Assembly (NCBI GenBank): GCA_037444505.1
Contig: JBBIMH010000017.1
Coordinates: 1,516-65,515 of the forward strand
Length of the DNA: 64,000 bases
Direction: 5' to 3'
Origin: Nitrospirota bacterium
Lineage (GTDB): Bacteria > Nitrospirota > UBA9217
This document shows positions 1-64,000 of the stretch, in pieces (within the stretch, counting starts at the first letter, position 1; each line of letters starts with the position of its first letter). Under the pieces are notes generated by a model that was not told the DNA's origin, did no database searches, and was given only the letters and a program-made list of their open reading frames with translations. Made by a program: the position numbers and the translations under genes.

Positions 1-197
1 AGGAGGGCGTTTCGGTCAGCGATAATGAGGTAAATGCCGCAATCCATTCATTCGCGAGGAGCTCCGGCCAGAGCGTCGATGCGATAAGGAGCTACTATGA
101 GTCCCAGGACGAGGGACTCGAAGGTCTCAGGGCATCCATCATGAGGGACAAGACGCTCAACCTCTTGCTTTCCCGCATAGCAAAGAGCTATAATTAA
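1..197 (+). CDS. tig: Trigger factor, C-terminal fragment (5' end lies outside the window)
   Basis: Frame 3 is open from the window edge to TAA at 195-197 (...[59 protein letters not shown]). It sits in the canonical tig-clpP-clpX order. Confidence 0.75.
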
Positions 198-258
198 AGA
201 ACTACAAAGGGAGGAGGATGCAGTCGGGCCGCGATCCCGTGCACACAAAGGAGATACG

Positions 259-864
259 ATGTCACTCATTCCGATTGTCATAGAGCAGACGAGCCGCGGC
301 GAGCGCGCCTATGATATATATTCCAGGCTGCTCAAGGACAGGATAATATTCATCGGCACAGCGATCGACGACGTCGTGGCGAACACTGTCATTGCCCAGC
401 TTTTGTTTCTCGAGGCGGATGACCCGGACAAGGATATATCGCTGTACATAAATTCACCCGGGGGTATCGTGACATCCGGTCTTGCGATATACGATACCAT
501 GAACTACATCAAGTGCCCGGTTTCTACAATATGCATCGGACAGGCGGCGAGCATGGCCGCACTCCTTCTTGCAGCCGGCACCAAGGGCAAGAGGTTCAGC
601 CTACCCAATTCGCGCATCATGATACATCAACCCATCGGCGGATTCCAGGGGCAGGCGACCGATATAGAGATACATGCGAAGGAGATACTGAAACTCAAGG
701 ACACCTTGAACAGGATACTCGCAAACCATACAGGACAGTCGTTGGAGAAGGTACAGGCGGATACGGAGCGCGACTTCTTCATGTCAGGCGATGACGCGAA
801 GGTATATGGAATTATAGACGAGGTCATCATCAAGAAACAGTCACGCAACACGAAGGAGAAGTAA
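259..864 (+). CDS. clpP: ATP-dependent Clp protease proteolytic subunit
   Basis: 201 aa with ClpP family sequence throughout ([24 protein letters not shown]). AAGGAG RBS upstream. Confidence 0.97.
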
Positions 865-882
865 GAGGGAGGGGATATAGAT

Positions 883-2124
883 ATGGCGGAAAAGAAGGAT
901 TCTAAGACATTGCTCAAATGTTCATTCTGCGGCAAGGGTCAGGAAGAGGTGAGAAAGCTCATTGCAGGCCCTTCTGTGTTCATATGCAATGAATGTGTTG
1001 ACCTGTGCAACGAGATAATCGCAGAGGAGTGGGCCGAGACCAAGGAGGCGAAACTGCCGAGGCTTCCGAAGCCGGCGGAGATCAAGCGCACGCTCGATGA
1101 ATATGTAATCGGCCAGGACAGGGCGAAGAAGATACTCTCCGTCGCGGTACATAACCACTACAAACGTATCGGCGTGAAGCACGAGATAGGAGAGGAGGTG
1201 GAGCTTCAGAAGAGCAACATACTCCTGATCGGGCCGACGGGTGTGGGAAAGACGCTCCTCGCTCAGACCCTCGCAAGGATCCTCGATGTGCCGTTCACCA
1301 TCGCAGATGCGACTACGCTCACAGAGGCCGGGTATGTAGGCGAGGACGTCGAAAACATCATCCTGAAACTTCTGCAGAACGCAAACTACGATGTCGAGCG
1401 TGCCCAGCGCGGCATCGTATATATAGATGAGATAGACAAGATCAGCAAAAAGTCGGAGAACCCGTCCATCACCCGCGATGTTTCCGGAGAGGGAGTACAG
1501 CAGGCACTGCTCAAGCTCATAGAGGGGACGATAGCCAGCGTACCTCCGCAGGGGGGGCGAAAGCACCCTCACCAGGAATTCATTCAGGTGGATACGACCA
1601 ATATCCTCTTCATCTGCGGCGGGGCCTTTGTCGGGCTCGACTCCATCATAGCCCAACGCATAGGCAAGAAGACGATGGGCTTCGGCGCCGACATCAAGAG
1701 CAAACAAGAGATGAAGGTGAGCGATCTTCTGCTCAATATCCAGCCCGAGGATTTGCTCGGATACGGCCTCATACCGGAGTTCGTAGGCCGCATGCCGGTG
1801 GTAACGACGCTCGAGGAGCTGGACGAGCAGGCTCTAATAAGCATTTTGACGAAGCCGAAGAACGCCCTCATCAAGCAGTATCAGAAGCTGCTCGCGCTCG
1901 AGGGATGCAAGCTCCGCTTCACCGATGATGCGCTCGAGGCGATAGCCAGGAAGGCGATCAGCCGCAGGACAGGCGCCAGAGGGCTGAGGGCGATCCTCGA
2001 GGACGTGATGCTAGACGTCATGTACGACGTGCCTTCGCAGCCCGGAATACGCGAATGCATAATCAATGCAGAGGTGATCAATGAGGGCGCCGCGCCTATG
2101 CTGATATACGAGAAGATCGCATAG
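883..2124 (+). CDS. clpX: ATP-dependent Clp protease ATP-binding subunit ClpX
   Basis: 413 aa with an N-terminal C4 zinc ribbon (CSFCGK...CNEC), Walker A GPTGVGKT and a MGFGA loop. GGGAGG RBS upstream. Confidence 0.97.
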
Positions 2125-2216
2125 CCGAAAGAATATCAACGGCCACGAATGGGCGAGGGTCTCCATGGATGTACATCCGGAGCGGATGATTTCCATGCGG
2201 CGATTCGAGCGGATTC

Positions 2217-2813
2217 GTGGCTGATTTTTTTATGAAGATCCTATCTGCGGAATTCATCAAGAGCGCCGTGAGGCCAGAGCACTATCCTGCCGACAGAGGG
2301 CCGCAGATTGCATTCGCAGGCCGCTCCAATGTCGGCAAATCTTCCCTCATAAACGCCCTTCTCAATAGGAGGGGTCTCGTCAAGGTGAGCTCTACCCCGG
2401 GCAAGACCCAGACTATCAACTTCTTCCTTATCAACAACCGATTCTATTTTGTGGATCTTCCGGGATATGGATATGCGAAGGTTCCCCGCGTGGTGTTGGA
2501 GGCCTGGCCTATTATGATAGAAGGTTACTTCAAGGCGACGCGGGAGCTGAAGGCGGTGGTCGTTCTCATGGATTCGAGAAGACAGCCCGACCGGAGAGAT
2601 ATTCGTTTGAAGGAGTGGCTCGGCCACTATGGGATACCCGCCGTCTATGTGCTTACAAAGGCCGACAAGCTTTCTCGAGTAGAGTTGCACAAGGCCGTGC
2701 GCGATGCCGAAACGGTGTTCGGGACTGAGCAGCCTATTATTCCTACTTCAGCCGAAACCGGCATGGGACTGAAGGAGCTTTGGAGAGAGATCGAGCTGCG
2801 GCTCGAGTTGTGA
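2217..2813 (+). CDS. engB: Ribosome biogenesis GTP-binding protein EngB/YsxC/YihA
   Basis: Carries GRSNVGKSSLINALL (G1), DLPGYGYAKV and TKADK (G4). The start is ambiguous: GTG at 2217 or ATG at 2232. Confidence 0.9.
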   Translation: MADFFMKILSAEFIKSAVRPEHYPADRGPQIAFAGRSNVGKSSLINALLNRRGLVKVSSTPGKTQTINFFLINNRFYFVDLPGYGYAKVPRVVLEAWPIMIEGYFKATRELKAVVVLMDSRRQPDRRDIRLKEWLGHYGIPAVYVLTKADKLSRVELHKAVRDAETVFGTEQPIIPTSAETGMGLKELWREIELRLEL

Positions 2814-2818
2814 AATTC

Positions 2819-3042
2819 GGCCCATCGAGTATAATAGAGCAAGTTATAATTTCGGATACAGCCTGGCGGGGTGTGCCTTCATGTCTTTTAGAACGCGATG
2901 AATATTATATCTGTGTATTGTGAATATATAACCCTTGGCCTCATGTATTAGCGCTGTGTCTGTTATGCTGATCTTCGCCTAAGGCGCTCTAAAAGTCATT
3001 TCGGCACGCCCCGCCAGCCGGCACCAAAAAACTCCATGGTCC
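2819..3042 (+). mobile_element. MITE copy 1 (224 bp, non-autonomous hairpin element)
   Basis: Terminal inverted repeats are GGCCCATCGAG (left) and GGACCATGGAG (reverse complement of the right end). An exact 8-bp direct repeat TGAAATTC flanks it at 2811-2818 and 3043-3050. It is homologous to 14992-15219 and 22558-22784. It contains a long internal hairpin and no conserved ORF. Confidence 0.85.
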
Positions 3043-3091
3043 TGAAATTCTCGGTCCAGCGGCCTGGGATATGACGCGGTCATTATTTCGC

Positions 3092-3120
3092 TTGATACGC
3101 CCTGTATGAAATAGTATAAT
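3092..3120 (+). promoter_or_regulatory. Sigma-70-type promoter candidate for the redoxin gene
   Basis: TTGATA (3092-3097), 17-nt spacer, TATAAT (3115-3120), about 20 nt upstream of the start codon. Confidence 0.45.
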
Positions 3121-3143
3121 ATAAAATTGTTTTGGAGATGCAG

Positions 3144-3740
3144 ATGCGAGAGGATAAAAAACCCGTCGCAACCGAAACCGCTGATGACGGCGCCCGCAAA
3201 GGCGCGGCGAGGTGGAAGGAGACGACATTGCTCCTCATCCTTGCCGTCTTTATCGTCTTATTCCTCATACTTGTCTTCGGCAAGACGGGCGTTTCGGTCA
3301 AAATTATCAAAGAAGGTGACATCGCCCCTGAATTCAGCCTGCCGGGCGTCGACGGAGGCACAGTAAGGCTTACGGACTATCGAGGCAAAGTGGTGATGCT
3401 GCACTTCTGGGCGACATGGTGCCCTCCGTGCGTGGAGGAGATGCCTGCTCTGGATCATCTCTACAGGATGTTCAGGGGAAAGGACTTCGAGGTCATTACC
3501 GTGAGCGTCGACGAGGGCGGCGCGCCGGCGGTCAAGTCTTTCATGCAGAAGAGGGGGCTCGTTCTACCTGTTGCGCTCGATCCTGACAGGTCTGTGGCAG
3601 CGCAGTATGGGACGTTCAAGTTTCCGGAGACGTATGTAATAGATTATAAAGGCGTGGTTCGGCTGAAGGTCGTAGGCTCTTTGGATTGGACATTCCAGGC
3701 CAATATAGACAGGGTCCGCTCTATCATAGAAAGACGTTGA
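3144..3740 (+). CDS. TlpA/ResA-like thiol:disulfide oxidoreductase (membrane-anchored redoxin)
   Basis: WATWCPPC active site within a thioredoxin fold, with an N-terminal TM helix (LLLILAVFIVLFLILVF). The start is ambiguous among 3132 (TTG), 3138 and 3144; GGAG at 3134-3137 favours 3144. Confidence 0.85.
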   Translation: MREDKKPVATETADDGARKGAARWKETTLLLILAVFIVLFLILVFGKTGVSVKIIKEGDIAPEFSLPGVDGGTVRLTDYRGKVVMLHFWATWCPPCVEEMPALDHLYRMFRGKDFEVITVSVDEGGAPAVKSFMQKRGLVLPVALDPDRSVAAQYGTFKFPETYVIDYKGVVRLKVVGSLDWTFQANIDRVRSIIERR

Positions 3741-3771
3741 TCTCTATTCTTTCCTTTGGGAGGCAGATGAC

Positions 3772-3858
3772 ATGTCCGATCTCGCCGTCTCAGTGCTGGT
3801 ACTCATCGGCATACTCTGCGCCGTGATAAGATTCAATCAAGGCATCGGATGGGGTTGA
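3772..3858 (+). CDS. Candidate 28-aa hydrophobic small protein
   Basis: MSDLAVSVLVLIGILCAVIRFNQGIGWG* with a GGGAGG RBS 8 nt upstream. It is below the ORF-track size cutoff and has no other support. Confidence 0.25.
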   Translation: MSDLAVSVLVLIGILCAVIRFNQGIGWG

Positions 3859-3936
3859 GGCGAGGAACCGGGTGGCCTCTGTGAAGGCGACGGACGCGAT
3901 CATCGCGACAAAGGCGAGGGGAAATAGTGCCGTTCT

Positions 3937-5058
3937 ATGAAACGAAATATACTGCTTGCATCGGCCGGAACAGTTGCGCTCGGCCTTTTTATCTCCATAT
4001 TCTGGGTAGCGCTCATTCTGAAAGATCTCCCGGATGTCTCCGTCCTTAAGCGCTATCGGCCTGCGGCCGCCGCCGAGGTCTTAGACAGCGAGGGCAGGCT
4101 GCTCGGCGTATTTTCAGACCGCTCATTCCGCATATGGGTCCCTCTTTCTTCCCTCTCGGATAATATAGTCAAGGCTGTTGTGACTGCAGAAGACGATACA
4201 TTCTTCGAGCACCAGGGCGTCAACGTCAAGGCGACGTGGGAGGCCTTTATACACGACGTAAAAAAGGGGAGGTTTGCTCGGGGAGGCAGTACGATCACGC
4301 AGCAGATGATCAAGAATGTCCTGCTTTCGCGCGAAAAGACCATATCGAGAAAGGTCAGGGAGGTCATACTCGCCTACCGTGCGGAGAATATACTCACTAA
4401 GCGCCAGATTCTCGAAATATACCTCAATGTGGTCGAATGGGGAGAGAACATATACGGCATTGAGGCGGCGAGCAGGTTCTATTTCGACAAACACGCCTCT
4501 GAACTCAATGTCTCCGAGGCGGCGCTGCTCGCAGGCATGCTGCCCAATCCGCGATATTTCAACCCATTCAAGCGTATGGATAAGGCACGTGAACGACAAC
4601 AGCGGGTCCTGTTCAACATGTTTCAGGCGAAACACCTGACCGAGGAGGAATATGAGGCCGCATTAAGCGAGGATATCCGTCTGAGACAGTGGACTTCGGA
4701 GAGGTTTGGCTTGTGGGGTGCGGAGGACTCGAACGGCAGACCGTGCCACATCAAGGCGCTGGAGCAGGTGCTTCTTTCTATATATGGAGAGCACGGGCTG
4801 TATCGCCAGGGTCTGAAGATAAGGACATCGATAGACAAGGAGCTGCAGGATAATTTCCACTCAGCCGCCCATCTGCCTGATGAGGTAGTCCTCGTCATGG
4901 ACAGGGGCGTGGTCAGGGCCATAGCGTGTACGGATGAAACTACCGTTGGTTCCGTGCTGGACCATCTTGGACCGCCGTATGATGGATATGAATACACGGT
5001 CGTTCCTGTGGAGTCGATAAAACCCGAAGATGTACTGCTCGGCGAGGGCGGGGGATAG
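3937..5058 (+). CDS. mtgA: Monofunctional peptidoglycan glycosyltransferase (GT51) with a C-terminal extension
   Basis: N-terminal TM helix and GT51 motifs (EDDTFFEHQG, GGSTITQQMIKN, RKVREV). No transpeptidase domain. An extra ~130 aa of unknown function follows the GT51 domain. Confidence 0.8.
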   Translation: MKRNILLASAGTVALGLFISIFWVALILKDLPDVSVLKRYRPAAAAEVLDSEGRLLGVFSDRSFRIWVPLSSLSDNIVKAVVTAEDDTFFEHQGVNVKATWEAFIHDVKKGRFARGGSTITQQMIKNVLLSREKTISRKVREVILAYRAENILTKRQILEIYLNVVEWGENIYGIEAASRFYFDKHASELNVSEAALLAGMLPNPRYFNPFKRMDKARERQQRVLFNMFQAKHLTEEEYEAALSEDIRLRQWTSERFGLWGAEDSNGRPCHIKALEQVLLSIYGEHGLYRQGLKIRTSIDKELQDNFHSAAHLPDEVVLVMDRGVVRAIACTDETTVGSVLDHLGPPYDGYEYTVVPVESIKPEDVLLGEGGG

Positions 5059-5078
5059 GACAACGCTCGTCCGCTGCA

Positions 5079-6044
5079 TCAAAATTCTATATTGGGCCTG
5101 AGTATGATCTGGAAGTCGTCGCTTTCTCTACCCGCGGCAAGGGGACCGGAGTACTTCCGGGCCGACTCCCACACGAATCCCATAGCGAATGTGAATGCCA
5201 TCTTCTTCTTTTCGAAAGGCCATTTCTTGTCCACGAAGAAATAGTGTCTGATGGCGCCGAACCCTCTGCGGTTCATATCAAAGGTATATTCGAATCCGCT
5301 GTTGTTGAGTATGGAAGACCGCTCGATTTTATAATCGAGCCTGCTCCTTCTGAGAGAAATATAAATGATGTCCGTGATGTAAGGGTTCTCATGGAGCTTT
5401 GCGCCAACCCGGAAGCTCCAGCTCAGCTTACGCACCGAAGACTTTCTGTCTCCTTTCACCTTCCACTCAAATTCTCGCCAGTCGTCCTTTATCATCTCGT
5501 TGTCCTTGATGTGATAGTTGCCTGCGCTCGCAAGAAATCCGGCATATCCCTTCCCTTTCATGTCGGCGTGTCCCGGGAGGTCGAAGTCGATCACATTGCC
5601 GACGAGCACCGACGCCGCCCAGGGTTCTTCAAATCCGGTCGTGATCGTCTTTACCCAATTGAAACTTCCGGATATTTCTGCATTGTCATAGAACCGCCTA
5701 TGCTCTCTCTTTATATACGTCCCCAGATAGGGTAGGGGGTTTATGCTGGCCTCGAGGACGAGATATCGTGGAAGCAACGACTGCGAAAACAATATTCTGT
5801 ATATCTCCGTTTCAGGCCGCTCTCCAAGGTGCCGGATCGGCTTATCCGTGAGCGAGAAGGTGACGCTCGCATTGGTGTAGTATGCGTCCAGCTCGAGATC
5901 GAACTCTATACGCCTCTGGATTTCATCATCGCTTGCGCCGGCCTCCGCGCCCGGAACGGCTGAGGGTGTAAAAATCATCATTGCGCAGAGCAGTGTCTGC
6001 GCAAGACGTGATAACAGCGCACGTGTACGCGCCGATTGGCACAT
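5079..6044 (-). CDS. Hypothetical outer-membrane beta-barrel protein
   Basis: Signal-peptide-like N-terminus (MCQSARTRALLSRLAQTLLCAMMIFTPSAVPGAEA), alternating beta-strand-like sequence, and a C-terminal ...ILRPNIEF ending in Phe. The start at 6044 was chosen because TATAAT (6051-6056) lies 6 nt upstream; the 6116 start would overlap smc. Confidence 0.6.
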   Translation of the reverse strand: MCQSARTRALLSRLAQTLLCAMMIFTPSAVPGAEAGASDDEIQRRIEFDLELDAYYTNASVTFSLTDKPIRHLGERPETEIYRILFSQSLLPRYLVLEASINPLPYLGTYIKREHRRFYDNAEISGSFNWVKTITTGFEEPWAASVLVGNVIDFDLPGHADMKGKGYAGFLASAGNYHIKDNEMIKDDWREFEWKVKGDRKSSVRKLSWSFRVGAKLHENPYITDIIYISLRRSRLDYKIERSSILNNSGFEYTFDMNRRGFGAIRHYFFVDKKWPFEKKKMAFTFAMGFVWESARKYSGPLAAGRESDDFQIILRPNIEF

Positions 6045-6096
6045 ACTGATATTATATACCATCTGAGCTAAGCTTGCGCCTCTACAGCATATGTCG

Positions 6097-9000
6097 TCAG
6101 GCCATTGCGGCTTCACGGAACCGTACTGACATCACCTTGGAGCATCCTGGCTCTTCCATGGTGATGCCGTAGAGGGCATCGGCGGTCTCCATGGTGCGCT
6201 TGTTGTGGGTGATTACTATGAATTGCGAGCGGCTGCTCATTTCCTTGAGCAGCCTGGTGAACCGAGTGACATTCGCTTCATCGAGCGGCGCATCCACCTC
6301 GTCGAGCAGGCAGAACGGACTTGGCTTGACCAGGAATGCGGCGAAAAGGAGCGCTATCGCGGTGAGGGCCCTTTCCCCACCCGAGAGCAGTGATATGCTC
6401 TGGAGCTTCTTTCCGCGCGGCTGCGCTACGATCTCTATCCCGGACTCGAGGATATTGGATTCATCGAGCAGCACGAGCTCCGCCCTTCCACCATCGAACA
6501 AAAGCGAGAACACGTCCTTGAACTTCTCGTGGATAGAGTGGAATGCGTTCATGAAAAGGTCCTTTGTCTCTTCATCGAGCTTGGCGATGGTCTTTTTCAG
6601 GTTGTCTATGGATTCGTTGATGTCATTCAACTGGCCGCTCAATAGGTCGTGTCGTTCTTTGAGCTCGGCATATTCCTGGAGCGCATCCACATTTATCGGT
6701 CCCATCTGGTCTATCTTCTGCCTGAGCTCATCGAGCCTGGCCTTCGCCTCTTCGATGTTTATCTCGAACTCGCCAAGCTCTGTCACTATCGTTTCGAGGT
6801 CCGTATGATACGACGTACGGATGTTCTCCTTCAGGTGCTCGATTTTCATGCGGAGCTCGGTCCTTTTGACCTCGTTCGCCGACATGCGTTTCTGCGCCGT
6901 TTCGAGTTCATGATGTATCCCACGGGACTCTTCATCGAGCGATTGCAGGGCGGCTGCCATCACTGCATGCTCCTCCTGCTTAGAAATCAGCAGGGTGCGC
7001 TCGGCCTCAAGCGCCTTCATCGTCTCGCGGATGCCCTCTTCGTCCTTGGAGATAGAGGACTCCAGCTCCACGAGCCTCGAAGCGATCGCAGACACCTCCG
7101 ATTCCTTTTTTCTGATGCGCTCCGAAAGCTCTTCCTCGGCCCTCGAGAGGGACAAAAGGCTCCTGCCTATCGCATCGTACTTTTCCTGCAAGGCTGTCAC
7201 CGCCATCCTGAGCTCTGTTATCTCCGCCCTGCTGGATTCGAGCTGGGCCCTTTTGTCGGAGAGTTCACGCTGCATGGCCTCTATACTCTGCTGCGCCCTC
7301 GTCCATCCCTCTTCTATGCCTTCTACGGCCTTCTTCGCCTGCTCGAGTTCGACAGCGAGGCTGTTGCGCTTTCCGCTCCTGACAGATGCCTCTGTCTCGA
7401 GCGCAGTTATCCTATCCCGGGTGCGGGTGATTTCGTCCTTCAGTGTGGAGCGGTCCTTTTCCATGTTTACGATGCCGAGCTCTGCGGCGTGCATTTCCGC
7501 CCTTAATCTTTCTTCGGTTTTCCTGCCGTCTTCTATTGCAGCGTCGAGCTCGTGGGCCTCGGCGTCGAGGTTCGATATGACTGCGCCGAGCTCGGCGACA
7601 TCTTTTTCGAGGTCCTTGATTTCACGGCGCTTGGTGAGCATGCCCGTACCGCTGCTGTCCACGGCGCCGCCTGTCACAGCGCCCCATGGATCTACAATAT
7701 CACCTGACAGGGTGACAAGGGTCTTGTGAAAGCCGTTGTTATGCCATAGATGCAGGGCTGTATCGAGAGTATCTACCACCACCACGTCGCTGAGCAGATA
7801 CTGGGCGATGCTCTTATAGTCCTCCTTGCAGCGGACAACATCGAGCGCGGCTCCGATGACGCCTGAATGGCCGTTCTTCACGAACGGTTCGGTCTTTATC
7901 TCTCTCAGCGACCTGGGGACGAACGTGCCCCTTCCACCGCCCTTGCTCTTTAGGAAGTCTATGGCCTTTATGGAATCACTCTGCGAGTCCACGACTACGT
8001 ATTGCAGTCTGTCTCCGAGCACCGCCTCTATGGCCATTTCGTACATGGGATCGGTCTCTATCATGTCTGCAACGAGCCCATGGATCGCGCCGAGCCTGTC
8101 CGCAGCGGCCTCCTTGCGGGCCGACATGACTGTGCGTACACCCTTTTGATAGCCTTCTAGCCGCTGCTCGAGCTCGAGAAGCGAGCGGAGTCGTGAGCTC
8201 TTTTCTGCGAGTCTGTGCCTGGCTGAGACCCTTGCCTCGTCGAGCTCTTTTTTCCTCGCCGTCTCCTTGTTCAGTCGATCCACGACCTGTGCAAGCTCTC
8301 TCTCTACGGCATCCTTTTTCGCCCTCGCCTCAGAAAGAGACGCCTCTTTCGACGAGAGCGATGACAAAAGGTCTGTCACCGCGGCTGCAAGCCTCTCCGT
8401 CTCGATTCTGTCCTTCTCGTCCTCTTCGTCGAGCTGAGACAGCCTCGCCTGGAGGTTGGACATCTTCGTCTTTTCCGCTGTGGAGCTGTTCATGGCGCTC
8501 ATGGCGCCTGCTCGAACCTTCTCGAGCTCCATCTCCTTTTCCCTGAGCGACTGCTGGAGACGCTCTAATACAGCGGTCTTTTCGGACAGAACCCGGTTCT
8601 TTTCCTCGATCCTGGAGGCTATCGCCTGCGCCTCGGCCTCCAGCGCGGTCTTCTGCTCGATGGACCTTGCGATCTCCTTCCGCAAGTATTCTATGTCCGC
8701 TATGTCCCGCGCCCGCTGTTCATTGAGCGTAGCGATCTGGCTCTTGGACATCTCTATGCGGTGCTCCATCCTGCTTATGGCGGCCTCTGTCTCGTGGAGC
8801 TTATGCCGGAGAGCCGCGAGTTCCCTTTCCTTCGACAGGGCATCCGCCCTCGTCTCTTCTATCCGCGACTCCACCTGGCCGAGCCTTGTATGGAGCTCGG
8901 AGATTTCGTTCTCGAGGGACTTGAATTCTTCTGAGGCGCTTGCCCACTCTATGCCGAGATTGGAATATTCCACCGCTACGAGCCGGAAGTCGAGGTCCTT

Positions 9001-9675
9001 CATCTCCGCCCGCAGCTTCTGATAGCGCTCTGCCTTCTTCGCCTGGCGGTCGAGTGAATTGAGCTGCCTCTTGACCTCTGTCAGGATGTCGTTGACACGA
9101 ACCTGGTTCTGCTGCGTGGATTCGAGCTTGGAGAGGGACTCCTGCCGCCTGGCCTTGTACTTCATTACGCCTGCGACCTCTTCGAACAGGAAACGCCTGT
9201 CCTGCGGCTTGGAGGAGAGTATCTGATCGACCTTCTCCTGCTCAATGATGGCATGGATCCTGGCGCCTACGCCCGCATCCATCATGAGATCCCTTATGTC
9301 CTTGAGTCTGCACGGAATTTTGTTGATGAAATACTCGCTCTCTCCGGAGCGGTAGAGCCTGCGGGTGATCTCTATTTCCTGGTAGTCTCCGAATCCTGAG
9401 GGAAGTTTTCCGGCTACATCAGTGAGCGTGACGGCGACCTCTGCCAAGCCGAGCGGCTTTCTGTTCTCGGTGCCGTTAAATATGACGTCTTCCATCTTAT
9501 CGCCCCGGAGGTGCTTTGCGCTTTGCTCTCCGAGGACCCATCTGACCGCATCAGAGATGTTGCTCTTGCCGCATCCATTGGGACCCACGATGGCGGTCAC
9601 TCCAGGCTGGAAGGAAACTGTGGTCTTGTCTGCGAAGGATTTGAAGCCGAGCATCTCGAGCCGTTTCAGCTGCAT
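6097..9675 (-). CDS. smc: Chromosome partition protein SMC
   Basis: About 1192 aa. N-terminal Walker A GPNGCGKSN, long coiled coils, a hinge, a C-terminal LSGGE signature and Walker B (FCLLDEVDAPLD). GAGGAGG RBS before ATG 9675. Confidence 0.95.
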   Translation of the reverse strand: MQLKRLEMLGFKSFADKTTVSFQPGVTAIVGPNGCGKSNISDAVRWVLGEQSAKHLRGDKMEDVIFNGTENRKPLGLAEVAVTLTDVAGKLPSGFGDYQEIEITRRLYRSGESEYFINKIPCRLKDIRDLMMDAGVGARIHAIIEQEKVDQILSSKPQDRRFLFEEVAGVMKYKARRQESLSKLESTQQNQVRVNDILTEVKRQLNSLDRQAKKAERYQKLRAEMKDLDFRLVAVEYSNLGIEWASASEEFKSLENEISELHTRLGQVESRIEETRADALSKERELAALRHKLHETEAAISRMEHRIEMSKSQIATLNEQRARDIADIEYLRKEIARSIEQKTALEAEAQAIASRIEEKNRVLSEKTAVLERLQQSLREKEMELEKVRAGAMSAMNSSTAEKTKMSNLQARLSQLDEEDEKDRIETERLAAAVTDLLSSLSSKEASLSEARAKKDAVERELAQVVDRLNKETARKKELDEARVSARHRLAEKSSRLRSLLELEQRLEGYQKGVRTVMSARKEAAADRLGAIHGLVADMIETDPMYEMAIEAVLGDRLQYVVVDSQSDSIKAIDFLKSKGGGRGTFVPRSLREIKTEPFVKNGHSGVIGAALDVVRCKEDYKSIAQYLLSDVVVVDTLDTALHLWHNNGFHKTLVTLSGDIVDPWGAVTGGAVDSSGTGMLTKRREIKDLEKDVAELGAVISNLDAEAHELDAAIEDGRKTEERLRAEMHAAELGIVNMEKDRSTLKDEITRTRDRITALETEASVRSGKRNSLAVELEQAKKAVEGIEEGWTRAQQSIEAMQRELSDKRAQLESSRAEITELRMAVTALQEKYDAIGRSLLSLSRAEEELSERIRKKESEVSAIASRLVELESSISKDEEGIRETMKALEAERTLLISKQEEHAVMAAALQSLDEESRGIHHELETAQKRMSANEVKRTELRMKIEHLKENIRTSYHTDLETIVTELGEFEINIEEAKARLDELRQKIDQMGPINVDALQEYAELKERHDLLSGQLNDINESIDNLKKTIAKLDEETKDLFMNAFHSIHEKFKDVFSLLFDGGRAELVLLDESNILESGIEIVAQPRGKKLQSISLLSGGERALTAIALLFAAFLVKPSPFCLLDEVDAPLDEANVTRFTRLLKEMSSRSQFIVITHNKRTMETADALYGITMEEPGCSKVMSVRFREAAMA

Positions 9676-9858
9676 AGGCCTCCTCTGACTGAAGACGGGC
9701 GTTCGGCATATGCTATATGCCGTGGGGTCTTTTCGAGACACGTTTATAGCACAAGAAACATGATTTGTAAAGGACAAAATTACAAGCTAAAGTAGGGGTT
9801 TTTATCGGGCATACAATATATTGTGGTCGATTTTGCTGGGGTTTTGGACCTATTTTAT

Positions 9859-11544
9859 CTATATCTCTCGATTTTCAAGCCTTTTGAGGCCTATTTTGAG
9901 AGGCAGTATTACTGCGATGAGATTGAGAGCGAGTACGAGAGAGAATGAAATAGCGATCCTGATCCAGCCTGCGACTGATATCCTGCTGCCCATCGTCTCC
10001 GCAGTGAATATGCGATATACAGGCCAGGCCTCGAGCACGATCACGAGACCGATGAATATCAGCGAAATGAGCATATACACGATTCCGCCGAATCCAGTCG
10101 GTATCTGCGCTGCGTTTTCATACCGGAAGCGCGGAAACGCCGCACCCATACCGACGCCGAGCGCGGTGATGCCGAAAGTCAGCATGAATATGCTCACTAC
10201 CGAGATCGTCATCATGAAGGGGGTGACCTTCAAGAAAATGTTGGACAAGATGATGAGAGCCTCTGCAAGGACTATGAGTGGTATGAGGCTGCTCCAGAAC
10301 TTCGCAGATAGAAAGTCTTTCAGTGGCAGGGGCGAGGAGCGTATGACCCAGAATGCCTCGCCCTCGAGGCTCACTGCCGGAAAGACGAATCTCACGGACA
10401 CGGCGGATACGATGAACCCGACGAGCCCGAGATTCAGAAATGATATCAGGTTCTGCAGAAAAAAGCTCGGCATCTGTGCCCTCTCGATAGGCAGCAGCCT
10501 GAAGCTGTATAAATAGACGAACATGAGCGCAAAGATGAGAAAGAGCTGGGACCACTGGGTGGTGTCCCTGAAGAAGAGCTTCAAGTCCTTCTCCGCCACG
10601 GTGCGCATCTTGCCGGGAAATGGACGGGACAAGAGTCTGAAAGTCATGTTTGCAATTATAGATCTCGAGATAGGCGCTTTCTTCCCCTCCTGCGAGCGCG
10701 ACCAGCCTGAATAGTATATCCTGCTGCAGATCCATTCCGTTGCAACGAATCCGAACAACGCCGTGCTCCAAAGCATGAGAAAATGGAACAGGTATCCGTC
10801 GGCGCCTCTGAGGAGGGGCGAGAGCGCATCCGCAGCCCAGGAGCTCGGAAGAAGCGGGGACAGGGGGGCGCGCATGGCGGTAAGATATTGTATAAGAGTC
10901 GGAAATGCGTCTGGGTCGACAAGCCTCTCCGGCCTCAGCAGCCGAAACAGTATATACAGTACCACGAAAGACAAGAGTCCCATAAGCACGAGTATGTCCT
11001 TTGCACGTCTGGCGGGAAAGGCATTCACAAGGAGCATGGTTATCGTGATGCCGACGGCTGCGGAGATCATCAAAAAAGGCGGCAGGGCGAGGAGCACGCC
11101 GATGTAGTAGGCAGAAGGCGCCTTGAATACAGCGCCGTATGCGATGAACACGGGGAGGCCGTACACCATCACCATCCATGAAGAATCCATCAATGTCTCA
11201 ATGAATTTGGACCTGAAGATTTCACTGGTTTCCAGCGGCGCTGAGAGCAGTATGAAAAGCTCATCGGAGAGGTAGAAGGTGGAAAGCGCCGTGACGATGT
11301 TGCTGAACAGGAGTATGGAGAAAAACGTAAGCATTATCATCGCGAGGAGCCTAAAGGCGAGGAGGTCGCCCAGGCCTTCGATGCCCCTGAAGTACGAGAG
11401 AACGCGGAAAGAGACGGTGTACATGAAGAGCCAGAAGAGGGCCGCCAGCAGGCCGAGCACGACCGTCCTTACGCCGTCGCCGGGCGCAAGCCTCGATATG
11501 CGGTTTTTGACCGCATAATATCTGGGGCGTAGAAGAAAGAACAT
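9859..11544 (-). CDS. Polytopic membrane protein, putative ABC-exporter permease
   Basis: 561 aa with 12 or more hydrophobic segments, lying in the same strand run as the ABC ATPase at 12466-13197. The start at 11544 (MFFLLRPRYY...) has TATAAT 6 nt upstream. Confidence 0.65.
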   Translation of the reverse strand: MFFLLRPRYYAVKNRISRLAPGDGVRTVVLGLLAALFWLFMYTVSFRVLSYFRGIEGLGDLLAFRLLAMIMLTFFSILLFSNIVTALSTFYLSDELFILLSAPLETSEIFRSKFIETLMDSSWMVMVYGLPVFIAYGAVFKAPSAYYIGVLLALPPFLMISAAVGITITMLLVNAFPARRAKDILVLMGLLSFVVLYILFRLLRPERLVDPDAFPTLIQYLTAMRAPLSPLLPSSWAADALSPLLRGADGYLFHFLMLWSTALFGFVATEWICSRIYYSGWSRSQEGKKAPISRSIIANMTFRLLSRPFPGKMRTVAEKDLKLFFRDTTQWSQLFLIFALMFVYLYSFRLLPIERAQMPSFFLQNLISFLNLGLVGFIVSAVSVRFVFPAVSLEGEAFWVIRSSPLPLKDFLSAKFWSSLIPLIVLAEALIILSNIFLKVTPFMMTISVVSIFMLTFGITALGVGMGAAFPRFRYENAAQIPTGFGGIVYMLISLIFIGLVIVLEAWPVYRIFTAETMGSRISVAGWIRIAISFSLVLALNLIAVILPLKIGLKRLENREI

Positions 11545-11696
11545 ATTGTAATTATACAATAGACAGCGGAGATCCTGCGACAAGCCGGCGGATTTTCTCT
11601 TGCATATCCTGGATTGCTCGATGGGCATGTAGACGGATTACGTAAAGGCTTGGATGAGGCCCGATGGATTTTTCCCATCTGTATCTTTGCAGACGA

Positions 11697-12431
11697 CTAC
11701 CAACCCTCTTCCAGACGCTCCGCGAGACGAAGCGGAAGGCCGGCCTTTACGATCTTATCTCCGCATGCCCTGATGTCGTACTCCACTCGGTAAAATGCCA
11801 CTGTCCGCTCCTTTGTATCATAGATGCAGAATGACGCCCTGGGGTCCCTGTCCCTGGGCTGGCCCACGCTGCCGGGATTTATGAGATATTTTTTATCGTC
11901 CCATATCAGGATGTGGTTCGATGCTTCTATTGCAATGACCCCCCGATAGAGACTGTATGCAGTCTTGACATGAGTATGGCCGAAGAAGCCGATCCTGGGT
12001 GCGCCCGGAAGCCCGTCGAGCATAGAGAAATTGTCCCTCACGTCCTGTATATCGAAGATATATCTGTCCGTATCGTGGATCGAGCCGTGGAAGATGAAAA
12101 AATCCTCGATCTCCATCTCGGATGGAAGGTGCTTGAGAAACTCGACGCCATCATAGGAAAGCCGCTCCCTGGTCCAGAGAATGGCCTCCTTTGCGAGCGG
12201 GCTGAAGTCATCCGGCTCTCTTTCACCCGACGCGACGACATCATGATTGCCTTTGATGCAGACCGCACCTTCGCTTTTTAATATATCCATCACTTCATTC
12301 GGATTCGCATTGTATCCGACGACGTCGCCGAGGCAGAGCATGCGGTCGGTTCTGAGCTGTCTTATCCTGAGCAGCACTGCGGTCAGCGCCTCGAGGTTAG
12401 AATGGATGTCCGAGAGTATTGCGTACCGCAT
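11697..12431 (-). CDS. Metallophosphoesterase (calcineurin-like, YfcE/MJ0936-type)
   Basis: Motifs SDIHSN, GDVVGY, GNHD and GHTH in the canonical order. Confidence 0.85.
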   Translation of the reverse strand: MRYAILSDIHSNLEALTAVLLRIRQLRTDRMLCLGDVVGYNANPNEVMDILKSEGAVCIKGNHDVVASGEREPDDFSPLAKEAILWTRERLSYDGVEFLKHLPSEMEIEDFFIFHGSIHDTDRYIFDIQDVRDNFSMLDGLPGAPRIGFFGHTHVKTAYSLYRGVIAIEASNHILIWDDKKYLINPGSVGQPRDRDPRASFCIYDTKERTVAFYRVEYDIRACGDKIVKAGLPLRLAERLEEGW

Positions 12432-12465
12432 TGGGATCGAATAATAACATCAAGACGGGCGAGAT

Positions 12466-13197
12466 TCACCGAGGGAATTCATATTCCTCTGTGAGCTTGA
12501 GGAATACAGGCTCGAGCCTGCCGCCCTGCATGCGCGCCATGCGGGCGAGGTCTTCTACGCTGCCGTCGGCGATGATTTCGCCCTTGTTGATGATGGCCAC
12601 CCTGTCGCACATCTGCTCCACAATCTCTAAGGTGTGCGTGGACATGAAGACAGTGACCCCTTTCTCCGCCAGGTCCCTGAAAATGTCCTTGACGAGCCTT
12701 GCGCCCCTGGGGTCCAGGCCTACCATAGGCTCATCCACTACGAGCACCTTGGGCTCATGCAGGAGGGCGGAGGCCATGACCAGCCGCTGCTTCATCCCGT
12801 GAGAGAAGTTTTCTACAAGCTCGCCGGCCCAGTCTTCGAGTCCGAACAGCTCCAGAAGACGCTTCGTGCGGCCGACCGCAGCCTGGACATCATACAGCCC
12901 GGCTATGAAACCCATGAACTCTTCTGCAGTCAGTTTGTCGTATATGAACGGTCTGTCTGGTATGAACCCTGTGACGGCCTTTGCCATGATGGGGTCTTTT
13001 ACCACGTCATGACCGCATATCTCGATGCTCCCTGCCGTGGGCATAAGAAGCCCCGCTATCATCTTGATGGTAGTGGTTTTTCCCGCTCCATTTGGTCCGA
13101 GGAAGCCGAAGACCTGACCCGGCGGGACCTCCAGGGTTATGTTGTTGACGGCTGTGAGTTTGCCGTAGACCTTGGTGAGATTGGTGAGTTTTATCAT
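12466..13197 (-). CDS. ABC transporter ATP-binding protein (ABC-2/DrrA-like)
   Basis: Walker A GPNGAGKTT, Q-loop, signature FSHGMKQRL and Walker B VLVVDEP. Confidence 0.93.
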   Translation of the reverse strand: MIKLTNLTKVYGKLTAVNNITLEVPPGQVFGFLGPNGAGKTTTIKMIAGLLMPTAGSIEICGHDVVKDPIMAKAVTGFIPDRPFIYDKLTAEEFMGFIAGLYDVQAAVGRTKRLLELFGLEDWAGELVENFSHGMKQRLVMASALLHEPKVLVVDEPMVGLDPRGARLVKDIFRDLAEKGVTVFMSTHTLEIVEQMCDRVAIINKGEIIADGSVEDLARMARMQGGRLEPVFLKLTEEYEFPR

Positions 13198-13286
13198 TTT
13201 GCTTTTTCCCCGAGAACGGAAACGAAAAACAGATAAATAGACCGGGCGCCTTCATGCAAACGCCTCCATCTGCGACCGGACGGAAT

Positions 13287-14771
13287 CTATCTGTAATCCA
13301 GCACATCCACCTTGAGTTTCCCTACGAGGCCGAGTATATCCGACTGGCGATCGAGGCCGCCAGTCACGAACCTGATGTGAGTGGCGTCCGCCGGAAACTG
13401 ATTGAATGTGGGATCCACAGGCATCCACCGCCCCAGCCATACCTCGGGCCAGGCATGATAGTAGAAACCGTCGTTCATGTAGACAATGCCCGCCGCTATT
13501 CTTGTCGGTATGCCGATTGATCGAGCGAACGCGGTATAGAGCACAGTATGCTCGTTGCAGTCTCCTGTGCGCTGGCTCAGCACCTCCAGGGCGCTCGGAA
13601 TGCTGACCACAGGCTGCTTCCTGATAGAATTATAGGCCCACTCCACCAGCATCCTCGCGGCCCGGACCGCGTCTCTCTCTCCGCCGATGATCCTCTTCGC
13701 CTGCTCCCTTATCCTCTTGTCGCTGCTCTGCACGAAGGCATTGGAAGAGAGGTGCTCGGCCATGTCCTTGCCGGCATATGGAAGTTGATAAGAGTCGACG
13801 GTGGGCTCCGTCGAGATCTCGATTACGTCATCTTTGATTGCCTGTCTGCCGCCCGTCAATTCGAATCTACCCAATGGAACGCCACTGAGCCTGGCCTTCA
13901 GATACACTGTCTTCGCCGGATCTTCTATCTTGCCGGATGGGATCATGGTAAGGCTTATGATATCCACCTTCGGCCCTTCCTTGTCGAGCTTCATCGCCTC
14001 CTGCATGGTTTCCTTGAACAGCACATATCCGAGCGGGCTTTCTTCTTTTATCGTCTCTCCCTCTTCCGTCATCCACGAAAATGCCTCCATCCCCTGGAAG
14101 CTCTCTTTTAGCCTATAAACTGCCTGCTCTCGGTCTCCGACCTTGATCTTCTCCTTAGATTCGATCTTGACGAACGCATCTTCTGTGCTCATTGTGGCGG
14201 GATTAAACATAGGGAATCTGTAACTCCTGCCCTGCTCCAGGCCGCGCAGAAGAAGAGCGGGCTTTATGCTCGGCGAGAGATACGGCTGCTCGGTCAGCCT
14301 TATACTCTCCTTTCTGATCTGGCCTGCTGTAGTGATGTCGAGCGTCAGCTCCTGTCCCACCACAGCGCCTTTTATATTCATATTAGTGAGCTCGGACTTC
14401 ATCGAAAAATCAAAATACTTGAGCAGGAAGTTCTTGGTCGCATAGCTGTTTATCTCGGTCCTTACGCGCTGCCTTGTATTGAGAACGAGGATATCGAGTT
14501 CGGACTCCTCACGGAGGCGATATGTATCCCCTTCTCTCATCACCTGGGTGTGGGCATAGCCGATCTTTCTGCCCTGCTGATAGATGCCGAACCATTCGTC
14601 TCCTGTACGCACGCCCTCTTCGCTCGCCGCATCGAGTGCGATGACGGATGCAGGCCTGATATACGTACGCTCTATGAGCAGCCCGAGCATTACGAGCCAG
14701 GAGACGACAATGCCGGCTTTGACGATGCTCCAGGGCCTCATATTGAACGGCTTACGGTCTCCGGTTTTCAT
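13287..14771 (-). CDS. Transglutaminase-like domain membrane protein
   Basis: N-terminal TM helix and a C-terminal transglutaminase core (TGDCNEHTVLYTAFARSIGIPTR...YHAWPEVW...VDPT, a Cys-His-Asp arrangement). Confidence 0.8.
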   Translation of the reverse strand: MKTGDRKPFNMRPWSIVKAGIVVSWLVMLGLLIERTYIRPASVIALDAASEEGVRTGDEWFGIYQQGRKIGYAHTQVMREGDTYRLREESELDILVLNTRQRVRTEINSYATKNFLLKYFDFSMKSELTNMNIKGAVVGQELTLDITTAGQIRKESIRLTEQPYLSPSIKPALLLRGLEQGRSYRFPMFNPATMSTEDAFVKIESKEKIKVGDREQAVYRLKESFQGMEAFSWMTEEGETIKEESPLGYVLFKETMQEAMKLDKEGPKVDIISLTMIPSGKIEDPAKTVYLKARLSGVPLGRFELTGGRQAIKDDVIEISTEPTVDSYQLPYAGKDMAEHLSSNAFVQSSDKRIREQAKRIIGGERDAVRAARMLVEWAYNSIRKQPVVSIPSALEVLSQRTGDCNEHTVLYTAFARSIGIPTRIAAGIVYMNDGFYYHAWPEVWLGRWMPVDPTFNQFPADATHIRFVTGGLDRQSDILGLVGKLKVDVLDYR

Positions 14772-14845
14772 GTCTTACACCTTGTTCCATTCCCGCCATC
14801 CGGTAAATTTCACTGCATATGCCTTTCTATAAACGACACAATTAT

Positions 14846-14875
14846 ATTATCCATTCATATGTCTGTATTTGTCAA
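14846..14875 (-). promoter_or_regulatory. Sigma-70-type promoter candidate for the transglutaminase/ABC operon
   Basis: On the minus strand: TTGACA (14870-14875), 18-nt spacer, GATAAT (14846-14851), about 75 nt upstream of ATG 14771. Confidence 0.35.
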
Positions 14876-14991
14876 GTGGGTTCGCCTGGATTAGATTAGA
14901 TTATGATAAAATTGAAAAAGGTCGCAATGGAAAAAAATAGATCGCAGGCGCAATGGAAAAAGGTAACCCTTCAAAAGACAGTATTTTTTTA

Positions 14992-15219
14992 GGCTCATTG
15001 CATATAAATGGTGAAAATCATAATTTCAGATAAGGCCCGGCAGGGCATGTCTTCATGACTTTTATAACGCGATGAATATTATATTTGTATATTGTGAATA
15101 TATAACCCTCGGCCTCATGGATCAGCGTTGTGTCTGTTATGCTGATTGCCGTCTAAGGTGTCGCTCTAAAAGGCATTCCGGCACACCCTGCCGGGCTGCA
15201 TCAAAAAACGTGATGAGCC
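14992..15219 (+). mobile_element. MITE copy 2 (228 bp)
   Basis: Termini are GGCTCATTGCA (left) and GGCTCATCACG (reverse complement of the right end). It shares the hairpin and ~90-nt core with copies 1 and 3. The flanks are T-rich and only imperfectly duplicated (TTTTTTTA vs TATTTTTC). Confidence 0.8.
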
Positions 15220-15304
15220 TATTTTTCTCTATCCTACGGTCAAAAGGCTTTTTACGAATACGCTGGGATCATCAAGCATCGCACGCTATTTCAAAGGAGC
15301 CTAT

Positions 15305-15775
15305 ATGAGACGATTCAGACCTGTGTTTCTCTGGACATGCCTGCTTATACTGTCCGTATATCACTTGTCTTGCAGCCGAACGACTGATGAGGACAGGATA
15401 AGGGATGAAATCAGAAAGATAGAAAAGTCGGTCGAGGACAAGAAGATCGCGCAGACGCTCAAATACATCTCGCGCGGCTACCGCGACCCGCAAGGATATG
15501 ACTATGACGGAATTAAAGGGCTTCTGCTCATGTATTTTTATCGTCATCAGCGCATATCAGTGTATATAACAGGGCTGGAGATCAGCTCCACCGGCGATTC
15601 CGCCGTTGCGACCTTCGAGGCGGTTCTTTCAGGTGCGAAGGACATCCAGTCTCCCTCGGACATCCTGCCGGAGGCAATGGGTATATACGGTTTCGAGGTG
15701 GGTTTCAAGAAGGAGGAGGGGGTATGGAAGATCACTTCTGCGAAGTGGGAGAGGCGCGCTCTATCAGCGCCTTGA
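15305..15775 (+). CDS. Hypothetical lipoprotein/secreted protein
   Basis: AAGGAG RBS and a signal peptide with Cys (LLILSVYHLSC). 156 aa, with no recognisable catalytic motif. Confidence 0.6.
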   Translation: MRRFRPVFLWTCLLILSVYHLSCSRTTDEDRIRDEIRKIEKSVEDKKIAQTLKYISRGYRDPQGYDYDGIKGLLLMYFYRHQRISVYITGLEISSTGDSAVATFEAVLSGAKDIQSPSDILPEAMGIYGFEVGFKKEEGVWKITSAKWERRALSAP

Positions 15776-16535
15776 TCTCCGGGATTGCGGTCGTAGCTGC
15801 CTTCCTGCCGCGTCTTATGAGCTCTTTCGCCTTGGACAGGTCATAGACGGCGATTCCCTTTGCATCGACGCGGATCACTTCATCGGCGAGCTTCGCCTCT
15901 TCGCGTGCATTTCTTGATGCATACAGCGCGGAGAGGTGAGCCGCGACCTTGAAGATATTGTCGAAGTCGTCGTACTCCACGGCCCTGTAGTTTACATCGA
16001 CTGCTACGACTATAGAGGCACCGAGCTCTTCCCTGACCGTCCGCACAGGTATCTGGCTCGAGACCCCGCCGTCCACGAGGAGCTTTCTGCCGATTTTGGT
16101 GGGCGTGAATATCACCGGCAGGCTGCAGCTCGCCTGGACGGCCTTCGCAATGGAGCCGGACATTATGCTCACCTTTTCGCCTGTCTTCAGATCTGTTGCG
16201 ACCGCTGCGAACGGTATGGGCATGGAAGAAAACTTCTTCACGGGAAGGTGCTCATCCATGAATTTATAGATGCCTTCGCTCGAGATGATCCCCATCTTGG
16301 GTATGGTGAGCTTGAATACATCCTTCCATCTGGACTTGAGGGCGATGCGCTTGATCTCCGAGAGGGACAGGCCAGCTGCATACAGTGCGCCGACCATGCT
16401 GCCGGCACTCGTGCCGGCGATTGCGTCTATGGGTATGCCTTCTTCCTCCATGACCTCGAGTACGCCGATATGCGCTATGCCGCGCACGACTCCGCCTGAG
16501 AGCGCAAGGCCGATGAGTGGTGACGTCGATGGCAT
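15732..16535 (-). CDS. Patatin-like phospholipase
   Basis: GGVVRG oxyanion motif, GTSAGS nucleophile elbow (GxSxG) and a DGG motif (LLVDGGVS). The start was chosen at MPSTSPLIGLALSGG. Confidence 0.85.
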   Translation of the reverse strand: MPSTSPLIGLALSGGVVRGIAHIGVLEVMEEEGIPIDAIAGTSAGSMVGALYAAGLSLSEIKRIALKSRWKDVFKLTIPKMGIISSEGIYKFMDEHLPVKKFSSMPIPFAAVATDLKTGEKVSIMSGSIAKAVQASCSLPVIFTPTKIGRKLLVDGGVSSQIPVRTVREELGASIVVAVDVNYRAVEYDDFDNIFKVAAHLSALYASRNAREEAKLADEVIRVDAKGIAVYDLSKAKELIRRGRKAATTAIPEIKALIERASPTSQK

Positions 16536-16567
16536 TTTATGCAGCGACCCGTCAGAAGTACCGGCGG

Positions 16568-17170
16568 TTATTTCGCGGAAATCTTTCTTAGGGCGTCTTT
16601 TGTATATGCAGCCAGGTCTTCGAATGCATAGAGGATGCACAGATATGTGGAAGAAGACTTCGGAGAGCACTCGCCAGTGACGAGCCTGTCTTCATGGGCT
16701 GTTGCAAATTCATTGGTCATGCGGATTACAGAGTCGCCTTCCTGCGAGGCTGCTGCGACCAATGCTGGCGTTCCGGTGACAAGGGCCTCCCCCGCCTTCT
16801 TGAGCATGTCCTTGGCCTTTGCTATCATCTGAGACGTTTCCTGATTGGCCTTGTCGCTGAATAGAAGGGCCTCTTTTATCTTGGTCCTCGTGTTGTCCGC
16901 TATCCTCTCGATGCTCGTGGCGGCCTTTTCCACGAGTGCCGGGATCGAAAGGAGCGAGCGGGCCTCGGGATCGGAGGCGGCCAATTTAGCAAGTGCAGCG
17001 GTCAGCTCGTCTTCCTTGGCGTGTATCTCGCGGCTGAGGTCCATTGCCTGGTCGAGCTGCTTCGTCATGTTTTTGGCGAATGCCTCCTCTGACAGCTCGA
17101 GCATCTGCTCCACCTTGTGCATCATGAGATACAGCCCTTTTTTTATCTCCTTGACGGTCTGCGCAGCCAT
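16568..17170 (-). CDS. Hypothetical all-helical protein (possibly PhoU/DUF47-like)
   Basis: 200 aa with helical heptad-like composition. Strong AAGGAGAG RBS before ATG 17170. The family assignment is uncertain. Confidence 0.5.
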   Translation of the reverse strand: MAAQTVKEIKKGLYLMMHKVEQMLELSEEAFAKNMTKQLDQAMDLSREIHAKEDELTAALAKLAASDPEARSLLSIPALVEKAATSIERIADNTRTKIKEALLFSDKANQETSQMIAKAKDMLKKAGEALVTGTPALVAAASQEGDSVIRMTNEFATAHEDRLVTGECSPKSSSTYLCILYAFEDLAAYTKDALRKISAK

Positions 17171-17476
17171 ATATCTCTCCTTGGTCTGTTCTGACAGCTC
17201 ACGATTTGAGCCCGTGTCCGGCGATTCGATACACAGCACTATATCAGAAAAAGCCCCTGCTTACATTTTAATTTTTTTAATATTGCTATTTTAAGGTCTT
17301 ATAGAAGCTGCATTGTATAACCGGATGAGGATTCGTTCGATTCATAGAATTGCACGGAATAAGTGTGTGAAACGATCTTCGAATGTGCCGTTGCATGCAG
17401 AAAGGCTTTTTCCTTGACATGTGCGCCATGAAGGTATAAGTTGGCCTTGTTCTAGCCGTTTTTTGCGGGGTGCGGG

Positions 17477-18742
17477 ATGCCTTTTTTCGCCAGTGAACTG
17501 TTCGTGAGCGAGGTATATAGGAAGCCTGTGCTCGACCAGACGGGCGAGGTTATAGGCAGGCTCAGGGACATCACCGTCTCTATGGGAGAGCCGTATCCTG
17601 CGATAAGCGGCCTTGTCATCGCCTCTGGAAGGAACATCTATACAATACCCTGGGAGTCTGTAAACCTCTTCAATCGAAGAGTCATCTCCATAAACGCATT
17701 GCGGCATAATCTCGTACCTTCTTCTCCGTCCGCCTCCTACATAATGATATTCAGGGACATGCTCGACAAACAGATAGTGGACATCGACGGCGCTAAGCTT
17801 GTCCGTGTCAACGACCTGAGGCTTGCGGACGTGAAGGGAAGCCTCTGCCTGGTTGCGGCGGATATAGGGCTCAGGGGGATACTGAGGCGGCTCGGCCTCG
17901 AGGCGCAGGGCGAGAGGCTCTTCTCTCTGTTCAGGATGAAACTGCCGCATAAGCTCATCGGATGGCACTATCTCCAGGCGGTGGAGCCCAAGGTCGCACG
18001 TCTTACACTCACTGTTTCGAGGCAGAAGGTGTCGCAGATGCACCCGGCGGATCTCGCCGAGATTATAAGCGAGGTCTCTTCTAAGGAGAGGGCCGCCCTG
18101 TTCGGCAGCCTCGATGTGGAGACCGCGGCTGAGGCGCTGCACGAACTCGAGCCGAGCGTACAGGCGGACATCATAGACGACATGACAAGGGAACGCGCCT
18201 CGGACATCCTGGAGCAGATGCCCCCGGACGAGGCGGCGGACGTACTCGGAGATCTGCCGAAGGAGAAGGCGGATGAGCTGATAAAGCTCATGGAAAAGGA
18301 AGAGGCTGAAGACGTACAGGAGCTACTCGAACACGAGGAAGACACGGCAGGAGGGCTCATGACCACCGAGTACCTCGCATTTCCGCCGGACATCACGGTC
18401 GAGGACGCCATAAAGGAGCTGAGGCTCGAGGCGCCTGACGTGGAGACCATATACTATCTCTATGTCGTTGACGATAATGAAAGGCCTGTGGGCGTACTCT
18501 CGCTCAAGAATCTCATACTCGCTCGGCCGCCGGATATGCTGAAGGACATCATGAAGACGCCCGTGAAGACCATTCCGCTCGATGCCGATAAGGATGATGT
18601 GGCCGAATTCATATCGAAGTACAATCTCTTGGCGGCGCCGGTGGTGGACGAGAACAATGTGCTGCGGGGTATTGTCACGGTGGACGACGTAGTGGACTTC
18701 CTCATGCCGCCTGCATCACGCAAGAAGCGCAGGAGGTTGTAG
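17477..18742 (+). CDS. Stand-alone MgtE-type cytosolic sensor protein (PRC-barrel + MgtE_N + tandem CBS), no membrane domain
   Basis: The N-terminal ~75 aa are PRC-barrel-like. An acidic MgtE_N helical region follows (HPADLAEIISEV...DEAADVLGDLPKEKADELI), then two CBS motifs. No TM segments. The stop lies 2 nt before the next gene. Confidence 0.85.
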   Translation: MPFFASELFVSEVYRKPVLDQTGEVIGRLRDITVSMGEPYPAISGLVIASGRNIYTIPWESVNLFNRRVISINALRHNLVPSSPSASYIMIFRDMLDKQIVDIDGAKLVRVNDLRLADVKGSLCLVAADIGLRGILRRLGLEAQGERLFSLFRMKLPHKLIGWHYLQAVEPKVARLTLTVSRQKVSQMHPADLAEIISEVSSKERAALFGSLDVETAAEALHELEPSVQADIIDDMTRERASDILEQMPPDEAADVLGDLPKEKADELIKLMEKEEAEDVQELLEHEEDTAGGLMTTEYLAFPPDITVEDAIKELRLEAPDVETIYYLYVVDDNERPVGVLSLKNLILARPPDMLKDIMKTPVKTIPLDADKDDVAEFISKYNLLAAPVVDENNVLRGIVTVDDVVDFLMPPASRKKRRRL

Positions 18743-18744
18743 CT

Positions 18745-20001
18745 TTGGCGGTGCTGGAGCGGATAAGGTCTTTCATAGAGCGGAGACGGTTTCTCACGTT
18801 CTTGGCGGTCATGGGGCCGGGGCTTATCGCCGGAAACGCCGGCAATGACGCAGGCGGCATCGCCACCTATTCCATTGTAGGCGCTCGGGAGGGATACGGA
18901 CTGTTGTGGGCGCTCATCCTGAACACCGTGGCCCTGGCGGTGGTGCAGGAGATGTCCGCACGTATGGGCGTGGTTACAGGCAAGGGCTTCGGAGACCTCG
19001 TGCGGGAGCGGTTCGGGGTGAGGGTCACCCTGCTTGTGATGTCGCTCTTCATATTCGCCAATCTCACCGTGACGATCGCGGAGTTCGCGGGTATCGCTGC
19101 GGCGCTCGAACTGTTCGGCGTACATAGATACATATCCATGCCGGTGGTCGCCATCATTGTCTGGTTCGTAGTGGTAAAGGGCAATTTCAAACAGGTGGAG
19201 CGCTTCCTTATCGCCATCAGCATGGTCTATCTTACATATGTCGTATCAGGCTTCCTCGCGAACCCGCCGTGGCTGGAGGTGGCCAGACAGATCGTCATGC
19301 CGAGGATCCGTATGGATGGCGGGTACATACTCCTGTTTATAACCATGGTGGGCACCACCATCACCCCGTACATGCAGTTCTACCTCCAATCGGCGATAGT
19401 GGACAAGGGCGTCCGCGTGGAGGAGTACAAATATACAAGGATGGATGTCTACGCAGGCTCTTTCATGACGGGTTTCATCGCATTTTTCATCATACTTGCC
19501 ACGGGGACGACTCTGCACCCGGCCGGGATAGAGGTGCATACCGCTGAAGAGGCCGCCCAGGCCCTGAGGCCGCTCGCCGGCGAATTCGCTTCTCAACTCT
19601 TTGCCATAGGCCTCCTGAACGCCTCGTTTCTCGCCGCGCTCGTACTTCCGCTCGCCACTGCATACGGTCTTGCCGAGGCCTTCGGTTGGGAGTCAGGCAT
19701 CAACAGGACATTCCGCGAGGCCCCCCAATTTCTGGGCATCTACACCCTTTTCATCGTAATCGGCGCCGGTGTCATCACAATCCCGGGCGCTCCGCTCATC
19801 AAGATTATGTTCCTGTCCCAGACCGTCAACGGCGTACTGCTGCCCGCGGTCCTCGTCATAATGCTGAGGCTCGTGAACGACAAGGAGTTGATGGGGGAAT
19901 ATGTGAATTCGAGGCGGATGAATATAATCACCTGGATCACCGTGGTTGTGATCATCCTGCTGGCCGTCGCCATGCTCGCGACGAGTTTTCTGGACGGATG
20001 A
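18745..20001 (+). CDS. NRAMP/SLC11-family transporter, non-canonical metal site (NRMT-like)
   Basis: 418 aa with ~11 TM and NRAMP-like topology and sequence. TM1 reads GNDAGG rather than DPGN. TM6 reads GTTITPYMQFYLQS rather than GAxxMPHNLYLHS. Confidence 0.85.
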   Translation: MAVLERIRSFIERRRFLTFLAVMGPGLIAGNAGNDAGGIATYSIVGAREGYGLLWALILNTVALAVVQEMSARMGVVTGKGFGDLVRERFGVRVTLLVMSLFIFANLTVTIAEFAGIAAALELFGVHRYISMPVVAIIVWFVVVKGNFKQVERFLIAISMVYLTYVVSGFLANPPWLEVARQIVMPRIRMDGGYILLFITMVGTTITPYMQFYLQSAIVDKGVRVEEYKYTRMDVYAGSFMTGFIAFFIILATGTTLHPAGIEVHTAEEAAQALRPLAGEFASQLFAIGLLNASFLAALVLPLATAYGLAEAFGWESGINRTFREAPQFLGIYTLFIVIGAGVITIPGAPLIKIMFLSQTVNGVLLPAVLVIMLRLVNDKELMGEYVNSRRMNIITWITVVVIILLAVAMLATSFLDG

Positions 20002-20005
20002 CAGC

Positions 20006-20707
20006 TCAGGTATCGGACGTCCCAGGCTCGTATGGTATCGGATCCTTCACGCCGGCCTCTCTGAAGCCCTTAAGCCTGAGCAGGCAGCTCTCGCATCTGC
20101 CGCAGGCTCTCTCGCTGTTACGATAGCAGCTCCATGTGAGGTGGAAGGGGGCATGGAGTTCCATGCCTTTTTTCACAATCTCGGATTTCTTAAGATGTAT
20201 GAGCGGGGTGACGATTTCTATCCGCGTCTCGGGCTTCGTTCCGGTCTCGATCGCCTTATTGAAGGCATGATAGAAGACCTCTCTGCAGTCTGGATAGCCT
20301 GAGCTGTCTTCTTCTACAGCGCCTATGAATATCTTCGTCGCTCCGATGACCTCCGCCCAGGAGGTCGCGACAGCCAGCAGGTGGGCGTTTCGGAAAGGGA
20401 CATATGTAACAGGGACTGAATGAGTCCGCAGTTCGTGGTTTTGGGCTCTCGGCTCCGGTACGGGGATGGTTTCATCGGTCAGGGCGGAACCGCCTATCTG
20501 CTTCAGATAGCGGAGGCTCAGGACGAGGCGCCTCCGGACCCCGTATAAATCCGCAATATCATTGAATGAGCGCAGCTCCCTGTCTTCGGTCCTTTGGCCG
20601 TAATTGACATGCAGAAGCGCGAGTTCGTATTTATCATTTGCAATGGCGGCGGTGACGCAACTGTCCATACCGCCGCTCAACAGGACAACGGCAAGCTCCC
20701 TCTTCAT
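20006..20707 (-). CDS. queC: 7-cyano-7-deazaguanine synthase
   Basis: N-terminal PP-loop [10 protein letters not shown] and a C-terminal Zn-binding cluster [10 protein letters not shown]. Confidence 0.93.
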
Positions 20708-20771
20708 GGCCGTAATGTACCACGATCAGGCTGTGCGTTCCATATTTTTATGGGCTGTCTGACTAAAAGGC

Positions 20772-20856
20772 GAAGGATGTCGGCCGTCTGGTCAACCGGG
20801 GGATATGTTCTATATTATCTCTCGAGGGGGATCGGCATCCATGGCCGACATCCTTC
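20772..20856. repeat. Perfect 14-bp inverted repeat enclosing 57 nt
   Basis: GAAGGATGTCGGCC (20772-20785) pairs with GGCCGACATCCTTC (20843-20856). It lies between the stop of the small Zn-ribbon ORF and the queC start. On the minus strand the structure is followed by GCCTTTTAG. Confidence 0.6.
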
Positions 20857-20859
20857 ATA

Positions 20860-20988
20860 TCAGTGGCTGCCGTGTATGAGCATCGGGAGGCAGCGGACGC
20901 AAACTATCTTTTCCCTGCCCTCGTGGTAGCAGGGCATATATACCCTGTTTTTGTCGTCTGCGCCGCAGACGAAGCATTTTATCTCCAT
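20860..20988 (-). CDS. Candidate 42-aa zinc-ribbon small protein
   Basis: MEIKCFVCGADDKNRVYMPCYHEGREKIVCVRCLPMLIHGSH* with CxxC...C...CxxC. Its ATG lies 1 nt after the stop of the upstream DUF1858 gene, with GGAG overlapping that gene's end. It is below the ORF-track cutoff. Confidence 0.4.
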   Translation of the reverse strand: MEIKCFVCGADDKNRVYMPCYHEGREKIVCVRCLPMLIHGSH

Positions 20989-20989
20989 T

Positions 20990-21202
20990 TTACTCCTCCA
21001 GTGCATTTATCTCGTCCACAATCTTGTTCGGATCGATATTGTGCATCATCGAGCCGAAAGATATGGACTCCATGTTGATGCCGGGGCATGTAAAGCAGCC
21101 GTTGCCGAAGTATTTCTGGATGACCTCCTTGGCCTTCGGGTTGTCCTTGATGACCTGTCCGATTATAGAATCCTTCGTCACCTTCTTTTTCTCCGCTATC
21201 AT
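20990..21202 (-). CDS. DUF1858-type small redox protein (hybrid-cluster-protein-associated disulfide protein family)
   Basis: 70 aa: MIAEKKKVTKDSIIGQVIKDNPKAKEVIQKYFGNGCFTCPG...SFGSMMHNIDPNKIVDEINA, matching the DUF1858 pattern with a CxxC. GAGGAGG RBS 6 nt before ATG 21202. Confidence 0.75.
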   Translation of the reverse strand: MIAEKKKVTKDSIIGQVIKDNPKAKEVIQKYFGNGCFTCPGINMESISFGSMMHNIDPNKIVDEINALEE

Positions 21203-21260
21203 GGCTGACCTCCTCATTGGGTTTGTTAGCCTAAGTCTACTAGAATTTAAAGACCCGTGC

Positions 21261-21276
21261 TATGATACATATCATA
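21261..21276. promoter_or_regulatory. Candidate Crp/Fnr-family operator
   Basis: The palindrome TATGATACATATCATA has an ATGAT-N4-ATCAT core with the TTGAT-N4-ATCAA spacing of FNR-type boxes. It lies in the divergent region between the DUF1858 gene and the 21368 membrane gene, 0.5 kb from a crp/fnr-family gene. Confidence 0.4.
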
Positions 21277-21367
21277 ATGCCTTCCCGGCGGCGCATATGA
21301 GCGGGGTCATAGCATTCGGAGTGAGTATGTCTTATAATCGCATCAACATTCTACAGGAGGTGTATCC

Positions 21368-21781
21368 ATGGATAGGTTCGTGAAGGGGTTCATCGTGATG
21401 AGTATCGTGTATCTCGGTATCGCCACGGTCGTGGGAGTGCTGATGCTTTCGAGCGAGACGCTGCTACCGCTCAAGTTCGTGCATTCCCACCTCAACATGC
21501 TGGGCTGGGTCTCGATGATGATCTACGGGGTCGGCTACCATATACTGCCCAGGTTCATGGGAAGGCCGCTCTACAGTATACAACTGGGCCAGCTGCAGTT
21601 CGGCCTGGCAAATATAGGACTCGTTGGCATGCTCTTTTTCTATACCCTGAATATATATTCGCCCGCGGGCATCTACAGGGTGCTTATGGTCCTATTCGGC
21701 GCGGTAGAGGCATTGTCCGTGTTCCTGTTTTTCTATAATATGCTGATGACACTCCTATCTAAGATGGAAGAGGCGCATTGA
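21368..21781 (+). CDS. Hypothetical 4-TM membrane protein with conserved His residues
   Basis: 137 aa with an AGGAGG RBS and four hydrophobic helices. The motif HSHLNMLGWVSMMIYGVGYHILPRF is reminiscent of heme-copper-oxidase/NnrS-like helices, but the family is not established. Confidence 0.6.
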   Translation: MDRFVKGFIVMSIVYLGIATVVGVLMLSSETLLPLKFVHSHLNMLGWVSMMIYGVGYHILPRFMGRPLYSIQLGQLQFGLANIGLVGMLFFYTLNIYSPAGIYRVLMVLFGAVEALSVFLFFYNMLMTLLSKMEEAH

Positions 21782-21838
21782 GCGAATAACATGCAGAAGG
21801 ACGGCGGGCAGTCGGTCGGGCTGTCTGCCGTCCGCCGC

Positions 21839-22510
21839 CTATGACGAAAGAGAGGCCAGCCCCTCTCTGTCCTTTATGACGATCTTTCCGTCGGAGTCGG
21901 AGAGCAGGCCCTGTTTCTTGAACTTGCTGAATGTTCGGATGGAGGTCTCGACGGTGGTGCCCACCATATCGGCCACGTCCTGTTTCGTGAGGCGCATGTC
22001 TATGAGCAGGCCTTCATTCGTCTCGACGCCAACCTTGCCGGCCAGCTTCAAAAGAAGCGCGGCGATACGCGCCTCGACCCGTTCCAGGGCGATGTTCTTC
22101 AGGGACTCGTATGAGCTCTTCATGCGGTCGCCGAGCTGCAGCGCTATGCAGTACATGAGGTTGGGGAAGCGGTCTACGACGCGCATGAGATTCTTCCTCG
22201 ATATCTTGAGCACCTCTGTGTCTTCCATCGCCACCGCATTCGCGGGGTAGGGGAAGTTCTTGAGCACCGCCACTCCGCCGAATATGTCCCCTGGAGAGAT
22301 GATCTCGAGGATCACCTCCTTGCCTTCGTTCGAAAGCCTTGTGATCTTGACCTTGCCTGTAGAAACTATGTAAAACCAGTCCGGCGGGTCTCCTTCGGAG
22401 AAGATATGTTCCCTTTTTTTGTAAGAGGAGGACGTCAGATAGGCCGAGAGCTCCTTTATCTCTTCCTCCGAGAGGTTCTTGAACAGGGCGATATCCTTGA
22501 GGCCTTTCAT
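21839..22510 (-). CDS. Crp/Fnr family transcriptional regulator
   Basis: N-terminal cNMP-binding beta-barrel (FSEGDPPDWFYIVSTGKVKI) and a C-terminal HTH (TKQDVADMVGTTVETSIRTFSKF). It has no N-terminal Cys cluster, so it is not a classical FNR. Confidence 0.92.
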   Translation of the reverse strand: MKGLKDIALFKNLSEEEIKELSAYLTSSSYKKREHIFSEGDPPDWFYIVSTGKVKITRLSNEGKEVILEIISPGDIFGGVAVLKNFPYPANAVAMEDTEVLKISRKNLMRVVDRFPNLMYCIALQLGDRMKSSYESLKNIALERVEARIAALLLKLAGKVGVETNEGLLIDMRLTKQDVADMVGTTVETSIRTFSKFKKQGLLSDSDGKIVIKDREGLASLSS

Positions 22511-22519
22511 AATGGATGG

Positions 22520-22548
22520 ATTATACTAAAAAAGATGGGATTTGGCAA
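22520..22548 (-). promoter_or_regulatory. Near-consensus sigma-70 promoter of the crp/fnr-family gene, leaderless geometry
   Basis: On the minus strand: TTGCCA (22543-22548), 17-nt spacer, TATAAT (22520-22525), then only 9 nt to ATG 22510 with no SD. Confidence 0.5.
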
Positions 22549-22557
22549 AGGACAAAT

Positions 22558-22784
22558 GGCTCATCGCGTATAATAATGCAAATGACAATTTCAGATAGAG
22601 CCTAACAGGGTATGCCTTCATGACTTTTAGAATGAGATAAATATCATATCTGTGTATTGTGAATATAAAACCTTCGGCCTCATGAATCAGCGCTGTGTCT
22701 GTTATGCAGGTCTCTGCCTAAGGTATCGCTCTAAAAGTCATTCCGGCACATCCTGCAGGCCTGCACCAAAAAACGTGATGAGCC
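22558..22784 (+). mobile_element. MITE copy 3 (227 bp)
   Basis: Termini are GGCTCATCGCG (left) and GGCTCATCACG (reverse complement of the right end). An exact 8-bp direct repeat GGACAAAT flanks it at 22550-22557 and 22785-22792. Confidence 0.88.
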
Positions 22785-22804
22785 GGACAAATAGTATCAG
22801 GCGG

Positions 22805-23275
22805 TCACTTCAGCCGCTTCCAGAATATATATTCGGATGCATCCGGTATGATGAGCCCCGGGAGGCTGCCGACCTTTCTGTAGCCTGCCTTTTTGTAGAA
22901 GGCTTGAGCCATGCGGTTGAAGGACGATACGCAGAGGTAGATATTGCCTGCCTTTTTCCCGACAGACTTTTCGACGAACGCGAGGAGCTTCCTCCCGATG
23001 CCCATGCCGCGCACATCCGGCGCTACGGCTATGGCGCGGAGATAACCGCCGCGCGCGAATACCGGTTCGGCGGTAAACAGCGCGAACCCCACGGTTCTCC
23101 CCCCGATGACGCAGACGCGGCATTCCAACCCGCCGCATCTCGAGCGCGATATCGCTTGCGAAAAGTCGACCCCCTCTCCCAGGCTGAGCCATGGTTCGGA
23201 TTCCTCTGCAATCTTTTCGCAGGCCCGGATGTGCGAGCGACGCATAGGCAGGATCTTCAAGCCGGCTCCGTTCAT
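22805..23275 (-). CDS. GNAT family N-acetyltransferase
   Basis: Acetyl-CoA binding motif (AVAPDVRGMGIGRKLL) within a GNAT fold, 156 aa. It overlaps the coaE stop by 4 nt. Confidence 0.85.
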   Translation of the reverse strand: MNGAGLKILPMRRSHIRACEKIAEESEPWLSLGEGVDFSQAISRSRCGGLECRVCVIGGRTVGFALFTAEPVFARGGYLRAIAVAPDVRGMGIGRKLLAFVEKSVGKKAGNIYLCVSSFNRMAQAFYKKAGYRKVGSLPGLIIPDASEYIFWKRLK

Positions 23276-23886
23276 CTCTCCTTGAGCGCCTCCTGCACTA
23301 TCTTTTCATATACATGCCGGGCATACTGCTCTGTCTGCTCTCGCGTGCCGGTATTTTCTATTACATAGTCCGCATGCATCCTCTTCTCAGAAAGAGGCAT
23401 CTGGCTCTCTATTCTCCTTATGGCCTTCTCTCTCGTGAGCCCGTCCCGCAAAACGAGCCGTTCTATCTGCTGCTCCGGTTCCGCATACACCACCACGGTC
23501 TTGTCCATCTTTCTGTGAAAACCGGTCTCTATTAGCAGTGCTGCATCGAAGACGATGATCGCCTCAGGGTATCTCTCGAGTATGCGGTGCACCTGTATGG
23601 TATAGACTTCAAATACCTTCGGATGCAGACAACCATTGAGCCATTGTCTCGCCTGTCGATCATTGAAGATTATCCCCCCGAGTTTTCTGCGGTCTATTGA
23701 GCGGTCCGGCAGCAGGATACCCTCTCCGAAGTGGCCCAATACTTCTTTCCACGCCTCTTCGCCCGGGGAGAGGAGTTCGTGTACAATCTTGTCCGCGTCT
23801 ATTACATGCGCACCAAGGGCCTTGAAGACCCTCGCCACGAGGCTCTTTCCGCTTGCGATGCCGCCTGTAAGCCCAACCTTCAACAT
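23272..23886 (-). CDS. coaE: Dephospho-CoA kinase
   Basis: N-terminal P-loop GLTGGIASGKS and CoaE family sequence throughout, 204 aa. Confidence 0.93.
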   Translation of the reverse strand: MLKVGLTGGIASGKSLVARVFKALGAHVIDADKIVHELLSPGEEAWKEVLGHFGEGILLPDRSIDRRKLGGIIFNDRQARQWLNGCLHPKVFEVYTIQVHRILERYPEAIIVFDAALLIETGFHRKMDKTVVVYAEPEQQIERLVLRDGLTREKAIRRIESQMPLSEKRMHADYVIENTGTREQTEQYARHVYEKIVQEALKER

Positions 23887-24560
23887 TATCTTACCAGTAA
23901 TGAGTATGCCTTGTAGAACAGCGACACTGAGACGGAGATTGAATCCATTATACCATCTCTCAGGAAAAGGAGGAAGCTCATGTTACGTGCGAGCAGTATG
24001 CTCATGATGAGGCCGAAGAAGAGCACATTGAACAGGTAAATCAGCGGGTAGGAAAAGACCGCGCCGAGCTCCTTTATGTCGTCCTGATCCGCCCTCAGAA
24101 AAGAGAACGTGAGTATTACATGAAAAGCATAGGTAGAGCCGGAAATAGCTGTGAGCCAGCCGTCCGCATCCTTGACCTCCGCCGTCTTCGCTGCGGCGTA
24201 AAGCGCAAGGGCGATGAACGTATATATAGGGAAGAAGTACGGGGCGAGGGTGATTACGAAATTGGATTTCGTAATCACTACCCTGCCGCCCCGCTCGCTC
24301 GCATGGAACGACTTGACAGAGCCGCCGAACAGCATGGCGAATAGGGCATGGGTGAGCTCATGCCCGAATACATAGGTGAGGATAGGCCTCCGGAACATGA
24401 GGTGTATGACCGCATAGGCGGAGCATCCCAAAAGAAAATAATACGGCGCAGCGTCGCGGTATGAGACTGTTGCAACGGTCTCCGCGAGTCTTATGGTGAA
24501 ACCTATGCAAAAAGGCAGGAGGGCGAGACCGGCGGATGTCCTCAATATCCTCCTTATCAT
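23886..24560 (-). CDS. Membrane protein with HExxH zinc-metalloprotease motif (M50B/DUF3267-like)
   Basis: Six or more TM helices and the motif FGHELTHALFAMLFGG. The start was chosen at MIRRILRTSAG, 8 nt after the lptG stop. Confidence 0.6.
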   Translation of the reverse strand: MIRRILRTSAGLALLPFCIGFTIRLAETVATVSYRDAAPYYFLLGCSAYAVIHLMFRRPILTYVFGHELTHALFAMLFGGSVKSFHASERGGRVVITKSNFVITLAPYFFPIYTFIALALYAAAKTAEVKDADGWLTAISGSTYAFHVILTFSFLRADQDDIKELGAVFSYPLIYLFNVLFFGLIMSILLARNMSFLLFLRDGIMDSISVSVSLFYKAYSLLVR

Positions 24561-24568
24561 TACAACGG

Positions 24569-25654
24569 CTACCTCTCCCTGTGCAGTCTGAACAACACGT
24601 ATCCTGATGCGATCGCGAATACGGCGTTTGCAAGCCATGCGGCAGGCATGGCCGGGATCGCGCCTGAGCGTCCCATGGCAGCACCTATGCTCATCAAGGC
24701 CCAGTATGCGAATGCAATGAGCACGGCCATGGCGATGCCCCAGCCGGCGCCGCCGCTCCGAATGCGTTGGAGAGACAAGGGGGTCGCAATCAGTATCATG
24801 AGGAGACTCGAGAGGGGGAATGAAATCTTGCCGTGCAGGTCCACATCATACCTTGCGGTATTGTAACCGCTCGCCCTGAGCCTGCGGATATACTCCCAGA
24901 GCTCTCCAAAGCTCATCTCTTCGGAACTTCTTACGACCATACCGAGGCTTTCCGGGCTCTCCACGACATTGTATATCTCGTTTTCCGCGCTGCGGACTGT
25001 AACGATGTCTCCGACCAGGCTGAACTTCCTACTCTCTTTGAGACGCCATGCTCCATCCTCCCAGATCAGCCTGCCTGCTGTTATCCTCTCCCTCACAGAA
25101 AAGTCAGGGTTCAGCTTGTATATATTGATGCCGTACATCTCGTTCCTGTTCGGAGAGACGATGTCTATGTTCGCTATGCTGTTGTCGGGTTCGCGCAGCC
25201 AGAGCTTCTGCTGCCTGAAGACCACCACCTGCTTCTTTTTTTCCACTTCCACCTTGCGGATATACAACGCCCTTGCGGCGTATTCCGGCATTATCAGCTC
25301 GTTGTTTATGAATCCCAGAGCGGATATCAATATCCCACCGATAATGACGGGCGCGATAATCCTCCCCAGGCTCGCGCCGCCTGCCCTCATTGCGATAATC
25401 TCATTGTGGCGCGAGAGATTGCCGAGGGAGATAAGCGTCGCCACGAGAGCGGCTATGGGTATCGAGGGCGTTGCAATGGCCGGCAGGCTGTAGAGGAAAT
25501 ACCTTGCTGTCTGTCCGAAGTGGGCGCCGTGCCTTATGAAGTCGTCCGCCTTCTGGAGAAAATCCACGCACAGATACACGCTCAAGATGCCTATGAGTGC
25601 GGCGAGGAAGAGCCGGATGAACTCCCTGAATATATACCTGCCGAGAATGGTCAC
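24569..25654 (-). CDS. lptG: LPS export ABC permease LptG (YjgP/YjgQ family)
   Basis: N-terminal ILGRYIFREF motif, TM helices flanking a periplasmic beta-jellyroll region, and a GTG start with an AAGGAGG RBS. Confidence 0.85.
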   Translation of the reverse strand: MTILGRYIFREFIRLFLAALIGILSVYLCVDFLQKADDFIRHGAHFGQTARYFLYSLPAIATPSIPIAALVATLISLGNLSRHNEIIAMRAGGASLGRIIAPVIIGGILISALGFINNELIMPEYAARALYIRKVEVEKKKQVVVFRQQKLWLREPDNSIANIDIVSPNRNEMYGINIYKLNPDFSVRERITAGRLIWEDGAWRLKESRKFSLVGDIVTVRSAENEIYNVVESPESLGMVVRSSEEMSFGELWEYIRRLRASGYNTARYDVDLHGKISFPLSSLLMILIATPLSLQRIRSGGAGWGIAMAVLIAFAYWALMSIGAAMGRSGAIPAMPAAWLANAVFAIASGYVLFRLHRER

Positions 25655-25667
25655 TTGAAGAGCCTCC

Positions 25668-26846
25668 TTATGAAGGCAGCCTGCCTCTATTTCTCATGCC
25701 GCGGAAGAACTCGATGACGCTGCGCATGATGCCCATGTCTATTTCATGACCCCTGATGAACACCGTCGCAATTGCGGCGACCGTCATGATGGCATTAGGT
25801 ATCCAGTAGGCGGCGGCCGGAGAGAGGGTGCCCGCCTCTGCGAGGCTCTTTCCCGCCCCGAGCAGTACATAGTATGCCAGAAACACTCCGAGGGAGATCG
25901 TTATCCCTACGGACTTCGCTGTTCGGCTGCGCCGTATCCCGAGCGGTGCACCCATGACACCGAACAGCAAGCAGGCGAACGGCACGGAGAGCCTTGTCTG
26001 GAGTTCTCCTTCAATTTGGATTGAAGGCCGCCCTTCTTTCTTGAGCCTTCTTGCGTCACGCATCAGTCTCAGCGTATCCGTCTCTTTATAGTCTTTATCA
26101 ATCGTACCATTAAGCAGCAAGGCCTTGCTGATATCGAGATACAGTCTGCCCCTGTCGAAGTGCGACAGGCTGTATGAATCTCCGTCCTTCGCCTGGGCGT
26201 GTATGTCGCCCTCTTCCATGGAAAGAGTCACGCTCAATGCACCCGGATCTGCGATGAGCCTTCCGCGTTTCGCGGTGATAACGAGCGGCGAAGATTTCAC
26301 GCGTTCGTCGGATATGAAGATGCCTTCCATATTATCGAGAGACTTTATCCTGTCCACGTATATGACGATGCCGTCGAAGGTGTTGGTAAACACGCCTTCT
26401 TCTATGCCCACCAGGGCGCGTGACCTGACCATGGCGAACAGGTGCTCTTTCGTGGCGCGGTTGGCATCGGGAAGTATTACGAGCGATATGACCGCCGTGA
26501 GCAGAAACGTGAACAGCGAGAATACGACCACGGGCCTGAGCATGGAGTATAGGCTTATCCTCGAGGCCTTCATCGCTATGACCTCCGCATCGGATGACAA
26601 CCTCCCGAATGCGGAAACCGATGCGATAAGCGTCGCCATAGGGATGGTGATGATGAGGAAGCCGGGCATGATATATAGAAAGAGCTTGAGCGTCGAATAG
26701 AGAGTGGCGCCCTTGGACACCACTAGCTCTGCGAGCCTGAACATCTTCTGTATGAAGAATACGAGGGTGAGGGTGGCCAACGAGAGCAAAAACGGTACGA
26801 CTAGCTCTCTGAGGATATATCTATCGAGTATCCTGAACTTGAACAT
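25668..26846 (-). CDS. lptF: LPS export ABC permease LptF (YjgP/YjgQ family)
   Basis: N-terminal ILDRYILRELVVPF motif with the same architecture as lptG. ATG 26846 abuts the stop (26848-26850) of the upstream gene. Confidence 0.85.
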   Translation of the reverse strand: MFKFRILDRYILRELVVPFLLSLATLTLVFFIQKMFRLAELVVSKGATLYSTLKLFLYIMPGFLIITIPMATLIASVSAFGRLSSDAEVIAMKASRISLYSMLRPVVVFSLFTFLLTAVISLVILPDANRATKEHLFAMVRSRALVGIEEGVFTNTFDGIVIYVDRIKSLDNMEGIFISDERVKSSPLVITAKRGRLIADPGALSVTLSMEEGDIHAQAKDGDSYSLSHFDRGRLYLDISKALLLNGTIDKDYKETDTLRLMRDARRLKKEGRPSIQIEGELQTRLSVPFACLLFGVMGAPLGIRRSRTAKSVGITISLGVFLAYYVLLGAGKSLAEAGTLSPAAAYWIPNAIMTVAAIATVFIRGHEIDMGIMRSVIEFFRGMRNRGRLPS

Positions 26847-26847
26847 T

Positions 26848-28668
26848 CTACTTCCTGAGTTCCTCGAGGATGTCCGAGTCAATCCTGTTCATGTCGAAGT
26901 ATTCGCGCTCCAGCTCTTCCACATAGAACCTGTCGAGCCCGCTGTTCGCAAGAAAATCCTCGCGCACTCGGCTGTCGCGGGACACGATGATGTGCGGCAG
27001 AAGGTTGTTTAGATAGAAGGCCTCCTTCCTGATATCGAGGATGATCTCTTCGAATACTGCATGGGGTATGGGGCCCTGCACAAGGCCCCTGGATTGGAGC
27101 TCGCGGGTGAGGTCCTGGATGAATATCTCCTGATCCTCCTTGGAGTTCAGCTCTATGTAGATGCTCTTGAACCGCTCCTTTACATAGCGATGGATCGCTG
27201 CGTATAACTTCTCGACCTCGTTTATCTTCGCAAGGTCCGCAGCCACTTCCTTGTAGGTGGCGTCGCCCGATTTTATTCGCTCGAGCCCGGCGAAGAGGGT
27301 GTCCACCTTCTTCCTTCCGTATCGGGTCAAGTATCTGTTTTCGCGCAGTGGGTCGTAGAACAGCTCCCTGAAGAGATTCGGCCTGACTGTGTCGAACACC
27401 TCCCTGTTTCCGGAAAGGCTTCTGATATTGTCCTCGGTCAGGGTGGAGTTCTCCATGAAGGCGAGGTTATTTATCATCGTGCCTGCGCTGTCGTATCTGT
27501 CTAAAAAAGTGAGCACATAGCTCATGGCCTCGAGCACGGCCATTTCGTTCGTGTCTCTTGCATGCTCGTCGCAGGCGCGTACCGTGTCGAGCAGGATGCT
27601 CTCGAACGCAGGGTCCCTCAGCTCGGTCGACTTCTGCTTGGCCTTGAGCAGCTTGACGAGGTCCTCGTCGGCGATATGGCCCCTGAGCTTGTCCGTCCTC
27701 AGGAAGAACCCCTCGCAAATCGCCCTTGTGTCTCTTATATAGTCCGGCTCCTCGAGCTCCACGATGTGCATGTCCTTGAGGAGCAGTTCGTCGAGGGTGT
27801 CGAACAGGGTATGCGGGATGTTGAGCCTCAGGCTCAATGTCCTGAGGCGGGACAGCTTGGCGAGCTCCGAGGGGCTCACCTCACCCTTTTCAGATACGCC
27901 GATGAGAATGTCCTTATATTCGTCCACGACCTTCTTGTTCTCGGGGAGCTTGTACATTCCGTCTATTTTGATCCGCTCCTGCTGGTAGGGTGGTATGGAA
28001 TGTCTTTTCGCAAGTTCGTCCAGCATGGCTGCGTCTTCGTCCCTCAGTGCTTTGCGCTCGCTGTACAGGCTCTTGAAAGCATTGAAATACTCTTCGGTTT
28101 TCCTGTTTATCAGCCGGAACAGGAAGACCAAGGCCTTGGTATCTCCGATGCTGTCGAATATCTCTCTGCAGAGCCTGCTGTCGTCAGCTGCGCCAACGGC
28201 ATCCGTCCTCTTGAGCTGTTTGCCGACGTTTTTGAGGACCTCCTTCTGGATGTCCTTTATTTCGCCCTTTTGTGCGGTGTGCACGAAGAAATAGCAGTTG
28301 GTCACGGCATGCCCGGTGAAGAACACCCCTTCGAATGTCTCCTCTCCGGCTGTATTGTTCGTGAATGTGATATTGTCGGAGTCGTCGTAGTATGCGCCGA
28401 ACATCACGAGTCTGTTCGAGACGTCCTTTCTCAGGAGGTCTTTCAGGGGAAGGTCCACGCCGAACATATATTCGCAGAGGCTGCCGCCGGTGCCCATGAA
28501 CTTCACGCCGTGCGGCATGATGATGAATTCATTGCCCCCTGAGAAGAACCTGTCGCCTTCTGGAAGGGACTCGTAGAAGTACCGGCTGCTGATATCGGCG
28601 CCGGTGACCGTGACGCAGTAGTCAAGGCTGTTGTTGGCACTGCCATGGAGCCTGATCTCTTTTATCAT
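26848..28668 (-). CDS. Uncharacterised 606-aa cytoplasmic protein (beta-rich N-domain + long helical region)
   Basis: Long uninterrupted ORF with no TM helix or signal peptide and no catalytic motif I can recognise. It is translationally juxtaposed to lptF. The start is at MIKEIRLHG. Confidence 0.7.
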   Translation of the reverse strand: MIKEIRLHGSANNSLDYCVTVTGADISSRYFYESLPEGDRFFSGGNEFIIMPHGVKFMGTGGSLCEYMFGVDLPLKDLLRKDVSNRLVMFGAYYDDSDNITFTNNTAGEETFEGVFFTGHAVTNCYFFVHTAQKGEIKDIQKEVLKNVGKQLKRTDAVGAADDSRLCREIFDSIGDTKALVFLFRLINRKTEEYFNAFKSLYSERKALRDEDAAMLDELAKRHSIPPYQQERIKIDGMYKLPENKKVVDEYKDILIGVSEKGEVSPSELAKLSRLRTLSLRLNIPHTLFDTLDELLLKDMHIVELEEPDYIRDTRAICEGFFLRTDKLRGHIADEDLVKLLKAKQKSTELRDPAFESILLDTVRACDEHARDTNEMAVLEAMSYVLTFLDRYDSAGTMINNLAFMENSTLTEDNIRSLSGNREVFDTVRPNLFRELFYDPLRENRYLTRYGRKKVDTLFAGLERIKSGDATYKEVAADLAKINEVEKLYAAIHRYVKERFKSIYIELNSKEDQEIFIQDLTRELQSRGLVQGPIPHAVFEEIILDIRKEAFYLNNLLPHIIVSRDSRVREDFLANSGLDRFYVEELEREYFDMNRIDSDILEELRK

Positions 28669-28678
28669 ATCAAAGCCT

Positions 28679-28706
28679 ATTATATCAGACCGGACGGGAT
28701 TTTCAA
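28679..28706 (-). promoter_or_regulatory. Sigma-70 promoter candidate, near-leaderless geometry
   Basis: On the minus strand: TTGAAA (28701-28706), 16-nt spacer, TATAAT (28679-28684), then 10 nt to ATG 28668 with no SD. Confidence 0.45.
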
Positions 28707-28770
28707 AGTCAAAGTATATTCGGCATCGGCTAAGCAACCCGCCCGCCTAAAAAATATAACCGTCTTTTTG

Positions 28771-28799
28771 TTGACCAACGGCCGCGTTCTTGCTATATT
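28771..28799 (+). promoter_or_regulatory. Sigma-70 promoter candidate for the small membrane protein gene
   Basis: TTGACC (28771-28776), 17-nt spacer, TATATT (28794-28799). Confidence 0.4.
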
Positions 28800-28851
28800 C
28801 ATCGCCGGTCGATTCTCGACGATACGCTAAAACAGGAAGGGGGTGATATCG

Positions 28852-29187
28852 ATGTCGGAAAAGAAGGTGGTACGTATTACAGGAATCCTCCGCACCATCG
28901 GGATACTGCTCATACTCACAGGCGCCACTGCTGTACGAGAGGGTTCTCTGGCCTTTTTCTTCATGGGACTTGCGCTTCTGGCTTTCAGGACCTTCGACAT
29001 AAAGGGCCTGCAGCCCGAAAGGCTTCTCATCGCTGAGATTGTATTGTCCGCTTCTCTGACCGTTGCCGCGATCTCCCAGCTCATACTTTCCAAGGGGTTT
29101 CGTGCGCCGCAGGTGTTTCTGATAGTGACCGTCATAGGCGGCCTCCTCATGGTTGTGGAGGCGGTCAGGGAATACGCCGAGCTTTGA
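28852..29187 (+). CDS. Hypothetical small membrane protein (3-4 TM)
   Basis: 111 aa with a GGAAGGGGG RBS, hydrophobic helices and a terminator immediately downstream. Confidence 0.55.
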   Translation: MSEKKVVRITGILRTIGILLILTGATAVREGSLAFFFMGLALLAFRTFDIKGLQPERLLIAEIVLSASLTVAAISQLILSKGFRAPQVFLIVTVIGGLLMVVEAVREYAEL

Positions 29188-29197
29188 TGTCCATTGT

Positions 29198-29227
29198 CAG
29201 GGCCGGTCCTTCCGGCCCTGTATTTCT
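29198..29227 (+). terminator. Rho-independent terminator
   Basis: 9-bp GC-rich stem CAGGGCCGG / CCGGCCCTG with loop TCCTT, followed by TATTTCT. Confidence 0.65.
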
Positions 29228-29345
29228 ATATGCCCCTCATCAATGCTGCCTCAACAGCACTGCTTCTGGATTTTTTCTCTGGAGTCTGGTATAGTACAGC
29301 TTGCGCGGCAAGACTGCCGCAATGCTTATCTTCGGTTTATATGTC

Positions 29346-30293
29346 ATGAGCGTGTCCGTAATCACAAGAAACGCCGTCCAGAGGCCTTACAATGCCTTCG
29401 GGCCGTACATGAAGTCCCTCTTCGGCATGCCTGTCTACAAGGTGAACGTGGATGCGGGTTTCACATGCCCTAACAGGGATGGAAGCATTTCCACGGGCGG
29501 CTGTATATATTGCAATAATGCAAGCTTCAGGCCTGCGGCATGCGACAGGAGGCTGTCGGTAAAGGAGCAGGTGGCCAGGGGCATACCGTATCTCAGGACG
29601 CGCTATGGAGCGGAGAAGTTCCTCGTCTATTTCCAGCCGTATACAAACACATACGCGCCTGTTGATGAGCTCGAGCGCATCTACAACGAGGCCCTGGAGC
29701 ATCCGGGTGTGATAGGGCTTGCCATAGGCACTCGGCCTGACTGCGTTGACGAGGAAAAAATAGAGCTGCTCGCATCTATTGCTGAGAAATATTTCATCCT
29801 CGTCGAATACGGCCTGCAGTCCATATACGACAAGACCCTCGAGTTCGTGAATAGGGGACATGACTACGCGTGCTTCAAGAACGCCATCAGGTTCACGACG
29901 GGGAGGGGCATAAAGATAGGTGCGCATATCATCCTCGGTTTCCCGACAGAGACGCGGGAAGAGATGCTCGCTATGGCGGACGAGATATCCGGCCTGCCCG
30001 TGGAATTCTTGAAGATACATCAGCTCCAGGTCATAAGAGGCACGCGGCTTGCCGAGATATACGCTGAAAGTCCGTTCCAGACGCTGGACTATGAGGGATA
30101 TATTGCGCTCGTATCTGAGTTTCTTAAGCGGCTCTCTCCGGACATTGTGATTCAGAGGCTGTTCGCCTCCGCGCCTTCGGATATCCTTATAGCACCTGTG
30201 TGGGACAGGACGCGCAGCCGCTTTCTGCACGACCTCGAGCAGTACATGAGGCAGCATGAGATCCATCAGGGCAAGGACAGGAGGCGACTGTAG
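29346..30293 (+). CDS. Radical SAM protein, YhcC/TIGR01212-like
   Basis: The motif VDAGFTCPNRDGSISTGGCIYCNN is characteristic of this family, followed by a TIM-barrel radical SAM core. The start is uncertain among 29301 (TTG), 29322 and 29346. Confidence 0.85.
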   Translation: MSVSVITRNAVQRPYNAFGPYMKSLFGMPVYKVNVDAGFTCPNRDGSISTGGCIYCNNASFRPAACDRRLSVKEQVARGIPYLRTRYGAEKFLVYFQPYTNTYAPVDELERIYNEALEHPGVIGLAIGTRPDCVDEEKIELLASIAEKYFILVEYGLQSIYDKTLEFVNRGHDYACFKNAIRFTTGRGIKIGAHIILGFPTETREEMLAMADEISGLPVEFLKIHQLQVIRGTRLAEIYAESPFQTLDYEGYIALVSEFLKRLSPDIVIQRLFASAPSDILIAPVWDRTRSRFLHDLEQYMRQHEIHQGKDRRRL

Positions 30294-30469
30294 GGGCAGG
30301 TGAAGGTTATATCGATTATAGTGTCGATTGATTTGTAAAAGCCGGGATTCGTCACGTAGTACTCGGGGCCGATGCATTGAAATCCCAATTGGCTTTCGCA
30401 GGGGCCTCATGAGTCCTGTAGTAGATTCCGGCTTCTTGCGAATCCGTCGATACCGATAAAAGGAGATCC

Positions 30470-31135
30470 ATGATAGACCTCCATACTCATTCCATATTTA
30501 GCGACGGCGTCCTCGTGCCGTCTGAGCTCGTCCGCAGGGCGGCCATGAAGGGCTATGAGGTAATAGCAATCACGGACCATGCGGATGCGTCCAATATAGA
30601 TTTCATCATCCCTCGGGTCTCTGCTGCATGCAGGGAGCTGACCAGGCGATGGAAGATATTCGCCATACCCGGTATAGAGCTGACGCACATACCTCCGGAT
30701 ATGTTCGGAGAACTCGTAGAGCGCGGCCGCGCCCTTGGAGCAGCCATTGTGGTGGCGCATGGTGAGACGCTCGTCGAGCCAGTGCATCCAGGTACGAACC
30801 GTGCAGCGATAGAGGCGGGTGTCGATATTCTTGCGCATCCAGGCCTTATTACGAAGGAAGAGGCCGAGCTGGCGCGTGCAAATGGTGTCTATTTGGAGAT
30901 AACGTCGCGCAAGGGCCACAGCCTCTCCAACGGACATGTGGCGAAAATCACTGCTGATACGGGTGCGAGACTCGTGCTCGATACGGACAGCCATGAGCCC
31001 GGAGATCTGATTACAGATGAATTCGGTCGCGATATACTTTTGGGAGCGGGTCTGAGCGAGGCTGCGGCGGAAGAGGTGCTCAAGAATTCCAGAGTCCTGG
31101 CCGAGACTGCAAAGAGGCGGCTCGGCTGGCCATAA
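30470..31135 (+). CDS. PHP-domain metal-dependent phosphoesterase
   Basis: N-terminal MIDLHTHSIFSDG, then ITDHAD and later His/Asp motifs. AAGGAG RBS upstream. Confidence 0.85.
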   Translation: MIDLHTHSIFSDGVLVPSELVRRAAMKGYEVIAITDHADASNIDFIIPRVSAACRELTRRWKIFAIPGIELTHIPPDMFGELVERGRALGAAIVVAHGETLVEPVHPGTNRAAIEAGVDILAHPGLITKEEAELARANGVYLEITSRKGHSLSNGHVAKITADTGARLVLDTDSHEPGDLITDEFGRDILLGAGLSEAAAEEVLKNSRVLAETAKRRLGWP

Positions 31136-31155
31136 ACACGTGGGAGGGTCGGGAT

Positions 31156-31866
31156 ATGTATGCTATCAAGAAAAAGGGGCTTGCATCCGCAAGACCTGCA
31201 GAGACAAGGATCAAGGGGCTTTATGAGAAAGCGGCGGAGTATATACAGGCCCGGAGGAGCAAGGTGGTTCCGGCTGCTGTTGCCGTGGTCTTGGGCGCGC
31301 TCATTGCGGCATCGTATGCGTTTGTACACACGGCAAGGGACTCGAAGGCCTCGGCTCTGCTGTCTCAAGCGCTCGAATATTACAGTCCCACGACGGGCAT
31401 CCCGGCTGACTATTCCAAATCCCTCGAGTTGTTCAGGGACATAGCAAAGTCCTACTCCGGCACCACGAGCGGGGCGATCGCCGAATACTATGCAGCAGCG
31501 AGCCTCGCCGCCATGGAAAGAATTGACGAGGCGCTCTCCGAATATCAGGCTCTCGTGAGCAGGCATTCGTCAAAGAGGTTTATAGCAGGCCTCGCATATC
31601 AGCGCATGGGGTATCTATATGCCTCCAAGGGCAATACCGCTGGTGCGATCAAGGCCTTCGAGCAGGCGGACAGGCTCTTAGGCGCAGGGCTTGCCACGAT
31701 AGAGCTGGCGAGGCTTTATGAAAAGACAGGGGATGCAGAAAAATCGCAGAAGATGTATAGGGTGGTGTCTGAAAAGCTGCCTGGTACGCAGTGGGCATTC
31801 GAGGCCATGACTAAACTGCCGCCTCCAGTGCAGAAACAGGAACAGCACGCGCCTGAAAAAAAATAA
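31156..31866 (+). CDS. Membrane-anchored TPR-repeat protein (YfgM-like)
   Basis: One TM helix (VVPAAVAVVLGALIAASYAF) followed by TPR-like helical repeats. Confidence 0.7.
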   Translation: MYAIKKKGLASARPAETRIKGLYEKAAEYIQARRSKVVPAAVAVVLGALIAASYAFVHTARDSKASALLSQALEYYSPTTGIPADYSKSLELFRDIAKSYSGTTSGAIAEYYAAASLAAMERIDEALSEYQALVSRHSSKRFIAGLAYQRMGYLYASKGNTAGAIKAFEQADRLLGAGLATIELARLYEKTGDAEKSQKMYRVVSEKLPGTQWAFEAMTKLPPPVQKQEQHAPEKK

Positions 31867-31893
31867 ACCACCTGGAGGCATCGGAGAGAGCGC

Positions 31894-33234
31894 TCAAATC
31901 TGATCTATATTTACCAGCAGTCTTATCTTCTGCCCTTGCCGGAGCGTGTTACCGATGCCCTTGTTCCATTCACGGATATCTGTTACGCTCACATTGTGGT
32001 CTCTGGCTATCTTCCAGAGCGTCTCGCCCCGTTTGACCCTGTAGAGTATCATTTCCTTCCTGCCTGTTTCCGGCGCTATCATATTTTTGTCAGGAGAAGA
32101 TCCGGCTATGCCAACTGGAATAAGCAGGTGCTTGCCCGGAGAGAGCTTGACCCTGCCGAGGCCGTTCACCTCGCGTATGGCCTCACGGGTCGAGCCGAAC
32201 TTCGCCGCCACTTTGGCGAGCGTGTCTCCACGCATTACTTCATAGCGCTCCCATTTTATCTTCTGCTCGGGCGGAATCGCCGCGAAGTTCTCGAGGAATT
32301 TCTCCTTAGAGCCCTTCGGGATCCTGAGCGTATAGCTCGATATGTCCGGCGGGATGATCCAGCGCTTGAGTTCAGGGTTCAGCTCCTTGATCTTTTCGTA
32401 GCTCGTTTCAGCGCAGCGGGCTATGAGCCTCAGGTCAATGGTCTCTGCTATCTCTACTTCGTCATACTCGAAAGGCTCGACCTCTGGGACCGTGAAGCCG
32501 TATGCCGCCGGGTTCTTCGCTATTATGGTTGCTGCCATGTACTTCGGGACATAGTTCTTTGTCTCTCTCCGGATGTAACGGGAGGCCTTCAAATCCCAGA
32601 AGTCTTCAGACCTTGTTCTGAGCACGGCCCTCTGGACCTTTCCGGCCCCTGCATTGTACGACGCCAGCGCGAGAGGCCATGAGCCGAAGAGATTATGCAG
32701 GTCCTTCAGGTGCTCCGCCGCTGCATACGTGGACTTAATAGGGTCCTTGCGCTCATCTATCCACCAGTTTATCTTTAGACCGTACTTCGCTCCCGTAGCA
32801 GGCATGAACTGCCAGGGACCGACCGCTTTCGCCCACGAAACTGCATATGGATTGAATCCGCTTTCTATCATCGCTACATAGACGAGGTCTTCAGGCAGGT
32901 TCTTCTCTTTGAATATCTGCTTCATCATGGGGATGTATCTTGCGGATCTTTCTAGCCAGCGCTGGAACAAGTCTCTTCCCCTGGTCTTGAAATATTCGAG
33001 ATGGCTTTCTACACTGTCATTGAGTATTACAGGGATGTGATACGGTCTCTCATCCTCAGAATCCTCTATGACCTCCTCGATGTCCGCAAGGTCTTCTTTG
33101 GGCGGCGCGAATTCTGATGGTATGCCGACATTAATGGTGTGTTGCTGGGCAGCGGCCTGGCCAAAAGCAGGCACCGGCATAAACCCAATGAGCATGCCAA
33201 CTATCGGAAAAACAAGGAAATTACTGCGTAACAT
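31894..33234 (-). CDS. Lytic murein transglycosylase with three LysM domains (MltD-like)
   Basis: Signal peptide, SLT catalytic region (AMIESGFNP...GPWQFMPATG) and C-terminal LysM repeats (YEVMRGDTLAKVAAKFG, YRVKRGETLWKIARDHN). AGGAGG RBS upstream. Confidence 0.9.
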   Translation of the reverse strand: MLRSNFLVFPIVGMLIGFMPVPAFGQAAAQQHTINVGIPSEFAPPKEDLADIEEVIEDSEDERPYHIPVILNDSVESHLEYFKTRGRDLFQRWLERSARYIPMMKQIFKEKNLPEDLVYVAMIESGFNPYAVSWAKAVGPWQFMPATGAKYGLKINWWIDERKDPIKSTYAAAEHLKDLHNLFGSWPLALASYNAGAGKVQRAVLRTRSEDFWDLKASRYIRRETKNYVPKYMAATIIAKNPAAYGFTVPEVEPFEYDEVEIAETIDLRLIARCAETSYEKIKELNPELKRWIIPPDISSYTLRIPKGSKEKFLENFAAIPPEQKIKWERYEVMRGDTLAKVAAKFGSTREAIREVNGLGRVKLSPGKHLLIPVGIAGSSPDKNMIAPETGRKEMILYRVKRGETLWKIARDHNVSVTDIREWNKGIGNTLRQGQKIRLLVNIDQI

Positions 33235-33421
33235 GGCTCCTCCTACTAATTGCTTATAGGTTATCGAATCAAGACGGCTTTGTCAAGAAAAATCTGAAAA
33301 AAATTTTTTGTATATACACATTTTTATTTGTTGCAGCATGATGCACAATCTTTCACCATGAGCTACTTCTTTAGGCCCATTGCCCCTTGACCGCGTCTTT
33401 CCAAAAGTCTATTATGGCCTC

Positions 33422-34159
33422 ATGCCCGCCGCCTATATCGAGGAGATATTCTCGTCTGTTCAGGGTGAAGGTCCATATGTCGGGACAAGGCATGTGTTCG
33501 TGCGGTTTTCAGGTTGCGACATAAGGTGCAGGTATTGCGACACGCCTGCTGCACATCGCTCGAACATCATATGCCGTGTGCAGAAGTACATCAGCTCTTT
33601 AGAGTACTATGAAATACAGAATCCTGTTTCCGATGATGACCTGTACCGCTGCTGCAGGGGATTGAGTCCGGCAGGCCCCGGCAGGCCCTGGCTCAGTCTA
33701 ACAGGCGGGGAGCCGCTTCTCCAGAAGGACTTTCTCGTTTCATGGCTGTCCCGTATCAGACCTGATCTCCAAATATATCTCGAGACGAGCGGCATACATC
33801 ATCAGGCGATGAGCGAGGTAAGGGAGTTCATCGACACAGTAAGCATGGATTTCAAGCTGCCCTCTGCAACAGGCCTGAGACCGTTCTGGAAGGAACACGA
33901 GCGGTTTCTTGAGGCATCCATCGGCAGAGATGTATTCGTGAAGGCGGTTGTTACAGCAGACACTCTCGACTCGGACATTGATCGCTGTATAAGGCTCATC
34001 TCCGAGATAGACGATTCCGTCCCTCTCATAATTCAGCCTGCATCAGGCAGGCTTGCGCCTTCACCCCAAAGACTGCTCAGTATGCAGGAGTCGGGGCTCA
34101 GGCATCTCAAGGATGTAAGGGTCATTCCACAGATACATAAGATATTGGAGATGCCTTGA
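33422..34159 (+). CDS. queE: 7-carboxy-7-deazaguanine synthase (radical SAM)
   Basis: EIFSSVQGEGPYVGTRHVFVRFSGCDIRCRYCDT is the QueE signature with the CxxxCxxC cluster. Confidence 0.85.
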   Translation: MPAAYIEEIFSSVQGEGPYVGTRHVFVRFSGCDIRCRYCDTPAAHRSNIICRVQKYISSLEYYEIQNPVSDDDLYRCCRGLSPAGPGRPWLSLTGGEPLLQKDFLVSWLSRIRPDLQIYLETSGIHHQAMSEVREFIDTVSMDFKLPSATGLRPFWKEHERFLEASIGRDVFVKAVVTADTLDSDIDRCIRLISEIDDSVPLIIQPASGRLAPSPQRLLSMQESGLRHLKDVRVIPQIHKILEMP

Positions 34160-34302
34160 GGTATTACGATTCATGACCCACCAGCGTACGATGGATAACG
34201 ATGACCGATGTTGCGTCGAGTCTGTTGGAAATTCGCTTATATTGGCTTGCAACGCGTGATTGTTCTTTTGCGACCCCATCAACACGGTTGTGGAGAAGAT
34301 GC

Positions 34303-35787
34303 ATGGACATGAATCTATTGAAACAGGTAGTAGGGGAGCTTTCCGCCCTGCTTCCAGGCAGCATAGTCGAGCGCATATATGAGGGCACGGACCGCGCGTT
34401 ATATCTTTCCCTCAGAAAGCAGCGGCTCGACCTCGTGTTGCTGATGTCGCCTGACCGCTCCCTGCCGAGGATGCATCTCGTATCGAACAGGCCTCCTTCC
34501 GCAGGGAAGATGTCCGCCTTTGCGCAATATCTCAAGAGCAGGATATCGGCCTCGCGGATAGAGCGCATCTCCCTCCTTGGAGTGGACAGACTGGTGGAGA
34601 TAATGTTCTCTGGAATGGATGCTGATTATTGTCTCGTCTTCGAGCTTTTCGGTTCGAGGGCGAACATGCTGCTGCTCGATTCGTCATCCAAGATAATTTC
34701 TGTATATTACTCATCCGGAATCTCAGGCTCCAGCAAGAGGATACTCGCCCCTGGATTCTTGTACGAACCGCCTGAGAAGACGACGGGAGCAGAGCCGGAT
34801 CCAGATAAGACCGAGACGAGCCGAACAATAAGGTGTTTTGCTCTTGCGCCTGCAGGTCAGGGGACGGATATCTCTGCCAACAGGAGGGCGGAGCAACACT
34901 ACAATAGGCTGCTCGACGAACAAAAGTTTTCTGCGATGCGCAGGCGTGTCATAGCCCATGCCAAAAGACTGATCGCCAAGGCAGAGAGGAAAATACGGGC
35001 GATCTCCTCAGACCTCGAACAGTCTCATAAGGCGGAAGAGTACAGGCGCATGGGTGAGATGCTCCTCGCGCATATCAAAGATGTGGCGCCTGGTGCAGAG
35101 AGATTCGAATTCATAGATGAATCAGGAAGAAATATCGTTGCACCTCTCGACCCGAGCCTCTCGCCGGCGTCGAATGCAGGGCTTTATTTCAAGAAATACA
35201 AAAAGGCGAAGGCGGGTCGTGATGTTATCATCGCGAGACTCGATATTGCAAGGCAGGAGGAGGAAGGACTCAGGTCTCTCTTGAGAGAGATAGAGAAGGC
35301 AAGAGACGCGAATGCGCTGGAGCGCATTGTCGACAGGTCTGTCCTGACTCGGGCCGTATGCCCGGATAGCGGGAAAGAGCAGACCCGGCAGGAAAAGAAA
35401 GATCGCCTGCCAGGCGTAAAAAGGATAAACTTCAAAGGCTGGGAGATGCTTGTAGGCAAGAGCGCGGCAGGCAATGACCATATATGCACGAAAATCGCCA
35501 TGCCGGATGACATATGGCTGCATGCAGAGGGCATGCCGGGCTCTCATGTGCTCATCAAAAACATCAAGAGGGTGGATGTCCCTGAAGAGGTAATCCTCAA
35601 GGCCGCATCCATAGCCGCGTACTACAGCAAGGGTAGGAATTCCACGAAGGTCCCTGTTACATATACAAAGGCAGTTCATGTGAAGAAGCCTAAAGGCGCG
35701 AGACCTGGCAGCGTCACGCTGACCGAGCGCAGAACTATAATGGTGCAGCCGGAAAGCGGTGCGGACGCGATGTCCATTGACAAATAA
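34303..35787 (+). CDS. NFACT-family protein (FbpA/RqcH-like ribosome quality-control factor)
   Basis: NFACT-N-like N-terminus, a central coiled coil, and a C-terminal NFACT-R/DUF814 motif (GWEMLVGKSAAGNDHI...WLHAEGMPGSHVLIKN). Confidence 0.85.
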   Translation: MDMNLLKQVVGELSALLPGSIVERIYEGTDRALYLSLRKQRLDLVLLMSPDRSLPRMHLVSNRPPSAGKMSAFAQYLKSRISASRIERISLLGVDRLVEIMFSGMDADYCLVFELFGSRANMLLLDSSSKIISVYYSSGISGSSKRILAPGFLYEPPEKTTGAEPDPDKTETSRTIRCFALAPAGQGTDISANRRAEQHYNRLLDEQKFSAMRRRVIAHAKRLIAKAERKIRAISSDLEQSHKAEEYRRMGEMLLAHIKDVAPGAERFEFIDESGRNIVAPLDPSLSPASNAGLYFKKYKKAKAGRDVIIARLDIARQEEEGLRSLLREIEKARDANALERIVDRSVLTRAVCPDSGKEQTRQEKKDRLPGVKRINFKGWEMLVGKSAAGNDHICTKIAMPDDIWLHAEGMPGSHVLIKNIKRVDVPEEVILKAASIAAYYSKGRNSTKVPVTYTKAVHVKKPKGARPGSVTLTERRTIMVQPESGADAMSIDK

Positions 35788-35866
35788 ATTTTGGCATCAT
35801 ATAATCATCCGAATTCAAAAAATCCCGTCCGCATGTCTCTCTGACTGCGCAATGAGAGTGTCAAAA

Positions 35867-36319
35867 ATGGATAACCTACAGGTTCTCAAAAGCACAGCCC
35901 TTTTCAGAGAGAGCTCTAATGAAGAGCTCGAGCTTTGTATAGGGCTGTTTCAGGAAAGGCTCGTGAAGCCCAATGTGACCATCTTCACGGAGAAGACGCC
36001 TGCAGAGGCCTTGTATATAATAAAGAGCGGCAGTGTGAGGATCAGCATGACAGGGCCGGACGGCCGCGAAAAGGGGCTGCTCTTGCTCGGTCCGGGCGAT
36101 TACTTCGGCGAGTTCGCTCTCATAAGGGAAGAGCCGAGGCAGGTAAATGCGAGGACGGAATCTCCGGCAGAGCTTTTGATCCTGACGCGCAAGGACTTTC
36201 AGGCACTCATGGATCTCGACCCGCGCACAGGTGTGAGGGTGATTGCCGCAATTGCGAAGTCGCTCGCAGCCCGCATCAACGACTATGTGCCCAGGCTCAG
36301 GGAAATGCTCCTGGAATGA
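35867..36319 (+). CDS. Cyclic-nucleotide-binding domain protein
   Basis: 150 aa comprising a single cNMP-binding beta-barrel (GDYFGEFALI...). Its stop overlaps the next gene's start (ATGA at 36316-36319). Confidence 0.8.
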   Translation: MDNLQVLKSTALFRESSNEELELCIGLFQERLVKPNVTIFTEKTPAEALYIIKSGSVRISMTGPDGREKGLLLLGPGDYFGEFALIREEPRQVNARTESPAELLILTRKDFQALMDLDPRTGVRVIAAIAKSLAARINDYVPRLREMLLE

Positions 36320-37242
36320 TACTTGCGGGCATAGATATCGGAACCAATACCATCCGCCTGCTCATTTCGGAAGTACAGGAGAGCTGTATCCGCCAACTTT
36401 ATTCAGACAGACGTACGACCCGACTCGGCCAGGACCTCGAGAAGAACGGTGCGCTTTCATCCGACGCGGAAGACCGCTCCATTAAAGTGCTCGCTGAGTT
36501 CGGGGGGATGATAAGAGATTTCGGATCTGAAGCCGTCTATGCCGTCGGAACGAGCGCCTTGCGCAGGGCCTCCAATGCAGCGGGTTTCACGGCCAGGGTG
36601 AAGGAGGTGACAGGCATCGAGATAAATGTCGTAGACGGAGAGGAAGAGGCCCGGCTCACCATTCTCGGCGTATCAGCCTCGCTCGGCGGCATCGAAGACT
36701 CCATGGTCATAGACATAGGAGGGGGGAGCACCGAGATCATCATTGCGAGCGGGCATGGGCCTCCACGCGCAAAGAGCCTCCAGCTCGGTGCAGTATATCT
36801 CACAGAGGCGTACATTCGGCATGACCCGCCGGGAGATGATGAGCTGAACGCACTGAGAAACTTCGTACGAGAGGGGCTCGCATCATTTGACAGCTTGGTC
36901 GGCTCTCGTCCGCCCGGTAGCCTCATCGGCACGGCAGGCACCGTAACCACCCTCGCGGCAATGGACCAGGGGCTTGCATGCTATGAGCCGGACAGGATAA
37001 ACAACTATATACTCACGCGGGAGGCGATAGGCCATATGGTGTCAGAGCTCGGTCGCATGACCCTGGCGGACAGACGCGGTATCAAAGGTCTCGAGCCCGG
37101 GAGAGAGGATATAATACTTGCCGGCGGGCTTGTCGTCCATGAGATAATGCAGAGATACGGATATGACAAGATGAAGGTGAGCGACTGGGGGCTTCGCGAG
37201 GGCATCGTCCTCGCTTTGTACCATAGGATGACGAGGGGCTGA
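36316..37242 (+). CDS. Ppx/GppA family phosphatase (short, two-domain form)
   Basis: N-terminal ILAGIDIGTNTIRLLISEV and the ASKHA-fold motifs DIGGGSTE and GTAGTVTT. 308 aa. Confidence 0.88.
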   Translation: MILAGIDIGTNTIRLLISEVQESCIRQLYSDRRTTRLGQDLEKNGALSSDAEDRSIKVLAEFGGMIRDFGSEAVYAVGTSALRRASNAAGFTARVKEVTGIEINVVDGEEEARLTILGVSASLGGIEDSMVIDIGGGSTEIIIASGHGPPRAKSLQLGAVYLTEAYIRHDPPGDDELNALRNFVREGLASFDSLVGSRPPGSLIGTAGTVTTLAAMDQGLACYEPDRINNYILTREAIGHMVSELGRMTLADRRGIKGLEPGREDIILAGGLVVHEIMQRYGYDKMKVSDWGLREGIVLALYHRMTRG

Positions 37243-37273
37243 GCGCGAGGTCATTGTTCGGGGGCGGATAGAT

Positions 37274-38644
37274 ATGGAGCAGGCGCGTGTATTGATAATG
37301 GACGACGAGGCAGGGGAGCGCCAGAGAATCGGCGGATACCTTGAAGCAAAGGGCCACGAGGTAGTGGGTGTAGGCTCTGTGGAGGAGGCGGTTGCGGCGA
37401 TACGCCGGGAGCGATTCGATGTCTTTCTTACGGACTGCAATATTCCGGGAGTGGATGCCCTGCGTACTTCTGAGGATGCGCGGAGGATAAATCCGGATAT
37501 GGCGGTGATCATCATGACCGCCTACGGGACCATAGAGACTGCTGTGAAGGCCATAAAGGCAGGGGCGTATGATTATCTCCCGAAACCCGTGGATCCCGAG
37601 CAGGTGGCGCTGCTTATAGAGCGCATTACCGAGCGCAGAAATCTCATAAGCGAGAACCGGCTTCTTAAGGAGCAGCTCAAGGACAGATACAAGTTCGAAG
37701 AGATAGTGAGCGCGAGCCGAGCAATGGAGGACGTCTTGAACGTTGTGGGCAGGGTGGCGGGCAGCAACGCCACCGTGCTTTTGCGTGGGGAGAGCGGAAC
37801 AGGAAAGGAGCTTATAGCAAAGGCCGTTCATTATCACAGCCCCAGGGCAGGCTATCCGCTCATAAAGGTGAACTGCGCCGCATTGCCGGAGACCTTGCTC
37901 GAGAGCGAGCTCTTCGGCCATGAAAAAGGCGCCTTTACCGGCGCGGCCTTTCGGCGGATAGGGAGATTCGAGGCGGCGGACAAAGGGACCATATTACTCG
38001 ACGAGATCGGTGATCTCACCTTAGGCATGCAGGTGAAACTTCTGCGCGTATTGCAGGAGAAGGAATTCGAAAGGCTGGGCGGAAACCATACTATAAGGGT
38101 GGACGTGCGCGTCATAGCGGCGACGAACAGGGACCTCGAAAAGGCGATGAAGGAAGGAAAATTCAGGGATGATCTGTACTATCGTCTCAATGTAGTGTCC
38201 GTGGTCATCCCGCCGCTACGCGAAAGGAAAGAAGACATACCGGCGCTCATCGACTATTTCATAAAGAAATACGGTGAAGAGAACAGCAAAAAGATATCGG
38301 GCCTGACGCTTGAGGCCAGGGACATGCTCATGCGCTACGACTACCCCGGAAATGTCAGGGAACTCGAGAATATAATAGAAAGGGCAGTCGTGCTTTCGAA
38401 GGGAGGGACCATCTCCGTCTCTGACCTGCCCATTCATATGCGGGTGCCTGCAAGAGATGTCTCGATGGATTTTAGGTCATCGGAAGGCAACCTCAACAAG
38501 ACGCTGGAGACCATAGAGCGCAGGCTCATACTCGAGGCGCTCAAAGAGACGGGCGGTGTCCAGACCCGGGCCGCAGAGAGGCTCGGCATCAGCGAGCGCG
38601 TGCTCAGATACAAGCTCAAGAAGTACAGGATAAAAGACCAGTAG
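37274..38644 (+). CDS. Sigma-54-dependent response regulator (NtrC family)
   Basis: Receiver domain (DDE...FLTD...KP), AAA+ domain with Walker A GESGTGKE and the GAFTGA loop, and a C-terminal Fis-type HTH. No adjacent histidine kinase. Confidence 0.95.
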   Translation: MEQARVLIMDDEAGERQRIGGYLEAKGHEVVGVGSVEEAVAAIRRERFDVFLTDCNIPGVDALRTSEDARRINPDMAVIIMTAYGTIETAVKAIKAGAYDYLPKPVDPEQVALLIERITERRNLISENRLLKEQLKDRYKFEEIVSASRAMEDVLNVVGRVAGSNATVLLRGESGTGKELIAKAVHYHSPRAGYPLIKVNCAALPETLLESELFGHEKGAFTGAAFRRIGRFEAADKGTILLDEIGDLTLGMQVKLLRVLQEKEFERLGGNHTIRVDVRVIAATNRDLEKAMKEGKFRDDLYYRLNVVSVVIPPLRERKEDIPALIDYFIKKYGEENSKKISGLTLEARDMLMRYDYPGNVRELENIIERAVVLSKGGTISVSDLPIHMRVPARDVSMDFRSSEGNLNKTLETIERRLILEALKETGGVQTRAAERLGISERVLRYKLKKYRIKDQ

Positions 38645-38710
38645 TAGTGTTCAGCGGCGCATCCGGGAGATCATACGCCCGCCGATTTCTGTCCTTTGCC
38701 CCCGCGCATT

Positions 38711-39022
38711 CTATTCCTGATGGCACTTCGAGCAGTTTTCCCGCAATTTCAGATCGAAGGCCTCCTTCCCGTTATGGCACTTGCCGCAGAAATCCCCTTT
38801 GGTAAGGGCTTGCATGTTCATCTTATACGATTTTGCAGCGGTCTGGAAGAGGTGGAAGTGGCAGTTGGTGCACTTCTGGCCCTTGAGATTGACATGGTAT
38901 TCGTGCCGGAAGATGACAGGGCTGGCGTTCTTCGGCTTGTACTTGATGTCTCCACCGCCTATCTTTGCAAAGACGAGCACAGGACAGATAAAAAGAAGGA
39001 CGACGATGAGTCTCATCTTCAT
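38711..39022 (-). CDS. Periplasmic triheme c-type cytochrome (c7/c3 family), paralog A
   Basis: Signal peptide and three CxxCH motifs (CTNCH, CGKCH, CSKCH). 103 aa. Confidence 0.88.
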   Translation of the reverse strand: MKMRLIVVLLFICPVLVFAKIGGGDIKYKPKNASPVIFRHEYHVNLKGQKCTNCHFHLFQTAAKSYKMNMQALTKGDFCGKCHNGKEAFDLKLRENCSKCHQE

Positions 39023-39171
39023 ACGAACATCCTTCGTTTATGGGTATATCGTCAAAAACAAGCCGCACACAGAGCATTTTATTGATTTGATGCGGTTCCT
39101 CGGTGGGCTCTGTGGTTTACTCTCTTTTTTCATGAAACTTTCGACATTACCTTATCTCTGCGCTATAGATA

Positions 39172-39480
39172 TTATTTTCTCTTGTGGCAGCGCGCGCAGT
39201 TTTTGGTGTTCTGCGCGTCGAATGCCTTCATCCCGTTGTGACAATACGTGCAGAAGTCCATCTTTGTGAGCTTCTCGCGCTTCATCTGGTAACTGCTGCC
39301 GACCTTTTCGAACACGTGGAAATGGCAGGCTCCGCATCTCACCCCCCTTGCCTTGGTATGGAAATCGTGACTGAAAAAGACAGGATCCATATTGGGAGGG
39401 TTGAATTGTATGTCGCCATCCGAGGCATATACACTGGCGGCCGTCAGGATGGCAATGAGCAGAACTATAGAGCGTTTCAT
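39172..39480 (-). CDS. Periplasmic triheme c-type cytochrome, paralog B
   Basis: Signal peptide and CGACH, CTYCH, CARCH motifs. Its start lies 10 nt downstream of the paralog C stop. Confidence 0.88.
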   Translation of the reverse strand: MKRSIVLLIAILTAASVYASDGDIQFNPPNMDPVFFSHDFHTKARGVRCGACHFHVFEKVGSSYQMKREKLTKMDFCTYCHNGMKAFDAQNTKNCARCHKRK

Positions 39481-39490
39481 GATATTCTCC

Positions 39491-39808
39491 CTATTTGTGA
39501 CATTTCGCGCACTGGGTTGTATCCTTTACATCGAATGCCTTTTCGCCGTTGTGGCATTTACCGCAGAATTCGCCTTTCGATATCTTGGACATGTCCATCT
39601 TGTAAGAGTTCTTGGCCATTGGAAAGAGTTGATAATGGCATCCGGTGCACTTGAGCCCTTTTTCATTCACATGTTTCTCATGGCTGAACAGAACGGGGCC
39701 TGCATTCTTGGGCTTGAACTGGATGTCCCCGCCGCCTACGCTGCCTGCATATAAAACGAACGGCAAAGCCACTAACACCGAGATAAAAAAATACGTCGGG
39801 ACCTTCAT
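39491..39808 (-). CDS. Periplasmic triheme c-type cytochrome, paralog C
   Basis: Signal peptide and CTGCH, CGKCH, CAKCH motifs. AAGGAGG RBS 8 nt before ATG 39808; the TTG at 39814 is less likely. Confidence 0.88.
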   Translation of the reverse strand: MKVPTYFFISVLVALPFVLYAGSVGGGDIQFKPKNAGPVLFSHEKHVNEKGLKCTGCHYQLFPMAKNSYKMDMSKISKGEFCGKCHNGEKAFDVKDTTQCAKCHK

Positions 39809-39853
39809 AGGCAAGTCCTCCTTTTGGGTTTCTGTATCGCATCCATCCTGCTC

Positions 39854-39881
39854 ATTATATCATTAATAGGGATCAATTCAA
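39854..39881 (-). promoter_or_regulatory. Sigma-70 promoter candidate for the cytochrome cluster
   Basis: On the minus strand: TTGAAT (39876-39881), 16-nt spacer, TATAAT (39854-39859), 45 nt upstream of ATG 39808. Confidence 0.4.
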
Positions 39882-39991
39882 GTTTTTTGTATTCAATACA
39901 GACATGAAATGATATAATCAAAAAGGGGGTTGCACTGCCTCTGAAGCGCTCTTTTCTTGGGTCGCTAATTCATCTGTTTAGGAGTTATGAA

Positions 39992-40765
39992 ATGATCAGA
40001 GCCGAATACTTGGAAATGATAAAGACTTCCGTCGCCGGGCTCAGGCGTCCGGTGAGGCTCGCGGCCTTTACAAAGGAGTTGGGCTGCGATGGTTGCCCCG
40101 TGATGCTCGAACTTGTGCGTGAGATAAGGGCACATTCGTCGAAAATCGCATTCGAACATTATGATCTCACGATGGACCGCGACAAGGTGGAGTTGTACGG
40201 AATAGGATCGGTCCCTTCCATTGTTATTCAGGGCGGGGACGGGAGGTACGTCGTATTCTCAGGTACCGTCGAGGATGTGTTCCTCGGCGTGATGCTCGAT
40301 ACCATCGTTGCGGTATCGCAGGGAAAGGTCTGGTTTCCGGAGAGGATACGCGAGACGCTGAAGCTGCTCTCAAACGATGTGCACATCCAGGTATTCGTCG
40401 ACACGGACTGCCCTATGTGCAAACCAGTAGCGGAGACCGCCATAGGCCTTGCGCTCGAGAGCGACATGGTCTTCACCAAAATAGTGATAGCGAGCGATTT
40501 TCCGGAGCTCATCAAAAACTACTCGATAAAGACCCTTCCGAAGACTATCTTCGGAACGAATATACATATGGACGGCCATGTCTCCGAGAGCCAGTTCTTG
40601 GAGCTCATATTCAAGGCCGAGGGTCTGCGGCCGGGGATGGGAAAGAACTGTCTCATCTGCGGAAGGCCTGCGCAGGACATAATCTGCACTGCGTGCAAGA
40701 CGAAGATACAGGCAGAAGCAGTAGAACACAAGACGCGGGTGGAGAAGGGGCTCAAGACCGCGTGA
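39992..40765 (+). CDS. Two-domain thioredoxin-fold protein (glutaredoxin-like/PDO-type) with C-terminal zinc ribbon
   Basis: Two CxxC sites in separate thioredoxin-like units (CDGC, CPMC), plus a C-terminal CLICG...CTAC. AGGAG RBS upstream. Confidence 0.75.
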   Translation: MIRAEYLEMIKTSVAGLRRPVRLAAFTKELGCDGCPVMLELVREIRAHSSKIAFEHYDLTMDRDKVELYGIGSVPSIVIQGGDGRYVVFSGTVEDVFLGVMLDTIVAVSQGKVWFPERIRETLKLLSNDVHIQVFVDTDCPMCKPVAETAIGLALESDMVFTKIVIASDFPELIKNYSIKTLPKTIFGTNIHMDGHVSESQFLELIFKAEGLRPGMGKNCLICGRPAQDIICTACKTKIQAEAVEHKTRVEKGLKTA

Positions 40766-40780
40766 AAAGACGGTGCTGCC

Positions 40781-41791
40781 ATGAAGACGGCGATGTTCCA
40801 GCGGTTGGAAGCGGGAAAGAAGGTCAGGTGCGGTCTCTGCAGCCACAGATGCCTCATCCAGGACGGCAGGAGAGGGTTATGCGGCGTCCGCGAGAACCGT
40901 GACGGCGTGCTATATACCCTCGTTTACGACAAGCTCATTGCGAGAAACATAGACCCTATAGAGAAAAAGCCGCTCTTTCATTTTTTTCCGTCAAGCCTCT
41001 CGTATTCGATTGCAACACCCGGCTGCAACTTCAGGTGTCTGCACTGCCAGAATGCAGACATCTCACAGCTTCCGCGCGACACAGGCGGAACTATCGTTGG
41101 AGAGGCAGTGTCGCCCGGCCAGATAGTCGCAGCTGCGAAGGCTGCGCGGTGCGCAAGCATCTCATATACATATACAGAGCCGACGATATACTTCGAGCTT
41201 GCATATGACACGGCCAGGCTGGCTTCGGAGGGCGGTCTCAAGAACGTCTTCGTGACCAACGGTTATATTACGCCGGAGGCCTTGAAGGAGATGAGGCCTT
41301 ATCTCCATGCGGCGAACATAGACCTAAAGGGGTTTACGGAGGACTTCTACCGACGGGTCTGCGGTGCCAGGCTTGAGCCTGTGCTCGACTCCATCAGGCT
41401 TTACAAGGAGCTCGGCATATGGATAGAGATCACGACTCTCGTCATCCCAGGGCTCAATGATTCCGACGATGAGCTCAAGGCGATTGCGGGGTTCGTAAGG
41501 TCTTTGGGAGACGACGTGCCCTGGCATGTCACACGCTTTCATCCCACCTACAGACTCACGGACAGGCCGAGGACTCCGCTCGACACCTTGAGCAGGGCAA
41601 GGGAGATCGGCTTTGAGGCAGGACTCAAATATGTATATGAAGGCAATATCCCCGGGGAGGGCGAGGACACGTCATGCCCTTCGTGCCGCAAGGTCCTTGT
41701 CAGGAGAACAGGTTTTTTCGTGGAGCAGAATATCATCAAAGATGGTAAATGTCCCTATTGCAGTACATCGATCCCGGGCGTGTGGGGATAG
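40781..41791 (+). CDS. AmmeMemoRadiSam-system-type radical SAM enzyme (PflA-like activase fold)
   Basis: N-terminal CGLCSHRC...GLCGVREN, DPIEKKPLFHF, the radical SAM cluster GCNFRCLHCQN, and a C-terminal Cys pair. Confidence 0.82.
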   Translation: MKTAMFQRLEAGKKVRCGLCSHRCLIQDGRRGLCGVRENRDGVLYTLVYDKLIARNIDPIEKKPLFHFFPSSLSYSIATPGCNFRCLHCQNADISQLPRDTGGTIVGEAVSPGQIVAAAKAARCASISYTYTEPTIYFELAYDTARLASEGGLKNVFVTNGYITPEALKEMRPYLHAANIDLKGFTEDFYRRVCGARLEPVLDSIRLYKELGIWIEITTLVIPGLNDSDDELKAIAGFVRSLGDDVPWHVTRFHPTYRLTDRPRTPLDTLSRAREIGFEAGLKYVYEGNIPGEGEDTSCPSCRKVLVRRTGFFVEQNIIKDGKCPYCSTSIPGVWG

Positions 41792-41963
41792 CCTATAACG
41801 AGGAGATCATCAGGATGTTCGAAGCCGAAGATTCAGCGCGGATGATGATCATCCTCTCCCGGCTCAAGTGATCAAACAATTGAATCATTCGCGATAGCAG
41901 CGAGTCCGTCCTGTTAATCTTCTGCACGACATATGACTGCATAGGGCTTAGGGGTACCAAAGA

Positions 41964-42380
41964 GTGGATATACAGTACGAGACATTCGAGCACGAGGCGG
42001 ATATAGGCATCCGCGGATTCGGGGAAACGATAGAGGAGGCCTTTTCGAATGCCGCCCGTGCGATGTATTCTGTGATGTTCGATATTTCCAGCATCAGGCC
42101 GGTGGTGGAGCGGACCGTCACTGTTGCTGCACCGGACACTGACCTGCTGCTCATAGAGTGGCTGAATGCGCTCCTTGCACTGTCCGACATAGAGCGGATG
42201 GTATTTTCCGAATTCGAGGTGAAGATATACGGCGGCAGACTCCAGGGTAGGGCGATGGGGGAGCCGCTCGACAGAAAGCGGCACGGAGCTGTCGTAGAGG
42301 TGAAGGCCGCTACGCTCCATATGCTCAAGGTGGAGAGGATAGACGGTGGGTATGTTGCGCAGTGCGTTGTAGATGTGTAA
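41964..42380 (+). CDS. Archease (RtcB activator)
   Basis: GTG start, then YETFEHEADIGIRGFG... and a C-terminal KAATLHML motif typical of archease. It lies directly upstream of rtcB. Confidence 0.85.
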   Translation: MDIQYETFEHEADIGIRGFGETIEEAFSNAARAMYSVMFDISSIRPVVERTVTVAAPDTDLLLIEWLNALLALSDIERMVFSEFEVKIYGGRLQGRAMGEPLDRKRHGAVVEVKAATLHMLKVERIDGGYVAQCVVDV

Positions 42381-42478
42381 TATGAATAGGGCCGGCCATG
42401 TCGATGCAAAGGAAGGACGCGGCATAGTTTGACATGTCCAGAGGACGAGACGTTCGACCCTATCCTGAGGAGTCGCCT

Positions 42479-43909
42479 ATGGACCTGAAATCGCTGAATA
42501 AGATAAACGACTATGTATGGGAGATCCCTAAAACGGGAGAGATGCGCGTGCCTGGCAGGATATTCGCAAGCGAGAGGCTCGTCTCGGATATGGACGAAAA
42601 GGTGCGCGAACAGGTTATGAATGTGGCCATGCTCCCAGGCATACAGACAGCCTCTCTAGCAATGCCGGATGCCCATTGGGGCTACGGTTTCCCTATCGGA
42701 GGCGTTGCGGCCTTCGATCCCAAAGAAGGCGGCATCATTTCCATGGGCGGAGTCGGGTTCGACATATCATGCGGAGTGCGGACGATGAAGACGGGCATGA
42801 CGAGGGAAGAGATAATGCCGAATCTGGCGAAGCTCGTTGATGAACTCTTCCGCAGGGTACCGGCGGGCGTCGGCTCAGAAGGTTTGATCCGGCTCACACC
42901 ATCCCAGATAGACGAGATGCTTTTGGGAGGCGCTGCGTGGGCAGTGCAGAATGGCTACGGTGTCGAAGAAGACCTGGAGTATATAGAGGAGCACGGAAGG
43001 GTGGAGGGTGCGGATCCATCGGCAGTCTCCGAAACCGCAAAGAAAAGACAGTACAGGGAGACAGGCACGCTCGGCTCGGGCAACCACTATCTTGAGGTCC
43101 AGGTAGTGGCGGAGATATACGATGAACAGGCTGCGCAGGCCATGGGGCTCAAGAAAGAAGATGTAGTGATATCTATCCACTGCGGCTCCCGCGGGCTCGG
43201 CCACCAGATCGGCACCGACTACATAAGGGCACTCGCAGATGCGGCCCAGAGGTACAATCTTCCTATACGAGACAGAGAGCTTGCATCCGCACCCATAGAT
43301 TCAGAAGAGGGCAGGAGATATTTCGGCGCCATGAGCGCGGGCATAAACTGTGCGCTTGCCAACCGCCAGGTCATCACGCATCTCGTGCGCGAGGTCTTCC
43401 TGGATGTCTATCCAGAGGCGCGGATAAAGATGCTCTATGACATCAGCCACAATACATGTAAGGTCGAGACGCATACTATCGATGGAAAGAAGAAGCGCCT
43501 CTATGTACATCGCAAAGGCTCCACACGGGCCTGGGGCCCGGGCAGGATGGAACTTCCCATGGAATACCGCAATATCGGGCAGCCTGTCCTTATTGGCGGG
43601 ACCATGGGCACTGCGTCATATATTTTGATCGGGACGGAAGAAGGCATGAGGCAGGCCTTCGGCTCCGCCTGCCACGGCGCAGGCCGCGCCATGTCGCGTA
43701 CACAGGCCAAGAAAAGGCTGCACGGCAGGGAAGTCATAAAGGCCCTTGCAGAGCAGGGGATAATAGTCAGAGGGCATTCATACTCCGGCATCGCCGAAGA
43801 GGCGCCGGAGGCATACAAGGACGTGACAGAAGTCGTGGAGGCCACGCACCAGGCGCGCCTCGCCCGCAAGGTCGCGAAGGTAAAACCATTGGCATGCGTA
43901 AAGGGATAA
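42479..43909 (+). CDS. rtcB: RNA 3'-phosphate ligase RtcB
   Basis: RtcB motifs PDAHWGYGFPIGGV, GFDISCG, GSGNHYLE and HCGSRGLGHQ, and the nucleophile region GSACHGAGR. GAGGAG RBS upstream. Confidence 0.95.
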   Translation: MDLKSLNKINDYVWEIPKTGEMRVPGRIFASERLVSDMDEKVREQVMNVAMLPGIQTASLAMPDAHWGYGFPIGGVAAFDPKEGGIISMGGVGFDISCGVRTMKTGMTREEIMPNLAKLVDELFRRVPAGVGSEGLIRLTPSQIDEMLLGGAAWAVQNGYGVEEDLEYIEEHGRVEGADPSAVSETAKKRQYRETGTLGSGNHYLEVQVVAEIYDEQAAQAMGLKKEDVVISIHCGSRGLGHQIGTDYIRALADAAQRYNLPIRDRELASAPIDSEEGRRYFGAMSAGINCALANRQVITHLVREVFLDVYPEARIKMLYDISHNTCKVETHTIDGKKKRLYVHRKGSTRAWGPGRMELPMEYRNIGQPVLIGGTMGTASYILIGTEEGMRQAFGSACHGAGRAMSRTQAKKRLHGREVIKALAEQGIIVRGHSYSGIAEEAPEAYKDVTEVVEATHQARLARKVAKVKPLACVKG

Positions 43910-43952
43910 TCTTCGGATCCTTTAGATCCTGCTGAATTATTCGGATTACTTC

Positions 43953-45380
43953 CTATTTCGCTTCGAGAGACCTGCCTTCGCCCACACGATGGAGCTTCAA
44001 CATGTTCGTGCTTCCAGGAACGCCTACCGGAACGCCTGCTGTTATTACTATGATGTCGCCCTTTCTCACAAGGCGCCTGGCGAGCATTGCGGCCTCCACC
44101 GCCTTGATCATGTCGTCTGTTGTGTGTTTGGTCCTCAATATCAGCGGCGCAACTCCCCAGTAGAGAGAGACCTTTCTTGCTACAACCTCTGACGGGGTTG
44201 CAGCGATCACCGGCACGGAGGGCCTGTGTTTCGAGACGAGGAGCGCTGTCGCACCGGACTGAGTGAAGGCCACGATGGCCTTTGCGCCCTGCTCCTCAGC
44301 CGCGCGGCAGGCTGCATGCGCCACGCTTTCTCCCAGGCCTGCGATATGCGCGTCGGACTCGCGCGGCCTTATTGCGGCCTCGGCCTCTTCCGCTATTCGA
44401 GCCATGAATTCCACCGCCTGCACCGGATACTTTCCGACGGCGGTCTCTCCGGAGAGCATCACGCAGTCGGTCCCGTCGAGTATTGCATTCGCGACATCCG
44501 ATGCCTCTGCGCGTGTGGGCTGGGGGTTTTCTATCATGCTCTCGAGCATCTGCGTGGCTGTAATTACGGGTTTCTCGGCCTTGTTGCACGCCTCGATGAT
44601 CCTTTTCTGGAGTAGCGGGACCTTCTCTGCGGACATCTCCACTCCAAGATCTCCGCGTGCGACCATCACCCCGTCGGCGGCATGGATGATTTCATCGAGA
44701 TTGTCTATGGCCTCCGGCTTTTCTATCTTCGCTATCACAGGGACCTGGACGTCGAAATTGCCTATGTATTTCTTCAGGTTCAGAATATCCCGTGCAGTTC
44801 TCACAAAAGAGAGGGCGATGTAGTCGATGCCGTGTTCGAGCCCGAAGAGGACGTCTTGTTTGTCTTTGTCGGTCAGGGCAGGGATGGAGAGCCTCGCACC
44901 CGGCAGGTTCACACCTTTTCTGCTTTTCAACACGCCTCCGCGGATCGTCCGAGCGATCATGCCGTCCGCGGTCTTTTTTACTATTTTCAACTCTATCTTC
45001 CCGTCGTCCAGAAGCACCCTATCTCCTTTTTTCAAGTCCCTGACGATGAATGAATATGTGACCGGGATGAGAGAGGATGTCCCAAGAACGTCTCTCGATG
45101 TTATCGTGACCTTGTCTCCAACCCTCAGGAGCACTGAATCGTTTTCTATCATCCCTACCCTTATCTTGGGCCCCTGGAGGTCCTGGATGATTGCAATATG
45201 CCTTCCTGCGGATTTAGACGCCTGTCTGATCCGCTTGATCCGCTTTTCGTGCTCTCTATACTCTCCGTGCGAAAAGTTGAGCCTGGCGGCGTCAATGCCC
45301 GCCTTAATCATTTTAGATATGACCGAGGGCTTGCTCGAGTTCGGGCCTATCGTCGCAATTATCTTTGTACGCTTGGGCAT
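43953..45380 (-). CDS. pyk: Pyruvate kinase
   Basis: MPKRTKIIATIGP, the MVARGDLGVE motif and a C-terminal regulatory domain. TGGAGG RBS upstream. Confidence 0.95.
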   Translation of the reverse strand: MPKRTKIIATIGPNSSKPSVISKMIKAGIDAARLNFSHGEYREHEKRIKRIRQASKSAGRHIAIIQDLQGPKIRVGMIENDSVLLRVGDKVTITSRDVLGTSSLIPVTYSFIVRDLKKGDRVLLDDGKIELKIVKKTADGMIARTIRGGVLKSRKGVNLPGARLSIPALTDKDKQDVLFGLEHGIDYIALSFVRTARDILNLKKYIGNFDVQVPVIAKIEKPEAIDNLDEIIHAADGVMVARGDLGVEMSAEKVPLLQKRIIEACNKAEKPVITATQMLESMIENPQPTRAEASDVANAILDGTDCVMLSGETAVGKYPVQAVEFMARIAEEAEAAIRPRESDAHIAGLGESVAHAACRAAEEQGAKAIVAFTQSGATALLVSKHRPSVPVIAATPSEVVARKVSLYWGVAPLILRTKHTTDDMIKAVEAAMLARRLVRKGDIIVITAGVPVGVPGSTNMLKLHRVGEGRSLEAK

Positions 45381-45418
45381 GGATGCCTCCATAAAAAATC
45401 GAGAGCCGCGGGGATAGG

Positions 45419-46543
45419 TCACGGTTCCACCGTGATAAGCTCATACTGTCTTGTGCCGAGGCCGAGCCGCTCCGCCTCCTCTATCTGTATATGCATCGGT
45501 CTCGGATTGAGCTTGAAGAGCACATCATCGCCAGGCTTGGCATCGTGTCCATCCAGGGCTGACTGACCGAGGGGAGCGGCCTTCTTTAGCATGTCGAGCG
45601 AGGCCTGCTCGATTGCGACAAGGTCGTCCGAGACCATGATGCCCTGGTCCTGAAGCACGGGCACGTCCGCTACTGGCATGCAGTCGCATTCAGGCTGTAT
45701 TTCCATGAGGAAGTTTATATAGACCACCTTCCCCCGTTCGAATGTAGAGAGCACAGCCTTTGCCGCCTCTGCAAGGCTCTTCTGGAACAGCTCATCGTCC
45801 TGAGGAAGCACGAGTGCACCTTCCTGGCAGACCCTGCTGCATCTCCCGCAGTGCCAGCACAGCTCTTCATCATAGGAGAATACCCCTTCCCTGAGCTCTA
45901 TGGAGCCGAGGGGGCAGACATTCTCGCACTGGCCGCAGAATATGCAGCGCTCCGCATCCCATCTCAAGGACATCTCTCCATGACAGTGCATTCCGCCGCG
46001 GCCCTTCTGCCATCCGAATTCCCTGTGCCTGGAGCTCACGCATCCCATTGCAAGGTTCTTGATGGCGCCGGCATAGCCCGCGTTTATATGGCCTTTCGTA
46101 TGGGTGCAGACGACCATAGCAGGTGCGTCATGGATGGCGGAGGCGACAGCTATTCCGCCCATTATGGGGCCAGACTCGACTATGATGCTGTCCTTTCCGT
46201 ACAGGCCGTCTGCGAGTACAACAGGCGCGCCTATAGAGAGATGGTTCAGGCCGTTCTGGTTCGCTACCTCGAGATAATCGAGGCCCAGTATGCGGACTGT
46301 ATCGGTAACGAACGGCTTTGCCCCCGTCTTCTTAACAGCCTCGACGACCTTCCGGATGAAGACAGAAGGAATGATCCTGAACGCGCCGTGCGAGCCCCAG
46401 TGAGTCTTGACAGCGACCCAGTCCTCCTTCGAAAACCTCCTGCCGAGCTCGAGCATTTCGAGAAGGCGCTCCAGCTTTCCAGGCATGCTGTACCGATAGT
46501 CCCATCGAAGCGTGCGTGCGGAAGAGAAATATACCTTAGACAT
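45419..46543 (-). CDS. DUF362 domain protein with 2x[4Fe-4S] ferredoxin insert
   Basis: DUF362-like N-terminus (VAVKTHWGSHG...FVTDT) and two CxxCxxCxxxCP motifs (CIFCGQCENVCP, CWHCGRCSRVC). AGGAGG RBS upstream. Confidence 0.85.
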   Translation of the reverse strand: MSKVYFSSARTLRWDYRYSMPGKLERLLEMLELGRRFSKEDWVAVKTHWGSHGAFRIIPSVFIRKVVEAVKKTGAKPFVTDTVRILGLDYLEVANQNGLNHLSIGAPVVLADGLYGKDSIIVESGPIMGGIAVASAIHDAPAMVVCTHTKGHINAGYAGAIKNLAMGCVSSRHREFGWQKGRGGMHCHGEMSLRWDAERCIFCGQCENVCPLGSIELREGVFSYDEELCWHCGRCSRVCQEGALVLPQDDELFQKSLAEAAKAVLSTFERGKVVYINFLMEIQPECDCMPVADVPVLQDQGIMVSDDLVAIEQASLDMLKKAAPLGQSALDGHDAKPGDDVLFKLNPRPMHIQIEEAERLGLGTRQYELITVEP

Positions 46544-46977
46544 AAACCTCCTGCAACAGTATCAGTATCGTCAATAACAAACCACAAAGCCCTCAAAGAA
46601 GGACATGAATGAAGGAGCAAAACCCCTCTGTGTCCTCATTACCCATCTGCTACCTTTCATCACCGACTCCGTATGTTTTTGTCATGTATTTAACCTCATG
46701 AGGACACCGGCATTTTATTGAAATTCCTCTGTGCTGTCAGTGGTTTTATCTCTTTATTTCATGAAACGTTTGACAATACCCGGTATCACGACATGTCAAA
46801 TTCCATGTACTGAGCTTGTCTGATGCAACGCCTCGCTCAGTATTAGGCTCAATTATAAAGGATTTACCTTCATAGTCAACATCCGGTTGTGCCTTTCATG
46901 GACAATAGCTGAGCCGCCTGCGCGACCCCTGCCTTCGAGTTGCGATGCCGGGTTCTTAATGCCTGTATTCCCGCTAT

Positions 46978-46992
46978 TGACAAAATTTGTCA
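46978..46992. promoter_or_regulatory. Candidate enhancer-binding-protein site (UAS) for the pilA sigma-54 promoter
   Basis: The palindrome TGACA-AAATT-TGTCA lies about 75-90 bp upstream of the -24 element. A related pair, TTTGACA (46769-46775) and TGTCAAA (46794-46800), lies further upstream. Confidence 0.3.
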
Positions 46993-47065
46993 CCATGGCC
47001 TGACGTAATCGGCCCATTTCGACACTATCTCTAATATAACTATTCTAAATTAAATACTTTTTTTC

Positions 47066-47081
47066 TGGCATGCAATCTGCA
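47066..47081 (+). promoter_or_regulatory. Sigma-54 (-24/-12) promoter of pilA
   Basis: TGGCAT-GCAAT-CTGCA matches TGGCAC-N5-TTGCA with exact GG/GC spacing. It lies 154 nt upstream of the pilA ATG. Confidence 0.6.
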
Positions 47082-47234
47082 TAATAGACAGACGAAAAGC
47101 CCGGGGCATGGAAGGAGGTGAGACAACCCATAAGAAGCCCTGGGTCAAACACGCCATGGATAGGGTTCAAGACGGGTTCACTATACAAAAATAAACCGTG
47201 GCGGAAAATTTGATAATTTTTATGGGAGGATAAA

Positions 47235-47918
47235 ATGTTTAAGAAGATCAAAAACAAAAAAGGTTTCACACTCATCGAACTGCTCATCGTGATCGCCATC
47301 ATCGCGATCCTCGCAGCCATCGCCATCCCGCAGTTCTCAGCGTATCGGGTGAAGGCATATAATGCATCAGCACAGTCAGATCTAAGAAACACAGGTGTCT
47401 CACAGGCCGCTATGGGCCAGGATTTTTCCAGTTATGGAATTACCGAGTCAGGTACTTTACCAGGCTCCGGACTTAGCGGAACAGGAGTAGTTGATGGCGC
47501 TCCACTACTTGGACCACTTGGCGGCGCCACGACGGCAATACCGGGTGCTATGCTTACAACTAATGATTTGACGGAAGCCAATGCTGTCAGAGGCATTCCT
47601 ACCGGTGTTGGAAGCAGCGTGGGCATCTTAGCGCGTGTAAATGCTATTCAATCTTCAATTGGTTCAAATACTAATGTTATTACGGCGAATGCATATACTA
47701 TGGTAACAAAGCATACACTGGGCACGCAGGCATACGGAATGGATTCTGATACTACAGCGATGTTTGTATGCACAAACGAAACATCCGCATTTCTTGGCGC
47801 TCCTATCCAGAATGCTACTACCCCCGTTACAATTCCGGTCCCCACAAATGGTGTAAACGATTTTGGAAGTGTCGCGTGCAATGGTGATGCAGCTAATCCT
47901 AACTGGGTAGCCAGGTAA
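47235..47918 (+). CDS. pilA: Type IVa pilin
   Basis: Prepilin leader MFKKIKNKKG followed by FTLIELLIVIAIIAILAAIAIPQF (the class III signal), and a C-terminal Cys pair (FVCTNE...VACNG). GGGAGG RBS upstream. Confidence 0.92.
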   Translation: MFKKIKNKKGFTLIELLIVIAIIAILAAIAIPQFSAYRVKAYNASAQSDLRNTGVSQAAMGQDFSSYGITESGTLPGSGLSGTGVVDGAPLLGPLGGATTAIPGAMLTTNDLTEANAVRGIPTGVGSSVGILARVNAIQSSIGSNTNVITANAYTMVTKHTLGTQAYGMDSDTTAMFVCTNETSAFLGAPIQNATTPVTIPVPTNGVNDFGSVACNGDAANPNWVAR

Positions 47919-47951
47919 ATATGAAGTAATTTGATGGTCCTTTCAATAATG

Positions 47952-47989
47952 AAGAAGACAGGCCGGTTGAAGAGCTGGCCTGTCTTCTT
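47952..47989 (+). terminator. Stem-loop downstream of pilA (possible terminator/attenuator)
   Basis: 13-bp perfect stem AAGAAGACAGGCC / GGCCTGTCTTCTT with a 12-nt loop. No clear U-tract follows. Confidence 0.4.
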
Positions 47990-48174
47990 GAATGGGCTGT
48001 TGAGAAAATAGTACTTTCAGACAGAGATATAGCATGGGGCGGGCGCAGATAGGGTCAGCACACCGAAAGGCATGTGATGTATAAATTTTTATTTAGCTAA
48101 CATTCACTATGATATAAATATTTTTGGTTGATATGGCCACTGGTGTGGCGGACTGAACGGAAATATGAATCGAA

Positions 48175-49020
48175 ATGATGAAAGCTTGCAACCCTATGAA
48201 CGCACTTGATAATAAAAAAAACATCTTATCTATCGCACATATAACCATTAAAGGGAGTAGAATAGAAAAAATCTATTATCTGCTTTTTTTTACAGTAGTT
48301 ATCGTTTTATTATTAACTCCATATTTTGCATCAATGTCTCCCCGACAGGGCAAACAGGTGGCGCTCGATTTTATTCTTTCTACTCAGTCTTTCACAGGTC
48401 TTATTATAGCTACTTTCGTCGGCAGCGGACTTATAGCGCGGGATGTAGATAAAAAGGTTATCTACAGCGTAATTACCAAGTCGGTTTCTCGAAGCCAATA
48501 CGTTATAGGTAGATTCTTGGGGATAGCATTAATTCTTCTTTTAGCCATCATATTGATGTCTTTTTTTGGTATCCTATCATATTATGCTACCCTCTGGATG
48601 TTTATTACTTTAGGTGATGCACCGAATTGGTATGTATATTGGTTGAATGCAATTTTTTTATACCTAAAATTGTTGATTATTGTGGCTGTAGCTTTTTTGT
48701 TTTCATCTTTTTCCACTAGTACCATATTCCCTCTTGCAGTAACTATTGGAGTCTATATTGCCGGCGCATCTGCCATAAAGGTGAAGAGTTATCTCGAAAC
48801 TCTTTCGGGTGCTAATTGGGGCATTGGTTTTAAACTCTTAGTCAATTCAGCTTTTTATTTATTTCCAAATCTATCAGCTTTTGATCTGAAGGCTCAAGCA
48901 GCCTATGGCTTGTCTGTGAACAGTCTCAATCTTATATTTGTTGCACTATATGGTTTGCTTTATATTTCTGTAATGCTGTTTGTAACAGTAGTGATCTTTA
49001 ACAGACGGGACTTGATATGA
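48175..49020 (+). CDS. ABC-2-type transporter permease (AT-rich gene)
   Basis: About six TM helices in ABC-2-like organisation. Its stop overlaps the next start (ATGA at 49017-49020). Visibly AT-rich codon usage. The start is uncertain (48175 or 48196). Confidence 0.7.
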   Translation: MMKACNPMNALDNKKNILSIAHITIKGSRIEKIYYLLFFTVVIVLLLTPYFASMSPRQGKQVALDFILSTQSFTGLIIATFVGSGLIARDVDKKVIYSVITKSVSRSQYVIGRFLGIALILLLAIILMSFFGILSYYATLWMFITLGDAPNWYVYWLNAIFLYLKLLIIVAVAFLFSSFSTSTIFPLAVTIGVYIAGASAIKVKSYLETLSGANWGIGFKLLVNSAFYLFPNLSAFDLKAQAAYGLSVNSLNLIFVALYGLLYISVMLFVTVVIFNRRDLI

Positions 49021-49838
49021 AGTTATTTCTGAATATCATTGTGCTAATAACATACATTCTGCTTATCAATCCGGTGGAAAAATTCTCCAAATCTAAGATG
49101 ACTACAGAGAGCACAACTGCTGTTCCGGATGTTGAGGTCGTCGATATATTTGCACTGGAATTCAAAAATTTGGTGAGCGACATCCTTTTTTTTGATGCGA
49201 TTACATTTATAGGGGGCAAGAAAACGTTTCGATTAGAAATGCAAGAAGGCGAGCAACTTTATTCCTTGCTGAACGCGTCATCTTTTCTTAATCCTTATAA
49301 TGTGGATCCATACTACCTCGGGCAATCCATTTTAACATGGGAAACAAAGATGTATGACCGTGCAAATATCTTATTGAAGCGTGGTATGCAGTATAGGAAC
49401 AAAGAATGGGTGTTCCCTTTTTTTATTGCATATAACTATTTTTATTTTATGAACGACACTCTGCGCGGTGCGGAGTACATGAAAGTTGCCATTGAAAGGC
49501 CTGGCTCTCCTACTCTGGTGCTTACTACATTGGCGTCGCGGCTTTATTATCGTTCCGGACGGACAGAGGTAGGGATTTTGCTTTTAAAGGATGCAGAGGC
49601 GCATGAGGCAGATGAAGGTGTAAAGAAAATTTACAGGAAAAGAATTAAGGCAATGGAAGGGGTTTTGGTGATAGAGAAAGCAATTGAGGTGTATAAAAAT
49701 AAATATTCGAGGAAACCAGCTAATATTGATATGCTTATTAAAGCAGGTTTATTAAAGAGCCGGCCGCATGATCCTTATGGCGGACAATATTACATAGATA
49801 AAGAAGGAAATGTCAAAAGCACGAGTGATTTTAGGTAG
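49017..49838 (+). CDS. Membrane-anchored hypothetical protein with GspG-like C-terminal motif
   Basis: N-terminal TM helix and a helical-repeat middle region. The C-terminus IEKAIEVYKNKYSRKPANIDMLIKAGLLKSRPHDPYGGQYYID resembles the T2SS major pseudopilin G domain pattern (Y...G.YP..L..L...YL...P.DPWG..Y.Y). Confidence 0.6.
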   Translation: MKLFLNIIVLITYILLINPVEKFSKSKMTTESTTAVPDVEVVDIFALEFKNLVSDILFFDAITFIGGKKTFRLEMQEGEQLYSLLNASSFLNPYNVDPYYLGQSILTWETKMYDRANILLKRGMQYRNKEWVFPFFIAYNYFYFMNDTLRGAEYMKVAIERPGSPTLVLTTLASRLYYRSGRTEVGILLLKDAEAHEADEGVKKIYRKRIKAMEGVLVIEKAIEVYKNKYSRKPANIDMLIKAGLLKSRPHDPYGGQYYIDKEGNVKSTSDFR

Positions 49839-49888
49839 CGTGCATATTACATAGGTATTTTGTCTAAAAGAACAAGGAAAGACTGACA

Positions 49889-50839
49889 ATGCATGTATTA
49901 AGGATTGAGAAGTTGACAAAGATTTATAAACTGGCGGGGCACACATTTACCGCCCTGTCTGCTTTGGACTTAAGCATCGAACAAGGCGAGGTGTTCGGCT
50001 TTCTCGGGCCGAACGGAGCGGGCAAAACTACGACAATAAAAATTCTTGTCAATCTGATATTCCCTACAAGCGGTAAGGCTTGGATATTTGGTGATGATTG
50101 CTCTCTGCCTGAAGCGAGGAGAAGAATAGGTTTCTTGCCTGAGATGCCAATGTTTTACGATTATCTTACATTAGAGGAATTACTGCGGTTCGGGGGTGAA
50201 ACGGCGGGTTTAAGTAAGGCGCTTATAAAAACAAGGATAGATCATCTACTCGTTCTGCTCGACATGGAGCGGGCGCGGAATTTGAGGATAAGGAAGTTTT
50301 CAAAGGGCATGCAGCAGCGGGCCGGTCTGGCCTATGCGCTTATGGGTGACCCCGATGTCTTGATCCTGGATGAGCCCATGAGCGGGCTCGATCCTATAGG
50401 CAGGAAGGATTTCGTTGATCTTATTAGAAAGCTCAAGGCCGAAGGCAAAACGATTTTCTTCAGCTCGCATGTGCTTTCAGATATTGAGAACCTATGCGAC
50501 CGCGTCGGAATCCTGGTCAAAGGTGAGCTTAAAAAGGTAGGCAATGTCTCGGAGCTGCTGAGAGCCGAGGATGGATTCCTGGTCAGGGTAAGCGGATTGG
50601 ATGGTGGAGGAAAGGAATATTTAGAGCAACTGGGCGTCCATGTCTCGGTCGATGGAAATGCGCTCTCCCTCCGTGTCACAAGGGATAAGGTCATGGATGT
50701 CATGGATATTATTAAGGCACGAAAGGCTTCGATCGCTTCGATCGATACCATGCGCAAGTCTCTCGAAGATATATTTATGGAAGTAGTTCAACAGAATCAA
50801 TCATCAGTCAGTCCTACCCCCTCTTCTCCTCATGCCTGA
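49889..50839 (+). CDS. ABC transporter ATP-binding protein
   Basis: Walker A GPNGAGKTT, signature FSKGMQQR and Walker B VLILDEP, plus a C-terminal accessory domain. Confidence 0.92.
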   Translation: MHVLRIEKLTKIYKLAGHTFTALSALDLSIEQGEVFGFLGPNGAGKTTTIKILVNLIFPTSGKAWIFGDDCSLPEARRRIGFLPEMPMFYDYLTLEELLRFGGETAGLSKALIKTRIDHLLVLLDMERARNLRIRKFSKGMQQRAGLAYALMGDPDVLILDEPMSGLDPIGRKDFVDLIRKLKAEGKTIFFSSHVLSDIENLCDRVGILVKGELKKVGNVSELLRAEDGFLVRVSGLDGGGKEYLEQLGVHVSVDGNALSLRVTRDKVMDVMDIIKARKASIASIDTMRKSLEDIFMEVVQQNQSSVSPTPSSPHA

Positions 50840-50860
50840 TGTCGAGGCGTTTCAGGCTCT
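50820..50860 (+). repeat. Direct repeat A (relic copy of the 3' end of gene 51721-52140)
   Basis: CCTCTTCTCCTCATGCCTGATGTCGAGGCGTTTCAGGCTCT matches 51733-51772 at about 36 of 41 positions. Read on the minus strand it encodes ...RLDIRHEEKRG*. Confidence 0.8.
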
Positions 50861-51106
50861 GTTTGGTTCATGTTTCAGGGGGGTCTATATTCCAGGGCTT
50901 ATCAGTGGAGGCACTGACCCGGGCAGTGAGGATATAGTAATAATCCTTACATTGCTTTCTTAATTGTATGTTACAGGCCTATTTATGAAATTTCGGTGCA
51001 CTTTTCTTGGACCGGGCCGGGGGCACGACTCTCATGGTCTGTGGAGATGCCGCGTTAAAATGGCTTGAAATCAATTGCATAGTTATACCCGACTTTCAAT
51101 ATTCAG

Positions 51107-51134
51107 TTGCGATAAACTTGGATTTTGATATAAT
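51107..51134 (+). promoter_or_regulatory. Sigma-70 promoter candidate (extended -10) for the Uma2 gene
   Basis: TTGCGA (51107-51112), 16-nt spacer, TGaTATAAT (51126-51134). Confidence 0.45.
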
Positions 51135-51163
51135 TTGAGTGTGATATGAGGGAGGTGATTTTC

Positions 51164-51718
51164 ATGGGGGCGACAGCGACTGCTGGTGGCAGGCGATATA
51201 CCTATGCTGATTATGAAAAACTTCCAGAGGGCGCCCCGTACCAGCTGATTGGAGGAGAACTCGTCATGACGCCCGCACCGACGCCTTATCATCAGAGGAT
51301 TTTAAGGAAGATCGGATATGCGCTCGTAACGTTTATTGAGGCAAAGGGCCTGGGAGAAATTCTGTACGCTCCTATAGATGTCTATCTTTCAGAGACTGAA
51401 ACCTATCAGCCGGATATAATATTCATTTCAAAGGAGAGGGCAGGTATAATAGGTGAAAAAAAGATAGAGGGCGCTCCCGATCTGGTAGTAGAAATACTCT
51501 CTCCTGCAACCGCCTATTATGATTTGCGGCAGAAGATGCATGTGTATGAAGGCTTCGGGGTGAGGGAATACTGGATCGTTGATCCGATTGAAAAGGCAGT
51601 TGATATCTATGAAAATCCGGGGCGGGAATTCAGGCTGTTCGGCGCAGCACGTGAAACCGGAGTAATCCGTTCGAAGCTGCTTTCAGGCTTTGAGATAGAT
51701 TTGGCTACGATATTCTGA
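51164..51718 (+). CDS. Uma2 family endonuclease (DUF820, PD-(D/E)xK-like)
   Basis: YTYADYEKLPEGAPYQLIGGELVMTPAPTPYHQ...PDIIFIS...APDLVVEILSP...D...K...Y...GVREYWIVDP is the typical Uma2 pattern. GGGAGG RBS 8 nt before ATG 51164. Confidence 0.88.
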   Translation: MGATATAGGRRYTYADYEKLPEGAPYQLIGGELVMTPAPTPYHQRILRKIGYALVTFIEAKGLGEILYAPIDVYLSETETYQPDIIFISKERAGIIGEKKIEGAPDLVVEILSPATAYYDLRQKMHVYEGFGVREYWIVDPIEKAVDIYENPGREFRLFGAARETGVIRSKLLSGFEIDLATIF

Positions 51719-51720
51719 TC

Positions 51721-52140
51721 TCACCTCCTCTTCCTCTTCTCCTCGTGCCTGATGTCGAGTCGATTGAGCTCTTCTATATTTTTGCTGAGGCGTTCTATCG
51801 TTTTGAGTGCCTGGCGCCATGTTTTCGCCTCTTCCGCCTTTTCGTGGGTCGGATACAGTCTTAGGAATTCTTCGAATTCCTGCAATGCCTTGGGGTAGTC
51901 GGCCTGGGGGTTGTCGTAGGCGACGAGGGTATAGGCGAGCCGGAACCTCGCCTCTGCGGAAATATCCGGATCGGAATTGTTTTTGATAATAGCCATGTAG
52001 GCTGATACTGCCTCGGTGTATTTCTTTTCAGATGCGAGTTTGTCTGCGGCCGTGAGCTCGCTGACAGGATGTGTCAGAGATGCGCAGCCTGTGCCGAGGA
52101 TGGTCACTGCAAATAGTATGGAAACAACAGCCTTAGACAT
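51721..52140 (-). CDS. TPR-like lipoprotein (BamD/YbgF-like fold)
   Basis: Signal peptide ending in ILGTGC, TPR-like helices (YTEAVSAYMAII, ARFRLAYTLVAY, ALQEFEEFLRLYP) and a basic C-terminal tail. The start is uncertain (52140 or 52185). Confidence 0.65.
   Translation of the reverse strand: MSKAVVSILFAVTILGTGCASLTHPVSELTAADKLASEKKYTEAVSAYMAIIKNNSDPDISAEARFRLAYTLVAYDNPQADYPKALQEFEEFLRLYPTHEKAEEAKTWRQALKTIERLSKNIEELNRLDIRHEEKRKRR
51733..51772 (+). repeat. Direct repeat B (within the 3' end of the lipoprotein gene)
   Basis: CCTCTTCTCCTCGTGCCTGATGTCGAGTCGATTGAGCTCT is the partner of repeat A, 913 bp away. Confidence 0.8.
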
Positions 52141-52376
52141 TGCATTCTTCAGGCCGACCACTGAGTCTGATAAGATAAATGACATATTATGACTTACCTT
52201 TCGCTGATAAAATGATTTAGGTTTAATCTGTGCTCATCCGTTTTTCCGTGTTCTGTGCATTCTATCCCTTCCAGGCTTCCTGCTCCAGTCTCTCAGTCTC
52301 TTCTCTTACCCATGCATGACACCATGCCGCTCGGCTGCTGATTTCATTCGCTCCATCCTCCTATGCCTGTGCTATC

Positions 52377-53777
52377 TTAAACGCTTCTTCTTTGGTCAAC
52401 GACGAATACGCTCTTGGGGATCGTCTTTGCATAGTCCTTGAGCTCTGTTGCTATCTCGGAAGCCTCGAGGGGATCCTTCAATTTGCGCCTCTCGTTGGTG
52501 ACGATGGCGATGGATATCGTCATCAAGGGGAAATTCATGGGTACGCCCTGCCTCGTCTTTCCCCGTATATAGCCCCGCTGTCTGTCCTCGGGGGAGTAGA
52601 ACTGCGGTATGCGCTCGTCGAACTTCGCTATGATTTCATTGCATACGTCGCGCATTCTGTCCGGTGTGGTGATGATGACGAAGTCGTCTCCGCCCACATG
52701 ACCGATGAAGTCGTCAGGCCCTCCCTTCGCCTTAACCGCTTCCTCGATGATTCTGGCGGTCTCCTTTATCACCTCGCTTCCGTGCGCATATCCGTATCTG
52801 TCGTTAAACGCCTTGAAATTGTCGAGGTCGACTACGCAGAACGCCATTAACTGGTCCGCTGCAAGCCTCTTCTTAAGGACATTTTCGATTGCTATTCCGC
52901 CGGGCAGTCTGGTGAGCGGGCTTGCATCGAGGTACATCTCCTCGAGCTGCTTGAGACGCCTGCCCATGGCGAGGAATGCATGCGCGAGACCGCCTATTTC
53001 GTCGCTGGCTCTTATCTCAGGGTCGTAGTCGAATTTCCCTTCTGCGATGCGCTCTGTGGCGACCTTGAGCTTGTGAATGGACGACGCGATATGATGTGTG
53101 ATGACAAGACCCGCAACCGCACCCACGACGATGCTGACGACGAAGAGCATGACCGTTGTCATGAATGCACGCGGGCCGATGCTTCCAATGAGCTGCATCT
53201 TTTTTTCCTGTGATTTCTTCGCATTTAACGCCATAGTCCTTATTCTGTCAGTGAGGTGGTCCATGATCTTTTTGAGCGCTCCATTGGATATCTCTCTAGC
53301 CTGGTCCGAGTTTCCCTCCTGCACGAGCCTCACCTCGCGGGCGAAGGTCTCCATGTATTTCTTGTGAAGCCCCTCTATCTCATCGAGAGGGAGGTCTGAT
53401 GTCTCCGGAAGTTTTTTGAGCGATTCGATCCACGAACGGAATTCATCTCCTCTCTTCCTGAACAGTGCGCGCATGTCCTTGCTATTAAGTATCAAATATC
53501 TCTTCTCATAGGTGTCCTGGGCGAGGATTGCATCGAGCATCTTGTCGGAGGCCTCCCGGACTGTGATGTCTATCGTGATGATGTCTTCATTCAGCCTGTT
53601 CAGCCTCTGGAGGTTTACGAGCGCATGTACAACGACCATTATCGTGAGCACGACGAGTACTGCATACCCGAGCAGCATCTTTTTTGCGATGGTGAGGCGT
53701 GAGAAAAGGGCGTGAGGAACCAGCTTTTTGAGCAGCGGCGACGGCTTGAAATCGTTTTTCGCAATGCTATGGCTCAT
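52377..53777 (-). CDS. Membrane sensor with HAMP and a non-canonical GGDEF domain (GGDDF)
   Basis: Two TM helices flank a ~150-aa periplasmic/helical sensor region, followed by HAMP (AEGKFDYDPEIRASDEIGGLAHAFLAM) and a GGDEF-fold domain with DLDNFKAFNDRYGYAHGSEV and GHVGGDDFVII. Confidence 0.88.
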   Translation of the reverse strand: MSHSIAKNDFKPSPLLKKLVPHALFSRLTIAKKMLLGYAVLVVLTIMVVVHALVNLQRLNRLNEDIITIDITVREASDKMLDAILAQDTYEKRYLILNSKDMRALFRKRGDEFRSWIESLKKLPETSDLPLDEIEGLHKKYMETFAREVRLVQEGNSDQAREISNGALKKIMDHLTDRIRTMALNAKKSQEKKMQLIGSIGPRAFMTTVMLFVVSIVVGAVAGLVITHHIASSIHKLKVATERIAEGKFDYDPEIRASDEIGGLAHAFLAMGRRLKQLEEMYLDASPLTRLPGGIAIENVLKKRLAADQLMAFCVVDLDNFKAFNDRYGYAHGSEVIKETARIIEEAVKAKGGPDDFIGHVGGDDFVIITTPDRMRDVCNEIIAKFDERIPQFYSPEDRQRGYIRGKTRQGVPMNFPLMTISIAIVTNERRKLKDPLEASEIATELKDYAKTIPKSVFVVDQRRSV

Positions 53778-53783
53778 AGGAGA

Positions 53784-53812
53784 AGGTTATCAAATTAGCG
53801 CGGCATTGTCAA
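53784..53812 (-). promoter_or_regulatory. Sigma-70 promoter candidate, leaderless geometry
   Basis: On the minus strand: TTGACA (53807-53812), 17-nt spacer, TAACCT (53784-53789), then 6 nt to ATG 53777 with no SD. Confidence 0.45.
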
Positions 53813-53814
53813 TG

Positions 53815-55821
53815 CTACTCTGGGGATTCATCCTTGATCTCCGGCGCATATGGAGGTGCGCCCTCCTCTTCGCAATATCTGCGCGGCTCAGTGCCGGGGA
53901 TGTACGCCTCTCGGATACTCCGGCTGCAGTTCTCGGTCGCCAAGAGGCCTGTCCTGGGGTCTATTTGCTTGAATATAATGCCCTCCGGCGGCGAGAAATC
54001 CTCCGGCTCCGTGTCCTTTAGAGCCTTTTTCATGAACTCGAGCCATATGGGAAGGGCTGCGCGCGCACCTGTCTCGCGCGGCCCGATGCTCCTGTTGTCG
54101 TCATATCCCACCCATACGCCTGCTACGAGAGAGGGGACGTAACCGATAAACCAGGCGTCCCTGTAATCATTCGTGGTGCCCGTCTTTCCGGCCACAGGCC
54201 TTCCGAGCTCTCTCGCCTTCCAGCCTGTGCCGCGCTCTACGACTCCTTTCAGCAGGTATGTGATAAGGAAAGCGGTCTCCTGGCTCGTTACTATCTGTGG
54301 AGTCGAGGCATTCGTATATAGAATGCGTCCGCTGCTATCCGTGATCGTGAGTATGGCGGCAGGGTCTATCCTCGAGCCTTGATTTGCGAAGACCGCATAG
54401 GCAGACGTGATCTCGAGCAGTGTCAAGTCGGCAGTGCCGAGGGCGAGGGGTAGATATGGTTGCAGACGGCTTCTGATGCCGAGCCTTTCGGCGTATTCTA
54501 CGGCTTTATCAACGCCCACTTTTTCGAGCAGCCGAACCGTCGGCACATTCAGAGACTGCTCAAGAGCCCTTCTGAGCGTCACCTTTTCCTGATATGTATT
54601 GGTGAAGTTCCGCGGCGTCCATGTGTTATTACGGTCTATTTTGAATGTCACAGGCGAGTCGTCTAACATGTCAGATGGGCCGATCCCGCGCTCTATTGCA
54701 GCCGCGAATATAATGGGCTTGAAGGCCGAGCCCGGCTGGCGGTATGCCTGCCATGCGCGGTTGAATTGGCTCAGGCTGAAGTCCCTTCCCCCTACCATCG
54801 CCCTGATATGTCCGGTGCCGGGCTCTATCGCAACCAGTGCGGCCTGTAGGGGGGGGAGGTCCTTGAGCTTCTTTCCGCGCCGCGCCTCTATCTTGGAAAG
54901 CCCGGCTCTTACAGCGGCCTCTGCATATGACTGGAGCTCTTCGTTTATGCTTGTGTAGATGTTTATCCCTCCGGCATAGAGTATGCCGGATCCGAACTTC
55001 TCCTCCACCTTCTGGCGTATATACTCCACGAAGTACGGCGCGGCTTCACGTGCTACGACATCCGGCTCAGAGGGCAGGGGCTCCTTCTTCGCCTCCTCCG
55101 CCTCTTGTCGGCTGATCATGTTCAGCGCGACCATCCTGTTCAAGACATATGCACGCCTGCCCAGCGCGTTCTCGGGCTCTTTGAAGGGTGAGTATCTCTT
55201 CGGAGAGCGGGGCAGACCTGCGAGTAGCGCGCATTCTCCGAGGGTAAGCTCCTTTGCCGCCTTTCTGAAGTACGTCCTTGCAGCGGACTCTATGCCGTAG
55301 GCACCGCTCCCGAAGTATATCTGGTTGAGATAGAGCGAGAGTATTTCCTTCTTCGTGTATCGCTGCTCTATTCTTAGGGCGAGGGCCATTTCCTTCAGTT
55401 TTCTGTGTATGCTCCTCTCCGGCGTGAGGAAGAGGACTTTAGAAAGCTGCTGTGTCAGGGTGCTGCCTCCCTCCACCACCCTGCCGGCCCTGATGTTTCT
55501 GTACAATGCCCGGGCGATGCCCCGGATGTCCAAGCCTTTGTGTTGATAGAACCTTGCGTCTTCCGTCGCGATGAGAGCTTGAATAAACCTCTCCGGAACA
55601 TCCTCGAGCCTTACAGGGGTGCGGTTCTCCACATAGAACTCCGCAAGGAGCCTGCCTGAATCGGAATAGACCCGAGAGGTGACGCTGGGCCTGTATTCTT
55701 CCAGCGCCTGTACCTCGGGCAGATCCCAGACCGAAAAAAGAAAGAAACCGACTGACCCTCCTGTGAGAACCGCGGTGAGGACCAAAAACAGATAGAGCAG
55801 GATGCCTTTTTCTCTGAACAT
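53815..55821 (-). CDS. mrcA: Class A penicillin-binding protein 1A (glycosyltransferase + transpeptidase)
   Basis: GT51 motifs (EDARFYQHKG, GGSTLTQQL, RKLKE) and transpeptidase motifs (SAFKP, SLN, KTGTT). Confidence 0.95.
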   Translation of the reverse strand: MFREKGILLYLFLVLTAVLTGGSVGFFLFSVWDLPEVQALEEYRPSVTSRVYSDSGRLLAEFYVENRTPVRLEDVPERFIQALIATEDARFYQHKGLDIRGIARALYRNIRAGRVVEGGSTLTQQLSKVLFLTPERSIHRKLKEMALALRIEQRYTKKEILSLYLNQIYFGSGAYGIESAARTYFRKAAKELTLGECALLAGLPRSPKRYSPFKEPENALGRRAYVLNRMVALNMISRQEAEEAKKEPLPSEPDVVAREAAPYFVEYIRQKVEEKFGSGILYAGGINIYTSINEELQSYAEAAVRAGLSKIEARRGKKLKDLPPLQAALVAIEPGTGHIRAMVGGRDFSLSQFNRAWQAYRQPGSAFKPIIFAAAIERGIGPSDMLDDSPVTFKIDRNNTWTPRNFTNTYQEKVTLRRALEQSLNVPTVRLLEKVGVDKAVEYAERLGIRSRLQPYLPLALGTADLTLLEITSAYAVFANQGSRIDPAAILTITDSSGRILYTNASTPQIVTSQETAFLITYLLKGVVERGTGWKARELGRPVAGKTGTTNDYRDAWFIGYVPSLVAGVWVGYDDNRSIGPRETGARAALPIWLEFMKKALKDTEPEDFSPPEGIIFKQIDPRTGLLATENCSRSIREAYIPGTEPRRYCEEEGAPPYAPEIKDESPE

Positions 55822-55829
55822 TATCTGAT

Positions 55830-55858
55830 ATTATAAACCCGTGAGTTGCGGAAGTAAA
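55830..55858 (-). promoter_or_regulatory. Sigma-70 promoter candidate, leaderless geometry
   Basis: On the minus strand: TTTACT (55853-55858), 17-nt spacer, TATAAT (55830-55835), then 8 nt to ATG 55821 with no SD. Confidence 0.4.
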
Positions 55859-55973
55859 CCCTCTGTCTCGTTCCTTGCTGTCGTTTGCGCCTCATATCTG
55901 TTTGCGTCTGTTGAGCAGGCCTTATCTCTGCCTCTTCAGGGGCTGCCGCCTTCCGGTATTTTTCGGCGTCCTG

Positions 55974-58661
55974 CTAAAAATCAAAGCCGACCGAAAAATA
56001 GACCTGGAATCTGCCGGACTCGGCAAGGCCCAAGTCGAGCCTCACCGGGCCTATGAGCGTGTCTGCATGGACGCCGATGCCGCCGCCTTTCTTCAGGTCT
56101 TTGGCGGACATCTCGTCTCTGGCATTCCAGACATTGGCGGCTTGGGCAGTTAACTGTAGATAGACTGCTCTCAAGAACTTTAGCTGATATTCGGCGGCCT
56201 TCCATCTATACGCAGCCGTGAAGGCGAGCATGTTGGAGCCCAGGAATTCGCGACGTTTGTAGCCCAAGAGGGGATAAGAAATCAGATAGTCAACTCCTCC
56301 CAGACCGAATTTTTCAAAGAAAGGGATTGCGCCGCTACCGAGTCCTCCTGCGGCTTCGATGACCGCTGTGTGGCGGGCTGCAAGCGGTATATTCGCCTGC
56401 CCCATGAGCTCCGTCTTTCTATAGTTTATATCGCTTCCATAACCCTCCGCCGCTGTTTCGTACGAGCCCTTGAACAGAAAACCTTTGTGTGCGAACGGAT
56501 GGCTGTCGAGGGTGTCTATCGTGGAGAGGACGGCCCAACTGCCTATATGTCGGTCTTCTTTTGGAAGACCTCCGAAGACAGTGGTTGTTCGGTCCGATTC
56601 ATACCTGTATCTGATATATGTATCCCCGAACCGCAACCACTGGAGTCCTAAAGAGACATGAAGGCCTATGCGTGCGACCTCCGCTTCCGCAGTCTTTTCT
56701 TCGTCTTCGTAGATAAAGTAATTTCTTCTGTTGTAGAAACCTTCAATGCTGTGGACAAGGGGTGAGCGGAGAAATACAGGCGAGTGATAGCCCAGGGCGA
56801 TGTCGGTATAATTTCCATATCGGGTGTTCAGGTATAGTTTTATTCCGCGGCCTGTGATATTGTCTATTACTATATCCGTAAGCCCTGTGAATGAGTCCTC
56901 GAGGTCGAATCTCATGCCGAGCCTGACCGTGCCTTTCGGCTTCTCCTTAATGTTGATGGTGAGCAAGACACCGTTATCTCTACTCTCCGACAGCCCCACG
57001 TTCAACGATTCGAAGTATCCTAGCGCGTACAGGCGCTGTATGTCTGCGCTCAGGGTATTTATGTTCAGCGGTTGACCGATTGCGGTTTCTATCTCGCGCC
57101 TGATCAGAGAAAGCCTGGTCTTCTTTTGGCCCCTGATGCCTATGGCCTCCACCCTGCCCTCGAACAAGGATATATGCAAGAGGCCGTCTTTGATCTCAGC
57201 CCTGTCTACGTGGACGAGGGGGTAACCCTTCCTCCGCCACTTTTCTACGAGCCTTCCGAGTCCTTCGATCAGCCTTGCGGCATTCAACGGCCTGCCTGTT
57301 TGCTGCCCGATTTCCGTCAAGATGTCTGAAGAGGGAATGAGGTCATTGCCAGTGATTTCGATTCCAGTGAGCACAGGGTTTTCCGTTACCCTCAGGATCC
57401 CAGTGTGTCTGTTGACCGGCCCCTCGAGTTCGAGGGAAATATCCCAAAAAAAACCGAGTCTGAACAGCTCGGCAAGACCGCGTTCGATCTCTCCAGCCGA
57501 GACCTCTCGGCCTGTTATGGATGCATCGATTATCCGCCTGATGAATTCTTCCGGCACGACCTTGTTCCCGGCTATCACAATATCCTCGATCATGTATCTC
57601 TCTTTGTCGGTCTTTCCGGCCTTTCGTCCGACCATCTCCTTTATCTTCCGGACTGCGGCCTCTGCCGCCTTTTCTCCTATGAGTATTATCTCTTTTATCT
57701 GCGGAAAGTCGGCGAAGGAATATGCGGATGTATCCGGGGAAATGACTATGTCCGCCATTGCTGCCTGGCGCAGGGTCTCTTTCTGAGTATTTAGCGTTAC
57801 CGACTGATCCATGACGTCGAAGAGCGTCTTGAGCCTGTCTCTTTTGAAAGGTCTGGCCGAGGGATCTATGGCAATGACTATTTCAGCGCCCATATCCCTT
57901 GCTACATCGACAGGGAGGTTCTTGGTCATCCCTCCGTCCACATAGAGCCTGTTATGTATCTCCACCGGCTGGAAGATGAAAGGGATGGCAGCGCTCGCCC
58001 GCATTGCATCCTGGAGTAGCCCTTTACCGATGGCCTCAGGCTCGCCTGTTTCGAGATTCGTTGCTATCGCCCTAAAAGGTATAGGCAGCCTGTCGAAGTC
58101 CTGGCGCGCCTCGAACGAGGCCGCAAGGGTCTTTATCTGGAGCAGATTTGCAAGTTTCTGGCCGGCAGAGAGGCCGGTAGGGGGGGTGAACCTGCCGCCT
58201 CTGATGTTGAACTCGAGCAGATGCCTGCCTGCGGACTGTTTCTGCTCTTGCGTTTGGAATGCGCGGCCGGGCGAATCGCGGAACATGTCGTTCCAGTCAT
58301 TCGAAATGAGTATCTGCTCGATCTCATCCGGCGAATATCCTGCTGCATATAGACCGCCGATGAGAGCGCCCATGCTTGTGCCTGTTATGACGGACGGCGT
58401 CACGCCCTCCCTATGCAGGACCTTGAGCACCCCGACGGATGCAGCGGCCCTTGCGCCTCCTCCTGCGAGGGCGATGCCTATCTTGGGCATACCCTTTTGC
58501 TCGACCGGTAGAATCGTTCTCAGCCCGCTGTAGACGGTCGTATAATCGAGTGTGAAGCGGATGGGTCTTTTGCGGGCGGTCTGCTCTGCAAAAAGGCCCG
58601 GCTCACCTGGTGCGAGCAGGGATATGGCAAGCGCTGTCATCAAGACAAATCGGGTCTTCAT
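55974..58661 (-). CDS. Patatin-POTRA-Omp85 barrel protein (PlpD-like, type Vd secretion architecture)
   Basis: Signal peptide, patatin motifs (GGGARAAA, GTSMGA, DGG), POTRA-like middle segments and a C-terminal surface-antigen (D15/BamA-type) beta-barrel ending in ...VYFSVGFDF. Confidence 0.88.
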   Translation of the reverse strand: MKTRFVLMTALAISLLAPGEPGLFAEQTARKRPIRFTLDYTTVYSGLRTILPVEQKGMPKIGIALAGGGARAAASVGVLKVLHREGVTPSVITGTSMGALIGGLYAAGYSPDEIEQILISNDWNDMFRDSPGRAFQTQEQKQSAGRHLLEFNIRGGRFTPPTGLSAGQKLANLLQIKTLAASFEARQDFDRLPIPFRAIATNLETGEPEAIGKGLLQDAMRASAAIPFIFQPVEIHNRLYVDGGMTKNLPVDVARDMGAEIVIAIDPSARPFKRDRLKTLFDVMDQSVTLNTQKETLRQAAMADIVISPDTSAYSFADFPQIKEIILIGEKAAEAAVRKIKEMVGRKAGKTDKERYMIEDIVIAGNKVVPEEFIRRIIDASITGREVSAGEIERGLAELFRLGFFWDISLELEGPVNRHTGILRVTENPVLTGIEITGNDLIPSSDILTEIGQQTGRPLNAARLIEGLGRLVEKWRRKGYPLVHVDRAEIKDGLLHISLFEGRVEAIGIRGQKKTRLSLIRREIETAIGQPLNINTLSADIQRLYALGYFESLNVGLSESRDNGVLLTINIKEKPKGTVRLGMRFDLEDSFTGLTDIVIDNITGRGIKLYLNTRYGNYTDIALGYHSPVFLRSPLVHSIEGFYNRRNYFIYEDEEKTAEAEVARIGLHVSLGLQWLRFGDTYIRYRYESDRTTTVFGGLPKEDRHIGSWAVLSTIDTLDSHPFAHKGFLFKGSYETAAEGYGSDINYRKTELMGQANIPLAARHTAVIEAAGGLGSGAIPFFEKFGLGGVDYLISYPLLGYKRREFLGSNMLAFTAAYRWKAAEYQLKFLRAVYLQLTAQAANVWNARDEMSAKDLKKGGGIGVHADTLIGPVRLDLGLAESGRFQVYFSVGFDF

Positions 58662-58671
58662 ACTGGAAATG

Positions 58672-58680
58672 AGTATATCA
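58672..58680 (-). promoter_or_regulatory. Extended -10 promoter candidate
   Basis: On the minus strand: TGaTATACT, then 10 nt to ATG 58661 with no SD. Confidence 0.35.
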
Positions 58681-58818
58681 TATCGGCCTGCGGCATATGA
58701 TTTCAGATTCTATTCTTTTTGACATCAGTGGGATTTTAGGTTAATCTTACCAAGGGTCGATAAGAAGTCATTAGACGATTAGCAAAGGATAGTCAGCCCT
58801 TTTCGAGATTAAGCAGCT

Positions 58819-59517
58819 ATGGCCATATTGGGTATAGAGACATCTACAAAGACCGGCAGTGTGGCGATCATAAGCCGAGATAGGCTTATCTGCCAATATA
58901 CGCTCTCCATAGACATAACCCATTCCGAGAGGCTCATGGCCACGGTGGATCGTGTGCTGAAGGATGCGAGGATGTCGCTCAAGGACATAGAGGGGTTTGC
59001 CATATCCATCGGCCCCGGTTCTTTTACAGGACTGCGCGTCGGTATCGCTACTGTCAAGGGCCTGGCCTTCGCGACCGACCTGCCTGTCGCTGCGGTGCCT
59101 ACGCTCAAGGCCCTCGCGTGGAACTTGTATTATTCTTCGTATCCAATCTGTCCGTTGCAGGACGCAAAGAAAAAAGAGGTGTATGCAGCTCTCTACAGGT
59201 TCGAAGGCACCACCCTCGTTCAGACAATGGATGAAAGGGCAATCTCCATAGTCGAGCTGTCCAGGATGATGACAGGGCCTGTTGTATTCACCGGTGAGGC
59301 GTCTGTAGTATTTCGTCCGGAAATAGAAAGCGTCTTCGGCACGAGGGCGAATTTTGCACCCATCAGCCACTGCCTGCCTTCTGCCGCGAGTGTGGCCGAT
59401 ATCGGGCTCAATATGATCTCCGAGGGACGGACGACATCCCCTGATGATCTCGTGCCTATGTATGTCCGAAGGCCGGAGGCAGAAGTAGTATGGGAGAAGA
59501 GGCAGAGTTCGTCATAG
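58819..59517 (+). CDS. tsaB: tRNA t6A biosynthesis protein TsaB (YeaZ)
   Basis: MAILGIETSTKTGSVAI..., GPGSFTGLRVG, and tsaB-rimI synteny. Confidence 0.9.
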   Translation: MAILGIETSTKTGSVAIISRDRLICQYTLSIDITHSERLMATVDRVLKDARMSLKDIEGFAISIGPGSFTGLRVGIATVKGLAFATDLPVAAVPTLKALAWNLYYSSYPICPLQDAKKKEVYAALYRFEGTTLVQTMDERAISIVELSRMMTGPVVFTGEASVVFRPEIESVFGTRANFAPISHCLPSAASVADIGLNMISEGRTTSPDDLVPMYVRRPEAEVVWEKRQSSS

Positions 59518-60002
59518 ACAGGCTGAGGCCCGAAGACCTCGAACAAGTGCTGGCGATAGAGCAGGCGTCATTCAGTCAGCCCTGGACGAGGAAGATGTTC
59601 GAGAACGAGCCCAAGCGTTCGGTGGTCTCCACATCGCTTGCTGCATATGCGAAGGCAGGGCAGGAGGGTAAAGGCCGCACAGTCGTCGGCTATATAGTTT
59701 TCTGGGTGGTTGCAGACGAGATGCATATATTGAACCTCGCCGTAGCGCCGAGCCATAGAAGAAAGGGCATCGGAACGAAGCTGGTGCATGCCGCCCTGAG
59801 GCAGGCATACCGCCTCGGTGCCCGGCGCGCCTTTCTCGAGGTCAGGGCATCCAATGAGGCGGCCCGGATGTTGTACGCCTCTCTCGGCTTCGCGGGGATA
59901 GGGCTCAGGCGGGGATACTACAGCATGCCTCCGGAAGATGCTGTAGTCATGTCGCTCAGCGGAGAGGCGTTCGGCGCCGTTGTGAAACGCACACCTGCCT
60001 GA
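59490..60002 (+). CDS. rimI: Ribosomal-protein-alanine N-acetyltransferase
   Basis: GNAT motif (LAVAPSHRRKGIGTKLV) within a RimI-like sequence. It overlaps the tsaB 3' end by 28 nt. Confidence 0.88.
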   Translation: MGEEAEFVIDRLRPEDLEQVLAIEQASFSQPWTRKMFENEPKRSVVSTSLAAYAKAGQEGKGRTVVGYIVFWVVADEMHILNLAVAPSHRRKGIGTKLVHAALRQAYRLGARRAFLEVRASNEAARMLYASLGFAGIGLRRGYYSMPPEDAVVMSLSGEAFGAVVKRTPA

Positions 60003-60104
60003 AACTATGCACTTGCCTTTTTCGGGGCAGTATGCTACAGTTATCTCAGCATTCATAATGGTCCTGTCCGGACGAATCCGGTTAATATTAAGGAGGGCTG
60101 CAAT

Positions 60105-60344
60105 ATGAATGTCCAGGATGTACGTGAAGAAGCGGTTTTGGAGCGGCTCAGGGTGGAGAATCCGGAGTTCAGGAAGTGGGAGGAAGAGCACAGCGAGCTG
60201 GAGAACAGGTTGAGAAGCATGGATTCCCACGTATATCTCACCCCTGAGGAAGAGATCGAGCGGAAGAGGCTTCAAAAGCTCAAACTGCTTGCAAAGGACC
60301 GTATGATGGAGATACTCAGGCGCCACAGAGCAGGAAACGCCTGA
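60105..60344 (+). CDS. DUF465 (YdcH-like) small coiled-coil protein
   Basis: 79 aa with LRVENPEFRKWEEEHSELENRL...LTPEEEIERKRLQKLKLLAKDRMMEIL, matching the DUF465 pattern. Confidence 0.75.
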   Translation: MNVQDVREEAVLERLRVENPEFRKWEEEHSELENRLRSMDSHVYLTPEEEIERKRLQKLKLLAKDRMMEILRRHRAGNA

Positions 60345-60407
60345 GACTTTGAGCGGCGAGGAAAACACCTCGCCTTTCGCGTTTATATGGGATGAAAATC
60401 GGTGGAA

Positions 60408-60444
60408 CCCCCTCTGTGTTGGGTGGCAGAGGGGGCTTTTTTTT
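60408..60444 (+). terminator. Rho-independent terminator
   Basis: Stem CCCCCTCTG / CAGAGGGGG with a 10-nt loop, followed by a run of eight T. Confidence 0.8.
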
Positions 60445-60515
60445 ATTGACTCTATCTGTTTATCTATGTTAAAAATAATGAAATTTTAAGCCGTCATCTG
60501 ATGATCGGAGCTATT

Positions 60516-62165
60516 ATGAACAGCGACAGGATCAAGAAGGGCGTCGAACGCGCGCCGCACAGGGCGCTGCTTCATGCCACAGGCATCCCCAGGGCAGGAC
60601 TCGGCATGCCCATGATAGGCGTTGCTACGAGCTTTACGGATCTGATTCCGGGCCATATCAGCATGCGCGACCTGGAGAGGTTTATCGAGAAGGGTGTCCA
60701 TGCGGCCGGCGGATGGCCGCTCTTCTTCGGCCTGCCCGGTATATGTGACGGCATTGCAATGGGACACAAAGGCATGCACTATTCTCTTCCGTCAAGGGAG
60801 CTTATTGCGGATATCGTCGAGTCCATAGCGACGGCCCATGCCTTCGACGGCCTTGTGCTGCTCACGAATTGCGACAAGATCACACCCGGCATGCTCATGG
60901 CGGCGGCCAGGCTTGATATCCCGTCTATCGTCGTGACCGCAGGGCCGATGTACGCCGGACGTTTTCGCGGGGCCAGAGTTAATCTCATCAGCGCGTTCGA
61001 GGCCGTGGGGAAGGTGAAAAAGGGTGAGATGTCCGAGGACGACCTTTCTATGCTCGAAGAGTGCGCGTGTCCGGGTCCGGGCTCTTGCCAGGGCATGTTC
61101 ACAGCCAATACCATGGCCTGCGTCACAGAGGCGCTGGGCATGAGCCTTCCGGGCACTGCAACATCCCTTGCCGTATCTTCTGAGAAGCGGAGGCTTGCAT
61201 TCGAGGCGGGCAGGAGGGCGGTGGAGCTCGTGAAAGAGGGCCTCACCCCGCGCAAGATAATGACCAAAGCCGCATTCGAGAATGCAATCATGATCGACAT
61301 GGCGCTCGGCGGCTCAACGAATACAGCGCTCCACATACCGGCTGTGGCGCACGAGGCAGGGGTGGACATTTCTCTCGATACATTCGACGCGATCAGCCGG
61401 AGGACGCCGCATTTGTGCAACATGCTCCCAGGCGGACCGCACTATCTGGAGGACCTCGATGCAGCAGGAGGAATTCCCGGTGTGATGCGCCGTCTGGTCT
61501 CCAACCTCCATGATTCGCATAGTGTGAGCGGCAGGTCTATTCTGGATATTGCAAGGGCTGCGGACGTCATCGACGAAGACGTAATCAGACCGATAGACAG
61601 ACCGTACCATGCCGAAGGCGGGATAGCGGTCCTCAGAGGAAACCTTGCACCGGACGGCTCTGTCGTCAAGCAGACCGCTGTCGGAGAGAAGATGATGCGC
61701 TTCGAGGGAGAGGCGGTGGTATTCGATTCGGAAGAGGACGCGATGAAGGCTATCATGGCGGGAAGGATAAGACCCGGTCATGTGGTCGTCATACGTTATG
61801 AAGGCCCTAAAGGCGGGCCCGGCATGAGAGAGATGCTCTCGCCCACCTCCGCCATATCAGGCATGGGGCTGGGAGATTCCGTGGCGCTTTTGACCGACGG
61901 CAGGTTCTCCGGCGGAACGCGCGGTCCATGCATAGGCCATATCTCGCCCGAAGCTGCGGAGGGAGGGGCGATCGCGGTGGTGCAGGACGGAGACAGGATA
62001 CTTCTCGATATACCGAATAGAAAGCTCGAGCTCAGGCTTTCGGATGCCGAGATAAAGAAACGGCTTTCTTCATGGAGGCCCAAGGAGCCGAAGATAAAGT
62101 CCGGCTGGCTCGGAAGATATACCAAGGCAGTGACATCAGCGAACACAGGCGCTGTGTTGAAATAA
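60516..62165 (+). CDS. ilvD: Dihydroxy-acid dehydratase
   Basis: IlvD/Edd family sequence throughout ([31 protein letters not shown]). GGAG RBS before ATG 60516. Confidence 0.96.
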
Positions 62166-62189
62166 ATCAACTCTAATACGGATGCGATT

Positions 62190-63929
62190 ATGTCCAACAA
62201 ACAATTGACAGGTGCGGAAATATTTCTCGAGTGTCTCAAGCGTGAGAAGGTGGACACTATCTTCGCCTATCCAGGCGGCGTGGTGCTCAAGATATTCGAT
62301 GTACTGTATGATCAAAAGGACATCAGGGTGATACTGCCCCGGCACGAGCAGGGCGGCGTGCATATGGCTGACGGATATGCACGCTCGACTGGAAAGCCGG
62401 GTGTCGCCTTGGTCACATCCGGACCAGGTGCTACGAACACTGTGACCGGCATCGCGACTGCATTCATGGACTCCATACCTCTCGTGGTGTTCACGGGCCA
62501 GGTGCCGACTGCCCTCATAGGCAATGATGCGTTCCAGGAGGCGGACATAGTAGGCATTACGAGGCCCTGCACGAAGTACAACTATCTTGTGAAGGATGTG
62601 AAAGACCTCGCAAGGACGATCCGTGAAGCGTTTTATATAGCAATGAGCGGAAGGCCTGGGCCTGTACTTGTGGATCTGCCGAGAGATGTGGTGACGGGGA
62701 AGGCGGAATTCCATTGGCCGGATAAGGTGGAGATAAGGAGCTATAAGCCCTCTCTCTACGGCAACAAGTGGCAGATAAAACAGGCTGTGGAAGCTATTAC
62801 AAAGGCGAAGAAGCCTGTTGCATACATCGGCGGCGGTGTAATAAGCTCTGGTGCCGCGGATGAGATAAGGGAGTTTGCAGAGCTGACGCATATCCCTGTT
62901 ACCCATACATTGATGGGCATAGGTGGATTTCCAGGGACGCACCCCTTGTCTCTCGGCATGCTCGGAATGCACGGCACATACTATGCCAACATGGCCATAC
63001 ATAATTCGGATCTGATCATCGCGATCGGCGCACGGTTCGACGACAGGGTCACGGGCAGGGTGGAGGCATTTGCTCCGGATGCCAAGATAATACATATCGA
63101 TATCGATCCGACCTCGATCCGCAAGAACGTGCGCGTTGATATCCCTATAGTCGGAGATGTCAGGAGCGTGATGAGCGACCTCAACAAGGAACTCAGGCAC
63201 AGCAAGGAGCCATGGGACGCGATCCGCAAGAACTGGCTCAAGCAGATCGAGGCTTGGAAGCAAGAGAGGCCGATGCACTATGAATATTCGGATGAGGTCA
63301 TCAAGCCTCAATTCGTAATAGAGAAGATGTACGAGCTCACTGGAGGGGATGCAATCATCGTGACCGACGTTGGCCAGCACCAGATGTGGGCTGCGCAGTT
63401 CTTCAAGATAGACAGGCCGCGCACCTTCCTCTCATCCGGCGGGCTCGGCACGATGGGTTATGGATTCCCGGCAGCCATAGGCGCAAAGGTGGCACATCCA
63501 GAAAAGACCGTGTTCAGCATCTCCGGTGACGGCAGCATCCAGATGAACATACAGGAGCTCGCAACCTCTGTTGAGAACAACATACCTGTCAAGGTCGTGA
63601 TAATGAACAACCGCTACCTGGGGATGGTGAGGCAGTGGCAGGAGCTGTTCTACTCGGAGAGATATTCTTCTTCCGACTTGGGCAGCACGCCTGATTTCGT
63701 GAAGGTGGCGGAGGCCTACGGCGCGATCGGGCTCCGTGCAGAGAAGCCGTCCGAGGTCGTGGCGGTGCTGATGGAGGGCCTCAAGGCGAAGAAGACCGTA
63801 TTCATGGACTTCGTCATCGACAGATACGAAAAGGTGTTCCCGATGGTCCCTGCAGGCGCGGCCATCAACGAGATGATATTCGGCGAGGAAAAGAAGAAAG
63901 AAGAGAAGAAGCTCAAGGCGGTGAAATAG
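62190..63929 (+). CDS. ilvB: Acetolactate synthase large subunit
   Basis: ThDP-enzyme motifs ([38 protein letters not shown]...NN). Confidence 0.96.
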
Positions 63930-63990
63930 AAGCGGCTTGATTATGAACACGGAAAGAGTTTTATCGTTATTAAATTAAAGGGATGATGCC

Positions 63991-64000
63991 ATGAAACATA
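63991..64000 (+). CDS. Probable start of acetolactate synthase small subunit (truncated by the window edge)
   Basis: Only ATGAAACATA (MKH...) is visible. The call rests on position after ilvB and a typical small-subunit N-terminus. Confidence 0.35.

Follow-up and report, generated by a model that had tools for sequence, protein, structure and literature searches.

A membrane-bound Ser-type GGDDF cyclase is a probable full-length relative of Geobacter sulfurreducens GSU1937

In genome annotation, GGDEF proteins routinely receive the label "diguanylate cyclase." What product should be expected when such a protein carries Ser in place of the Asp that specifies guanine? The question is raised by a gene at positions 52377–53777 (stop codon included) of a 64,000-nucleotide stretch of DNA from a Nitrospirota bacterium (the window). 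The open reading frame list with its translation, Pfam, and a family alignment define a protein of 466 amino acids with the layout CHASE3-TM-HAMP-GGDDF. The gene and all features described below lie on the reverse strand.

The N terminus of the protein carries the family motif K-[ILM]-L-x-G-Y, followed by the predicted transmembrane helix 1 (residues ∼35–55, 53613–53675) in a Kyte-Doolittle hydrophobic segment at residues 28–59. Predicted transmembrane helix 2 (residues ∼205–227, 53097–53165) lies in a second hydrophobic segment (residues 196–234). Between the two helices, a CHASE3-like, putatively periplasmic sensor domain (residues 72–183, 53229–53564) was recognized by Pfam with E = 8.8e-07 and 29.3 bits against a cut-off of 28; the match to 4HB_MCP_1 was weaker. 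Helix 2 leads into a HAMP domain (residues 226–277, 52947–53102; Pfam E = 6.2e-11). With both domains found by Pfam and two hydrophobic segments present, the protein is indeed the HAMP-linked membrane sensor described in the original prediction. Family members align with it over their full length at 36–73% identity.

The C-terminal catalytic domain (residues 283–466, 52380–52931) is a GGDDF-type GGDEF domain according to Pfam (PF00990, E = 6.9e-14, 52.4 bits against a cut-off of 23.8) and TIGR00254 (56.7 bits against a cut-off of 37.4). The PF00990 match spans only model positions 5–109 of 161, with divergence in the second half of the domain. The AlphaFold2 model of the domain reached a pLDDT of 93.5 and a pTM of 0.89, and the top 50 Foldseek matches of this model were all GGDEF domains of diguanylate cyclases (probability 1.0, TM 0.6–0.8). 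A GGDEF (palm-like) fold is thus modelled with high confidence. A kinship with the palm-2 domain of Cas10/Cmr2, hinted at by the letters GGDD, was rejected, as the Pfam match (E = 0.064) falls below the cut-off and the structure matches GGDEF cyclases only.

The window cyclase shares with PleD and WspR the fold and the scaffold DxDxFKxxND...G-x-x-x-G-x...GG[DE]xF. Residues 317–336 read DLDNFKAFNDRYGYAHGSEV, and D317-L-D319-N-F-K322-A-F-N325 (52803–52829) aligns with the DxDxFKxxND of solved cyclases, which assigns the roles of metal-binding Asp, phosphate Lys (K322), and sugar-face Asn (N325). In both phmmer and profile alignments, the subsequent GYAHGS pairs with the GHxxGD of solved diguanylate cyclases. 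Ser334 (AGC, 52776–52778) thereby occupies the Watson-Crick-face, base-specifying position of PleD D344 and GacA S348. Offsets to the PleD chains 2wb4 and 9g85 (query 21 = residue 310) also place Ser334 at PleD residue 344, so the equivalence on which the original prediction was built agrees with the alignments to solved cyclases. D317 and K322 are invariant clade-wide, and N325 is invariant in members of the Asp and Asn type, named after the residue at the base-specifying position.

The GGDDF motif comprises residues 362–366 (52680–52694) and is invariant in the clade; the translation agrees with every coordinate first given for Ser334 and for this motif. D364 is a metal ligand, and D365 stands where the Glu general base normally sits (roles from PMC6456294). 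The LPGG turn (residues 291–294, 52896–52907) was located by a profile alignment of LTRLPGGI with LTRLNNRL of 8qj3. It has G293 in place of the canonical Asn and G294 (52896–52898) in place of the conserved cross-dimer Arg of LPNRR, presuming that Arg537 of 5LLX corresponds to the first Arg of NRR; residue 295 is Ile and likewise non-Arg. An RxxD I-site is common, not universal, in canonical diguanylate cyclases. At its position, the window cyclase reads G353-P-D-D356 (52710–52721), with the Asp retained and the Arg gone, which agrees with the lack of an RxxD noted at the outset. The only R..D strings in the protein are RASD (residues 256–259) in the HAMP domain and RMRD (residues 374–377) past the motif. 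Relative to PleD and WspR, Asp344 is changed to Ser, GH to GY, LPNRR to LPGGI, and GGEEF to GGDDF. The protein therefore lacks the canonical Asp at the D344 position, the motif [G/A/S]G[D/E]E[F/Y], and an RxxD five residues upstream of it.

Comparison with homologues argues that Ser334, GGDDF, and LPGG are conserved features and not chance. Among 120 close homologues, GGDDF is virtually invariant and LPGG nearly so, and position 334 holds Ser (62) or Asn (59) and in no case Asp. A large GGDEF sub-clade with 872 cluster representatives at E ≤ 1e-30 (at least 872 clusters, defined at 50% identity) carries GGDDF almost without exception. The early impression that LPGG and GGDDF point to a distinct subfamily was therefore sound, GGDDF being a clade-wide motif and not peculiar to this protein. 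Within the GGDEF superfamily, the GGDDF clade forms a very large branch that has hardly been studied. Across it, the base-specifying residue is Asp, Asn, or Ser, with Asp in 82 of 156 aligned domains. The Ser and Asn forms are concentrated in sensor-HAMP proteins, and in this branch they are fixed and not sporadic. All named members from Desulfuromonadales are of the Ser-type GGDDF, and the 110 relatives of a Geoalkalibacter member, all with GGDDF, comprise 103 Ser and 7 Asn forms. At position 353, Arg does not rank among the four most frequent residues in any of the Asp-, Ser-, and Asn-type groups (158 domains). Since GGDDF and the missing Arg also occur in Asp-type members, both are traits of the clade and not specific to Hypr enzymes.

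The founding Hypr GGDEF is GacA (GSU1658/Gmet_1914; PDB codes 5VS9 and 6D9M) (PMC6456294). Natural Ser/Thr enzymes were reported with GGDE[F/Y] exclusively. Under a "Goldilocks" rule, Ser goes with GGD and not with GGE; the cross-dimer residue is Tyr, Ser, Ala, or Gln in cGAMP-dominant enzymes, and a non-Arg residue correlates with cGAMP-dominant output (PMC6456294). Besides the GGDEF fold, the window cyclase has in common with GacA the Ser at the Watson-Crick face, the Asp third in the motif (D364, in the "Goldilocks" combination with Ser), the sugar-face Asn (N325, equivalent to GacA N339), and a non-Arg cross-dimer residue (Gly294). It does not share the Glu fourth in the motif and has D365 there; the same deviation occurs in GSU1937, which is reported active. 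GacA is soluble, joins a Rec domain to a GGDEF domain with the true motif (Glu base), has Tyr304 as its cross-dimer residue, and retains a functional I-site (R393). The window cyclase, a membrane sensor, has GGDDF and Gly294 and lacks the I-site. The match to the GacA structure 6d9m (E = 1.9e-4) reflects general GGDEF-level similarity only.

GSU1937 is a TM-HAMP "Hypr GGDDF" protein with a Ser-type domain and the second cGAMP synthase of G. sulfurreducens (PMC8835794). Its deletion lowered the output of a cGAMP riboswitch reporter by ∼25% on fumarate and ∼70% on Fe(III) citrate (PMC8835794). In Escherichia coli, a GacA-Rec::GSU1937-GGDDF fusion (F4) gave cGAMP and c-di-GMP biosensor signals that were lost in a GADDF mutant, whereas wild-type GSU1937 and three other fusions were inactive; the evidence for activity is thus based on reporters and biosensors and on an artificial fusion (PMC8835794).

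We tentatively placed GSU1937 in the family by 14 primer-encoded residues together with its published description. The primer across the deletion junction (PMC8835794) translates in frame to VQKLIASS joined to TPGSNY, and in the 438-amino acid family members from Geobacteraceae VQKLIAS corresponds to residues 13–19 and TPGSNY to residues 424–429. One such member (P0426) aligned with the window cyclase over 442 amino acids (37% identity, E = 4e-97), and all motifs matched in position. Stepwise homologue searches, starting from Geoalkalibacter P0162 and then P0303, led to named orthologues from Geobacteraceae and Geobacter sp.; none of the homologues reached in this way is labelled G. sulfurreducens. 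Two genomic primer sequences from PMC8835794 had no exact match in the genome contigs scanned, and DNA-level primer matches at Geobacteraceae loci were at chance level only. The published "G372A" numbering was rejected as a positional pointer to GSU1937, as it follows the numbering of GacA or the fusion, and a literature search for GSU1936 and GSU1938 gave nothing relevant.

On this basis, the window cyclase is probably a full-length relative of GSU1937 at the level of an orthologue, in a sister sub-group (LPGG versus LPGN). Both have the TM-HAMP N terminus, the Ser at the base-specifying position, and GGDDF, and neither has an EAL or HD-GYP domain. The window cyclase differs from the GSU1937-type proteins by Gly in place of Asn at the cross-dimer position, by PKSVF in place of PGSNY near the C terminus, and by an N terminus that is 25 residues longer. 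Its close relatives alternate between Ser and Asn, its lineage is probably Nitrospirota and not Desulfuromonadales as for the GSU1937 type, and the catalytic domains of the window cyclase and a Geobacteraceae member share only 47% identity. The original proposal of a Hypr-like enzyme, perhaps with a mixed or different dinucleotide as product, is strengthened as a prediction by the combination of Ser with GGD, the absence of the cross-dimer Arg, and membership in the same TM-HAMP-GGDDF family as GSU1937.

The inactivity of wild-type GSU1937 and three of four fusions in E. coli would also fit a catalytically dead, degenerate GGDEF domain that acts as a nucleotide-binding or protein-interaction output module. 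Motifs other than GG[DE]EF are usually inactive. Pseudomonas aeruginosa PA3258, likened to the window cyclase by the motif alone, couples GGDDF to an EAL domain and reportedly shows no cyclase phenotype (PMC8835794). Still, a dead domain is highly improbable, as the F4 fusion was active until its motif was mutated, and hundreds of clusters show no variation in the ligands for metal, phosphate, and base. The invariance of all catalytic residues across the clade argues for retained catalysis. Moreover, Pfam identifies GGDEF as the sole output domain of the window cyclase, and there is no other catalytic domain that a regulatory GGDEF could serve.

An active enzyme could in practice be an ordinary diguanylate cyclase, if the GGDDF clade makes c-di-GMP and Ser334 or Asn334 binds GTP well enough. 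The prevalence of the canonical Asp in the wider clade is consistent with this reading, as are the c-di-GMP signals of the GSU1937 fusion in E. coli, which were comparable to those of GacA (PMC8835794), the finding that GSU3350 remained a pure diguanylate cyclase after a D-to-S replacement (PMC6456294), and the absence of a cGAMP riboswitch from the window and the related loci searched. However, the Ser of GacA admits ATP, and its replacement by Asp makes GacA GTP-only (PMC6456294). Together with the missing guanine-favouring Arg, the fixation of Ser or Asn in the sensor-HAMP branch, and the reduced cGAMP reporter output of the GSU1937 deletion in Geobacter, this makes an ordinary diguanylate cyclase unlikely.

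Downstream of the cyclase gene, positions 51721–52185 encode a small TPR/YfiO-like protein (Pfam YfiO E = 1e-05) that is probably a lipoprotein and has a coiled coil at its C terminus; its likely start is M16 (52140), and Cys34 is at 52084–52086. A homologous open reading frame directly follows the cyclase in the relative loci L001, L002/3, L004, L005/6, L008, L009, and L011. In L009 and L011, which represent the context of the Geobacteraceae orthologues, the homologues scored profile E values of 1e-14 to 1e-17; the downstream lipoprotein gene is thus common to the window cyclase and the GSU1937-type proteins, and the pairing holds for the window and most relatives examined. Upstream, 37 nucleotides from the cyclase start, and mentioned for context only, is a gene for a class A penicillin-binding protein (PBP1A; 53815–55821; Pfam Transgly and Transpeptidase), which is also found in L001; L008 has a Transgly gene upstream. 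Look-ups of the exact cyclase and PBP1A products matched no record. Promoter and terminator scans around the cyclase gene gave nothing above shuffled expectation. Riboswitches, GEMM or other, were not found in the window at the gathering threshold or at E ≤ 1. The search for GEMM riboswitches and cGAMP effectors suggested with the original prediction came back empty, with no such riboswitch or obvious effector in the window or across 97 kb from related loci, a small sample.

The arrangement resembles that of YfiN (TpbB, DgcN) in the YfiBNR system, in which the gene for an inner-membrane protein with periplasmic sensor, HAMP, and GGDEF domain also stands beside a small envelope lipoprotein gene. 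DgcN was the best NCBIfam protein model (an equivalog) behind only the generic TIGR00254, at 51.8 bits against a cut-off of 325, and TpbB was among the top Foldseek matches. YfiN differs in its canonical GGDEF with Asp and in its product, c-di-GMP, and its partners YfiR and the OmpA-like YfiB are not homologous to the TPR/coiled-coil lipoprotein of the window. The resemblance is an analogy only.

Taken together, we consider the window cyclase most likely, with a probability of roughly 0.6, to be an envelope-signal-gated synthase of cGAMP and c-di-GMP without product feedback, related to GSU1937. For this protein, we infer the product, the signal, and the role of the lipoprotein as follows. The N-terminal transmembrane helix, the periplasmic CHASE3-like four-helix module, the second helix, and the HAMP domain would form a sensor that drives the C-terminal GGDDF cyclase. 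The signal, from the periplasm or the envelope and perhaps relayed by the conserved TPR lipoprotein, would pass through the HAMP domain and change the register of the homodimer so that the half-sites face each other. Each half-site would hold one purine NTP through D317/D364-Mg2+, K322 and K451 (phosphates), N325 (sugar face), and Ser334 (Watson-Crick face). Both ATP and GTP would be accepted, because Ser334 can form hydrogen bonds with adenine as well as guanine and Gly294 stands in place of the Arg that favours guanine. D365 would take over from Glu as the cross-dimer general base, and the product would be mainly 3',3'-cGAMP with some c-di-GMP. In the absence of an RxxD I-site, output would not be limited by product feedback.

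Position 334 may carry less weight for the product than it does in GacA, because Ser and Asn interchange freely in the sub-group of the window cyclase. The repeated Asn/Ser swaps in the LPGG sub-group could even signify a specificity unlike that of GacA and GSU1937, with c-di-AMP, another mixed-purine dinucleotide, or linear pppNpN as product. Hypr GGDEFs take other purine NTPs (PMC6456294). The Asp general base and the cross-dimer Gly differ from every enzyme assayed so far, and a weak Cas10 palm-2 resemblance lies near GGDD. Such a product is nevertheless distinctly unlikely: no clade member is known to make a product other than cGAMP or c-di-GMP (PMC8835794), the Cas10 match is sub-threshold, and Foldseek returned only diguanylate-cyclase GGDEF domains.

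Beyond the synthase reading preferred here for the single protein, a tentative, on balance doubtful, scenario can be drawn for the clade. The base-specifying residue might have moved by single-nucleotide steps from Asp (GAY) through Asn (AAY) to Ser (AGY) and toggled between Ser and Asn in the LPGG sub-group; at position 334, every Ser-type locus examined uses an AGY codon. Together with an obligate TPR lipoprotein, the sensor-HAMP members would then form a conserved envelope-sensing module that controls cGAMP, or a different mixed-purine dinucleotide, in Nitrospirota and in several phyla outside the "Deltaproteobacteria," and the Asn-type enzymes would make their own range of products. A literature search for Asn at the specificity position gave nothing relevant.

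The window cyclase is a fresh member of a known, little-studied enzyme family and not new in kind. The value of the single gene is modest, as the combination of Ser, GGDDF, and TM-HAMP was already published in 2022 for GSU1937 (PMC8835794). The clade motif GGDDF, the switching between Asp, Asn, and Ser, the missing cross-dimer Arg and I-site, and the conserved lipoprotein partner provide material for the specificity rules of GGDEF enzymes. If the family makes 3',3'-cGAMP, c-di-GMP networks drawn from annotation would be mistaken about such genes in Nitrospirota, Zixibacteria, Thermodesulfobacteriota, and others, and Hypr-type cGAMP signalling would extend far past the Geobacter, Myxococcus, and Bdellovibrio lineages in which it was defined.

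The cyclase gene of the window (52377..53777, minus strand) encodes a 466-residue protein, and translation of this ORF bore out each sequence detail of the original prediction, coordinates included: an LPGG turn (residues 291–294; 52896-52907), Ser334 encoded by AGC (52776-52778), a GGDDF motif (residues 362–366; 52680-52694), and G353-P-D-D356 at the I-site position, which lacks RxxD. Residues 317–336 read DLDNFKAFNDRYGYAHGSEV. Pfam assigns CHASE3 (72–183), HAMP (226–277), and GGDEF (287–385) domains. Two hydrophobic segments (∼35–55 and ∼205–227) flank the CHASE3 region, and the predicted topology is the usual one, in which a sensor in the periplasm is followed by HAMP and an output domain in the cytoplasm. 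The GGDEF match spans only model positions 5–109 of 161, which shows the cyclase domain to be divergent in its C-terminal half. From NCBIfam, the generic GGDEF domain alone matched; the named cyclases were sub-threshold, with DgcN/YfiN at the top among those.

The proposed location of Ser334 at the base-recognition position withstood alignment to solved structures. In phmmer comparisons with all PDB chains, GYAHGS pairs with the GHxxGD of solved diguanylate cyclases. For the PleD chains 2wb4 and 9g85, query residue 21 corresponds to PleD 310 and the alignment is gap-free up to the site, which equates Ser334 with PleD 344. The family-profile alignment gives the identical register and sets L-T-R-L-P-G-G-I over L-T-R-L-N-N-R-L of a canonical GGDEF domain (PDB code 8qj3); therefore, G293 takes the place of the conserved Asn and G294 that of the LxNRR Arg. 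An AlphaFold2 model from 54 family sequences (pLDDT 93.5, pTM 0.89) was compared with the PDB by Foldseek, and every one of the best 50 matches is a GGDEF cyclase domain (probability 1.0, TM ∼0.6–0.8).

In Hypr enzymes, the Ser hydrogen-bonds to the Watson–Crick face of A or G, an Asn touches the sugar face, the third motif residue binds Mg2+ (Asp being obligatory when Ser is present), and the fourth, Glu, acts as general base across the dimer (PMC6456294). In the N-terminal turn, a conserved Arg favors guanine and stacks cross-dimer on the base; Hypr enzymes that have Tyr, Ser, Ala, or Gln there make mostly cGAMP, and those with Arg make more c-di-GMP (PMC6456294). Judged by sequence, Ser334, Asn325, Asp364, and Gly294 of the window protein fit the cGAMP-leaning pattern. 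Asp365 is a deviation shared with GSU1937 of Geobacter sulfurreducens, the CHARACTERISED enzyme to which the window protein is linked and which tolerates Asp as the base. Based on these residues, the shared deviation, and the lack of an I-site, the window protein is probably (at roughly 0.6) a signal-gated homodimeric cyclase that would condense ATP and GTP to 3′,3′-cGAMP and some c-di-GMP, with Asp365 serving as the base and free of product inhibition. The observation behind the original prediction is real, and its interpretation essentially correct.

GSU1937 is the sole GGDEF protein of G. sulfurreducens besides GacA that carries the Hypr Ser (PMC8835794, Hammond and Bond laboratories, 2022). 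It is described as having “transmembrane HAMP domains,” a GGDDF motif, neither EAL nor HD-GYP, and “many homologues within Deltaproteobacteria” (PMC8835794). The activity data are indirect, coming from reporters and biosensors: deletion lowered a cGAMP-riboswitch reporter by ∼25% on fumarate and ∼70% on Fe(III) citrate, and one GacA-Rec::GSU1937-GGDDF fusion in Escherichia coli produced cGAMP and c-di-GMP biosensor signals, its GADDF mutant being negative (PMC8835794). According to its authors, GSU1937 is the first active GGDDF-motif enzyme; in E. coli, neither the wild type nor any of three other fusions was active (PMC8835794). That the window domain is itself inactive is very improbable; D317, K322, D326, D364, D365, R409, and K451 are invariant across the GGDDF clade.

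Two primer-derived searches for GSU1937 in the genome collection gave no match. The junction primer of its scarless deletion reads, in frame, VQKLIASS followed by TPGSNY. PGSNY is part of the C-terminal family motif K-x-x-P-G-S-N-Y-x-x-D-R-R (window counterpart, KTIPKSVFVVDQRR), and VQKL occupies residues 13–16 of 438-residue family members. A search from one such member (P0303) retrieved 438-residue proteins named “Geobacteraceae bacterium” or “Geobacter sp.” Among these matches, four contain VQKLIAS at residues 13–19 (21–27 in one 446-residue protein), nine contain TPGSNY at 424–429 (415–420 in two 429-residue proteins), and three combine QKLIAS with TPGSNY. From these 14 residues and the published description, we infer with high probability that GSU1937 belongs to the ∼438-residue family. 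The Ser-type representative P0162 is named Geoalkalibacter sp., and its relatives, including Desulfuromonas versatilis and Desulfuromonas sp., have GGDDF in 110 of 110 cases, with Ser in 103 and Asn in 7. The closest named homologues of the window protein itself are from Nitrospirota. Its alignment to P0426, a Geobacteraceae member, spans 442 residues at 37% identity (E 4e-97) and runs from the motif preceding the first transmembrane segment to the C-terminal DRR with all active-site motifs in register; the catalytic domains of the window protein and a Geobacteraceae member are 47% identical.

Directly downstream of the cyclase gene lies an ORF for a small probable lipoprotein (51721..52185, minus strand; 154 residues). 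Its features are a signal peptide, Cys34, a region resembling TPR/YfiO (Pfam YfiO at 25.9 bits, cut-off 25), and a tail that is basic and of coiled-coil type. Homologues follow the cyclase gene in L001 (8934-9173), L002/3, L004 (8975-9451), L005/6, L008 (5624-6055), and the Geobacteraceae loci L009 (6314-6817) and L011 (6314-6802), that is, from Nitrospirota-like contigs to Geobacteraceae; L007 is the sole examined locus without one. The partners share a basic coiled-coil C terminus, LD[IV]xxEEKR[KR], and pairwise E-values of 1e-8 to 1e-35, and a profile made without Geobacter sequences matches the Geobacter ones at 1e-14 to 1e-17. This shared two-gene module supports orthology across phyla. 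The two genes frequently overlap by 4 nt among the loci; in the window they are separated by ∼190–235 nt. This spacer holds a 13-codon micro-ORF, MKSAAERHGVMHG (52306-52362, minus strand; ATG at 52347, TAA ending at 52306), which starts eight nt past a strong AGGAGGA (52362-52356). Given the pairing, the lipoprotein may work together with the periplasmic sensor, an arrangement that would resemble YfiB/YfiR-YfiN by analogy and not by homology; no literature on a sensor-GGDDF/lipoprotein gene pairing was found.

In the window, as in its closest relative L001, a PBP1A gene lies 37 nt upstream of the cyclase gene on the same strand. Just upstream of PBP1A, also on that strand, a gene (55974-58661, minus strand) encodes an 895-residue protein of PlpD-like architecture (patatin-like phospholipase, POTRA repeats, and Omp85 barrel). 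The remaining neighbors are housekeeping genes. Between the lipoprotein and ABC-2 transporter genes lies a gene for a putative Uma2-family endonuclease (51146-51718, plus strand); it looks like a local insertion, since the syntenic loci L001 and L008 have no Uma2-annotated gene there, the intervening ORFs being without Pfam hits. No Rfam family, GEMM riboswitches included, was detected in the window (gathering threshold or E ≤ 1) or in 97 kb of related loci, a span that says little about the whole genome.

With residues 280–466 as query, 1,157 proteins matched at E ≤ 1e-5. The top 120, at 55–82% identity, share D-A-S-P-L-T-R-L-P-G-G, D-L-D-N-F-K-A-F-N-D-R-Y-G-Y, and G-H-[IV]-G-G-D-D-F, together with R409, F416-P417, K447, K451, S456, and D461-x-R463. 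At position 334, Ser occurs in 62, Asn in 59, and Asp in none, and no column co-varies with the Ser/Asn choice. When 1.84 billion cluster representatives were searched exhaustively with HMMER, the hits at E ≤ 1e-30 numbered 872. Among 156 aligned domains from the best 150, GGDDF occurs in 143 and GGDDY in 8; at position 334, Asp is found 82 times, Ser 36, and Asn 32. GGDDF is therefore, by sequence, the hallmark of a large sub-clade of the GGDEF superfamily and not peculiar to the window protein, in agreement with the earlier suggestion that LPGG and GGDDF mark a distinct subfamily. In all three groups (Asp, Ser, and Asn), Arg is outside the four commonest residues at positions 353 (RxxD) and 294 (cross-dimer), the latter being mostly Asn, Gly, Ser, or Thr. 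Some Asp-type members of ∼750–790 residues (P0179, P0199, P0223, P0226, and P0237) contain two copies of the domain, the N-terminal one degenerate: it keeps GGDDF or NGDDF and has lost the DxD/K/N ligands. The missing Arg and GGDDF, as clade traits common to Asp-type members, call for caution on the cGAMP reading. A window enzyme making c-di-GMP alone is unlikely, if the foremost alternative.

Three groups emerge from a neighbor-joining tree of 159 domains. The Asp-type block is large, and most of its members either carry ∼125 N-terminal residues (Rec-like) or are multidomain; the Ser-type LPGN block is coherent; and the LPGG block, to which the window protein belongs, has Ser and Asn interspersed. 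Position 334 requires at least 12 changes on this tree. At every readable locus, Ser is encoded by AGY (the window and six other distinct loci) and Asn by AAY; GAY (Asp) to AAY (Asn) to AGY (Ser) is therefore a path of single transitions. The Ser/Asn interchange within the LPGG sub-group is a further caution on the cGAMP reading. Some other product is a less probable alternative still. The window protein retains the sugar-face Asn at residue 325 (52803-52805). In 15 of 44 Ser-type representatives, Ser, Gly, or Ala (Thr or Val singly) stands in place of this Asn; no Asp-type or Asn-type clade member has such a replacement. The Asn-type gene shared by L005 and L006, two separate assemblies, has an in-frame TAG (L005, 4968-4970) within the HAMP domain (IQNQH*LGELSNAF; GAG to TAG, where relatives read D-E-[IL]-G) that breaks it into 225- and 195-residue ORFs; possible explanations are a pseudogene, a polymorphism, or stop-codon read-through.

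In the literature searched, the size of the GGDDF clade, the D/N/S switching at the specificity position by single-nucleotide codon steps, the clade-wide loss of the cross-dimer Arg and I-site, the conserved lipoprotein partner, and the GGDDF family in Nitrospirota-like genomes appear to be undescribed, and Asn-type enzymes appear to have no characterized example. The combination of Ser, GGDDF, and TM-HAMP was already published for GSU1937 in 2022, so the window gene is a further member of a known enzyme type.
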